Assembly (NCBI RefSeq): GCF_000150275.1
Contig: NW_002060954.1
Location: 1,054,001 to 1,118,000 of the forward strand
Direction: 5' to 3'
Source of the DNA: Trichoplax adhaerens
Taxonomy: Eukaryota > Animalia > Placozoa
Length of the DNA: 64,000 bases
Shown here: positions 1 through 64,000 of the stretch, in pieces
How positions within the stretch are numbered: the first letter of the stretch is position 1
How the letters are laid out: every line of letters begins with the position of its first letter
Position numbers and translations under genes: made by a program
The notes under the pieces: generated by a model
Databases searched by the model: none
Told to the model about the DNA's origin: nothing
The model's input: only the letters and a program-made list of their open reading frames with translations

Positions 1-3000
1 ATAATTGCATTATATGGGACTAACGGGATTGGCAGCATGCACAACGGATACTACGTCGTCTTTTTGTAACGATAGTTCATGTGAACTATCTGGGTCGAAG
101 TCTTCTAAAGCTTTCATTTCCGTACCAGGAGGGACTTCCGACGCAGATGGTTTAATATCCTAAAGCGATCATATAAGGGTAATTTAGGAGGAATTACTGA
201 CAAGTATAGCAAACTGTATATAAACAAAATTCATTTAAAACTGTCCAACAACACTTCTTCATCGACTATTCAAGATTAAAAGGATAGATAACCTTGCATT
301 TACTGCTTGCAGTTCTTAAGTTGTCTATCGTTTCCCCGTACGCTTCAATTTCCGATAATACCGCGTCGTGTTTTCTTAATAGTGACTATTTAAGAAGATT
401 TACCTTAAGCATCGGCGCAACTAAAGCAAATTATCATAGTGAAGTCTAACCTGAGCACTATCTTCGTCTTTGCCGTAATCAGTACTTGATGTTAGTTGAT
501 CTTTATCTTTAATCCATTGTTCTGCCTCGCTACTATCAGCAAAGTACTGGTGAGTTCGCAACGAGTCATCCAATTCACTTTTTCTTCCAATACATTTGTC
601 CTTTTAAAATTTATTCAGAATTTTAATAACAAATAAATTTTATCCTTCTATAATTTTTATTTTAGGTGTTATGTTAACCTTAAGCAAATTCCATGCGTCT
701 TTCAGTTTATTTATTCCTTCATTTATATCGTTCGTTGCATAATGTTCTGGTTAAAAGTAAAACATTTATTTTTAATATGCGTAAACTAAATATTGCACGA
801 TTAGTTAAGTTAACTACTTTAATAGAAATTTTAATATCGTCTGTCCCTTTATAAAAAGCATATCGTCTATAGGAATTTTAGAAAATGCTAAGAGATAATA
901 TATACATTTATGTTACTTTACGATCATTTCAGAATTCAATTTCTTACCATCATCAATAAGCTTTTGTCCATCTGCACATACAGCATCTATTTTTGTTTCG
1001 TGGTTATCAATCTCGGTCTAAGTAAATATTGAGATACTTTAATGGCGATAACTAGTTCATTAATTCACATTGACATCATTTGTGGTACGTACTTGCATTG
1101 CTTGATGCTTCTTTATTAAACTCTGTACCGTTAGGAGATCTCGGCCATGGCTACCTGAAGAAGCAATAGCCTCTTTTTCTCGAATCCAGGTTTCTTCATC
1201 TTCTACGTCTCTCAAAAATTGAAACAGCAGTAGAGAATCATTAAGTTTTGCTTTTCGTTCTGAGACTGGATCCTGTAAGTTCATACAAAATTTAAAGTTA
1301 GAGTTCATATCATATAATTGTGCATGAAAATACGAGAGTCAGGGGTGAAAGAGAATATATATTATAATACCTCAAGTCCTGAAAATCTCAAGGCAACTTG
1401 TTGTTGCTTATCTTTAATACTATCAGCATGGAAATGTTCTTCGGAGATGAAAGCATCTGCTTGTTCTGTAATTGCTTTCAAGGCTTCAGTATGAGCTGCT
1501 ATATCGGCCTCTAATAGGGTATGTTTCTTTATCAAATTTTGTACGCTGACCAGATCCTATATTATTATTAAATACAATAGATAAATTATAACACATTCTG
1601 ATAAGATTATGATATTATCATATTATTTACTCTGCCAATGTCTTCAGAATATAATTGTAACTCCACTTCTGCTATCCAACGTTCCATATCATCAACTTCT
1701 CTATTGAATAGTAATTCTCGATGGGCATCTCTTAATTTTGAGCCTTTATCCGATGATAAGCGAACAAGTTTATCCCATAATCCATTGATTTCATCTAGTT
1801 TATCTTCAATTTTATCAGTTTTTGGGTGTTCAGCTTCGATTAAAGCTTTTCCGGAATTATTAACATTGTCTATTCGTGTTCTATTTGCAGAAACTTCTGC
1901 TTCAAAGGCTTGATGTTTACGAAGTTTGCCTTGCATGTTGGATAAGTCCTAGTAATCCATTAAGCATATTTAAAAGTTTGCACTTTATTATGTTATTTCC
2001 CAGGATTGGGAAAGTTTTTATCATATCCTAACTGTAATGTTTCGTTACCTTATAAGAGTCATCACTAACTGTAGTAATCTGCTCATTTATCCACTGAATT
2101 GTTTCTTCTGCTACGTTAACAAAGTTATAATACTGATGAGCATCATCCAAAAAATGCCGTCTTCTTTCCGCTTTGAGAACAGTGTCTTGAATATGTTTTT
2201 CAAGCTACAGCAGTAGAATTTATATAAATTTCTAAGTCGTGATAAATACATATATATATATAGAGATATGTATGCGTATATGTATATATCAATATTAATA
2301 AATCACAGTATATACGAAATAAAATCAATGAATTATATATTGTACACTACACATTAGCGTAATAAGATCAAGGGCTCTTTTAAGTCATTAACCTTGTTTT
2401 TCCGGTTTACGATATCTTCTGTTGCGTAATGATTTTCGTCTACTAACTTATCAGCGCTCTCATAAAGGGTTTTAGCTTTCTCTTGCTGAGTTGTAAAAGT
2501 TGTTTCAAAATTTTCATGTTTTTTAATCAAAGCTTGTGCCGAATCTAAACTCTCGATAGGCATATCTGTTGCTAGTAACGGCTATATTAAGACAAGATTG
2601 TATAATACAAAGAAATTAAGATATATTAAAACTGTAATCGAATATCGGTCACTTAAAATTATAGTAATCACATTCACCTTAATAATGTAGAATGAGTAAG
2701 TTACATTTATGATTTACCTCTCGTTTATCCATCCAACTATCAACTTGGTTAACGCCACGAACATATTCTTGATATGAAGCCATTATTTCGATCACTCCGT
2801 TTCTTTCTTCCCAATCTTCGAGAAGTTCTTCTCGTAAATTCTTTAATAAATCCATCTAGTAACAGTGACAGTAATATACATATATGTATTGAAATAAAAG
2901 CACCGTAATAACTTACAGTAAGAAAAACTTCATTACTAACTTTGTTTTTGATACTGTCTGATGATTGATGATCTGATACAAGTAACTGGTCGCATTCTTC

Positions 3001-6000
3001 AAGTAATTCATCTAGGTTTTCATTTCTAGCTCGAATTTCATGCTGAAAAATGCCGCGCGGATAAGTTAGCTTCATAGTAGTTACTTCTAATTTCTGCTAA
3101 GTGGAAGAACTGTAGTTAAAACGTCATAATATTACCTTTAATTCTTCGTGCTGAGCTTCTAAAACATCAGCACTGATATTTTCTTTAGTGATATCTTCTG
3201 CTAGATCGCTTTTCTTTGTGTTTGCCCACATTTCATAGTCTTTGCATCTCGATTGAAGTGACAGCCAGTTTAAACCACTATTTAGCTTAAGTCTCTTCAT
3301 ATTAACCTAAAGTAGATAATTTAAATATTTACGAACGAAAGAGTGTGACGTTTGTAATCATGTAATTAGGGCACAACAATGGTGTGCTAAATTACCTCAT
3401 CTTTCAAGCTATTCCATTTCTCATCAAGACTATCAGAACCGGCTCGTATTTCATCTTCATCGTCAGGGAATTTATCACAAAGTTCATTTGCTTGAGCTTG
3501 GAGTTGGTTAACCTAAATAAGAATGTATCCGATACAAGATGATGGTAAGCCATTCAATACATGCATAAGTTTACTATACGATTAAACAGTTTAACAGTCA
3601 TCAGAATACTTATCGTAAATCAACAAAGTTGCTTATCTATACAACCTTTTCTTCAATGGCTGCAACTTCATTGCCTATTCTATCATGCTTTCGCTTAATC
3701 GCTGCAGCATTTTCTTCATTAGATGGATCATCATCATCTTTTACTGATGCAAGACGTTCATCGATCCACTGTTTGGCATCTTCGACAGCACTAAAATCAA
3801 GAATAAGAATTTTGTATATAATTTCTTCCTCCAGTAAGTATAATTAAGTCTAGATTGCCCTTACTTTTTATATCTATTCTTCTCTACAGATGCCAACAAC
3901 TTATCATGGCGAATTTGGATAGTAATAAGTAGTTTCTCCCAAGCAACGATTATAGTCTGTAGCAGCAACGATATACTTTTAATCACATGTAGTTAAGCTA
4001 ACCTTGAAATGCTTCGTCAGCTTCCAATAGTTGAAAAGTTAATATACACGAATAACATCAGTAAATAAGCGATACCTCAATTCTCTCCGTGACAGTTTCT
4101 TTACCGGGATGATCCTCATCAATAAGCGGCTGAGCGACCTCCTTCACGTGCTCAACGCGAAGCTCTCCAGTTTTTACTTCCTGCGATTATTATTACGTAG
4201 GAAGATAATTTAAAAAGTGTGGAAAGATTAAGCTATTATTATGGCTATATATCTTTAACCGGAAATAAAGTTCTTACGTACAATTTGTACTTCTTCGAAC
4301 TTTTTAAATAAAAATTCAGCATGTTCCAAATCTCTTCCGTAATCATCGGAGCTAGCAACCGCTTCCTAATTTAGGCAACAATTAGAAATTATATCAGGTA
4401 AGGACTATCAGTTAAGTTGATAAATTGTCAATTTAAAAAAATTTGCAGCCTATTCCAAAGGAATGGGAACATTCTTTACCAAAATCGAGGACAACATTAT
4501 CTACAGTTACTGTTATGTGTTGTTAATTTCCTACTAATAATTTAATTACTTTTTCAGCAATCCATGCCAATAACTCATCGACTTCTCGCGTAAAGGCTGA
4601 TAACTTTTGAGTTTCTCTTAATTTTGCTCCTTTGCTCGATAATTTATCATCTAATTCCTCCCAATGATTTAGCAATTGCTTAAGGAGTTCCTACAAATAT
4701 TCAAGCATTTCTCCAATGAAATTTGCAAATACTCAGGCTATCGTATTTCTATTCTATTACGTCAGTTGTAAGATTAGTAATACCAGGATATTAGTTTAGT
4801 ATAGTGACATTACAATCTATAATAAGACGCTTAATTTATGGACACCAGGTATTATGACGCATTTTTGAAATAAAGCTCAAACCTGGATTTGTTCGAAGAA
4901 TAGGTGCTCGTTATCGATCATATCACTTCCTTCTTTGACCAGCTCATCTAAAACGTCCTTTTGCTTGGCTATAACCCCTTGAAAGTCTTCATGACGCTTA
5001 ACCTTTATCTGGTAAGATAATTAAATGAAATGAAAAAAAATAAGGCAAATGTAATTCAATTAAATTTAACAGCTAGATTAGAACAGATCATAAATACTGC
5101 TAATATTTGAAAGTTTACTACAAGTATGTAGTTCAAATTCGTGTAAGTTTAATAATCTATACTATAGTATACAGCAATGACAATGAAGGAGATATAGTGA
5201 TAAATATAAAGTCATAGCTACATTATTTATGGTTTTATAAAAGGCGGTAGCTAAAGTAATACGTAGTTCTCTGATTTTTGTTCATAGGGTTTATATCTGA
5301 ATTTTTTAGTAGAGACTTGCTAATTTTGTACTGTCTGTTATTTAAACATTACTATACAGTAACGAATAATGAATGAAATTATAAAATCACAACGCACTAC
5401 TATAGTAGAGAATTAAATAGACAATACTGCTTAAATGTCTGTTAGCTAAGAAATACGGTAAGTACTGCAGGCCTATAGTGAGATCGAATTTTCACAGATT
5501 TGGGCATTTATTTGTAACTATTAATAAATATTCAATCTGTTTATTCATATTGTTAATTTTGTATAGATTCCAGTAGAAATAGTAATATGTACAGTATAAC
5601 AGTACCATTGGGTACTGTATTTGTCTCCGATGCATGAAAAAACGATTATAATTCATAAAGTTTTTAATTTGCACCATAGTGTAATGGCTATACGTATTAT
5701 CATAGGTTCTAGTTGTGGCTTCGATTACATTCGTAACATTGGTGTAGGGTAAATAAGGAAATATTATTACCGAATGTCTACGACTCTACGCGTATGTGTC
5801 AATTCAAATCGGCTGACAAACTGTAACAGTACATAAGGTGATGAGAATTTTTTCTTTTGTAGACCCTGTCTCAACTGCTGAACCCAGAACCCAGCGTGTG
5901 TAGTGCAGTATAGTAATTTATTCGTTTTTATTAGCTATTTAACAGTTTAGTCATACAAAGCATGAATAGATCTTATTTTCGATTAGCCAAAAATGATTCC

Positions 6001-8486
6001 GAATCGCAGCAGGGATGTGCCCTTGTGATTGTACAGTACTGTACACAATACCGTACTGTATATACGTATTATTGTCATTGAGGTTTTGTCTGAACTTTAT
6101 GATTTCTAGACAGTACTGTTTAACGGTTTTTGGTACCGTACGCACTATGCTCCAGCTTTTCGAAACGTGTTCTATACTGTACGCATTCAAAAGTGTAAAG
6201 TACTATGGTTAGCCTTGGTACGTATATTGGGGACGCATAGAACCTTGGCTCCTTTTTATTTCCAATATCTGCCTATAATTAATGAAGTGTAGTACTATGG
6301 TTACGCTTGGTACATATATATTGTGGACTCATAGAACCTTGATTCCTTTTTATTTCCAATATCTGCGCTATAATTAATGAAGTATTGAACTATACGGTAT
6401 ACCGTGTGATAACATAATCGCACGTCCCCCTTCGTTAATTAACCGCTTGCTGCGATTAACAGTAAGCTAGACACATCCATTGATTCAACTTAAATCATCG
6501 ACTGATATATAAATTAGTGCTCAGCTTGCAGACAGAAACTAATTGTTAGCTAACAAACAACATGTTTCAAGATACAGCGTACTCCAACGCTGTATTTATG
6601 ACTGTACTACCATAGTACGCTCATATTATAAATTGATCAATAAATGGTATCACCTAGCTTAGCTTTGAGTACGTACTGTATATGATGCCAGCTGTTTTGT
6701 AAAACAAGCGCTAAATTAACGCGATTGATATCTTCTACATAGGTATTCTAATTTACATCCCCGGTGGTCTGATACAGTAATAAGGTCAGACTATAAGATA
6801 GTTCAGAAAATATCGCATTACTAATTGAAGAATTAGACGAGTTTTCTCTGGTTAACCTCACCCAATCCAAAACTACAGACAGAATGTACACTGTACAGTA
6901 TACAAATACAGTCTACATGAAGGAGATGTAACATTAAATTTTCTAAATAGTACAGTATATGGGTAAAAAGCGATTACGATTGTACTGTATACAGTACTAT
7001 ATATGCTGGAGGACTAATTAGTTATCGCGTAGAAAGAACTTTTCAATTATCCTTAAATTAGCTGATAATGCTCTATGCTATCGAGATACTTGTACTAGCG
7101 TCACGTAAGAAAATATACAAGGAGAATATTCATGAAATCGAAATAACTTGTAGAATATCGTGCCAGAGAGTGATCAGTTTAAGTACGGTAATTCAATACT
7201 ATTTTTTTTAAAGTAAGATTATCCGCCAGAGTCTAGACATTCGTAATAGACTTGTTGTACCGCATAGTATCTTGTACTGTATATCGCTTGGTAGGTATAA
7301 TAAGTTCAATTTAAATTTCTGTTCTACTGTACAATTTTCTACGTTTGCAATCCCCAGTCGGCAGTAATGTAAGTACAGTACTGTATAATATACTGTATAT
7401 CGTTCAGACTCTTAAAAATGTTGTAACCGCAAAAAACACCGATCTAGTTCTGTCATTCATTTCACTAACTGTGGCGAAAATTTTAAATCCTGAAATCGAA
7501 CTTAAGAGCAAAGAAACAAGTCAAGACATGTTAAGATGGTCCAGATAAATGTACATTCATCTCAAAGAGTACTACCATGGACGACTAGAAATGATTAGTA
7601 GTCCACGCTACTACTGTACCGTAGTAATCCGGCAAGGCGTAACGGATTTTAACCTTTCCTATGGTAATCCCTCCTGGCATCATTACCCATGCCCCAACAA
7701 AGAAACAATTATGAATATAGTGCCATAAAGAATGTGTATGGGATAAAATAAAATTACGGATTACCTTAATCGGGCTAATAACTTTAAGCCCCGTAGAATT
7801 ACTAACATAAAATGGGCGTAAACTCTTCTTACTAATTAAATTTGAACAATTTTCATTCGAGTGATTCAATTGAAACGATTAGTACTGTAGTTTTAAATCC
7901 ATTTGCAAGTTCAAGGAACGTTTTACAGTATTGCATAAATGGGCGGTGACCCCAATCGTAATAAGTGTCGACGTTTACGTCGCATACCTTTCATGTGACG
8001 TACGACTAGATATCTAACTTAGTTTAAAGTAAGAAATTACTTCGACTATCCTTCTACAACTTTTTTAGATAATACTACCGATTTAACGGATATTAATAAA
8101 TAATAAGTTGTAAAATCAAAACATGAACGTCGATCTTTAGCGGTGACAGCACGTAGTCTAGAACGGGTTAGGCGTACAATTCAGTACACTGTAATACGTA
8201 GATCATGCAGTCTAAGCGCTCTTAATCATCTAATTCTAACCTGTATGTTAACCGGATCTTTATAAGATTCATCATTTGCTATCTTCATTTGTTCATCAAT
8301 CCACTCTTCCAATTCACTGACATTGCGCTTGAACCGTTGAAAATCACGGGCATCTTCTAACTTCTTTTTAAGATCTTGAGATCCATCTTTAAATTTGTTG
8401 AAACGCTGCAGGACGCGTTCGCGTTTCTCTTTTATCTCATCCAATCGAGGTCCTTTCTTTTTTCCTGATGCGCTAGTTGTGCTCAT
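1..8486 (-). CDS. SPTAN1: Alpha-spectrin, 5' portion (about 21 exons; gene continues beyond the window start)
   Basis: ATG at 8486 (MSTTSASGKKKGPRLDEIKEKRERVLQRFNKFK, the alpha-spectrin N-terminal tetramerisation helix). Exon 1 is 8486-8241, followed by a 3.2 kb intron, then in-phase exons from 5008 downward encoding spectrin repeats (e.g. QGKLRKHQAFEAEVSANRTRI, FQFLRDVEDEETWIREKE, GRDLLTVQSLIKKH). After about 960 aa the exon at 159-24 encodes the start of an SH3 domain (MKALEDFDPDSSHELSLQKDDVVSV), the position typical of alpha-spectrin. Confidence 0.93.
6199..6382. repeat. Two-copy imperfect direct repeat (about 91 bp) in spectrin intron 1
   Basis: agtactatggttagccttggtac...catagaaccttggctcctttttatttccaatatctgcctataattaatgaagt is followed immediately by a near-identical copy with a few substitutions and indels. 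Confidence 0.9.
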
Positions 8487-8772
8487 TTTTCTGGAAGGTT
8501 TTATTCCTAGTTTAAGTATTAATGCTATCAATGTTCTAGGTAATTGTATAAGATAGAAGAATTATAGTCAGTCCTCAAAAGCTCACCAATTTGCCTTGCT
8601 AACTTATTAATCACTCAAACCAAAGCAGGCTATCCAACGCGTTTCACTTTCCAGTTTTGGCGTTCGGCGTGCCCACTATTTGTGAAGAGCTGCTCTTCAG
8701 CCTTTCAAGCCTACCGTATGTATTCGAGACCAGAGGGCTTTCACACCGTACGGTAGTAAAACAAAGCCAAAC

Positions 8773-9010
8773 GTACTGTACAGTACAGTACAATACACTG
8801 TGCACTTGCTTTACTGTACTGTACAGTACAGTACAGTACTGTAGTTTCATAGTCTGCTGTACTGTACATACTGTTGGCTAACACTGTAGGCTTTCGCTAT
8901 GTACCCAGTACAACACCGTACTGTGTGTACTTTACTGTACAAGTAGCAGTACTGTACTGTACTGTACACGTCCATACGTACAGCACAGTACTGTACTGTA
9001 CTGTAGATAC
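8773..9010. repeat. TACTG/CAGTA pentamer array upstream of alpha-spectrin
   Basis: Dense runs such as tactgtactgtacagtacagtacagtactgtag, about 290-520 bp upstream of the spectrin ATG. Confidence 0.85.
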
Positions 9011-9819
9011 TAGATACAGTTAAAAAAAAATAATTTATCGAGCAACAGAACGCCGATTGTTTTTCTTTCTTTTATAAAACTGCTCAAGCCTGAGGCCTTC
9101 TAAGCCGAAATACTGTCCTGTTGTATTATTGATTTCGCTATATGTCCTATTTACGTCTATATACTCTGCACAGTATGCGTATTCTACGCTATTTACACAG
9201 TTTTATGTACATTGTAAAGTATTCGTATTGGTATTTATTTATTTATTTATTTATTTATATAGAACTACTGTGCTGTGGCTGTACTCTACTGTTTTCGGCA
9301 TCACGTACGATTGTACGGTACTGTACAATTGTAAAGTGATATACTGTAGTCGTTGACAGCAGTAGGATGTACTAATTACTTATTAACGAAATTACAGCAC
9401 TCACCGTTCGAGACGTTAAAATATGAAAAGATACTGGTGCTGCAGTACGTACTATACTATTCAGTACCGTAAAACCTTCGACAGGTGTAACTGTACACCG
9501 CGATCAGTGAGTGTACAGAGTACTGCACACTATGCATACAGTAGTACAAACACAGAAGAAGAAAAATGCGTAAAAACGCCAAAAGGTCTGCTGAAAAAGC
9601 ATACTGTACTGTATACAGCATGGTAAACCGTAATAAACTACTGTACTGTAATGCACTTCGGCCGCTATTTATTCACTTTTGTATACTGATAGATACGATA
9701 GATCAATACAAAGAATAATAACTTTAGAAAACCAGTTTATAAAATGTTGAGACGGAAATGAAATAAATAAAATGTGACAAGTTGCAGATATTAATTTGTA
9801 GTTTGTACAAAGTTTTTAC

Positions 9820-9985
9820 ATACTGTACAGTGTACAGTACGACCTTAGTTGGGTTACGGTGTATAGTACTGTATGCGGCATACTGTACACTGTAGGGCGC
9901 TACTGGGGTAGTCGCCTCAGTGCGCCTGTGCTGTACAGTACTGTAGTTTGAGATTCAAGTTTGAGTACTGTACAGTACTGTACGT
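9820..9985. repeat. TACTG/CAGTA pentamer array upstream of P2X
   Basis: tactgtacagtgtacagtac, ctgtacagtactgtag and gtactgtacagtactgtac lie about 150-300 bp upstream of the P2X ATG; more copies are scattered over 9300-9650. Confidence 0.8.
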
Positions 9986-10128
9986 TTGTAGTAATTAATC
10001 TTCATGCGCAGAATCTCGGTGAGGAAATCGGAACGCTGCCATGAGTTACTGTAATATCGACTGTACCGAACCTTTAATTCCCTGGAAGACAGTCAACAGA
10101 GGCCTAGAAAGCAGAATCTCTTTTAAAG

Positions 10129-13100
10129 ATGGAAAACTGTTGCAATAGATTCGCGGATTTGGCTCTGGATTACAATACACCTAAAATTATTCATATTAAA
10201 AGCAAAGTTGTTGGATTTATAAACAGATTCATTCAACTTGCTATTGTTGGTTATATCATCGGGTAAGAAACATTAAACTGTAGGCAATCATTGCTAGTGC
10301 TCAAGTTTCGTATTAATTATAATAATTATTATTATAATTAACTTCATCAATTATGATTATTTAAACGATATCAAAATGGATGCTTTACTTGCAACTTGCC
10401 GTCGAAAATTAGAATGAATGAAACTGTTACACATTAAGATAATCTTAATGTTAATGTATTATAGTATAGGATTACATAGATATCAATTAAGTATTAGCTT
10501 GTACTGTATTTAAATTTTTAAATTCAGTTGTATGAGTAATCGATTACCTGGACAGCTAGGTAAATGCATGATGTCATCGTAGTGTAGCTTTGGCTCATCC
10601 CATACATTTTTTCTTTTATCGTTTTATGATTGGCACTTTCACAAAGTTCTTGGTGAATTTTTTGAGACAATGCATAAATTCATTAATTTTTCCTCAGTGC
10701 TAGATGCTTGCTGTATAATATATCATAAGACTTTATCGCTTTTACTAATTGTACGATCTTTACGTTAGATATGTTCTAGTTTATAAGAAAGGTTATCAAG
10801 AATTTGATACTGCTCAAAATTCTGTAACATCTAAAGTTAAAGGTGTAGCTTTTGTAAACTATACTAAAGATCCCAACATTGGAACAAGGGTATGGGATCC
10901 AGCCGACTATATAATTCCTCCTGAGGTACACTTAATCTATTTTAAATTTACTGGAAAGTGAGACTTTACGATAGTTTTATGGACAGTAATTTAATGTAGG
11001 AGACCCATGTTCAGCTTTGACCAATTCTACGAGTATTAATACACCTACTACCGTATCAATATATTCAACTCGTATCTATTAAAGGCATACACGCTTATTA
11101 CTAACCCTAACCAATTTTTTAAAAATTGTTACTGTTTAACATAGGAAAATGGGGCCTTTTTCGTCATGACCAACATGATTATTACTAAGAATCAAACAAA
11201 TACAGTATGTCCCGAGGTAAGGCTTACTTAATGTGGCAGAATATATTATTTGTACCTTATAATCTCATTATAAATCATACTACATGATGACGAATAACTA
11301 GTAATCATACTTGCAGGATATGTCCATTCGCGGAGCAAACTGTACTGATTCTACTGACTGCATACCTGGTAAACATTTATACCTAGGACATGGTAATGCT
11401 ACAAGATCAACTTCGATACATATTGTTTGCATTGTTACGTTTAAGTAGCCTAACTATACGTGTACGGTGCCCTAGAGTGATAATGGATAAATATAAATCT
11501 TAGTGATGTTTACCTATGAGTTTCCTATTTATTCGAGTGACGAGAAATAATGTGAACTGTATCACCATGTTGGATACTCCTATTATACTTTAGGCGTTAA
11601 CACAGGGGAGTGTGTACCTGTGTCACCGGATTCAGACGAAATGACTTGTGAAATTTATTCTTGGTGTCCGCTCGAATATGATCATCTTCGGTAAATTGAA
11701 GCTCTAATGTTTTGTAATTAGTCATTTAATAAATAATCTCCAAAAATTACGTCGGTTCATTTATTGCTTAGGACCAATTACCCCTTCCTGGGAGAAGCGG
11801 TAAATTTTACAGTATTAATCAAGAATAGTATTGCCTTTCCAAAATTTAACGTTCGAAGGTCAAATACAGTTGTTCATATATTCTTTTGATATGTTTTATG
11901 TGTAGTAACATCAATGTTTTTGCCTATTCAAAGGAGTAACATAGATGCCGTTAAAAATAGCGAAGACTTGAAGCATTGCATGTACGATCCCGTCCACGAT
12001 GCTCTATGTCCAATTCTTAAACTTGGAACTATAGTTAATAGCGCGGAGCAGGATTTTAATAAAATTGCCTATAAGGTAATAAAATAGAGTATACAGCTGT
12101 CAAGTGACCACAATCTCATTGAAGTAGAGTTTTATTGAATAAGACCTTCTTATTCCTGTATATAGATACTCTAGTGTTTAGTTTCAGCTTTAAACTTTGC
12201 ATCGAGCTTTTGCTCAATATTCATCTGATTGTTCATATTATAGGGAGGAGTTATCGCAATTATATTGAACTGGGACTGTAATCTGGACTTTGATATAAGG
12301 AACTGTCAACCTAAGTTAACCTTCAGAAGGTATAAAGTTACGATAGCATGGTTGAGAAGTAAAAAGCTCAAAGTAATAAGAAATATTATAATTGTAACTA
12401 TAATTAAAAATTTTTATACATCGGTAATTTACTCTAAACTGTTAAAGACTTGATGACCCCCATGCTCCGACGGCTGTTGGATATAACTTTAGGTATCTTG
12501 ATACTTACTGTAATTTGTATCATAAAATGCTTCTATTTAATTTCGACTTACGTAAAAAGTATGCAAATTAACCGAGTTCCATCTTCATATATTTAGATAC
12601 CCAATTTATTATGAGGTCAATAACAAGTTACATCGGGATCTTATTAAGGCTTATGGAATTAGATTTGTTTTTATAATTGTTGGTCGGGTAAGTGAGATAT
12701 ATTGGTATTGTACATTGCTTTTTCTGTTAATTTCATTTATTTGCAAAGTAACGTTGGAGTAACGTTAAATCGATAAGTATTATTAGGATTTTACCGCTAA
12801 GCCTACTGGTTTGCATATTCTACTACCATCATAAAGTTGATGTAAATTAGTACATGTTTGTAGTAAATTTTCTTCATTCGGTTTGTATAGGCCGGGAGAT
12901 TCTCTGTTGTTCCACTGCTTCTGAATATTGGTTCCGGGCTTGCCTTGTTGGCCATTGTAAGCTGATTTTTAAATTTTGATTATTGGGTTGTATGTCTAAA
13001 TACTAATTTACTGTATATTTTACTCGTTTAGGCATCTGTAATATCGGATGTTGTGATCCTATATGTATTGAAAAGACGACAATATTATAGATCTAAAAAA

Positions 13101-13160
13101 TATCAAACGGTGTCTCCATTTGATGATGACAGTCCGTTATTACAAGAGGACGTGGAATAA
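10129..13160 (+). CDS. P2RX: P2X purinergic receptor (ATP-gated cation channel), 12 exons
   Basis: The spliced product has the N-terminal YNTPK motif, TM1 (RFIQLAIVGYIIGYVLV), the ATP-site motifs SVTSKVKG, NFTVLIKN, GYNFR and RDLIKAYGIRF, WDPADY, all ten ectodomain cysteines, TM2 (NIGSGLALLAIASVISDVVILY) and YxxxK (YYRSKK). Stop TAA at 13158-13160. Confidence 0.96.
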
Positions 13161-15479
13161 CCTAGTAATCCAATAAATCGTTATTTTTGTGGTCTTTGAC
13201 AAATAATAATTAGCGATAGCTATATTCTCCTACTACTCTACATCGAGCATTAGTGCGAATGCGATGTTGTATATGTACGGATGTTAATAATTTACTGAAT
13301 AATATCACCTCTTTTTGAACTTAACATGAGGAGGAAATTCCTCTTGTGGTAGCAGCGTAGCAACTGTATAAAGCCAAACTGCATTATACGCTAGAATTAC
13401 ATAAAGTGTACATAACAGTACTGTAAGGATTAAGTTTACGAGACACTTATGATAGTAGTTTATCATGAGGCATTAGTCGGTATGTTAATCTTGTAGTATG
13501 ATGATTGAGATTTTACTTCTTAGACGATCTCACAATATTATGCGCTATTAGATATCACGGATGATTAGCATTAGTAAATACGTGCATTATTTTGGGTATA
13601 TCAAAGGTAAACTCTGTTATTATTCTAAGATATGGGAGGCCATATCAAGTAAGACTGATAGTATAGTAAATAGTGTAAAGTGAATCAAAATTTTACAGCA
13701 TTTTTGCATTGATACCTATATTATCCGAAATTTAATAACGTAAGTAACCTAACGATATTTGTAGCGAAATTACTTAGGATCTACTACAAGAAAGATTTCT
13801 GTAATACTCTATACAGATGCACAAATATCCTATCTTTCATAATGGTCTTAATTGTCGTTAACTTTTGATTAATAAAATTACACGTACAAATATTCGTAGG
13901 CTATGTACCTGCTATTAAATTAAATTAAGTATAACACTGTGCGATTAGCTAATTAGTTATAAAATAAATTAGCGAGCACGTTAGAAGCATCACTCTTATT
14001 ATATCATTAAGCTAGTGTTAAGATTCAATTATGTAGAAAAGATCTTCATGTGTACAATTTGCTTTTCGTATGGCTAATTAAACTGCAAAATTTGTGTCTA
14101 TACAATATTAATTTAAAAAACTTTATGGATTCTTCTTTATATCACTACTATCTACCAGTCTAAGGGTTCGCGAAAATATATCGTGATATTCCTCCGATAT
14201 AAGATAAATCATTGATACCAAATATATACTAGTGTATTTGAAAAACTACTCTGAATCAAAAATATCATAATGATTTTTATGCGCTATTAGTGATACCTGG
14301 GAGCTATAGTCATTAGAAAATTAGTATTATAGCATTAGGCTACAAATTTGTATTGGCCTCCTTACTATTTACAGGTATGACATAGTGATTAGTGAGAGCA
14401 TGACGATCGCGAGCTATACGCAACTCCCTCATATTAGTTTATAATAATTACACCTATACTTACGTTTTTTATGTGCGTTGATACTCAGTACTATAGCATA
14501 CAATATCATTTCATAACCGTATAGTTTATAGGATGTATTTATTAATAGACGAATACTCATTTTTCATACCAATTCGAAACAATGGAAGACTTGTCTAGTA
14601 TAAAATTCTTCTTGTCAGCTCTTTCAATAGAACATATCTTTTGTTTAAGGGAGAAGTATTTTTTATTCATCATAATATTAAGTATACAGTACTGGATCTG
14701 ATTGTTAATTTACGCATACAATACTTACGCTATATTGTTATACATATTGCATAGTTAGAATAATTTCGAAAATAGTGCTATAGATCGATCAGTTAGTTGC
14801 ATTAAGTAGTTATACAGTAAATAATAGATGCTATAGCGAAACACAGATCGAAGTACTTAGATAATAAGGGTAGAGTTCTAGGATTATAACTGCCTTGTCT
14901 GACTATTTAAATTTAGAATTACGTTACTTATATTCCTGGCACCTATAAAATTGATCGATTATTCTTTCTACCATTTCCAACTGAGTTTAGATATAATAAA
15001 AGTTGCCCGATCCTATGGAATGAAAATGATACACATAATATGAATTTTCTTTCAGGCGACTTCTTATAGAAAAGAAAAATCGGCAGAGGGAAGGATTACG
15101 TGCAAAGTTTTTTTGCACTGCCGAACACGATTAATTGTTTAAAATCTTAACCTGGGTATGTCTACTTTGAGTAACAAATATCGATTTAGCAAAGAATTAC
15201 AAAGTACCTTTATGAAATTGACATGCTTACGTATTTATCACAATTTTTTTCTAACTGTTTTACTTCTAACTCACCTATAAATGTTTGTATATACAGTACT
15301 TCTATATTCTAGGCTTCGATAATATTTTTTTTTTGAATGAATAGTTTAAAATCTAAAAGACTTCAATCCGTAAATGTACTAAAAATTGTGTACAATTTGA
15401 ACTAGATAGTTTGACTTATCTATTTTGTTCGCGATAGTATCGATCGATTTTTCAATGCCGGCCTATAACATTCCTCTAG

Positions 15480-18216
15480 TAGTAGTGGATCTCTCGGTTC
15501 TAAAATAGCAGGTAATACCAGTTATGAAGAATTATTGCGCTAACACTTTAACTTCTGGTACTGTAAGAAGTAATAGTTTAGATATTAAAAACTTATTTCC
15601 ATAATATACTATTTTAAGTCGCACATTTTATATACTTGGTCAAAACCTAAGTTCTATTCTCCGTATGAAGATTCTTAATATAAATACCAGTCAATTTTAA
15701 CATTATAACGAGTTGTTATACAATTGAGATATAGTTACAGTAATGAGTAAATTTGGCATAGTTATTAGAAGCGGGACTTATCTAATTGTCATGTATTTTA
15801 ACTACTTTAGGTAGTACGCTACGATAATTATGCACGAGTTAGCTAATTTTGATAGTATCAAGAATTAATATACAGCTAAATAAGGCTCAGAATAAATGGT
15901 CAGAATTTTCCTGATTGCATTTGAAGGACGATACAGCGTATACTTAGAATTAATAAATACGTTGGTTGTTAAGATACATTTTGGCAGTAGCAATCATCTA
16001 TAAAATGTAATGGAGTAAATAATTTTATCGTTATTACCCGCATCTGTACTGCGGAAACAAAAAAGCGATTAACGATATTGAAACAAAAAGAATACATAGC
16101 AAATTGGCATTTACAAGTATAATTCAATTGTCGAATTTCAGGTGAGTTGGCTTTTAATAGCCAAAATGTTAAGTTGTATGTTCACAAAGGCGATGATAAA
16201 ACTATGGATTCAGTATGGATGACATTAGCTAAAGATAAAGAAGAACTAAAAAAAGAAGGCATATTACATCGTGATAATTTCCTGGTTAGTAAATTTGACT
16301 AGAAATTTAATATTCGGGCAGTGCTGATTTTGGAACTCTTTTCATCAAACAATTTATATCACTGTCCTTAGATATGAATAATTTTTGAAATTCTAGTTTT
16401 TACTCAGTAGAATATTTACATATTTACATCGTTATGAAATACTGCAATGCCTGGTTACTTATGTTTAATTCATTATAGACTTTCACAAAGTGATATCATT
16501 ACTCGATAATTATTATGATACAAAATAATAAAGCCGTACTCTTCTAATAGCGAACTTTCTTAATACAGGGTAATATCATTTTAACTAATGTGTTGACCGA
16601 AGCAGTAAAAAATGCCGATTTTGTTTTTGAAGCTGCAGTCGATGATACTGATGTTAAGCGATCTATACTAGATAGTAAGTTCGATTTTTGAGTATGTATT
16701 GTTTATGAATTTATAATTTACTGATACTTATTGAGAGAGAATTGGCTGATAGTTCTAATCAAGTAAATTAATTGTTAATCGCATATCGATATATTCTCTG
16801 TGCCCACAGTCAACCTAATTATTTTATTCGCCTTATTCTTAGGAATATCGCATATGAGTCGACATGACACCATTATTGCCTCTAATACTATTCGATTAGA
16901 CATTAATGATTTGGCTCAATACGCTGAATACCCTGAAAGAGTGATCGGCCTACGATTCTTATACCCTGTATATTGTATTCCTGAGGTAGAATTAACTACG
17001 ACTGATTGTACAGCACCGTATGCTGTAGAGAAAGGTATGTCAATCATTTCATTACTCTAAACCAGTATGCATGTAGAGAATATAATCTGAAGGTGGCATC
17101 ACTATGAGTGTTCATCAAGTACAGTATATGCATAATCAACTTTCAATAAACTTTCTTTCTGCATTAAAGAAATTATATATTCATTGTGTAATATATGCAG
17201 TAAATAAGCTATGTAACACATTAACAGGGCTGATTGTATAGATATTGATTTAAATACAATAGATATAATATTTAAATCTATCGATCAAGTTCTTATGGGT
17301 TTTCCTATCTTTTTAATGTTATATTGTATTATAGTCAAAACGCTGTTAACAGAAATAGGAAAAACCCTACTTCCCAGATCTGGATCGCCGCTAGTCCTTA
17401 GTCCCCTTCAGATAGAAGCCAGGGTAATTGCTAAGCGTAACCGTATTGAAGAAACTAGAAGAAGAGCATTAACCACAGGAGAAACGTCTGACGTTAAAGG
17501 TAGCTACTCAATGATTATCGTAATCTAATAATTATTATGTTTGAAAGCGCTCTTAGCGATATCTGGTCACGAAATCCTGTTCGAGCTCAAATATAACCAC
17601 TGCATTAATATTGTTAAGAGTCTTTAATTATGAGATTATATAAAGATTTTGGACGCTTGTTACAAAGTAATAGGAACATTCTAATAAAGATATTTTTACT
17701 TTCATATGAAGTCTTCTTTTACAGACATAGTCGCACTGTACACATGCTATAGTTTGCTTAGGTTTGTCGTCAGTAATGCCTGGCTTTTTTAGCCCTTTTG
17801 GATGATATACCTTGTTACACAGGCGCCTATTTCATTTTCATTAATAAGACATAAAGGATTATTTAATACTTATTCTATAGTCTATACCCATACTTTGATC
17901 ACTCAATAGGTGTTTTATATTTTAGTACTGTACAATTATATATCACACTTAAGGTTTGCGCGATAGTTCTAGGTGTATGAAAATGTTTACTATTATCCCA
18001 ATCACATGAATATTTTTTAAATATTATCTCAAATTCGTTTTTATTTTAGAGAAAGAGTGTGCAATTTGTATGGATAAACCAAGAAATTGTGTCTTTAGGC
18101 CGTGTAATCACATGTGTAGTTGTATAGATTGTGCAAAGATCGTCAAGAAAAGAAGTGATGGATGTCCGATTTGTCGTAAAAGAATAACCGAGGTCTTAAG
18201 AGTATTTCAATCTTAA
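15480..18216 (+). CDS. 3-hydroxyacyl-CoA dehydrogenase-like NAD-binding domain fused to a C-terminal C3HC4 RING finger (start codon unresolved)
   Basis: In-phase exons: about 15480-15511 (SGSLGSKIA), 16142-16284 (GELAFNSQNVKLY...), 16569-16674 (AVKNADFVFEAAVDDTDVKRSIL), 16843-17034 (IIASNTIRL...ERVIGLRFLYPVYCIPEVEL), 17335-17499 (VKTLLTEIGKT...linker) and 18050-18216 (KECAICMDKPRNCVFRPCNHMCSCIDCAKIVKKRSDGCPICRKRITEVLRVFQS*). A candidate ATG at 15337 would need a weak donor. Confidence 0.85.
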
Positions 18217-19046
18217 AAATTAGTTCATTTTTATTCACTTATTTCTGGCATAATAGTCTAGGTTTTACCTTTGGGTACTCTTTATTTTGCTATCGTTGAA
18301 GTGTAATGTAATATGACTGTAAGCTTGCAGTCTAACGTATAGATTCACCAATTGTATCTGAGTAAAGTTTTTACCAGGTCCATTCGTGTATATATATATT
18401 TAAAGGTAATGCAGTGAAAGTTAAAATAATAGAAAGTCAGCTAAACATTACCATACATAAATCTTTTCATCATCATCTACGCAGCATAATACGGTATAAA
18501 ATGCCGAGATGAGGCAAATTTAGAAAAAAATTGTCGTAGAAATTTTACTGATCTAACTTAACTTGCTAAACGTAAAGGTGCTTCCTTTTGCTAATAACTA
18601 AAATCATATTATTACCATTATTAAGCGGTCTATATGTTCATTTTATGTGAATTCTTATCACTATATGCTCGCATGGCATAACACTTCCAATAAATCTTTA
18701 TAAATCTTATAGATCAAAGCGAAATGCTATTAAATTTCTGATTAAGAATTAGTCGTATATTAAATACAAGATACAATTTACGAGTATACTATAATAACAT
18801 ATGTAAAATATGATGTATTAAAAAACAAAGTAGCATTATATTGTTTAGGGAAATTGAATATATAGAGGGTTAGAATAAGCTAAACAATTATCTGCAATGT
18901 TGATGAAAGTAAATTCAGCTCACGAACAGAATAAATATTATTTATCAAATGTATGATTATATTCATAAATTTAATTTTATATATCGTATGTTTTAGTCTT
19001 ATATGTATATATCCATATGATCGAGCGTACGACTAGTGAAGGTTAA

Positions 19047-20722
19047 TCATAATTTTAACAACACACGAACTTTTTGTACCACAAACAGCATGACCGCATT
19101 AGCTGGAATAGAACGCATCAGGCAAGGCGTAAAACCTGGTTTCGTGATTTTTAAAAAATTGACGAGTAAGATATTGATGGAACCTTTATGATGTAATTAT
19201 TAGTTATCCAACATATAATTAATTATTACGTACCTCTATAAAATCTCTTCCAACCTTCTTCTTGGTATAAAGTTCGTATACATTGTAAAATGCTTGGATA
19301 TTTCCTCTTTGTAACTTCTGAAGCATCAGCTTGCATTGCTGATTTAATTACATCAGTAGGGTAAGTCACAAACCAGTATAAAAACCCAGCTATTCCACCA
19401 GAAAGGAGTAGATCTGAGGCTGATAAGTCGGCCGTAGTGCCCCCTACATTAATATTGATTTGATTTTAAAATTGATTTATGAGAAATTCGCCCTATTCAT
19501 GTACGTATATTTAGTACTAATGACCATAGAAGATCGCTTAGCGTCTATTATGTCATTACTTCGTTAAACTAAAACAAATTACACAATGGTTTCTGTGTAT
19601 GAATTCCGATATAACCTTTTGGAGTCATATACGTCATCAATGCTTCAAAAGAACCAAAGTAAAAGGCATTGGATGGTATATTTCGTAGGCAGACAGCAGG
19701 TAATGCTTGATAGATTCCTCTAATTCCATATTTTTGAGATATAACACTAGCACAGTGGAATACATTACGATAACTGGCAGGTTGACCTTGTTTTACTTTC
19801 ATAATTTCAGTTTGCATTTTAGACTTAAACTTTTTCAAAAATTATGCAAAGGAATTTGTATTAATTATTGAAACAAAGTATAGTTGCTGTGTTTTATTGC
19901 TATAGTTTAAAATTGGTATCTATCAGTATCTTACCAAATCGATTGGTCCTTCTATAAATGAAACAATGAAGCCAGTATACATCCCACATCGGAAATATTC
20001 GCTGCCATTAAGTCTAGTATGGTTATCCTTATTTCGTTTAAAGAATTCTTGTGACTAGCGTAGTAAGAAAGCAAATTGAAAGTCAATTCTATTCGGTAAG
20101 AATAAGAGAAGTGAATAGACTGCATTAGCAATAGTGATTAATTACTATTTGATCTTGCTCAAAATGAGCTATTAGATTTACTGTTTACAGAGATAATTAA
20201 TTCAGAATCCTACTGTGCTACTCATGCAAGCAAGAACACCGTACAAAGTTGGGTGTTCTTCATATCGATTTCAAACCTGAAAATATGTTGTAAATAAAGT
20301 TGCACGAAAAAACATTTGCCCGACAAGAGGGGAACCTAAATACGTAGAAATCGTACACATATAATAATAATTTATTCTTCTGGTAGACTAATCAACTAGT
20401 ATTGAATTAGATTCTAACCAGTATGGATAATGTATCATTATGTATAATTATGTAAATGATATCATGTGCTCTGTGATCTCTTACCAACTCCTTTGTATAA
20501 ACCGGCTATGCCTTCCCATCGCAATGTCTTTATGAAACAGTCACGCAATCCAACGTAAACTGGATTCGCTACACTTTGAGTCTGCAGTCGTACTTTCAAC
20601 GTATCGAACGGATGACCAATCAAGCATACTGCTATTCCCCCCAAAGTTCCTGAGATAGCGTTTTTAACAATTTTATAAGCATTAGACGGTGTCTGAACTT
20701 TAGCAATGTCTAGGTCAGGCAT
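19047..20722 (-). CDS. Mitochondrial carrier (SLC25), carnitine/acylcarnitine or basic amino acid carrier subfamily
   Basis: Three carrier repeats with Px[DE]xx[KR] signatures: GHPFDTLKVRLQTQ, EGPIDLFKSKMQ and TYPTDVIKSAMQ. Also EGIAGLYKG, RNIPSNAFYF and RSIPANAVM. ATG at 20722, stop TGA at 19049-19047. Confidence 0.92.
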
Positions 20723-20980
20723 CTCCAAATCGATCCAGGCAAGCTTTCCACTGAGCTGTTGTTAGAAGTGTGCTGTACTCTGTACCATATTGCATATAAC
20801 GAAGATAGTATAATATCTGAGACGAGAATAATATAGAGAAAAAGGCAATTATCGCCTATTAGGCTATTTTTTATTTATAAATAGGCGCTCACAGTTAGTT
20901 TATCATTGCATACTAAATTTTACAGATACTGTAGTAGTAATTAATTAATTTAATTTAGATCAGACTTGAGATCTGGAAAA

Positions 20981-21082
20981 GTACCGTAGTACCGTACTAC
21001 CGTACTAATTGAGGCAATTTGTACTGTACTGTACAGTATTGTACTGTATTCGGTATACTGTACAGTGTACAGTACAGTACAC
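20981..21082. repeat. TACTG/CAGTA pentamer array upstream of the SLC25 carrier
   Basis: gtactgtactgtacagtattgtactgtattcggtatactgtacagtgtacagtacagtac, plus gtaccgtagtaccgtactaccgtac, about 260-360 bp upstream of the ATG. Confidence 0.8.
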
Positions 21083-22294
21083 ATCACTCATTCACTCTCT
21101 CACTCTTATTCTGCTGATACTTGCGTCATTTAATTTTAGCTTTAAAATAATTCATTTTTAGGATTTTAAAAACGTTATTTTATATTCGATGAGCTTTACA
21201 AACGATTAATAATATTGTTATTTTACACAGTACTGCTTTCTATCCAACTATCTTTATATTATATATTAAAGTCTCTTCACCTACCTATCCGACTCTCGTT
21301 ACTTTCTCGAACCTTAATGTACCATCATTCTGTACACGGTGTACAGCATAAAATGAAGTTGCCTCGGGACTTTAATAGGTCGCTACATACAGTAAATCTG
21401 TCCAGTCTAGGGTATCTAGCACTGAAATTCGACAACAAAGCACTTAGTCGCCAATTTTATTGCATTACTCTTATACAGTACTGAGTCATGCTAATCCATA
21501 AACTACGATAACTCTAAAGAATTCGGATATCGTGCATCTAGTAATCCAACGTATGTGGTATATGGATGTGCAATTGTGCATGTGTGTATGACATGTACGG
21601 TCTAAGCAAGCGGGTTGTTGGCTAGTATTACTAATATACTAACTTTTAGAGATCAGTAGTTAATTATGCAGCAATTAATTTCCATATTTATGAGATCAAT
21701 CAATTTTCACAACATGCATGTGATAAAGTATTGAATCAAATTCCTTCTCTACTTCTATATACAGTACAAATAAGAGTAATAGTATCTTCTCGATTGTATT
21801 TTATTATTTTTACTTTAAGTATTCTTCAGGTTAATTAAAGAGTTTCTATACTGCAACGAATTTTCCACCTAAGTTTATTTTATTTTATTCCAGAAACACT
21901 TAGTGCTGTTCTAAGGATTAAATATTGCCAAATTGAAAGTTGAAAGAATAAGTATATCACTCTTTTTGTACGATATTATGACACATTTCATTTACCGATT
22001 AAATTCTTTAACAAAGAACATATATATCAAACATTAGTACAAATTTCATCTATTGAATTATAGAGAATATCCAATTTATCGATAAAATTGAAATAACTAT
22101 ACGGTCTTCTCATTGTATCGTATTTTATAGCAACACATACAGCTCATGTAAATTCTGTTTGATCTAGCGAACGGGAGTTATAAATAGCTAGAAAGTTAAC
22201 GACAATCAATATTCAAGATAAGGCTACAGCAGCTATGATGGGTCAGATGTAGATTCTCGAAAATATAGCTACATTAATTAAAGAAATTCTGCTA

Positions 22295-25200
22295 TTAAAT
22301 CTTAGAAAATGTGTTTCGAACGGATATTGGTATACGACTGACGTAGCGATCATGATTTTGCATCGTAGCAAGCACTCCAAATTCATTAATATGTTCAACA
22401 GTCTTATGATACTGCATATGATTGCCAAAAACATCTGTAAGTTTCCCTCCGATAGTCTCCACAAGAGCTTCGCATGCACAAGTATCCCATTTTTTCGTTC
22501 CTTTGCTTGCATAGAGATATACATCAGCAGCACCTGTATATAGTTAGTAATTATTAAGCAAGTGATTCAAAGCAGAAGTTAATTAAGTTACAATCTTGAG
22601 ATGTCCTACACTTGAATGTACATAGATAGAATGAAAAAATTTGAAACTGAACTTAACATAGATATCTGACTTGCATTTCTTATGCCTTGTTCTTAATAGA
22701 ATTGTGCTGTGTTTACGCTCAAACGGATTGTTTTGCTTACATCAAAGAGACATATCAATATATCGAAGTATAATTACCTTCTAGTAGTAGAACGGTCTTG
22801 TACCCAGCACCCCCAACATGAAGAACTTTATCCGGTTTCATTGCGTTAATAGAGTCAGTGATAACTTGACTAATCCGTGATTTAGTTGAAATAACTATAC
22901 ACCTATCATTTGGCGGTGTCGTGTAAGTAAAGCCGTAGGTTCCAATGCCTACAATACCATATAGTGTGCGCCCAAGCCGACTCTCACTGTTCTTATAATA
23001 AGGTTGATGAATGATACCAGCAATAGGTTTACCCTCAAATGCAAATCCAATTAGGACAGTTACATGGTCCGTGAAGCCTAGTCAATGCAATAGAATAATT
23101 AATTAATATGGCGTACTCTACGAGCAAGTTCGATTTACAGTGTAAAAGGGCAAATTAGTTTGAATAGAAATGCAGAAATTTATCTTAAATTTTACATGTA
23201 CAGGTAGATGAAGGAGTAATCTATTAACTTTTGCAAGTATAACATATTAAATATCGTCCTAATTTGAAGTAATTCCATAAAAAAGTATAATCATCATTTT
23301 ACAGTATTTTTAGACTAGAATAGCGTATCAGAGTCCTAGTAAGCTTATTCTTTAACAAATAGTAATGCCTATCATCAGGATCCAACATTGAAAAGAAACT
23401 GACATAAATACAATTTGCGAAAACCTTGTGCAAATTCTCTAGTTCCGTCTAATGGATCAACCCAAACGACGACATCTTCTTCTTTTATACTGTGTATCTT
23501 TTCATGACATTTTAGTTTAAGAACATCTTCACTTGAATCAGAAGAAAATAATTCTGGCGAAATATCATTTGGATCCAGATCCTAAGTAAGTTCAGCAAGA
23601 ATATTTAAAATACTAATATCGTTATACATATTGAACTTATTCCAGCTAACTCGTTCAAATTTTATATAATAGCGGAGTGATTTCATTTAAATTAAGTCGT
23701 TAACAGTATTGATAACATTAAAAATAGCCCTCATCGCCATAATTTGTAATTGAGATACGCATATGAAAATTGTGTATGAAGGCGATCAAGTTATTATAAA
23801 TTCATTCAGTATATGCTAATAAAGGGTTCTACGTATTAATAATTCTATGCATTCTCAGATGTTCTTCTCATCCTACGGCATGAACATGGTAAAACTTTTA
23901 ATCAAGTAGCTCTGTTTTCATATCTTATTCTTAAAAATATCGTACAAAATATTTTATAGTCTGGAATTGCAGCAATAAATTAAATATTCACTATTAGTTG
24001 TATACTCTCTATAATAACGTGTACGTACGCGTATAATACAGCCTTGTCTTTAACTAATTTCACAGTACAATATTAGGGAATCAATCTATAAATGTTTTAA
24101 GTGACGTAAATCTTTTTACGGTAACTTATTACACTACAGTCTATTCTTAGTTTGTCATAATATTAGGAACAATAATAAGATTAGCAATTGTTAATAAACA
24201 CTATTCGTGAAGTTTCATTACTTCTTCTCCAATGATGGTTGCCTTTGGATATTGCCTTATTAACGAACCGATAATATGCTGCTGAGCAACACGGTCAGCT
24301 TCAGTTTGCGGATCATTAATTCCCTATGTTAGATCAAAGATCAAGTTCAACGATTAGCTGAGTAAGTTACCGTTGTGTAGGCTTGATTCTAGATACTGGT
24401 AACCGTAAAATATGACTGATTTCCTATATAGATTAGTGCTTCAATTTCGTACAAGTATACTTTCTGATAGGCGTAAGTAATTTAAGTGGCAATTATGACT
24501 GATTATTACAGCATAATACAGTATTTAGGACTAGTAATAGCTGATCCTGGTTACAATACAGTACTTATACCATAATCAATTTTATACACCTTGTTTATAA
24601 AGCAATTGAATCACTACGTTAATTGACATTAGCGTTGCAACAATAATATCGATGATAGCATTATCGGTCGTGTTCACTTTCATGGAATATTCAAGTACTG
24701 ACTGTGAGTACGAAGGCATAATAAATATCGTCAGTGTACGATATAGTATATTACACATATAATAATTAATCAAAGAAGATCAGCTTATATTGTCTACGAC
24801 GAAAATTCCACATAAGTACAATTGTTACAAAAGGAAATTTATATCGAAGAGAACGAAAGCAATGACTAGGAAATTGGACCCTACGGATCGCTACTGTCAG
24901 GTTTGTCCTCCCCGACATCTAGCTACGGGACGATTCTAAAATGCTGACGATCTCTCCATCGCTAGGAAGTAACAGTAAAATGCTGATTATTTCTTTTTGG
25001 CGCTAGTAGTATCTTTGCAGAAAAAAGATCTACATGAAGATCATTATTAACAGTAAGTTATCCAATGTCAACTCTTGCTACTACTGTACCACCCTGGACG
25101 TTTGCTTGTAGGGTACTACAGTATTGTACAGTATAGCAGACGTAGAACATAAACCAAACCTTTCTCAGGTCTACAACACAGTATATAGTACAATAAAGTG

Positions 25201-25574
25201 ATATTAAACCTTTCTTAGGATTAATATATACTGTATTTAAAAGCGGATATCATTGAAATGTACTATGTCGGTAATTAATTATAAAGTGTTGGAGTAACCA
25301 CAGTATTCGTGCTTGATTACCTCATCCTACGCTAGAATTAATATTCTAATCGTAGACTAGTACTTCTGCTACCGGCGATTGCAGACGATATCCACTAAGT
25401 AGCGTGGTATGACTAGTGCTGGAAATATACACTTACAGTACTGTATATGAAAAATACCTTATCTATAACTTCAAGATGTCCAGTTTTCATAATTCTACGA
25501 ATATGTTGGCCAGCCGAAGCAGCCAGTGATACGGACGAAGCCACCATTCGAAGCAAGATTGGAGCTACAGCCAT
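22295..25574 (-). CDS. BPNT1: 3'(2'),5'-bisphosphate nucleotidase 1 (inositol monophosphatase superfamily)
   Basis: MAVAPILLRMVASSVSLA..., DPQTEADR, IIGEE, VWVDPLDGTREF, HVTVLIG, VGGAGYK and YASKGTKKWDTCACEA. Five in-phase exons; stop TAA at 22297-22295. Confidence 0.95.
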
Positions 25575-27648
25575 CTTTTCTTTCTGGATTGGTGATTTGT
25601 GACGCAATGTTTAGTAGTGGTGATCAGTGCCTTGCAAAATAATATATACCAGTATAGTCATGTAAATTCCTCCTACTTCCCTATTTGCCTGAACGTCGAT
25701 TATTGATGCAATTTTTTATAGTCATCGTCATACTGTATACAATACCGTACAGTACAGTTACAGTAGTCCCTTAGTGGATTGTACCAATGCTTTAATAAAG
25801 CAAAGGGCCAGTGATTTGAATTGAATGTAAACCTAGCCTATTTCAATTTCTGACCTAATTAAAAGGATGGAAGTAATTTAAGCGTTTTGTATCTACACCG
25901 CCATATTTCGCCTCCAATTACGTGCTATAGTGGCAATACAGTAAATCACAACTATTTAAACAAATTGATTTATATATATTAGACTGATCGATTGCTCTGC
26001 TGTTGTTTCTGCCATTGGTGTACAGTAGTTTACCACCTTTGTTTAATTGAGCCATAGCCATATGGTTCTTTTTCGACTGCTTTGATTTGAGCTCTATATT
26101 CATCATGCACGATTCCTAGATTTCTTCTTTGCCCGTAGCAAGTAGTAGAAATACCCGTTTGAAATGAACAGACACTGCTGTATACGGGTATCCAACAAGT
26201 CTACTTGTCGCGAATAATCATTAAAAATATGTGTATCGTTAGACTAACACACGAAGTCCGAACCGTAGCGTAATGTCATGTCTGATAATTTAATCATACT
26301 GTAATTATAACAGGTAGGTTCTAAGTTATAATAATCTTAGATTACAAATTATCAACATGTTATGCTATCAAAATGCTTGTCTGTGTAGTGTCTAGCAATT
26401 GAGTAAACTTTAATATCTGTATAGTACGACGCTGCTAAGTTACAAAACGATCCGTTACCATTAGAGCGAGAATCTTGTAAAAAGGAAAGTCTTAAGACCT
26501 CTTCGGCTTTGCTTCACACGATCATTCAATGACTCTGCTAATGTATGTACAGCACAGCCTTCAATAAAGTCTATAAACTAGTAGCAAAGTGCGAGCTGCA
26601 TTTTATGAAAAGTATCACTACTCAACCTCAAGATCCACCACACTACTAATATACTGTCGATACGTCATCACCATCTGTGCAGACAGCGATTTAACTTCTC
26701 AACATTGCAGTATAATCGAATGGGTCCCCATTATCTTTACGTTTAATATACTTTATTTATTAACCGAAATACCTACTTATTGTAGTATCTGAGGATTTAT
26801 TCCTAAAAACTATTCATCTCACGAGGTCAGACCTTCCTTATATCATACTCGTGTTTAATTAATTAATAATTATAAATTATATAATATAATATATATTTAA
26901 CATATTACAAGTTTGGAATGATGCTGTTTCTGATCGAAAGAAAGTCTCAATGCTAGAAGCCATTGCTTTAATTTGCATGATTATGACCATTATATCATTT
27001 ATATTTAGCAACTGCAATAATTTATTGTTATTTGGATTCAGGAAGCACACACAGAGTATCGTATTTAGTGGATAAGATACACACGGATAAGAAGATAATT
27101 CCACGGAGATTCTATCGACTATTCAATCTTTACATCAATTACGATTTCTAAACTAGCTAATTCTATCATTTTACTATTTCGTATGCAATCCACCTAAAGA
27201 TAGGTATTCTCATTTCGTAATTAATTATACGATATTTCATCCGAAACTAGAGGGTAATTTTATATTGTTAATAATTCAGCTATGAAATGATATAACCGAA
27301 ATTATCATGGTAAAATACTCAGTAAACTATGAAGAATTCATGTCTTGGTGTGACTACCAAGTCGTGACTGAGGTAGGAAAAGCTTATCAATCGGTTATTT
27401 AGAATACAACATCCTTGAAGAATTTATATCTCGACTGAGGCATTAAATTATATCCAACGAGGCTATAACACTGTGTAATTAAAGAACTTCAGAGTGAAAA
27501 TTACACTTACATTGCAAACACTCACCATACAAGACTTTTTACCTCAAATTAAGCTTAGAAATATTCTTAATTATAGCGGTTTATAAATTCACTCCCATAA
27601 GAATATTAATTAATCTTAATTGTGATGCTATCGAATAAAATTATCGAC

Positions 27649-30600
27649 TTATTCCTCAAGCATTGTACTACACAACCTATCTAATTCGGTTTGTAGTTGT
27701 GCATTCCTATCTTCTACAGTCAACCTATTACAAAAGAAAGCTAATAAATACGCTATTGATAAAGATCGATTCATGTATTAGTTGTTCTAAAATATGTTCT
27801 TATCTATCATGATCTAGAATAAGAAAATAAATTAACAAATTTAGACCTTGCTCTTCTTTCGTATTTCAATTTAATTTGCAATACTCGGGTTGTTTTTCTT
27901 TCAGTTTCAAGCAATTTTATTAAATCCTTTAATTTGTCCTCGTATTCTGTCTTCAATGTTTCCATTTGGCCCACTAACTTATCTACCTGACCTTTCAGTT
28001 TAGACTTTTCTTTTTCTAATATCGTAATTTCAGTACTAGCTGTATTGTAGGATTGAGCTGGAAATTTTTGAAAATATGTAAGTATGATTTATCAATGGTA
28101 AATACTAATCGTTTACTATCTCTATGTAATAAAATTACAGTAATACCAAAATCATTACAAGGATACTAATTTTAGTTGTTATTATTATGAGCAATAACTT
28201 TCGACTTACATAACTGCGAACTAGCAACTTCCAAATCTTGATAAATGTCTTCTGATATAGTACTTTCTCTGCTCTGATCGCTAAGATTTTAATATAAAGA
28301 ACAGAAAACAAAGCAAGATCTTAACAAGCAAGGCATCATTTATCCAATTCCTTGTTCATCAGAATTATTTGGCATGATAAAATGACTTCGTCTTTGCTAT
28401 CTTATGCTTTGGCTATGTGGTCATTATAATATCAGGGTTACCTTTAACTATATTGTGAAATTAACAATTAAAGTTAGAAATCATTAAAGAAATTTCACTG
28501 AGCTAATAAATTTACAATACGCGCAATTCTATACAGATAAGTTGCTAGATAAAAATCAGAAATTCTTTCTAATCTTTGCAATAAAATTATATGTCCTGTA
28601 TTCAGTAATATTGCCAGCAATAAAATAAGCAATGCTATAATTAAACAACTATAGATATTAATAAAGTTCGGTAGTAAAGACTATTCAAACAAAAAATTGA
28701 GTGACAGATACACATGTGTAATTTTTACCTTTGTTAAACTATCAGAAATTCTTCAGCTATCAAATTAGGTGAAAATTTTATACAAATCGACAAGAATATG
28801 CGTATAAATGTAACAATGACAATTATACTCTACGCTGTAATAGATTTTAGTTCCATTTGATAAGGAAATTATTTCCCAAAATAGAAATGTAATAAAAAGT
28901 TTGTGGGATTGACGCTAATAATTACCTGCCATCTGGTTTCGAAGCACTGATGACAAAAATGTCATTATAATGTCGAATTAAAACTTTCGTAATGTCAGCC
29001 AACATTTTGGTGCTTTTCATTAGCACTTCAGGGTCATGGAACTATAAAAAAAACAGTTAAAGATCTAGTAGTAGTTGAAAGAATAGTATATACCATCAGC
29101 ATATATCCAATATGCATGTAAAAATTTCAGTAATTAAGGCCCTAATGATAGTTTTTCGAACACGATTTCATTTATTTGATCTTACATTAACGGTCAGCAT
29201 ATTGGGTCCAAATACGGTAGATAAGTTATCAATATCCATTTTATTCATCGATGAATATTCTTGCACATCATTTAAAAATTTCCTGGAAGTGGTAATGAAT
29301 CAATTATTTAGATCCCAGTTTTAGATCAGTAGCTAAATTTAAAAAAATTTTAGTTAAGAAATAATATTACTTTAAGGAATGATCTATTGTTAAATTATGG
29401 AAAAATAAAGCGTACATAAGGAACTTGACAAGGTCATAATTTACACTTGGAATTTCATTTAGTATTTGAATGATTTGATTGATACCTTTAAACTTATTTG
29501 CATCATATGCTAAAATAATTACATCAATGACAAAGTATCCGATTAGGATAGCGATTACGTATGCTAAAATCTCTCATATTAAAAATATATTCAACATTAA
29601 GGCGCCAATAGTCTAGCTTACTATTGATAGCTATCACACATAAATCATAATTTTCACTCGGAATCAATGATTCTGGCAATTCTCGTAGATAGAGTTTTAG
29701 TAATGATGCGACGGTATGAATATCAGTCTCTTCTGGTATGATATAATCAATTCCTACGAAGAATATAAAGGTCAAAGTTTTACCATAATATTTTAAATGG
29801 ATATTTTACGTAATACTACGAATATCTTTCTAATTAGCCTTTTTGTCAATTGGTGAATTAACAAGTACGTCCAATTAATTGCTTCTTTAATAACGAGTTA
29901 TGTCATAGAACTATATTGTAAATATAGCTCCTATGGCAAGTCTTATTACTATTAGGGTTTCATCTACCGCGACATTGCTGAAATTTTTTTACTGTACTTA
30001 TTAATATGGATAGAAGCATAGCTAGATCGGTGAGATTTTAAGATTTATTATACTGTTGCACACTCTCCGTAATTTATTGAAGTGAATATAAGACATATTA
30101 AACACTTTACTGCTACTGAAATATCGTAAAAAAAGCATATAATATATCGGAATATTCAGGTATGAGGTTTTATCCAATAATCAGTATATGATGACATTTA
30201 AGTAGGTATACTATAAGAATGTACTAATGTGAATAGGGATTCAGTAATTTTAGATTAAATAAGAATGTTTATCGTGACAGACACCAAGCAGTAAAGTAAG
30301 ACTGTAATTATCAGGATAACTATAAAAAAAGATTAAGTTCATAGCTAAATACTTGCTATGTACTCTTTTACAATTTAATGTAATTATTATGAGTGAATGC
30401 ACTCGATTTGCTATCTCTGTAACTCGATCTTACCTTCGTCGAAATGCGCCTTAAGGTCTTTAACTTTATTTGTATTGCCAGGAAGGCGGAAAAGACCTTC
30501 CTCGTCCAAGCCTGCAAATTAGTTATAAATAAAACTATTTCATATTGATTTGTATTATGGTAAAATAATAAATTGGTCTGATTTTTTCAATTTTTAGAAT

Positions 30601-32270
30601 AAGAATAATGAAGAAGAGAAAAATCTGCACAAGTTGTCATCAGATATGGTTACGCTATATCATGAAGTAGTAACCTGTTGATCGAATAAACTTGACGCTC
30701 TCTCGTACAACATTGGGAATAGAACCTTTGGATAAGGTAGTACTTTGGCGGCGTATCACTTGGCTTAATCTCTGACCAAAAACTGCATTTTCTCTCTATA
30801 CCATTTTTAAATATATATAGATGAAAAATTAAAATTGAATGATTTGCTATCTTTACATTACTGTATTTTAGCATAATTACTGGAATGATTTTCATTGAAG
30901 ATGTTAATCATCATACAATATCTGTCGAATAGACTTGCTGTATAGAATTTACTTTACTATTTCAGTATAAAAATAAATTACTTGATCCATTCCTTTCCTA
31001 ATAGCTTTTATGGCATCTTCAATATCTTTAGCAGTATTGGAACTAATGACATGATTGTCAGGAGGATCTTAAAAGGATTAAGATACATTAGTATAGTTTG
31101 GATACCCTTGATCTACTCATGAACATGTCATGAGCTTGACTGTATAGTAAATAGTAAAAATGTAGAGAAATAATGCATTTCTATAATCCTTTTCCACGTA
31201 ATACAAGTTAACTCTCACTGGATATTTCAAATCGATGTTCCCCATTTTCTATCGAAAGTTCATTAATAGTACAACCAATTAATGATACGGAACCTGCTAC
31301 CTTAGTGTCCTGAAGAAGTTATAAAAGGTGATATTAACTGAAAATATTGATTAAAAGTTATTCTTTTATCAAAATAAATCCAATTTAGAAGAAGCTTCAA
31401 AAGATATATAATATATCTTGAAAATTTGTGAGAATATGCTAACGATTTAAGAAAAAAATGATAGAATAGATTGCAATGATTAATAATATCTTACATCTTT
31501 TTCACGATAGTATTGCAACGACTCTAGTGTAATAACAATCCAGCGTTTTTTGGCCATTCTATTCCATCCTGACGATTTCGAGATATTGAGATAGCCACTG
31601 AACAGGGACTATTTTGAATACAAGAGTAGATCAACAGGAATAAAGCTAGATAATTATATTAAAGGTGTACATTATAGTTTCCTTTTATAAGCTCATTCTG
31701 ACGATAAAATAAGATTGATATTGTCTTTCACCATTGTAAATGAAAGACTAACGATTGATCAGTGACAAGAATTAAAAGAATCTTCTATTTCTTACGATTG
31801 AAGATAATTGTGATGGATTGTATCTAGTATTAGACATGTTAGTTAAGCCGTTCTTGATTTGAGTTGTTCCAAGGCGTACAATATTACAGGCAAATATTCT
31901 CACGGGATCACTGCTTTATAACCTTTGGACTATGTTTTCATTAGAATAATATAAATAAATTTTGGCCAGTCATATAAATATAGGAAGTCATACAGGTAAG
32001 GTAATAAGACAAAAGTAGATCTACTCTGCCAATGACGAATCTGGCTACAGAAATTTTCGAGCAATGCAGTATTAATTACATGATTACACATCGATCAATA
32101 ATCAGGTTCTTGAAGTAATTTTAACCCGTAGTAGTTATCAAAATGCGTAATATAATTAATTTACTGTTAATTTCAACATAAATCCTATAGGTTTGCTTTG
32201 CTTTATTACCTTTATTGGATATTTGCCACTGCTAAAAGATGATAAAGTAGTAACCAAATGGGGATAGAGT
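27649..32270 (-). CDS. PH + RhoGAP + C-terminal coiled-coil protein (ARHGAP22/24/25, FilGAP-like); start codon unresolved
   Basis: PH domain (FSGYLNISK...[18 protein letters not shown]...VAGSVSL). RhoGAP domain ([19 protein letters not shown] with the arginine finger, [39 protein letters not shown]). Coiled-coil tail ending [30 protein letters not shown]. Confidence 0.88.
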
Positions 32271-33843
32271 CTAGAGATACACAAATAAGTCTTATTGGCT
32301 GATATTGAGTAAATTATTATTACTCAATTCTCTGACTATGTCTTCATATAGGTGATACGGTATTAATATGCTTTTTCACATACGTGTATACTGTAATGCA
32401 ACAAGCTCTGCACTTAGGTATTACAAATATTTGAGGGTAATTAGCGCGCTACGACTTAAATCAAAAAAGAGTTTGTGTCAGCGTTTATAAGAAGTTGATA
32501 TTAACATATCATGGCATGATAATACTATCGTGTGGTATATAAAATATAAAATCGGTTAAATATATATAGAAGGGTATGGTTCAATTTTGTGAATTATGGA
32601 ATTATCTACTTTACCATTTCTATAGTATACGAGTATGTTATTGTATCACCTACGGTACATGCAGCAAGCATTGTACTGTATATATGAAATACTATAATTA
32701 TGGACTACTAGATGCACCATATCAAGTACTGTAGTCCGTGCTATATTTTTTAAACGCTAATGTCGTTAAATAATACTAGATAACAACCCATACAATTGAA
32801 CGGAATGTTTGAGTTTGCTTAGGCTTCCTTAGCTGCATAATATGCTCGTAATAGTATCTAGAATAAATAAATGTACCGTATGATGCCAAATATTCTTTTA
32901 TGACGTAATCAAATCATGCGGAGATCATTTAATACTTATTACGCCATCGTTTATTAATTTCTAGTATCAGTAGTTACATCTGAAATAATTAGTCATTACT
33001 GGTACTGTAGGTATGAATGCTTTTGATACCTATCATAAATGAGCTATTGTATTGTGTACAATTTGCAATAACTGGCATTATTCCGGTCTGGTTGAAAGAT
33101 GATTAGAGTTTTGTATTTTTCTCAATCTACTGAAGATTTATGATTTCAGGTTCTATGTTGTGTTACAGGACAAACCACACACCAGTAATAAGAAACCAAT
33201 TTTATTACAGTCGGCAGTATTCAGTAAAAATACCTTGATTATAATAATAATTATGATGTTGCTCTTAAGATATAATACTGGAGAATCTAGTACCGCAACT
33301 ACCGAGTACATTGCAGAACTATCAAAACTGAAATAAATTAAGAACCTATCGATATAACTAATACAATTTAAAACCATTCTCTAAGGTTCTATAGCACTCT
33401 TCCAAAATCATTAACGGCAGATGATGTAATTTCATACTTGTTGCAGTATCAATATTTACTTGTATAGGCAGCTGATATTCAATTAGCTAATAATCACTGA
33501 GCAAATTTTGTTGCCATTTTTATTAATATGCTAGATATTGCTGACTACTTTGTTAGTAATAGAATGATTGTTTCCGTATATAAAAAAATTAAGCACGGAT
33601 GAGTATATATTAATAAAATTTAAGATACGTATTATTTCAGTGAAGAATTTAATCTGCTGCTTCATATGATACCCATATTATTGTAAGAAATAACGATAGC
33701 AATATTTAATCTTGTTTTGCATCACGACATGTTATTAGCCGTTACATAGATAATTTGATTGTTAAAAATTAATTAATATTTACAAAATTCATCAATTTTG
33801 ACAATAAATGTAATACTGTATGATTTAATTCAATTTAGGTAGG

Positions 33844-36800
33844 TTAGTCAGATTTTTTAACGGCACCAAGTTTCATGGGTCGATTTTTTTTCGCACCAGC
33901 AGCTCTTTTTTCTTTTAATGCTTGCTGGCGTTGTCGCCTTTCTTCTCGTTTCTTTTCCGTGTTAAGAGACTTTTCTTCTTTTCTGTTCTGGTGTGAAGTC
34001 TGTACTTTTGATGGGGAAGACTCTTTCGCAGCGGATTGCGATGGTTCTCGTTGTGCCTCTTCTTCGAAAGGTTCCCATTCATCATTATCCCATCCACCTA
34101 CGTGTTCGAATAAAAATAGAAATAGCTGCAATGTATAGTAGTAAGCTAAGATGAAAGCGTAATGGTAATGATACTTCAGTTTGAGTTATCACTTTAAGTC
34201 CCAGCTGAAACATTTGCGATAGCAACGGATTACCTGAATTTGCAGTATTTTGCTGTTCATTAGAATTACGTGATTGACTGTCACCCCAATCAGTTGTATT
34301 CCAATCCGACGTTTGATCCCATTCGCTAGTCTTTGCTGATATGTCACTATATGCATTCTGATTCGAAATTTAAAAAGGTAAATTAATAATTTTAGTTCTA
34401 TTAGCCCCTACTAGAAATACCAATATTTATATCATATAATCGATTGTAGTTTAGCAAGAACGATTAATTTGTAGATCAAAATACTGCGCACATTGCACTG
34501 TTGACAAAATAACCTACGTTGGCAACACAATACTTAATAATACCTAATTATGATGCTTTAACAATACCTGCTGTTTTCCTTTACTTTGTTTAATAGAACT
34601 ATCGCCAAATGAAGTTTCCCAGTTAACATCATCCCAATCATCAGTTTTATCATTCATGGAATTATCCTAAGAAATGTAACATAAATTATGATTATACATA
34701 AAAAAACATAATTCGAGATAGGTTGATCGTGGCTATTAGTTATAATTCAACTAACTAATGATGGCTGATCCCAATCATTTTCCCAGCCACCTCCACTAAA
34801 ATCAATATCTGGCTGAGAATCATTTTTATATGTTTTTCCATTGAGATCTTCCGCAGATTTTTGCTTCGATTCGTGGGTATCTTGATTTGCTTTCACAATA
34901 GTTCTTTCGTAATCTAAAAATGCGTAGATTATATGTGCATTTAGTGTTATAGTATCACCAATGAAGAGGTTAATTGTTGTTGCGAACATCATAAAATAAA
35001 GCAGGTTTCTCTTACCATTACTAGAACTTTTGGTATTATCTGTTTGATTTTCATCAGGGCCTTTCGTAATTATTTTAGACGCTAGCGAATTTACAGCCCA
35101 ACCAGCCCAGGAAGAGGCAGCCCCTGCAGCAGTTGCGGCGAGTCCTTGATCGTCATTTACGGTACCTTTATTTATAATAGGTAAAACATGTTTTCATGCA
35201 CAAGTTCAGAAATATAATCCGTTGACAAATTACCGAATGTACTGTAGGCGTATAAGAGTGCTAAATTATAATAGAAAATTTAGTCATCTAGTTAAAAAGA
35301 TTTATCAACAATCTACATTTCCATATCTTCAATTTACCATTTTCAGTAGGTTCCCTTTTCATCTGCTCTGAATAGCTTTCCATAATAGCTAGAAACTGTC
35401 GAATACTTGCAAAAATCTATAATGGAGATGAATAGTGGTATAAATTGAGCTTGGAACGCATGAAATGAAAACAGCTTACATATACAAAAAATATATATTT
35501 TTAAAAAGTATATTGGGTTTTATTATACCGAAATGATATAGCAACCGTAAATCGGCATTTCAATACCTGATCTCTTACTGACTTATCAGAATCTAAAGTT
35601 TTCGAGCATAAGTTAGGAAGAATTTTTTCCGCGATATCCTTTTGCGAGTAGTAAGATTTAGTTGCAGCAAATCCGAGAATGCCAGCAATGCGAGCAGGTG
35701 GGAATGGATCTTGCATAGCACGTAAAAAAGCTGTTGCCAGAACCCGCTGGCGAGTCTAAATTGCAAATATATTAATTTCATGAAATAGAACAAACGAGTA
35801 GAAACCCGAACAGACTTTCAGTAATTCGGTGATGCAATTGTAGTTACATTGAATTACTAAAATGTGCCATAATTATACCAACAACTAGTAATAGAAATTT
35901 TTCATTCTATAGTTCTGTATATGTATTGCAATTATATTAGATAATCATAATTTATCTGTGTACTGAGTCGAATAGATATCTATCGTATTAGTGAGCATTT
36001 GGTAGTAGATCTATATCAGGGGAAGAGGTGCGGCATAGCGCAAAATTTAGCAGGAGTTTTTAAAAAATTAGGGCAATATATGCTCGGATATTCTAATTTG
36101 CTGTTTAATGAAACTTACGGCTTCACTGAAGTGACAGGCAACTTTTCCCAAGCAAATCGTAGTATTAGTCCTAATACTAGATTGTTCATCTTGTTGTAGT
36201 ATAGCAAAATGCTTTAGTAAATCCTTTGAAATAGTTGATTCCGATAATTTGGGAACGAGCAGAACCATAGACTTACATGTAAGTTAAAAATTAATACAAA
36301 CATCAATAGTTAGTTTTCAAAAAAAACAAAATTTATTGAGCGTTACAATACTTTTATTGTTTCCTCTCTTAATGCCGGTACAGTATCGGTAAAGCCCGTA
36401 GCCAATTGGGGGTATATTTGTGAGTCGACTACTTTTGGATTTAGATATTTGGCAAAAAATTCCATCTAATAGTTAAATTTTTAACAAGCAGAAGATCCAT
36501 GTAATCCATTAATTTGTATATATATATATGAGATAAAATATTTATACGAAATTAAGAGGGTTTTAAAATGTTTCGTAGGGTTATTTTGACCATAAATGTA
36601 CCTGCTGTAACAGATTAATCCTAGTGCTTCGATCTGGCGATGAAAACAACTTAATAATACACGGTATAACTTTTTCTTGATATTCCTCATCTGTTAGATG
36701 ACGTCCAATCTATCATAAAGTATAAAATAAGTTTCATTAATGGTCATAATTATTAGGAATTAAGTGGATCACACTTGTTGAGCACATCAATATATTATAC

Positions 36801-39800
36801 GAATGAATCACCTTTATTAAGGGCTGTAGAACTGCGGATCCAGCCCCGCCAAACTCAAAAGCATTAATTAATTGTGGTAGCAACCTTTGTTTACAAAATT
36901 TGACAGGAAATTCATCTACATGATCGTTTAAGGATTTAAAGAATGCCGTTTTTTCGTCTGTATCTTTGAGCTAAGAAAATGAATTTGATATTTAGTAATG
37001 CTAACAAAAATAGCTTTGGCATAGGGATATGATCATGTTGCATAAAAGATCATTTTAACTCGATAAGCTTTAAAAAATACGAAAATAAAATCTATGTAAT
37101 TATTAATCATGACATATTACGGTATGTAGAAGTGTTAAATTTGATTGAAAAACTATATGCAACATGAAACAATCAAATTACATCGTTCTTACCTGTAATT
37201 CCTCTAAGAATAGATTAGTGTCTACATAACTATTCTTCATAAAGCCACCATCAGATCTGCAATGGTCGATTAGTTGGCGCGGGCTTGGACGTAAATGAGG
37301 TTTCGGACTTATCATTTTTCGATAATGCGTTATTAATAATTTTGGGATCTGTGGTAATCAAGGTAGTAAAGTATACTTAACAAAAGACGGAGATAGATAC
37401 CTACGTTACGGTTTTTAACTTAAAAGCACGGTAATAAAATGATACTTGACAAGATCTTACCTTCATAGTATTACTCAATGAGGATGATTCCGATAAAGGT
37501 CCATTGAATAATTCCCAAATAAGACTGCCTATAGATTGTATATCATTTGACCTAAAAGAGAAACAATTATGGAAGTGTAGTCCAGGAAGAATTAAGAAGA
37601 TTTTATAAGAACTATTTAAATAAAATAATTTTTAGGAAGTGTAATTTAAAGATTATTAATAAATAAGACATACCAACATTCAGTTTTCCCTTCGTCTTGA
37701 AAGTAATGCTTATATTTACTGAGAGCTGGGAAGACTTTTGTCGGTATTAAGGTTGATGGCTCAGCATTATTATGAGCAAAACCAAAACCGCCCAGTTTCC
37801 AGTCGCCAAATTTATCGACGAAAATGGAATTTATAGTGATGTTATTATGGATTATTTTGCAATCGATATTGAGAAAGGATGCAATTTTCTATAAAATAAG
37901 GAGTGTAACTTAAAGATGATGCTTTTAAATATTGTTTTAGTTAATATTTCATAAAATTAGTTAAACAGCAGTACTGAAGCAATTACTAGTATCTGATATA
38001 GTCCCCAAGAAATTTCATATTCATTGCGATCGCTTTCTTCATTAACGTAATCGATTAACGGTACGACATGTTCCGTTACCAGCGAAATATTACCATCAGT
38101 CTATATTTTATGCGTGCACGTACCAACATAATTTAGAGTTAATTTAGTTAAAAATATTTAGCAAATTTTAAATATAAACATAGCGTTAAAAGAATAAAAA
38201 TAGTAATTTATTAACTAATATGAAAGGCAGAAATTAATTTTATTTAGTTTGCGGATTGCTCATTTTACATACGTTTTACCATAAATAATATCATCAATCT
38301 TACTTCTAGTCCGTCGATATATTTCAAAACGTTAGGATGTCTCGTCGTTTTAATACGCTTGTAATCAGCTTTGGCAACATTACCCTACAAAGTAATTATG
38401 GCGAGACGATTACATTAGTGGAAAGTTAGCTACAGTAAAGAGGTAATATATTCTATACGCTTGAAAGTAAAGAATTTAGCTTCTTCTTCAGTTATGAACA
38501 TTAGAAACATTGTCTTTGGATGGTGTAAATACTGTTATCATCAATCTATAATTAATGTATATAGTATGTATTACTGTATAAGTTCTCAATCTAGCATTCT
38601 ATACAACACGCATGTACTAGACGGTACAAAATACTACATAGCGTTTAAAAATAGATTCAAATTGGAACGAGTAAGGGTGTGGTATAATCTAGAAAACTTT
38701 ATAGGTAGGATACGAACTAGCTGCGATATGAGAATACTGCATTAAGACCCTAAATATGCACTTCATTTGGTTGTAAGTTGCGAGGTATATATTATACATG
38801 ACCAAATATATACTTTACTATTACAGTATATCTAAACCAACCTGATCAGTGCCAACTTTGCTAATGTCGCAAATAAATATTGAGACTTTTTCACCTCCAT
38901 TCTATAAAGAGATAGAGCAGAGTGTTAGTAGTATAGAGCTGATTTTCAATATACTGTATCTTGCTAGGATTCGCATAATGGTGAAGAAAGTGCTGCAGTA
39001 TTATATATTTCCTGATTTAGCTGAGTTTTACTTCTCATAAGACAGTAGAGTAGGGATAATATGTATAATACAGTCATGGCACAGTATATTAATTTTGATA
39101 AACAGTTTGGAAATCTTAATTATACGAATACGAGTACGTGCGTATGTACAATAGTACAAATGCACTCTATATTAAATATGAGGCACGTGTATGATCTTTA
39201 AATGCATACAAAATGATTGTTCATCTAATACCCTTGGCATGGTGATTTCAATCTATTATTTGGTAAACGTGTCAGATAAGTGATGGGATAATACTGCATA
39301 GTTGACTATAGAGTAAGGTAAGACTTTGCCGATAACTTCATCTACTGAATATAGTTCTGGATGGTTAAAACTGGGAAAGATATAGAGATCGTCATATATC
39401 TTCCCACAAAACTTTAAGTTATTGCTATTGGTTTATTATGGCAGTTTATTCTACACTTGTGGATCAATGATATTATCAATAAATACGATTAACACAAGAC
39501 GTACTCGTATAGAACCAAGTACTGTATATCATTATTTCGATTGTATATTTCTATCACTACGTAGTGTCGCTAGTATCGTTTGAGCATCTATCAATACTTA
39601 TCATGTATTGAATCCATACTATAAACCATCGCTAATAGCTAGTCTATGAAATAATGTAATTTAGAAAGACCTGATATTCTTACGACGTAAATTTCCAACA
39701 TTATCTAATCTTGCCTCATTCCTTCTAGGAGTCATTTACGTTAACAGTGATAATTATATAATTATTAGCTAACATACAATTTTTTTCCCTTCATACAATG

Positions 39801-39903
39801 TCCATGGTGATATCTCTTCTCCAAAATCGATCTTTTCTCCCATTTCGTATGGAAAGTTGGCGTTCAATTTACCTTGACTTACTTTGGATATCCAAGACCA
39901 CAT
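33844..39903 (-). CDS. SCYL1: SCY1-like pseudokinase 1 (N-terminal kinase-like protein)
   Basis: MWSWISK...[36 protein letters not shown]...[12 protein letters not shown] (pseudokinase), HEAT region ([37 protein letters not shown]), [10 protein letters not shown], acidic W-repeat region and C-terminal [12 protein letters not shown]. Confidence 0.95.
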
Positions 39904-40510
39904 ACTGTACTCGATGAACTTTCTATCTGATATGGAATGATTCTAATTGATGAGGTTTTCAAAAGAGGTAGTTAAGTAAAGTGCCCGATGGCAACTGATC
40001 TGTCGTAGGATCCACTTTTAGGCTTCTCTTTGAAAATGATAGTAATTTGGGTCACCGTCAAGCTTCCTTGCGACCAGTAGCTACAGTTATAAATATCAAG
40101 AATTTTGTAATTAATTTATTTGACCCAAGATTGATATACTGTACGTATACTAAATATTGTACAGTAAAATCCTTGAACCTTAATAACTTGTACTGTAAAT
40201 AGATAGAATATACTGTCTACTGTACACGTAGTACAATTGACTACACTTTTTCTTTAATTAGCAATAATAGCCATTACCAAATGGATCGATTATTATCATT
40301 CTCTTTTACTTACTGTAAATAACTGTAAAATAGTATTTATTAGGTGGAGTTTTTGAATGGATGGCTTGCAGTAATGGAATGGGCCACTTTGCTCAGTGGA
40401 TATTGTTAGTGCTATGCCGTAAATTAACTCAGTCTTACAACAGTACTCATAGAGGTAAGAAAGGTTTTACTGTGTACCTCTAGTTCTTACTTGCCGAGTG
40501 GATTTATACG

Positions 40511-40712
40511 GTACTGTCCAATACTAACAGAACTCTTTACTGCATACAGTACAGTACTGTACTACACACTGTAACTGTACTGTACATACAGTACTGTACT
40601 GTGTGTACACTACAGCAGTGTTGTTTGTCCTGTATGAAGGTCTAGGGCTACTGCATACAGTACTGTAGAGTTGAGAAAACTCCATAGCTACTGTCCTAAA
40701 TGTACAGTACAT
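40511..40712. repeat. TACTG/CAGTA pentamer array upstream of SCYL1
   Basis: atacagtacagtactgtactacacactgtaactgtactgtacatacagtactgtactgtg; more copies at 40135-40235. Confidence 0.8.
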
Positions 40713-41140
40713 CGTATGATACGGTATGGCACCTGTTTTGCACAGACGCATTGCGATTGGGATTGCAATTGATGCAATCAAGCTAGTATATTATAGAAAT
40801 ACGTCATTTAAAAACCTAGAAGTTACCGTAAATTCTCATTTATACAAGGTAAACAGTTTGATTGGCAAATATACAGTATATACTGTACGAGTATAATACT
40901 CGCTAACAGAACGATCACAATTGTGTCATGATCGGTCTGTTAATTTTAATCTTGTGCAAGTTGGCTTTGCCACAACTTGAAATGAAAGACCTTCTACTTC
41001 TTTGATCAATCATACTCGTGCAGTAGTTTTTAATTCCTTGTTGTACAAAAATTCATTTGTGAATGACTTACACGGCTAGGATAATAAGAAGCTACGGTTT
41101 TTTATTCATTTTGTCGTCTAATAACGACTGCCGTTGCTGT

Positions 41141-41335
41141 TCAAATATCGTATTAATTCTAGCAAGCTAGATTCTGATAATTAAATAAGCGATTGATAGT
41201 CTCCAAATATCGTATCAACTCTAGCATAGCTAGAGCCTGATAATTAAATAAACCATAGATAGTCTTCAAATATCGTATTAACTCTAGCAAAGCTAGATTC
41301 TGATGATTAAAATAAGCGATTGACAATCTCCAATA
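41141..41335. repeat. Three-copy tandem repeat (about 63 bp unit) between the SelW 3' end and the SCYL1 5' region
   Basis: The unit caaatatcgtat(t/c)aa(t/c)tctagc-aa-gctaga...ctgataattaaataa...gatagtct occurs three times. Each unit holds a CTAGC(N2-3)GCTAG inverted repeat. Confidence 0.9.
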
Positions 41336-41574
41336 ACCGTAACGCTTTCTTATGATGGATACCGAATGTTGACGATACAGCAACAGCAACAGTAGATGGA
41401 CTAAGTAGAGACAAAATATTGACTGTATCTTTTAAACAACATAACTAATCTGCGAAATTACAATGCAATACACAGACAAAGATATCTATCTACTTCGTGA
41501 TAAATTGAAAATCTTAGTGATATTAAAGAAATGATACAGCAAGCAAACCAAGAGAAGGTACTGTAGGACTTCCA

Positions 41575-41647
41575 TATAAGTAGGAGCATCATCAAGGATA
41601 GTCTTTGCGAATGTGTGATTTCAGAGTATCCCATCAAAATCTACATA
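41575..41647 (-). promoter_or_regulatory. SECIS element (type I-like, UUGA core) in the SelW 3'UTR
   Basis: On the minus strand: UAUGUAG-AUU-U-UGAU-GGGAUACUCUG-AAAUCACACAUUCG-CAAAGACUAUCCU-UGAU-GAUGCUC-CUACUUAUA. This gives a UGAN/NGAN quartet, a helix II of about 11 bp, apical AAA and a helix I GUAG/CUAC. It lies about 200 nt after the stop codon of a gene with an in-frame UGA. Confidence 0.8.
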
Positions 41648-41849
41648 GCCTTCAATTTCTTCACCAACCTAGTTAAGGTAATAACAGATTTTAATTACCG
41701 TTCATAATTATTTTACCACTTTAATCATTACCGAAGTGTAATTCAAGGCTAATACAGTATTTCAGGTCAGCAAATATAATAAAGTTGTGAATTCTTTAAA
41801 CACTTACTCATATTATTTCTTTGTCGAGAACTGAGGATTCGTCGACCTG

Positions 41850-43670
41850 TTACTTCAGGTGCTCTCCAATTGCCTTAATAATCTTCTGCATTTTCGCCTC
41901 AGTATCTACATATCCGTCACCAGCCTGATAGGTAAGATGGAAAAAATGTCAAGCCCTCGGAGCAGAATTCGATCGCGTAAATTAAATATTTACGTAGGTT
42001 ATTTATCTAAGGATAATTTCATTCATAACCCGATAGCGAAAGTTCGGTTAGACGTAATTACCTTTTTAGAATGAATTAGTTTTCCACCAACAATTTTTAC
42101 TTCAAAATATGATGTAAACTCTGGAGTTGCTTCACCGGTCTGGAGTAGATAAAGCATTGGTATGATGAAATTTGAAACATTATTTTATATACGGTATGTT
42201 GAAAAAGAATTATTTTTCAATCGCTACCATGCTATCATCTATATGTAATGAGGGCACTTTAATTTGAAACGCAGTTCGTGTTTGCACCGCTGTAAATTAT
42301 TTTGGTGTACAAGCATAGTACTAACGGACACTTTAACAACTGCACGCTCCAAATGATACGTATATAGTGTTGCGGTATATTGCATGCACTAATTCATTTT
42401 GCAATTACGATTGTATTTTACAGTTGCGTTCAAAATTAGATGTACTTGTAGCGTAGAGACTTGATTTGCACATGATTGTACAGTAATAAAGATTGAATGC
42501 TAGCTGATCAATCTTATAGTAGAGAAGATTTGTAAAATCAAAGGCAGAGTGAGGTACAATACACTTGAAATGCACTGTAAGTGCATGTCAATGATGCATG
42601 ATGTAAAATTTGTACGGTTGCAGGCGAACGGAGCAAAATATAAAACATCAGGATGGAGATTATCATTAAGTCATATTAGTACTATAAGCTGTCAGTATTA
42701 TTCATTTCAGTCATGAGCCTCGGGATGACTACTAATTGTGTTGTCTTCAATTTTTTATCTTAACCGATATAAACTATATACTGTAATCCGTTTATGGTTA
42801 ATGCTAAATTACTATCATGTACTTACAACTTGGATATCGTTCCCAAATTCATCGTAGAGCATATCCCGTACAGTTCTGAACTATTTAATTTTTAAAATAA
42901 GATTTAGTTAGAGAAAGGATTACAAATCCGATGGCATGTATGTCTATTTGAGCAAATTCCATTATTTAGCTGAAACATAGAGATACGTATGAGCATATAG
43001 CACTATTATAGTTAGCATGCTTTTAAGTAGCTCCGAAGGAACCCATGACTCAGTTATTACAGTACAGTACAATAATTAACCATTGGTCGCAAGCCATACT
43101 GTAGTGCTATACTCGTTTGCATTCATCATAAAAAAAGTGCACAGGAAATCTAATCCTACAGGGACTTCAATTTAGCGAACGAAGCGACCTAGAGATTTAG
43201 TTCAGGTATTGAAACCACGTACAGTACATACCTTAGGAGCGTACCCTCAGGCGCCGCTAAAATGATAAAAAGTAAAATGATTCAAGGATTAGATAATTAC
43301 ACTTTGTATGAGAGTATTTAAGCATTAGTTTATCATCTCGGTTATTGACCATAACTTTAATTTTACATTTTAAACTTTTCAGTACCACCTATACTATACT
43401 TACTGTGCAATGCACAGGCATTTTGTTTGTTTATACAGTAAGCAGATTTGTAAACGGCGTTCAATTTTACAAGTTATAAATACAGTACTAGTACAGTATA
43501 TCGCAGGTTCATATACAGTTCTACACCTACAGTATTGTATATTGCCATAATATACTGTATGTACTTTCTAGCTATTAGTAAGATTAGTGGTTATGACTTT
43601 AAAAATAAGAACTCATTTACTTTAGATTGAGTAATACTGACCAGTAAACTATATGAACTTTAACAACCAT
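41850..43670 (-). CDS. SELENOW: Selenoprotein W (Rdx family, CxxU)
   Basis: Exons 43670-43642, 43256-43232, 42880-42827, 42139-42062 and 41924-41850 give MVVKVHIVYCGAUGYAPKFRTVRDMLYDEFGNDIQVTGEATPEFTSYFEVKIVGGKLIHSKKAGDGYVDTEAKMQKIIKAIGEHLK*. The TGA (Sec) is at 43249-43247 in the CGAUGY motif. Not present in the ORF track. Confidence 0.95.
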
Positions 43671-43781
43671 CGTCTTTTCTTGAGGTCTGCTAGCTTGATC
43701 TTACAAGTTGCAAAGCCGCTTGTGTTGTAATGCCTGGAAATCGTTGATGCAGAAGGTTTTATTGCCTTCGGCCTTAGCACC

Positions 43782-43866
43782 GTGTACTGTACTGTACATC
43801 TGTACTGTTTTTGAATGGTCCGTGTGCAGTGTGCCCACTGTACAATTTACAGTACCTACAGTACAG
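43782..43866. repeat. TACTG/CAGTA pentamer array upstream of SelW
   Basis: gtgtactgtactgtacatctgtactg...actgtacaatttacagtacctacagtacag, about 110-200 bp upstream of the ATG. Confidence 0.7.
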
Positions 43867-44599
43867 CAAGGAAAGGAAGGTACCGTAAGTTGCTGACTCA
43901 CGATTACTCACACGATCAACTACTCCAACAATACCGGTATGTATGTGTCGCTAAGGACACTGGTTACTCAATTTCTTTTTTGATAGTTTTCATACTAAAT
44001 ACGTATTAGCATTACGTATTTTACAGTTAGAATCCTTCCTTTCCTAGAAACATTACGTCCCGAGTCTAGACGTCTCAAATCTTTCGTCTATTCTTTTCGT
44101 TTTTCTTACTAATGAAGAACAATAAGTAAGACACACGAAAAAAGTAGAGGCGTAGACATTGAAACGTTTAATTTAATTTATTTATTAAACGAGGGAAAGA
44201 TTGGGGACGAAGAGTTCTAGCAATACTAAATACAGTACGACAGTATGACACAGCGTTCGCTGGCAGTAGGTATAACCGTAGTCAGGTAACCCAAGAACTC
44301 AGTACAAAAGTACAACCTACTGTGGGTCAAATAACAAGCTGTAATAAAGCCTTATAACCCAGGTCAATAACCAGGAATCACGCACGAATAACCCGATACT
44401 GGTATGACACCGTGCAACATATTGTATACTATGGTCATTGCTTACGTTTAATTACATCTTTTGACCAGCTCAAGTCAAATTCTTCTACGCCGTTGAGTTT
44501 CTGCGAATTTCGTAAATGAAAAGACGTTGAAAGAATCTCTAAATTTTTTATTAAGATTGTGTGACATCATTTCTGTAGCGTATCACCAGTTCTTACGGC

Positions 44600-44930
44600 G
44601 TACAGTATTGCGCTGAGCCTTGTGAGCCACCGTAGTACAGTACAGTATACTCTACAGTACTGTACACTATACTGTACACTTGTACAGTAGTAGTGAGTGG
44701 AATTGAAGCAGTATCACGTGTCACTGGCTCACTGCAGTTCAACGTACTGTACTGTACAGTACTGTACTACAGCGCGGTCTACCATACATACAGTACTATA
44801 CTGTACAGTGTACAGTATGTTTTTCAATGTTTTATACTGTATGCGCTGTACTGTACACTGTACAGTACTGTACTGTACAGCACGACACTCACAGTCATCA
44901 TGACCGTACAGTACAGTACAGTGATACTGT
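44600..44930. repeat. Large TACTG/CAGTA pentamer array upstream of SDE2
   Basis: gtactgtactgtacagtactgtactacag, ctgtactgtacactgtacagtactgtactgtacag and gtacagtacagtacagtg; ends about 80 bp before the SDE2 ATG. Confidence 0.88.
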
Positions 44931-45011
44931 GATTGTATGATGCTTTGATGCGCAGCTTGTTCCAATCCCAAGTTGATTTGGTCTGCAGTTCATGAAGGAT
45001 ACAGTTATAAA

Positions 45012-47161
45012 ATGGCTAATTTCTACTGTCGATCTGGTGATGGTCAATTGCATTACCTAGTAAGCGATAAAAGTTCTCTTACTAGCGACGAATTGCAGCA
45101 ATTAATATCCCGGCAACTGGTACGTAAAATATAAAATAAGGAAAATGTACGTTTTTAGAAATGAATTTAATTGAACATTTGAAAGCGTTTTAAACCAAAA
45201 CACGGATACTGTGTATGTCCTATATTTTAATACTACTTGAATAGATAGAACATATTATAGATCTCTAGTTTTTTAACGCACCCTATAGCTGAATTTACCA
45301 GGCTGCTTTTTCATGCTATCAAATTCATAAGAAATTGCAGTTAATATTACTCGCTCTAAATAGAATATATTAAAGCGGACCTTTTGATTAATATGTAATT
45401 AGACTATTGGACGTTGAACAGTTAGCTGTCCACTCAACGAGTTAAGAATCGAAATGCCTTGATGTGTTATCGTCAATTTATGATCCGTTAATTAATTATT
45501 AGAATGAAATCAGAGTACTGTATCAAATAATACATGCACTTGATATCACCCGTGAATTGAATTGTAATTATTGTGAAAGGATGGTAAAAGAGTTGGACAG
45601 TATGATTTACTCCTACGCACGAGATTAATTAAAGGATTACGGATCAATATTCCCTTTCTAAAACACTTATTCTTTCAGAACCTTCCAACGGAGAACTTTT
45701 ACTGGACAGTGAATGGTAGAACTTACGGCAACGATGCATCGATTTACTGTGGTAGTAATTTATGTTTGCAAATTCATTATAGGCTGCTTGGCGGAAAGGG
45801 AGGCAAGTAGAATAAAAAAGCTAGTGCACGCGTATGAGTATATACTGATTGGTGATTAGTTACTGCATATTGCATTATCCATGCTATAACAATGTATACT
45901 CTTCTAACAAAAATTGATTTCTCTTGTTAATATATTGTATATTTATCTATCACTGATGATAAAAATGTTAACTAATTGCTGTACAGCAATAGATTGTACG
46001 TGTAAATGCTGCAATTAACGCTTAACTTTTAATTATTTAGGCGTGTAGTGATGTTTGCTGCAGTAATGATAGCTGCTTAGTACGTAAATGTTTACCTTAA
46101 TGCGTATTATATGTACTGTATTACTATCTGAGAGGCCTTTAGACGATGATAAACGAAAGTAATGTTTATTTATTGCTACTAGGCTTTGGCTCCATGTTAC
46201 GGTCTATCGGTGCGCAAATTGAAAAGACGACTAATCGAGAGGCTTGCCGAGATTTATCTGGTCGAAGGATGCGTGACGTTAATAACGAAAAAAAGTAAGG
46301 AAGATGCAAAAATTAAATATACGAGTACACATACTTGGCGTGTTGAATTCATAGATGTGAATTGTAAACCCTATATTTGCACATCCATGAATAAATGGTG
46401 TCCTAATGGGATACTATTGTTTATGAATGTTTTTGAAATATCAACCAACTAGTTCACTGTGCGTAGTTTTTACTCGTGTAAAGATCAAGCTTACTTTAAC
46501 AAATCCTTTAGATTAGCAGACTGGGTTAATGCTGAAGCAGAAAGGAAAAGGGAAATAGAGGAAAGAAAGAAAGAACGCATTCAACGTGTCTTAAATCCAA
46601 TTGTAAAACCATTTGAAGGCGATCAATATGCCGCTCAAGTCCGTGCTTCTGTCGATAGTGTGGAAGATGCTCTAAAGCAAGGTCTCAGATGCTGTTAACT
46701 GTGAATAAACGATATATTTTCTGTATCTGTTACAATACTAATAAGTATAATTTAATAGGATTAAAGAATGCTCAATCAAGCACTGAAGTTTCGAAAAAGC
46801 GAAAAGCGCTTACTGGAACATCAGACTCGGTTAAGAAACGTAAAACTTGGTCGGTTTTATCTATTTATTATACGGAAGCTCTGTGCTATATGAATTTAAT
46901 ATTTACAGCGATGTACTTAAATATACTATTTAATATAATAGGTTTGACGATAGTGATAGTAGTACCGACGCTGACGATGAGGATTCCGATGAAGACGTTA
47001 AAAATACTGATACTGTGACTGAAAATTTATCTGAAAGATCCGATAATAAGGAATTGAGTGAAGATAACAAAGCTAGCGCTTCTGCAGCAGCTACTGAGAT
47101 TTCTTCACCATCTGTCTCTACATCCACTAGAGACACCACATCAAATGAATCTACAAAATGA
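45012..47161 (+). CDS. SDE2: SDE2 (ubiquitin-fold-activated splicing / replication stress regulator), 6 exons
   Basis: N-terminal ubiquitin-like fold ending [49 protein letters not shown], then a coiled coil and an acidic tail. Exons 45012-45119, 45679-45802, 46183-46294, 46512-46681, 46759-46849 and 46942-47161. Confidence 0.93.
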
Positions 47162-47797
47162 TCTGGGCACACCCAGAATATGGCTTATATTAAATATTAA
47201 GCCTACTAGATCTATTATGTGTCTTATCGTTGCACTGTAAATTAAGCGAAGAATGTGGAATGATTTACATCAGTGACTTGTGAGCTTAATCAATTATGAG
47301 AGTCGAAAATTTAATGTAATTTTTATTACAGATGCTTACATGTTATTTAGTATATAAATATATATATGTATATGAAACTTGGATGATGGATATTCCTACG
47401 AAGCGTATTTATTAGTCATGAAGATTAAGTATTTTAGCATCATTTGTAGATCTTGTAAAAAAGTGTAAATGTAACATCAATTTTCCTTCTGCATTGTAAT
47501 AAAATGAAGTATCCGCGTAATTTTCAAGCTTTAGTGATAAATATCATCTTTGCTTTTTGCGCCATTTTGCAATTAGTAGAAGTGTAACGTATGGTAAAGT
47601 ATAATTATATTTGAGGAATATAGTAGGATCGAAAATGCTGACATGAATCTTAATGGCATCGAACTAATTTGTACAGTAATCAACTTTAAGAAGTGTTATT
47701 CAACAATTTCATATAATCACTAGTATATCAATTCATCGGGCCATCACACAACTTGACAATCGAATTTCCACCAATGTTTAACTATACTAATTAAGCA

Positions 47798-50067
47798 CTT
47801 AGCGATATTTATCAAACAATATGATGATATCTATTGGAGCATCTTCCAAATTTTTATAACGAGTGACAACATCATACCACTTTAATTTCATTGGTTTGAG
47901 TTCTGATTTTTCCATTGCAATAAGGAAACATTCGGTCAAAGACTCCTGAAATTGGAGCGTATTTATTTGAAAACTCTGCATTATAACTCAATTATCTACC
48001 GCTAGCTTCTGTTTCTGATTAGAATTCAGTATACGAATTTAATTAACGGTGGTCATACAAAATGTGTTTGCTTTACCGATTGGATGATCTCGCTATAGGA
48101 CATAAAGCTCTCAAATAATTTTTTGCTTGTGCTAATATGATTGCTTGTAGAAGGCATATCCGAAATTTCTGTCATCTAACTTAATAAAGTGAAGCTTTAA
48201 GCCACATTGTATGGAAGAAATGTACTAAAAGTTAACTGTGGATAATTATAATACATGTATTATTGCATTTTTAATATCAATATATATATTTTGTTAATTT
48301 ATAATAACAATTCCCTTGATAAAGATTGCAATATTGTGATGTAGTAAAGCTTGCTAAGCGTACATCATCCAAAATTCGAGTACTTGCAGTGATTGGAATT
48401 GGGTCCTCATACGGCTGAAACATAGAAGGCTATAAATATGGTAATGCATGTACTATCTATCAATTTTAGAATAGATGTTATTATTACTGATCTATTGCTG
48501 TCCAACACATGTAATAAATTATCATAAAAATATAATGTGAACATTGATCAAGTTTAAAGTAGGGCACTAATTTAATTTGGTGTTTTTATACCTCAATATT
48601 TTCGTGATTGCTGCCATCAGATTGATTTTCAGTATTTGATACTATATCCACTGACGTTGAGAAATTTGAATTTAACGCAGCATACATTTCGGGGTATAAT
48701 CGACTAGGATTCTGTAAGAGAATCCGTCCGTTACACGAGGCTATTGGCTAACACTTATACTGTAATCTTAAAAATATTTATTTTAAAAAGCCAGACATTG
48801 TTTTTCCGAAATATACCATTAATGCTCTTAGAATTGATGGAGTTACTTGATCGCATACCGTCATGGACATAGAATCGTCATGTGTACTAGTTTCGATATC
48901 TAGAAAAGTAAAAGCAAAGATCCTCTTTATTTCCATTCTGAGCTTGGTTGACAAATCAGTAATGGATTACAGGTAACAATGGACTAATTTACTTGATTTT
49001 AAAGTAGTTTACCCTTTGAAATCGTAGAATCTGATTGTTCCATTTCTATTTTCATGTCAGCTGTAAATTTTTCTTGGTTAGTGATTCCATCAACAGCAAG
49101 ATTTTCAGACTCGGTCAAATTGGGATCTCTTGCATTCTCAATGGAGGATGCGTCTTTATAGTAAAGTTTAATTAAATACACATATTTTAGATGCATCATC
49201 ATCGGACAGGACCTATATTACTAGACTCTAAGGATTTATATGTTTACACTCTAAGGATTTACATGTTTAGTAAAACTGCCAATGTAAAGATGACCAAGCA
49301 TACATAATACGGTATGTTAATATGCATAGAATGTTATATTCATGATAAAATTTGATATTTAAGATTTATCTTCATTTTAAGTTACAAAGATATAAGCAGT
49401 AAAATGCTAGGATTTCTATTGGGCGCTTGGTAAAAGGTAATATGATACCGTTATTGCATGATAATTCTGATTGGTAGTTAATCTGATCATTTTGGCATGT
49501 TGAGGCATCAGATTTCGCGAATGCACTGTCATTTTGTAATATATCAGCACATTTTTTAAAATAGGCCTTAAGGTCAATATTTTTGAATGAAAATTTTCTC
49601 TTGCTTGCTAAAAGATGGTGTGAAGATGACGATTCACTCTTTTTCTTCTTTTTTTTCCTAGCGTAAATATGCGATTACATATAAAGTATACAGTATTTAC
49701 CATAACATGGTATACGAGTAAGTAAGTCTATAAAGTAATGTAACGTTATTGTGTGGTAGAAAGTGTCTTTGCTGCTAACCGAGTACAGAGTTAAGTTATG
49801 AGTTTAGATAAAAAATACTCGTATTATACGTAAGTTTACGAACATTAAGTCATTATAAGTATAGGATTAGGATAACAATGTACATATTAACATACGCATT
49901 AAATGTGAATATTATAAATATTTTTAAACCAAAATTATTGATGTTGTATGCATACATACGCTTATTGTATTGAAATATAGGGCTGTCATAAGCTGACATT
50001 TGATGAAGACTAACCTATCCGCCTTCTTTTTACGGTCTGACTGCTTACACTTATTTGGTTTTTTCAT
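47798..50067 (-). CDS. Uncharacterised 8-exon protein (about 310 aa) with a Lys-rich N-terminus
   Basis: Eight GT-AG exons chain in phase: MKKPNKCKQSDRKKKAD / RKKKKKKSESS... / DASSIEN... / DIETST... / NPSRLYPEMY... / PSMFQPYED... / MTEISD... / SFQINTLQFQESLTECFLIAMEKSELKPMKLKWYDVVTRYKNLEDAPIDIIILFDKYR*. No family recognised; the start codon is tentative. Confidence 0.6.
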
Positions 50068-51987
50068 ATTGAAATAAGGAGTCCTAACGCGTCGCTATAA
50101 TTTTAGGGCATATCGATAAATAATAATGAATCGTTCCAGAATTTACATACAGTGCCTTAAATAGAGATAAATATTTTAAACATTTGAAAATCTAAAATTG
50201 ATTTAATTGCCATATGATGCTGGTACAATTAAAATTTCAATGTTATACTGGAGATTTTAAGAGATTTCAATTGGTAAAAAAAGAGACCTTGCGTTAGTTT
50301 ATAATGTACATTTAAGGGTAAACAGTATCGGAAGCAGGCATGATTTTGTCAGATAGAACTACCATAATTAAGATAAATATTATTAAGGTTAAAAACTCGA
50401 AATTTTATGCATTTTAGTAAATTAAAGTGACGGGTTGTAACAGGTCTATCAAATGATAATACTATCTGTTAAATGAGCATATTATCGTAAACCGTCAGCA
50501 AAGCGACGGGAGTTTGCACTAGTAATCTTGATTTAAGTAGGTTAGGTATGTCAATTCTAACGGTAAATAACACATTACTATGATTTGAGATACCTTAATA
50601 AATTTAATGATTTATTTGCTTCTACTATCATCGTTAAAACGTTACCATATCGGTAAGTAACACTTTCGTTTTCATCGCATCCTCAGACTTCATCTATGAT
50701 AGATCAGTCACAAATCTTGAATAAAATCCTTTTATATCCGTTATGCTGTGTACTATAAATGGTTGACAGGCTGGTTAAACTCAAGCAAGTCTTTGGTACG
50801 GTATACCGTGCACGACTAATAAAGATGTATCTAGTGGCGTCCTTAGGTTATCGAATGTAGTAATCATATGCAATATTTGGCGCTGACACTATTTGTTGAT
50901 TGCTTTCTAAAATATACGCAACTCATTACAGTCAGTTACTAGCTTAGTAGTACTACTGTATAAATGCAAATAGAGGTGTTATCCACACATTGCATTTATA
51001 TTACTACTGTGCAATGTTGTCGTCATTTTCTACTTAACAGTTGCATGTAATCAAATGCGTCAGTATATCTTTTCGGATATAGACATGATTTAACAGTCAA
51101 GTATTTTTAAAATCCTTGCTGTTCTATTACTATAAGAGTGCGTTATATGTTCTGGTGTAGCTGTAGATAAGCCACTAAATAGTAAAAGTTAAAATTTATA
51201 AGAATTTTGTCATCAGCAAATCCTTCACGCTTGATATCTACTATATCATTCTGATATATAGCATAGGAACTCTGGAGAATTACAATTAATTCAGTTAAGG
51301 TTAAGAAGAAAGGTACAATATTATCGTACGAATGCAGTATTTAATAAATATTGTATTTCTATACTCAAAAATATGCAAATTAGACGTCGTGTAAAGGCCA
51401 TGGTGAGGTTTTTTATGTAGCAATGCTAATCGTTACTTAATTAGACTCACGGCATCCGTTTTAGTAGAAAGAGGAGAAACTAAGGGGTCTGCGGTATGAG
51501 TTCGTATGACTAATCGATAACAGTTGTAACTGGCGAGAAAATGATAAATGTGAGTGACAATCTCAAATCACTCGCAAAAATGATGTTCCTATTACGTGTA
51601 ATAACTAGGAAGGGAATCTACACATGTGGCATCATTTTGTAATGCAGGCTGAAGGTATAAGAAACCTACAGTAAGTAATAAGTATGAAGTAGAGAAAAAA
51701 ATTGGCTCTCTGGGATTATGCAAGTACCATAAAGTATTGTACATACTGTACGAGTATTCTACTCAGTTTACAGTTTATATGCTGTACAGTACGGTCATAC
51801 GGTGCTGTAGTTCCGTTAAAAATGACTTTTTGTTCTTTAGTTTTAATTAATAAAATCCACAAAACTTCTATTAGGTTTCACTTAAAATAAAATATAACCT
51901 AGTGTAAGCCTGTTAAAAACTAAATGAATAAACTAAACTAATTTCAGCAGTTCGTATTAGTTGTCTATGAACTGTCATACGTAGAGT

Positions 51988-52265
51988 ATAGTACAGTACT
52001 GTACAAGCGTACAGTACATACAGTACAGTAGAGTGCTACAGCGGTACCATTGAAAAGTAACTTTTCAGAGTGAGACATCGCATTTTCACAGACCTTCAGC
52101 GTTTAGCGCACTCTATAGTACAGTACAGTGCAGTACAGTACAGACTGTACATTGCACAATGCACAGTACCGTACAATACAATATAGTACGGTACAGTTTG
52201 GGATTTCTAGGAAGAATTTTCTCTTTACAGCATTGTTACTGAACATATAAAGTACTGTACAGTAT
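51988..52265. repeat. TACTG/CAGTA pentamer array between the divergent unknown gene and CCDC32
   Basis: gtacagtactgtacaagcgtacagtacatacagtacagtag and gtacagtacagtgcagtacagtacagactgtac; ends about 150 bp before the CCDC32 ATG. Confidence 0.82.
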
Positions 52266-52416
52266 TCTCTGACCTGACTAATTAGCACAGACTCGTATCT
52301 TGGCCGAAGGACAGGATTGACCAGGAACTACGTGGAAACGTCGCTGTACTTGATTTTATTTCATTCGACAATATATTGATTGCTTGTTTAAACAGTATGC
52401 TTATATAACGATTATA

Positions 52417-53173
52417 ATGAACTTCGAAGACGATTTTGGTAATTGGAGCGTACAAAAAGTTAATCAGGTTGTTTCACTTCAACGCCGCTGTAACGATACC
52501 AGTAGCTGTTGCAATTTTGACAGTAAAAAAAAGGGTAATGCTAGTACAATCTCTCTTGACCAAGATGATTCGCTAAATTATATCAACAAATTAGGTGCGT
52601 ACAATTGAATATATGGAATACAACATAGAGCTATTGATACACATTGTCTTTCAACCAAGTGCTACAGTACAGTTACAGATACTGGGTATGCTCACAAGCA
52701 GTATCCATGCTAGATAATAAACTATCTGCGGTGGTGCTTCTCATGTTAATGCCCTTTTTCTATACGAGTATTAAAGATCTTGTCAAAAATTATGATGAAT
52801 TTAACGTTGTTGCTATATATTTGTTTATTGTAATATATTAGAAAAAAAGTTAGAGAAAATCAAATACAGTGATACGAGACGCCGTGGTAATTTGAGCCAA
52901 GAATTACTTCATAGTTTACAAGAAATGAAGGAAGCTCAGTTTAAGGCAATGATGGCGGATGATTTAAATATATCAACAAGTCAAGCTAATACACGGCCAT
53001 TTGTCAGTGATGATCCACTGTCTAGAGGAAATTACGGTTGTTGCTTTACTATTGTATATGCAAGACTATATCCAGAAAGACAAGCAGTGTCTAACATTGA
53101 AGTAGACTGTTTACTAGATCATGACGAAGTCGACGAACAATACAAGGAAACTTACATTGTTAAAAGTTCTTAA
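52417..53173 (+). CDS. CCDC32: Coiled-coil domain-containing protein 32 (C15orf57)-like, 2 exons
   Basis: Exons 52417-52594 and 52842-53173. DDSLNYINKLEKKLEKIK, SQELLHSLQEMKEAQF and RLYPERQAVSNIEVDCLL match the remembered CCDC32 blocks (DSEVYLASLEKKLRRIK; SKDMLRTL; WLQPDKVAVSTEEVQYLI). Confidence 0.78.
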
Positions 53174-53711
53174 CGTCTATCATGCACTGCTATTCGTAGC
53201 TCCAAAGTGCAATTTTTACATAGTACTCTAATACTGGACTAAACAGTAATACTTCCTACTTATTTTTAATTGCTCTCAGCAACCTCAAGTTAAAATTACT
53301 ATATTTATAAATATTCCGGATACTGATATCTCACCAAAGAGCATGCTGTAATGCGAAACAGTATCTAATTATACTGTACATCTACAGTATAATGTAGACA
53401 GTTCCATTAATGTATACTATAATATCGACTAATATGTAGCAATAATCGTACAAGAGAATTCTAAACTAAATTTATAGTAAATTGTTAATGTAAAGATCCC
53501 GATATTGGTTGTTTGAATGTGATAATTTGCTCAATATCAACGCCATATTCTTAATTCGTATACTATTAGCAGAGTTTTAAGTTCAAATGAGAGAAATGGA
53601 TTAATTGCGACATGCTGTACAAGCATTAATTGATAATTACAATAATGATCGAATATAACATCTTTAATAAAATGAATTACGGTTGCAACTCTAACCAATG
53701 ATGTATTAGCA

Positions 53712-53872
53712 ATAGTAGCTTTGGTTGCCTTTTATAGTGATACACTCACTCAGATACAGGATATTGTCAGCTGAACATAGCTGATATATACGCAAAACAA
53801 TAGTGGCTTTGGTCGCCTTTTATAGTGATAGAGTAGAGTATATTGTCAGCTGAGCATAGCTGATAGATATAC
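53712..53872. repeat. Two-copy imperfect direct repeat (about 75-88 bp)
   Basis: atagt(a/g)gctttggt(t/c)gccttttatagtgata...tattgtcagctga(a/g)catagctgata occurs twice in tandem. Confidence 0.85.
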
Positions 53873-54752
53873 TGTATGATTGTTCATCTCGTATTTTCGA
53901 TGCTAATAGTGGCTGGCTTACTAAAGAATTTAGTTTCCAGATAATTAGCAGAAGAATCTTTAATCTAATACCTTACACTCGGCCAGTGAAATTTACATCA
54001 TGTAGGAATGCTTCGCATTAAGATTTAGAATACAGTAGTTATTTGCTGCCGATCACAATATTTTTGATGAGATTTGGTCAGTGAAATTCATGAAACGTAC
54101 GTGTTACATTGTTAGAATTTAGCTAAACGAGAAAAGACTAGAAAGAGTAAATTAGCGAAACGTCGACTATCATGATTGAGGAATGTCAACCTTGCAATTA
54201 ATTTTTACATCAAGTCGATTAGATAATAATTACTGCGTGTAAAGATATAATATCGCGATATCTGCAAACGAGTATGACACAGAATTCTTAATATAACAAG
54301 CCACAGATGTGTTCATACGAACATCTCAATTAATGACCAGCAATTATAATATACACATTTTAAATTATAATGTCTATAGCGACAATTAATAATTACTATT
54401 TAGCTCACTTGCATCGTGAATTCTATTACTCATTGTCCTAATAAGTTATAACACTAAGGCAAACATCGTTGCTAGACTTAGCTTTCATTACAAAGTAAGA
54501 TACTTTCTTATGCTCATTTTGAAATACATCAGCCAGCAGTCATATGTATTAAAAAATTATGTTTAGTATCTGATGCATCGATAACAGATATGCTCAGAAA
54601 ATGAATTTTTCAATTTTTTATGGTAAGCGTTGTACAACAGAATAAGCCTCAACTGATAGCTAATAATTAATAACAAGAAATTGCCAGCATTAGGTTTTGG
54701 AAAATATTGAAGATGTATTGATTGTTTTCGTCGATGAATTGATGCGTTTATT

Positions 54753-57700
54753 TCATAAATTCGTACTTGTAAATTGTCTATTATACAAAATTTGAGGGCA
54801 TGTGAGTATGATTAAAGAAACTCTAATTGTAATATAACAAATATACTATCAATACCTAATCATATCAGAAAATCGATCAAATCTATGGATGTTATTATGC
54901 CCAAGCTGAGTATCATCGAGTTTTTCTAAGACAACTTTTCCTGAAGATGCTGGTCTTGATTTAGCAGCTTTATATAACTGCAAGCAACGGTAGAAATAAT
55001 GCGAGAAATTATAATCAAATATTAAGTTATTATCCTACTAACAAGAATAGCAATTAACAAATGGCAAGTGCTAAAAAATCAATAATAGTGCAATCCAAAC
55101 CTCCTCAGCCAAAGAAATTGGAATAACTGCGTCTTGATTTGCATGGATTATCAAAATAGGGCAATGCACTCCACGAATCCTGGGATACGATCATTTCGGT
55201 TATACAAACTAAGTACTAATTACAGCTTATAGCCAAATATGTAAAATCGTTATTAAAGTACCTACCTTTCTTTAACCATGTATTCACCAGATACTACATT
55301 CAATACATTGGAATAATAGAATGGCAATATCTTAAGCGGCTGTTTAAAGATAGTAGCAAATATGATTAGAAGGTAGTGATGATTGCGTCATGTAAGTTAT
55401 TGCTTACATATTGCAATTACGCCTAATAGACGAAAATATCTTACATTGTATTTAGATGCTTACCTTACTGAGTATATGCCCATAGCAAGCTTCTTGTAGT
55501 GAAGAGAACGAACTTTGGATTATTACACCCTTTGGACATTCATCTGGGTATTCGAAAAATTAATTAACAGAATTATATTTGATGATTCTTCAGCAAGAAA
55601 TTAATTAAGGTGCAGTTTCGTTTAGTAACTCAAATAATATGACAAAGGTTCTCTTACCAGAGTCGCATAGGCGAGCTGCGACATTTACTGCAACACTGTT
55701 ATAGTAGAAGGTTTATCATAAAGGAATCATTAAGATTTTTTAAGTACCGGAAAAGGGATTATTAAAAGTAATGACAGTTCTAGATTGCGTAGTGCAACAT
55801 TTTCATAATTATCTATTACTTAAAAACTTACGCGCCTCCCAGTGAATGACCATAAATATATATTGGAGATGAACCGCTCCTCTGTTTAGTCCATTTCCAC
55901 AATGATATTCCATCTTCAGTCAGGCCTAAGCAATAGATTTAATTAATAAAGATATTGGTATTTCTACAATCGAAGGTTGTATACAGTACGAGATCTATTT
56001 TTACTGGATATTATGGTACATTATACTATGTAAATCATACCTTCCTCTGAAGGAATTCCAGAAGAATCTTCGTATCCTAATCAAGATCAAAAGCGATATA
56101 TTTAAGCGATTACAATCTACATTTTAGTCTTCATATAGTAGAATTTTAATACGTAAAATTAGATGACAACCTCTGATATTATATCATCTGTATACGAAAG
56201 TACGATGTATCACAGCAATATCAGATAATAATGTCTTCTGTTAACAATCATAATCAATCGTTATTACCTCGATAGTCAACTGTAACAACGTGGTAATCGA
56301 AGGAAGAAAATCTCTGTAGTTTACAAAAGCGGAAAGTCACTTAATATTCTATCGCCAGGAAATTTAAAAGGATGTCCAAGATAAATTTTAAAATTCAAAG
56401 CAACTAACCTTATATATTTCTATCCTATGATAAGACGCTCTAAAAAATTTTACATGGAATTAATGGATATATTTATCATTAGCCAGATTAAATTCAAATG
56501 TTTAGTACAAATTTATATCTATTAAACGTTGTAGCAATAGCTTGTAATATTTCACAAACCAAGAATTACTAACCTAGAGCCCGAATTACCATGGAAATAA
56601 ATAAAAATAGGTTTGCCTGATTTCAGGCTATTATCGAAATCAATCTGGTCGTCCACAGTTGGAATCAAACTCTTAGGGAGAACGTGCCTAATTTAAGATA
56701 TTGTAGGAGTATTATAAGTTATAATTTATGCGCCTTTAAATAAGACACCTTGCAGAGTGAAAGGTAATAAATTTACAGATTATATAGCAATGAGCATAAC
56801 GTATGGTATTAATTGACCATGGATTTGACGTTTAAAGCAATCAAGAATACTTAGTAATGAGATAGAGAGTGCACGACTATAGTATACGTCAGGAAACAAT
56901 ACTCTTCTGTATATTCTCTAAACATCGATGCGCGTACTGCTGGAGACTATGTGTTGCGTACTAATTATGGTTACATCTCATGAGTAAAATGATACAACGT
57001 GCGAACACAGTTCCTGCTGTTCTTACCAAGCACCCAGGAATTCATTATCACTTGTTTTCACCATAAAATTTCTGGTTCCAGTCATGCCAAACTGTTGGGG
57101 CTGAGAAGCATTAGAAAAAGGTATACGAACTGTAGGAAGAAAATAAATGCAAAAGCTGGGCTTAATTATTAAGTCAAATTTGTAGTTTACATATTTGTAC
57201 ATATAAACTAAACTTAATCATTGTGCTACATGCGTATACTGTAGTCAAAATAAAAATCCTAATTTACTACAGTATGATGAATATATGTGTGTACATACAG
57301 TAAATTGTAAATACGACATTATCACATACGCATATCATTCGATTTTGCACAGTCAACTGTTAAACACTTGACATCATAAAATGTCATTCTAGCTGCCAGT
57401 GTTTGTGTTAGAACACATTCTCAGTTCAAGGTAATTACGATTTACTGGCAATTGATTTAAATTTTATGCAATACAGTACAGGAATCGGTGCAACAACGTG
57501 CGTTGAACTCGATTTTTAAATTTAAAGGAATATCAAGAGGATTCGTAAGATTTCATTAGCATAATAATGTCAGCTGTACAGCACAGAGCTGGGTTATGCC
57601 TGTACAGCATGTTGTATCCCTCCTTACCGTAATGCATGTAGAGCAGATGTAACCGAAATGTCGGACTGCACATAATAAGGAAGATGATAAAGGCATAGAA

Positions 57701-58227
57701 CAGGAAGACAGAAAGGATTGCATAGGCTATCCTCCTAACGTACCGAAGAAAGTATGCAATTTAATAATACGTACACAGTATGCTACAAATATCAAAATGA
57801 TAGTACTGTAGTTGATAGAAAGAGAGCGATATTTTCGTATAAAGTACAGTTGGTGTACTGAGGCTAATATAATAAGTGATCAGCCGATGTTGCAAAATTT
57901 AAAAATGTCTAAATTAGAAAGGGCTGTTGCTATTTTGTTTTTTTTCAAAACTTACAGTATTGCACTGTACGTATACTGTATACATACCGTATAGTCGTAT
58001 GTAATAACATCTAACATCTACGAAAGTCGTAAATTTATACTCCAAATGTGGTTCGTGAATCAATTATTAATTTTTCGGTAAACGGTATATAAGACGGACG
58101 GGTACCTTAAGCAATCGTTACCATTAGAAAGTTTTTCTTCTTCCTGTATTTTGTTCTCCATTCGCCTTCTGTCTAGGCGGTTGACATTATTAAGATCTGT
58201 TTGATCGTTTAGCTGGCGACGTTTCAT
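54753..58227 (-). CDS. ABHD12: Alpha/beta hydrolase ABHD12 (lysophosphatidylserine lipase-like), type II membrane protein
   Basis: N-terminal TM segment (IAYAILSVFLFYAFIIFLIM), FLGAWHVLP, PIFIYFHGNSGSR, YHVVTVDYRGYEDS, nucleophile GHSLG, PILIIHANQDAVIP (catalytic Asp) and LGHNNI (catalytic His). Stop TGA at 54755-54753. Confidence 0.92.
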
Positions 58228-58724
58228 GATTGGCACTGCAATTCTTGGAGGGATTAATGAAGATAACGTTAGCTACAGCTCGATAACAACGTCGAAAATA
58301 TTCGAAAGATTAAAGACCGAACGACTATTATAGTTCACAATATCAACATACAGTATCAAGCGATGGCAAATTAAAAATAATATATACCATATGCGGTTTA
58401 AATTTTATTCTACGGTGCACCTATTTTAAGAACTTAGGCGAATTTCTCCAAATAGGACGAGCCTAGTCAGCCAATCGTGCAATGTTCTACTGTACACACT
58501 AGGTATTTTGTTGTGAAATAGTTACTGTTACCCTGGTCAAGGCGGTGCATAACCAGATTACCATTACAATTACAGTACAATTAATACAAGCATTGTTCAT
58601 GTCTTGGTCCAAGATATTTTTATCAACTTTTTAGTGTTGTCAAGAAACTAGTGTGATCATCACAGAGGTGGTGTTGACTAGTTACGAAATCTAGGTCTAG
58701 AATTGCTGGATGCATGATTTTGCT

Positions 58725-58764
58725 TTCGGCGATGGCTATAATAATAATTATAGCCATCGCCGAA
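58725..58764. repeat. Perfect 18-bp inverted repeat with a 4-nt loop
   Basis: TTCGGCGATGGCTATAAT-AATA-ATTATAGCCATCGCCGAA; the arms are exact reverse complements. Confidence 0.95.
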
Positions 58765-59939
58765 TTCAGTTGTGCTTCAATGCCAGCTATAACAATTCAC
58801 TATTGGTATTATAATTATTATTATTATACTGCTCTGTTGTACCATACTAAAGCACAGTATGGACATTGTACAGTATAGCAAGATACTATGGTAATGAAGT
58901 AAGTCCTAAATTGTACTTTCGTTTACTGTATTAAGAGGCATTGCAGTAATTCACACTACAAGCCATCAAGATTTTTTTCATCTTGTACAGTACATGCTAA
59001 CAAATTTCCCAACACTAACTGCAAATACTATAAGCGTTATTGGACTTGATCCAATCGTTTCTTACAGTTAATGTAGAAGGAATTAGAAAGTTCGGTAGAG
59101 AAAGACTTTACCTTATTTGTGCTTATTAAATGGTGAACAGGATGCCGACAGGAAAGGATGAGGAAAGGCACGGACTATTTCTGCAAAACTTACGTCGTCA
59201 CCGACTTATCACAATCAATGATGGCAAGGCTTAATATGGTCAGAGTCTACATCGAGTCAAGACGTTGACTCTTAGACTCGTGCATGATGACCTTTTCTAT
59301 TGTGACTTTTGGCATGTTATTGTTTTCAAAGTAATGCCTGGTTTCTGTTGGCCTGCTTAAGAGTCATGTGACAATGCAATGAACACATCAAACAATGCAA
59401 TCATCACTACGCTACTGAACGAACAATAGTTGCACGCAGGATTGAAAGGTTTTGTCCAAAGTTGGGCATGCCGTGGGCATTGCTGAACCACTTACTATTT
59501 GCAGTTCAACGGTACTTTTTATATTTTTGTGTTATTATTTTTTTTTTTATTTCAATAGCGGGAGTTCTTTGGCTGGTATTTGCAGTGTAAGTACTTCTTA
59601 TCCTGCAATCGTTGTCATTTTCAACAATCCTTGCTAAGGAATTCCCGAAAAAACTTCCACCAAGGCATTGACAATCAGAAAAGGAACACTTTTATGGCCT
59701 TATCATCTTTTGCTAGAGCTTTAGTACCCTAATTGTAGGATACTTTCAGGACGGACTTTAGTACAGCAAAACTCTAGAATATGTACTTGCGTGGTGTATC
59801 AAGTCCTTCAGTCTTATACAGCTCAATAGATCTCTGTATGCAACACTACATAGAATCGATTCCTAAAACTTGGAGCTTTAAAAATTAAAAAATTTTTTAT
59901 AATAGTGGACCAGTAAACAATAGTAATATCCATCTGTAA

Positions 59940-60071
59940 TGTACTGTACAGTACAGTACAGTACTGTACTGTACACTCAGGTACAATAAACGTCTCCGCA
60001 TTTATGCGCAGGCGTATTCATGATGCAGAAAAACATTTTCTACATGTACAGTACTGTACTATGCACTGTAC
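59940..60071. repeat. TACTG/CAGTA pentamer array on the ABHD12 side of the divergent ABHD12/GINS1 interval
   Basis: gtactgtacagtacagtacagtactgtactgtacac and gtacagtactgtactatgcactgtac. Confidence 0.82.
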
Positions 60072-60482
60072 ATTGGACTATTGGACTATTGGAAGAAGAT
60101 ATCGACTGATCACTCTTGGACGGACAGACCTATTCGGCCTCATTTCGTCCAAATATTGTTCTAAACGCTTCATTATAACAGTACTTTAGTACGCAGATGG
60201 TCGATTTTACATTGACTAATTTTTTCTAAATTAGCAGTAAGTACAGTACAGTAATATTACGCTCAATCTTATTATCCGTCACTAAGTTCTGCATGGAAAT
60301 AGCTATGTAAGATCGTACATGGTATTTCAATTAACACCAATTTTTTAGAAAACAGACACGAAAGATCCATACTACATTAAGTAGTCATATTTCGAAATTC
60401 ACGGTCTCATTCGGTAAAATAAAAGTCCGTCTGTTGTCCATCTGGTCTGTCTGTATAGTAGTACAGGAGAGAAGTTCTTACC

Positions 60483-60600
60483 GTACTGTACAGTACTGTA
60501 CTACAGTATACAGTACAGTACTGTACTGTACTGTACAGTGTACAGTGTACAGTACACAGTACTGTAGTCGAAGATACCTTTTTTACAGTACTGTACAAGT
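60483..60600. repeat. TACTG/CAGTA pentamer array upstream of GINS1
   Basis: gtactgtacagtactgtactacagtatacagtacagtactgtactgtactgtacagtgtacagtgtacagtacacagtactgtag ends about 100 bp before the ATG; a further cluster sits in intron 1 (60850-60890). Confidence 0.88.
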
Positions 60601-60697
60601 TGACTGTATTATCGCATTCAAAATCGAATAAGTTCACTTTTAATAATTTTAATTTTGCAGTAATAGCTAATCTTGAATCCCTGTATACAAGTATACA

Positions 60698-63600
60698 ATG
60701 TTGGCGGAGCAAGGCCTTGAATTAATTCGAGAGTTACAACGTGCAAGCGATTATGTCATACCTTCTTATAATGTAATTTTGGACGTAATACGTAAATTTA
60801 AATCATCTATTAATACTGTACTTTTATAATCTTATACTTATTTTAGATTACTGTACTGTAAATATACAGTACAGTACAGTGCAGTATACTACGGTATATT
60901 AACTCGTACGATCATTCGAATTATTAGGAGGATGGAATTAGGCAAGTCATTGAGGAAATGCAGAGCCTCTTTCAACGAAATCAGGAAGATGTGTTAGTAC
61001 TATATTTATATTTATGTACGCCTTCTACTATTGATCTGATGTATGAATCAAATGAACATTACGCTTTATAAACTATGTTGTAAAACTTTTACAATTTATC
61101 ATTAATTTCAAAAATTATTTACGCGCGAACATTATCTGTTTTGCACGTCAATGTTGTGGACATTGAATTATCGAATTGCTCTATTGTAGCATCAAACTGC
61201 CAGAATAATTCAGATAGTAAAGTATGCCATGGTCTATCAAATTTCGTAATTATCATTTATTATGAAACCAATATGGTATTTTAAGATGTCTTATCCATTT
61301 AGTCAGTCGTAGTGCGTTGTCTTACAGCCAATAAACTCATCAATTTTGGTAAAAATTGATGAAACTATGATCGCAAATTCCGTTACAATTGATTGCAGAA
61401 GCTAAAATTATATTCGCCCGCATATGTATATTGCCGTAGACTTATACAAATCTTACCGGCCATGTGTGTATAAGCGATCATATTTTACCATGTTTTGATT
61501 ATTACATCTATACAGGCATATACATGTCTATAATCTCTACTATTCTTCCAATCCTAAGTAATTATCATCTGAAATATACTCGAATTTAACGGACATTAAT
61601 ATTAGCGTAATAACACGAAACGAATCTACTACTGTATATTACTATACGTAAACTACTACTATATCTAGTTCTTACTAAGTGTGTATTAATTCTCCTCAAA
61701 TTTAGCTTAATCAAATCTGATTAAAAACTGATATGTACTAACCTTGCTTGTGATTTATGTATGTTTACAGTAACGCCACTATTGCTGGTAAAAACGGCCT
61801 ATTTTCTGCTATACAGCTACGACATGCTAGCCTAGAAAGAAATAAGCGGTGCTTACTTGCTTATGTGTAAGTGATAACGTAGCAGTGCTATTACGAATTT
61901 TCAGATTGTAAATCAGAATAGAGTATATTTGTTAGCATCTAACCTTAGTTATTTGGCAGTTGTATCTGTTCGCTAATTAACACATAAGAATTTACATTCT
62001 ATATTCTTATCGTACACGGTAAAATGTATTTACAACGGTAAATACATTATACGACAATATGCCTCATTCTAAATAGTGCAATACAATTTTATGATCGCGG
62101 CCCAAATACAAAGTCCTATACTGTCTAAGTTATGTATTATGATGTGTTTTTATACAAATACTTAAAAGTTATGTAGTGAATCAATATTAAGAATACTAAA
62201 ATGAGCTATCTTACATAATTATGACTATATAAAGTCTTGCCTAAGCAACTCACTTTAATATTATGGAAATACGTGTATATTGCACCACATATAACTCGTG
62301 AATCCTGCAGTCTTGTCGTTATGCATTAGTGTCTGCAGAGACCACCTGATCTATAATATCAGCTTTACTATATTATTGGAGATGTTTATTATTGATTAGA
62401 AATAAATTTTTTGAGAATTAAAGCGAATTTATCCTACATTCGTCTAATTTTCGTGCAGCTATGAGAGAATGCAAAGACTTCGCCAGCTAAGGTGGGAATT
62501 AGGGAGTGTATTGCCTGCTCATGTTAGAGATAACCTGTGCGAATTGGAGGTAAAAGTATTTTAGCTAGATATTTTAATCCTTTATTACTTCTGATCATTT
62601 TTTATGTACATGCTCAATTACGATATGATGAGTAGTGCTTCAATGTCAACCGTGCTTAACTTATATAAAAGTATAGTCTCCACCAATTCTACAATCGTGC
62701 GAGAATATAATTCTTGCAAGTTTTAAATTAAAATACAACGATCTTATTATCATTATTGTGAACTATATAACTGGGTGAAATTTTGGAACTATGTGTTACC
62801 CAAGTATAATGTAACTACATTAGCAATGTAATACTGCACAGCAGTGCAATATACCAATAATAGGCGTCAGATTTATATCTATTGTAAAGCTAAACAGTTA
62901 TAATTTCTGATTACAATCCGATATGTTATATCTGCATACAATCTTTAACCATGTGGCACTATTTCATATTAAATAGGGACGTTAAACCTCTAAGTAAAAT
63001 AGATACGTAATCATGTAACTATTGTCTTTCAGGATTGTAGCGTGATTGATGCTTTCTATTTCTAATGGTATCATACTATTCTCATGCTTCGTTTCTAACA
63101 TGATGCAGTCACAGTATGCCAGCATAAGTAAGCTGGCATACCCTGAGCTTGATTGTTATAATTCTGCACTAATAGCTACATTTTTTACTTTTTAATTACT
63201 AGAAACAATGGTTCACGAATTACAGTAAGTCTCTTGTGAAGTATATGAGATCATTTGGTGATATTGGATTGGATTTAACCCAAGTAAATACATTAAGTAT
63301 ATTAACTATTTACTATACTCTATCTATAAAGTGTAAAGCATATAATTACGAATTATTAAGTAAGTTAAAATTTGTCTTTAGGACTTAAAGCCGCCAAAGT
63401 CTGTGTTTATTGAGGTAATCTAGTCCTGCAGTTTTCAACCTCATATATTACAATCCTGCATGGATGTCAATATTTACGCCTAATGTATGAATTGTTTCAG
63501 GTGCGATGCCTACAGGACTATGGTGAATTCGTAACAGATGATGGTGATGTTATATCATTAAAAAGAAATACACAGGTATGACTTGGAATTTAACTTGATA

Positions 63601-63946
63601 AGGTTCGGTAAATGCTCACTCAATTTCTGATTTGTGAACATTGGCGTAAGACCTACTGTGCTATCAAGATCATGACTATTTCGTATTACAGTTGTGCTTG
63701 CATATGAATTTGATGATTACTAGTACGTATATAAAGTATCTATAAACTACTACACACTCATTATGTAATATCTTGTCGTCATATACGGGTAAGTTCCTGT
63801 GTACTATCTGTATCATACGTATGTAACTTATTTTCGCAAGAGCATTATGATTCATTGAATATTTAAAATTTTAATTACAGCATTATATGAGACGGTCACA
63901 ATGTGAGCATCTGATAAGGCAAGGAATACTGGAACACATTAATTGA
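60698..63946 (+). CDS. GINS1: DNA replication complex GINS subunit PSF1, 8 exons
   Basis: MLAEQGLELIRELQR...PSYNEDGIRQVIEEM...[35 protein letters not shown]...[31 protein letters not shown]...CEHLIRQGILEHIN*. Stop at 63944-63946. Confidence 0.96.
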
Positions 63947-64000
63947 AGAAAATGCGAATTTGTAATTATACAATTCATGTCATATTGAATTTCTTTATCA

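What the first reader, a model, noticed from the sequence alone, without database searches (positions are those of the whole stretch)
15480..18216. Pseudo-dehydrogenase Rossmann domain fused to a RING finger: candidate metabolite-sensing E3 ubiquitin ligase
Seen in sequence: the 3-hydroxyacyl-CoA dehydrogenase (3HCDH)-like exons splice in phase into a complete C3HC4 RING exon (donor after 17499, phase 1; acceptor before 18050; junction DVK-E-KECAICMD). The RING ends the protein. Established: in 3HCDH enzymes the catalytic His lies in GxHFxNP...VE, a Ser in ASNTSS binds cofactor/substrate, an acidic residue ending strand B selects NAD, and a helical C-terminal dimerisation domain (PGFIVNR) completes the active site. 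Here GLHFFNP is GLRFLYP (His to Arg, Asn to Tyr), ASNTSS is ASNTIR, strand B ends VKLYVHK without the Asp, and the whole dimerisation domain is replaced by a short basic helical linker plus a RING of the IAP/MDM2/Mind-bomb style (CxxC...PCxHxCxCxxC...CPICR, hydrophobic tail). Inference: a catalytically dead nucleotide- or acyl-CoA-binding module repurposed as the sensor or substrate adaptor of an E3 ligase, linking redox or fatty-acid metabolism to ubiquitination. I know of no characterised protein with this architecture, though uncharacterised homologues may exist in other invertebrates.
Basis: partly seen in the sequence, partly recalled or inferred. Interest (0 to 1): 0.88.

Follow-up and report, generated by a model that had tools for sequence, protein, structure and literature searches.

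The report
Dead dehydrogenase domain fused to RING ligase
This is a real Trichoplax gene from an old, uncharacterised family found in animals and choanoflagellates, joining a catalytically disabled 3-hydroxyacyl-CoA-dehydrogenase-type nucleotide-binding domain to a ubiquitin-ligase RING finger; databases hold it under wrong enzyme names and nobody has tested its function.

Summary
The exons at 16142-18216 (+) match the annotated Trichoplax adhaerens protein TRIADDRAFT_59820 (P0248, 236 aa) at 100%. Pfam finds 3HCDH_N in exons c and d and zf-C3HC4_3 in the last exon.

The fusion is not a gene-model artefact. More than 100 proteins of about 290 aa share the architecture. They come from molluscs, annelids, echinoderms, hemichordates, amphioxus, chelicerates, a barnacle, rotifers, a flatworm, cnidarians, a sponge and three choanoflagellates.

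Across the family the catalytic His is always Arg, the catalytic Ser is Leu/Met/Ile, and the 3HCDH C-domain is missing. GxGxxG, the strand-2 Asp, and the invariant Glu and Lys are kept. The RING keeps its zinc ligands, E2-contact Ile and Pro, the Arg after the last Cys, and an IAP/MDM2/MUL1-type tail. A homodimer model passes (0.38 against control 0.00).

The Trichoplax copy departs from the family: SxGxxG, Val in place of the Asp, and no linker motif.

I found no paper on the family, and database names call it an enzyme. The sensor idea is plausible but untested. Trichoplax RNA evidence could not be obtained. The scan's earlier notes did not show this family on other DNA.

The parts
15480..15511 (+). 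Candidate mini-exon, entered after two bases of a codon. It encodes SSGSLGSKIA plus the first base of Gly, the remnant of the GxGxxG loop. It is not in the annotated model.
   Evidence: Translation. It is flanked by AG (15478-79) and GTAATA (15512-). It matches the orthologues' G-x-x-G-x-K-I-A-G. An in-frame stop at 15466-68 means an upstream ATG exon is needed, and none was found.
16142..16284 (+). Exon b: end of helix A, strand 2 (VKLYVHK, no Asp) and the following helix. The annotated CDS begins at Met 16204.
   Evidence: P0248 matches at 100% from 16204. Orthologues align from 16132-35. P0290, from a related placozoan contig, is 100% identical over 16144-16284 while its flanks differ.
16569..16674 (+). 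Exon c: Rossmann strand 4 and helix, with the family-invariant Glu and Lys (FEAAVDDTDVK).
   Evidence: Pfam 3HCDH_N, E 7.8e-4 (19.8 bits, just under Pfam's 22-bit cut-off for this 35-aa exon alone), profile positions 67-97. P0248 matches at 100%.
16843..17034 (+). Exon d: the former active-site region. ASNTIR has Ile in place of the catalytic Ser. GLRFLYP has Arg for His and Tyr for Asn. PEVE keeps the dyad Glu.
   Evidence: Pfam 3HCDH_N, E 1.2e-10. Aligned to solved enzymes. Family statistics. Single copy in the genome.
17335..17499 (+). Exon e: the last strand of the Rossmann domain (KTLLPRSG) and a basic helix that stands where the 3HCDH C-domain would be.
   Evidence: P0248 matches at 100%, and orthologues align at 17334-17459. 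In the orthologue model these are strand 173-176 and helix 187-206. No Pfam hit.
18050..18216 (+). Last exon: a C3HC4 RING with the C-terminal tail LRVFQS, then the stop codon.
   Evidence: Pfam zf-C3HC4_3, E 2.8e-15. The closest solved RINGs are MUL1, MDM4/MDM2, cIAP2 and XIAP. The predicted dimer interface uses residues 231-235 and 200-204 of P0248.

Best explanation
One gene (TRIADDRAFT_59820, with an N-terminus longer than annotated) encodes a cytosolic RING-type E3 ubiquitin ligase. Its N-terminal two thirds are a 3-hydroxyacyl-CoA-dehydrogenase-type Rossmann domain that can no longer act as that enzyme. The gene belongs to a single old orthologous family of animals and choanoflagellates.

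Shown:
- the gene structure and the two domains;
- the family and its single origin;
- replacement of catalytic His by Arg and of Ser by a hydrophobic residue in every member;
- absence of the C-terminal domain that carries the fourth catalytic residue and makes the enzyme dimer;
- conservation of all RING zinc ligands, and of the Ile, Pro and Arg that in related RINGs contact E2 and ubiquitin.

Inferred:
- The RING dimerises through its C-terminal tail, as IAP, MDM2 and MUL1 RINGs do, and recruits an E2~ubiquitin.
- The Rossmann domain serves as the specificity or regulatory module.
- In most members it still binds a dinucleotide, most likely NAD(H). The invariant segment RFL-x-PVY-x-IPEVE forms a conserved pocket or surface that binds a ligand or a substrate protein.
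- In Trichoplax the dinucleotide site is altered (SxGxxG; Val-His-Lys where the Asp should be). Binding there may be lost or shifted towards NADP(H).
For: Gene model:
- 100% tblastn match of P0248 to five exons, with the predicted junctions.
- Pfam scanned per exon.
- A RING exon standing alone would have no start codon before its first Cys pair.

Family:
- About 110 clusters carry PF02737 plus PF13920, at E 1e-139 to 1e-48.
- Many full-length members sit on 1-2.5 kb Logan contigs, which are too short to hold introns. I read these as transcripts.

Single origin: the Rossmann domains of the fused proteins form one side of a branch with SH-aLRT 99, and choanoflagellates branch first.

Dead active site:
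- R136 is 100% and F137/P140/V141/E148 are 99-100%.
- Position 115 is Leu 0.79 or Met 0.18 where enzymes have Ser.
- Position 139 is F/Y/H where enzymes have Asn.
- Alignments to 2wtb, 4om8 and 9fbd place this Arg on their catalytic His.

Retained nucleotide motifs: G8, G10 and G13 are essentially invariant where the N-terminus is present. D31 is 0.90, E84 is 1.00 and K93 is 1.00.

Fold:
- The AlphaFold2 model of orthologue P0174 has mean pLDDT 88. It shows a Rossmann domain at 1-185, a helix at 187-206, a disordered stretch at 207-235 and the RING at 236-291.
- About 180 columns superpose on HADH and Hbd NAD-binding domains at 1.8-3 A, E about 1e-17.

RING:
- C240, C243, C255, H257, C261, C264, C275, C278, P276 and R279 are 100%. 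I242 is Ile or Val.
- The tail R-V-[YF]-H-S is conserved.
- The homodimer model scores 0.38 against a best control of 0.00. That mark was reached by 21 of 30 solved homodimers and 0 of 23 solved single chains. The runs agree in at least 85% of contacts and partner pLDDT is 83.
Against: - There is no RNA or protein evidence from Trichoplax itself.
- The first coding exon is missing, so the true N-terminus is unknown.
- Trichoplax departs from the family at two dinucleotide-binding positions and lacks the conserved linker motif.
- No binding or ligase activity has been measured for any member.
- The dimer pass may reflect the model's memory of solved IAP and MDM2 RING dimers (caveat given).
- Retained motifs do not prove that a ligand binds.
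Confidence: 0.6

Rival explanations
1. The Rossmann domain is only a protein-binding or structural module. It binds no nucleotide and simply presents substrates to the RING, or holds the protein in a complex.
For: The strongest conservation is in the former catalytic loop and strand (RFL-x-PVY-x-IPEVE), which could be a protein-binding surface. Trichoplax tolerates loss of the first Gly and of the strand-2 Asp. Pseudoenzymes of Rossmann type that act through partners are described, for example GFOD1 (PMC11612644, title and abstract seen).
Against: In the other members GxGxxG, D31, E84 and K93 are kept as strictly as in active enzymes. That is hard to explain without a dinucleotide.
Confidence: 0.25
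2. The protein is still an oxidoreductase with changed chemistry, with Arg taking over from His. It would then be a bifunctional enzyme-ligase.
For: The Arg-Glu pair and the pocket around it are invariant. This shows selection on that site, not decay.
Against: The catalytic Ser is hydrophobic in all members. The C-domain that closes the substrate cleft and carries the fourth catalytic residue is absent. No 3HCDH enzyme among the hits has Arg at this position.
Confidence: 0.07
3. The fusion is a gene-model artefact in Trichoplax, and the RING exon belongs to another gene.
For: No Trichoplax transcript could be examined. The intron 17500-18049 is the longest between the annotated coding exons.
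Against: The same fusion appears in more than 100 species, including intron-free contigs. The phases fit. The RING exon has no start codon before its first zinc ligands. The next gene lies on the other strand.
Confidence: 0.02

Closest known systems
3-hydroxyacyl-CoA dehydrogenase family (HADH/SCHAD, Hbd, the dehydrogenase part of MFE1/FadB, FHMPC dehydrogenase, lambda-crystallin CRYL1)
   Same: The NAD-binding domain fold is the same: Pfam PF02737, and Foldseek E about 1e-17 at roughly 2 A over about 180 columns. In the family, GxGxxG, the strand-2 Asp, the EA-x-x-E-x-x-x-x-K motif and the dyad Glu are kept.
   Different: The catalytic His is Arg and the catalytic Ser is Leu/Met/Ile. The Asn three residues after the His is Phe/Tyr/His. 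The whole C-terminal helical domain (PF00725: dimer interface, substrate cleft, fourth catalytic residue) is absent. A RING is attached.
C-terminal dimeric RING E3 ligases of the zf-C3HC4_3 type (MUL1, MDM2/MDM4, cIAP1/2, XIAP, MEX3C, MGRN1, CGRRF1)
   Same: The RING subtype is the same, at E 1e-9 to 1e-5 against these solved chains, and the alignment reaches the C-terminal tail. The conserved Ile, Pro and Arg are where these RINGs meet E2~ubiquitin (that role is my own knowledge). A tail-mediated dimer is predicted.
   Different: None of these carries a dehydrogenase-type Rossmann domain. Their partner domains are BIR, p53-binding, KH or transmembrane segments.
RING ligases with a nucleotide-derivative-binding domain: Deltex RING-DTC (NAD+/ADP-ribose; PMC7500938) and RNF146 WWE-RING (switched on by iso-ADP-ribose; my own knowledge)
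   Same: They work in the way proposed here: a small-molecule pocket next to a RING that changes what the ligase does.
   Different: The folds are unrelated (DTC and WWE, not Rossmann). There is no homology and no evidence here of ligand control.
Non-catalytic Rossmann-type redox sensors (NmrA, HSCARG/NMRAL1, Rex; my own knowledge) and the pseudoenzyme GFOD1 (PMC11612644)
   Same: A dehydrogenase fold kept for dinucleotide binding and partner control rather than for catalysis.
   Different: They belong to different Rossmann families, and none is fused to a ubiquitin-ligase domain.

Membership tests
3-hydroxyacyl-CoA dehydrogenase enzymes (EC 1.1.1.35 type) | NAD-binding domain PF02737 | tested here: met
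   Exon d scores E 1.2e-10 (42 bits, over the 22-bit cut-off). Exon c alone scores E 7.8e-4 (19.8 bits, just under it). Fold match of the orthologue model.
3-hydroxyacyl-CoA dehydrogenase enzymes (EC 1.1.1.35 type) | Catalytic His in G-x-H-F-x-N-P | tested here: not met
   Arg in the window (GLRFLYP) and in 100% of family members. It aligns on the His of 2wtb, 4om8 and 9fbd.
3-hydroxyacyl-CoA dehydrogenase enzymes (EC 1.1.1.35 type) | Catalytic Ser in S-N-T-S | tested here: not met
   Ile in the window. Leu 0.79 or Met 0.18 in the family, and Ser in all seven reference enzymes.
3-hydroxyacyl-CoA dehydrogenase enzymes (EC 1.1.1.35 type) | C-terminal helical domain PF00725 | tested here: not met
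   No Pfam hit in any exon. There is no PF00725 hit on this contig. In the orthologue model, only a helix and a disordered linker lie between the Rossmann domain and the RING.
3-hydroxyacyl-CoA dehydrogenase enzymes (EC 1.1.1.35 type) | GxGxxG and an acidic residue at the end of strand 2 | tested here: inconclusive
   Both are kept in the family (G8/G10/G13; D31 at 0.90). In the window they read S-x-G-x-x-G, and only if the mini-exon is real. Val stands in place of the Asp.
RING-type E3 ligase, zf-C3HC4_3 subtype | Eight zinc ligands in C3HC4 order | tested here: met
   Pfam E 2.8e-15 covering the full profile. All ligands are invariant in 72 sequences.
RING-type E3 ligase, zf-C3HC4_3 subtype | E2-contact Ile and Pro, and Arg after the last Cys | tested here: met
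   CAIC and CPICR are in the window. In the family I242 is Ile or Val, P276 is 100% and R279 is 100%. Their role is known from related RINGs and was not tested here.
RING-type E3 ligase, zf-C3HC4_3 subtype | Ubiquitin-ligase activity | not testable with these tools
   This needs an in vitro assay.
RING-type E3 ligase, zf-C3HC4_3 subtype | Dimer through the C-terminal tail | tested here: met
   Model only. It scores 0.38 against a best control of 0.00. The mark was reached by 21 of 30 solved homodimers and 0 of 23 solved single chains. The runs agree in at least 85% of contacts and partner pLDDT is 83. Tail residues 231-235 contact 200-204. The pass may come from the model's memory of solved relatives.
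3HCDH_N-RING orthologous family (unnamed) | Invariant R-F-L-x-P-V ... E-V-E core followed by a C-terminal RING | tested here: met
   P0248 carries every invariant column of alignment A3. Profile E 2.1e-75.
3HCDH_N-RING orthologous family (unnamed) | Linker motif [IV]-P-x-L-x-H-x-G-N | tested here: not met
   Trichoplax has a gap over positions 206-225 of the reference.

The most novel reading that the evidence does not exclude
The family is a dinucleotide-gated ubiquitin ligase. Binding of NAD(H), or NADP(H) in Trichoplax, to the dead dehydrogenase domain would change RING activity or substrate choice. Cellular redox state would then be read directly into ubiquitination, by a system that arose before animals and was later lost in vertebrates. 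A still bolder variant, not excluded, is that the domain holds NAD+ next to E2~ubiquitin for a Deltex-like modification of ubiquitin. I put that variant at about 0.03.
Probability: 0.25. Interest if true: 0.8.

Novelty: new variant of a known kind. Interest (0 to 1): 0.55.

Why it matters
RING ligases take their specificity from accessory domains. A dehydrogenase-derived Rossmann domain in that role has, as far as the searched literature shows, never been described.

The family is old (choanoflagellates to amphioxus) and strongly conserved. I did not find it in vertebrates, which probably explains why nobody has studied it.

Its active site has been rebuilt rather than left to decay, while the cofactor motifs are kept. 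That is the signature of a ligand-binding pseudoenzyme. It makes one question directly testable with simple biochemistry: can metabolic cofactors gate ubiquitination?

There is also a practical point. Public databases name these proteins 3-hydroxybutyryl-CoA dehydrogenase, lambda-crystallin, L-carnitine dehydrogenase or AIM1-like. These names are almost certainly wrong and will distort metabolic reconstructions of invertebrates.

Tried and rejected
The related placozoan locus could not be fetched.
- First exon: I listed every ATG-started open stretch in 13160-15479 that ends two bases before a GT. None resembles the orthologues' start, M-V-[KR]-I-A-V-I.
- ESM Atlas with exon d returned only generic bacterial 3HCDH_N fragments.
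- Own-genome searches found no second copy and no allelic contig.
- Six literature searches found nothing on this architecture or on the Trichoplax locus tag. In one search I guessed one accession number, which should be ignored.
- A search with the amphioxus member found no vertebrate or tunicate relative. That tool needs shared five-residue words, so the blank is weak evidence.
- I did not use a second structure job on P0248, because it lacks the first strand-loop-helix.
No search or fold was run on a spliced model of my own. Exons were searched one by one by reference, and the database protein P0248 stood in for the spliced product from Met 16204 onwards.
Full report
**What is there**

The window is AT-rich animal DNA. 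Its assembly has 105.6 Mb in 1414 contigs. The gene product is identical to a protein that NCBI and UniRef hold as TRIADDRAFT_59820 of Trichoplax adhaerens (P0248).

Reading the sequence gives six exons on the + strand:
- 15480-15511
- 16142-16284
- 16569-16674
- 16843-17034
- 17335-17499
- 18050-18216, with the stop at 18214-16

All have AG/GT borders, and the phases fit. tblastn of P0248 onto the window matches the last five exons at 100%.

Pfam, run exon by exon by reference, gives:
- 3HCDH_N for exon c (E 7.8e-4, 19.8 bits, just under the 22-bit cut-off for this 35-aa piece alone; profile positions 67-97)
- 3HCDH_N for exon d (E 1.2e-10, 42 bits; profile positions 101-161)
- nothing for exon e
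- zf-C3HC4_3 over its full length for the last exon (E 2.8e-15)

The neighbours are a P2X receptor gene upstream on the same strand and a mitochondrial-carrier gene downstream on the other strand. The locus therefore has room for one gene only.

**The N-terminus**

The annotated protein starts at Met 16204, but the reading frame and the homology continue upstream. Orthologues align from about 16132 (…I-A-G-E-L-A-Y-H-G-H-R-V-K-I-Y-D against GELAFNSQNVKLYVHKGDD).

A 76-aa open frame from a 580-base contig of a related placozoan (P0290) is 100% identical to 16144-16284. It differs on both sides exactly where I place the splice sites. So the 20 codons before the annotated Met are coding, and the public model is truncated.

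The 32-base mini-exon (SSGSLGSKIA) fits the orthologues' G-x-x-G-x-K-I-A-G. It has an in-frame stop just upstream, so it needs a further exon carrying the ATG. I could not find a convincing one.

One oddity: an ATG at 15455 opens the frame MPAYNIPLVVV…, which would be a good first strand. It is one base out of register with the GSLGSKIAG frame. Whether this is an assembly error, a real frameshift or chance cannot be decided here.

No search or fold was run on such a joined sequence.

**The family**

An exhaustive phmmer search with exon d found 170 proteins at E of 0.001 or better. The closest full-length ones carry both the Rossmann domain and a C-terminal RING.

A profile of seven of them retrieved about 110 clusters with PF02737 plus PF13920, mostly 280-330 aa long, at E 1e-139 to 1e-48. 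After these the scores fall to 1e-31 and below, where ordinary enzymes begin.

The named sources cover these groups:
- gastropods, bivalves, cephalopods and a chiton
- annelids, a brachiopod, nemerteans and a priapulid
- spiders, a tick, a mite, a horseshoe crab, a sea spider, a millipede and a barnacle
- rotifers and a flatworm
- sea urchins, starfish, a brittle star and a crinoid
- acorn worms and amphioxus
- a coral, a jellyfish, the sponge Oscarella and Trichoplax
- the choanoflagellates Salpingoeca punica, S. helianthica and Barroeca monosierra

Many full-length members lie on Logan contigs of 1.0-2.5 kb. These are too short to hold introns, so I read them as transcripts. The fused reading frame is therefore expressed as one mRNA in many species.

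No vertebrate, tunicate, insect or nematode member appeared. From my own knowledge the human 3HCDH_N proteins are HADH, HADHA, EHHADH and CRYL1, and none has a RING. The searches cannot prove absence.

In a quick maximum-likelihood tree of the Rossmann domains, 52 fused proteins and 49 ordinary enzymes fall on opposite sides of one branch (SH-aLRT 99). The choanoflagellate members branch first inside the fused group. Three caveats apply. The groups were picked by the Arg or His motif, which is one of the 187 columns. The careful search did not finish. P0248 was left out because it is N-terminally truncated.

**The active site is dead but the cofactor site is kept**

I aligned 101 full-length members with seven enzymes, numbering by the Saccoglossus protein P0174.

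Positions that have changed from the enzyme state:
- Position 136 is Arg in 100% of members. It aligns on the catalytic His of solved enzymes (GAHFFSP, GMHWSNP, GMHFFNP).
- Position 115 is Leu 0.79 or Met 0.18, and Ile in Trichoplax. All enzymes have Ser there.
- Position 139 is Phe, Tyr or His instead of Asn.
- Every protein in the set with a RING has G-x-R-F-L-x-P or a close variant. Proteins with the His form of the motif have none.

Positions that are kept:
- The dyad Glu (E148) is 100%.
- G8, G10 and G13 are essentially invariant wherever the N-terminus is present.
- D31 at the end of strand 2 is 0.90.
- E84 and K93, also invariant in the enzymes, are 1.00.

The segment R-F-L-x-P-V-Y-x-I-P-E-V-E is the most conserved part of the whole protein. 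The site has been remodelled under selection rather than left to drift.

The residue roles (Ser137, His158, Glu170 and Asn208 in human HADH) are from my own knowledge of the HADH literature. The fourth residue, Asn208, lies in the C-domain, which is missing here.

**Structure**

An AlphaFold2 model of P0174, built with a 72-sequence alignment, has mean pLDDT 88. It shows:
- a Rossmann domain at 1-185 (pLDDT about 95)
- a long basic helix at 187-206
- a disordered stretch at 207-235
- the RING at 236-291

Foldseek aligns about 180 residues with the NAD-binding domains of FHMPC dehydrogenase, Hbd, HADH, L-gulonate dehydrogenase and MFE1, at E about 1e-17 and 1.8-3 A. Nothing in the model stands in for the enzymes' C-terminal domain. 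The genome's only PF00725 hit lies on another contig, next to a canonical 3HCDH_N gene.

The proteins begin directly with the first strand and end in H-S or Q-S. I therefore see no targeting peptide or SKL-type peroxisomal signal, and I infer a cytosolic location.

**The RING**

All eight zinc ligands, Pro276 and Arg279 are invariant, and position 242 is Ile or Val. In related RINGs these are the E2 and ubiquitin contacts (my own knowledge).

The closest solved relatives of the Trichoplax RING exon are MUL1, MDM4, MDM2, cIAP2, MEX3C, cIAP1, MGRN1, XIAP and CGRRF1. The alignments run into the C-terminal tail. That tail, R-V-[YF]-H-S, is conserved across the family.

A two-copy model of P0248 residues 176-236 supports a homodimer:
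- It scores 0.38, against a best control of 0.00.
- The mark was reached by 21 of 30 solved homodimers and by 0 of 23 solved single chains.
- The runs agree in at least 85% of contacts, and partner pLDDT is 83.
- The tail (231-235) lies against residues 200-204 of the other copy.

Because IAP and MDM2 RING dimers are solved, this pass may reflect memory of those structures. It shows likeness, not binding.

**How it most likely works**

The protein is a cytosolic, probably dimeric RING E3. Its Rossmann domain no longer catalyses 3-hydroxyacyl-CoA oxidation and instead serves as the specificity or regulatory module. For the family as a whole I think dinucleotide binding is more likely than not (about 0.6). 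I put ligand control of ligase activity at about 0.25-0.3.

Trichoplax is the outlier:
- The first Gly of the loop is Ser, if the mini-exon is real.
- The Asp is Val, followed by His-Lys. That pattern is seen in NADP-preferring Rossmann sites (my own knowledge).
- The conserved linker motif [IV]-P-x-L-x-H-x-G-N is deleted.

Its dinucleotide binding is therefore doubtful, or its preference has changed. An acyl-CoA sensor is unlikely because half of the acyl-CoA cleft is gone.

**Novelty**

The gene and its relatives are already in public databases as predicted proteins with both Pfam domains, so the sequence itself is not new. All names are automatic. Examples are "3-hydroxybutyryl-CoA dehydrogenase-like", "lambda-crystallin homolog", "L-carnitine dehydrogenase-like", "AIM1-like" and "RING-type domain-containing protein".

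Six full-text searches found no paper on the architecture or the locus.

I rate it a new variant of a known kind: a RING E3 with an accessory domain not described before. It is an interesting pseudoenzyme case and a cheap target for biochemistry, but it is not a new principle until ligand control is shown.

**Limits**

So there are no Trichoplax transcripts and no second placozoan locus.
- Absence from vertebrates and other groups is not proven.

Noticed in passing
window 15455-15508: An ATG opens the frame MPAYNIPLVVVDLSVLK*. It overlaps the mini-exon but is one base out of register with the homologous GSLGSKIAG frame. A one-base indel near 15485-88 would produce a complete first strand plus glycine loop with its own start codon.
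   Followed up: partly
window 16142-16203: The public model TRIADDRAFT_59820 starts at Met 16204 and so lacks at least 20 conserved codons. A related placozoan contig (P0290) keeps them at 100% identity while its flanks differ.
   Followed up: yes
P0174 positions 206-225 (orthologues); gap in P0248: A conserved short motif, [IV]-P-x-L-x-H-x-G-N, sits in the otherwise disordered linker between helix and RING (P216 0.95, L218 0.91). It is deleted in Trichoplax. It may be a docking or autoinhibitory motif.
   Followed up: no
P0006 (millipede Chamberlinius hualienensis, 478 aa): This orthologue carries an extra N-terminal PX domain (PF00787) before the Rossmann-RING unit. It is either a lineage-specific fusion or a merged gene model.
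   Followed up: no
P0018 and P0038 clusters (JGI and Logan, 368-394 aa): A divergent branch of the family has G-C-R-F-M-x-P and longer proteins. It is of unknown taxon and groups with a jellyfish member in the tree.
   Followed up: no
window 10749-13160 (+): A multi-exon P2X ATP-gated receptor gene lies directly upstream (Pfam PF00864, E 8e-15 and 9e-11 on two exons).
   Followed up: partly
window 19226-19369 (-): An exon of a mitochondrial carrier gene (PF00153, E 7e-12) lies on the opposite strand about 1 kb past the RING stop codon.
   Followed up: partly
G000:C1412:8782221-8783536 and G000:C1408:2633250-2633740: Canonical 3HCDH genes lie elsewhere in the genome. The one on C1412 has both N and C domains. 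The RING-fused gene is therefore not the organism's beta-oxidation dehydrogenase.
   Followed up: partly
database names of P0153, P0154, P0190, P0292, P0008 and others: Automatic names give these His-less proteins enzyme functions: 3-hydroxybutyryl-CoA dehydrogenase, AIM1-like, lambda-crystallin, L-carnitine dehydrogenase and FHMPC dehydrogenase. This looks like systematic misannotation.
   Followed up: yes
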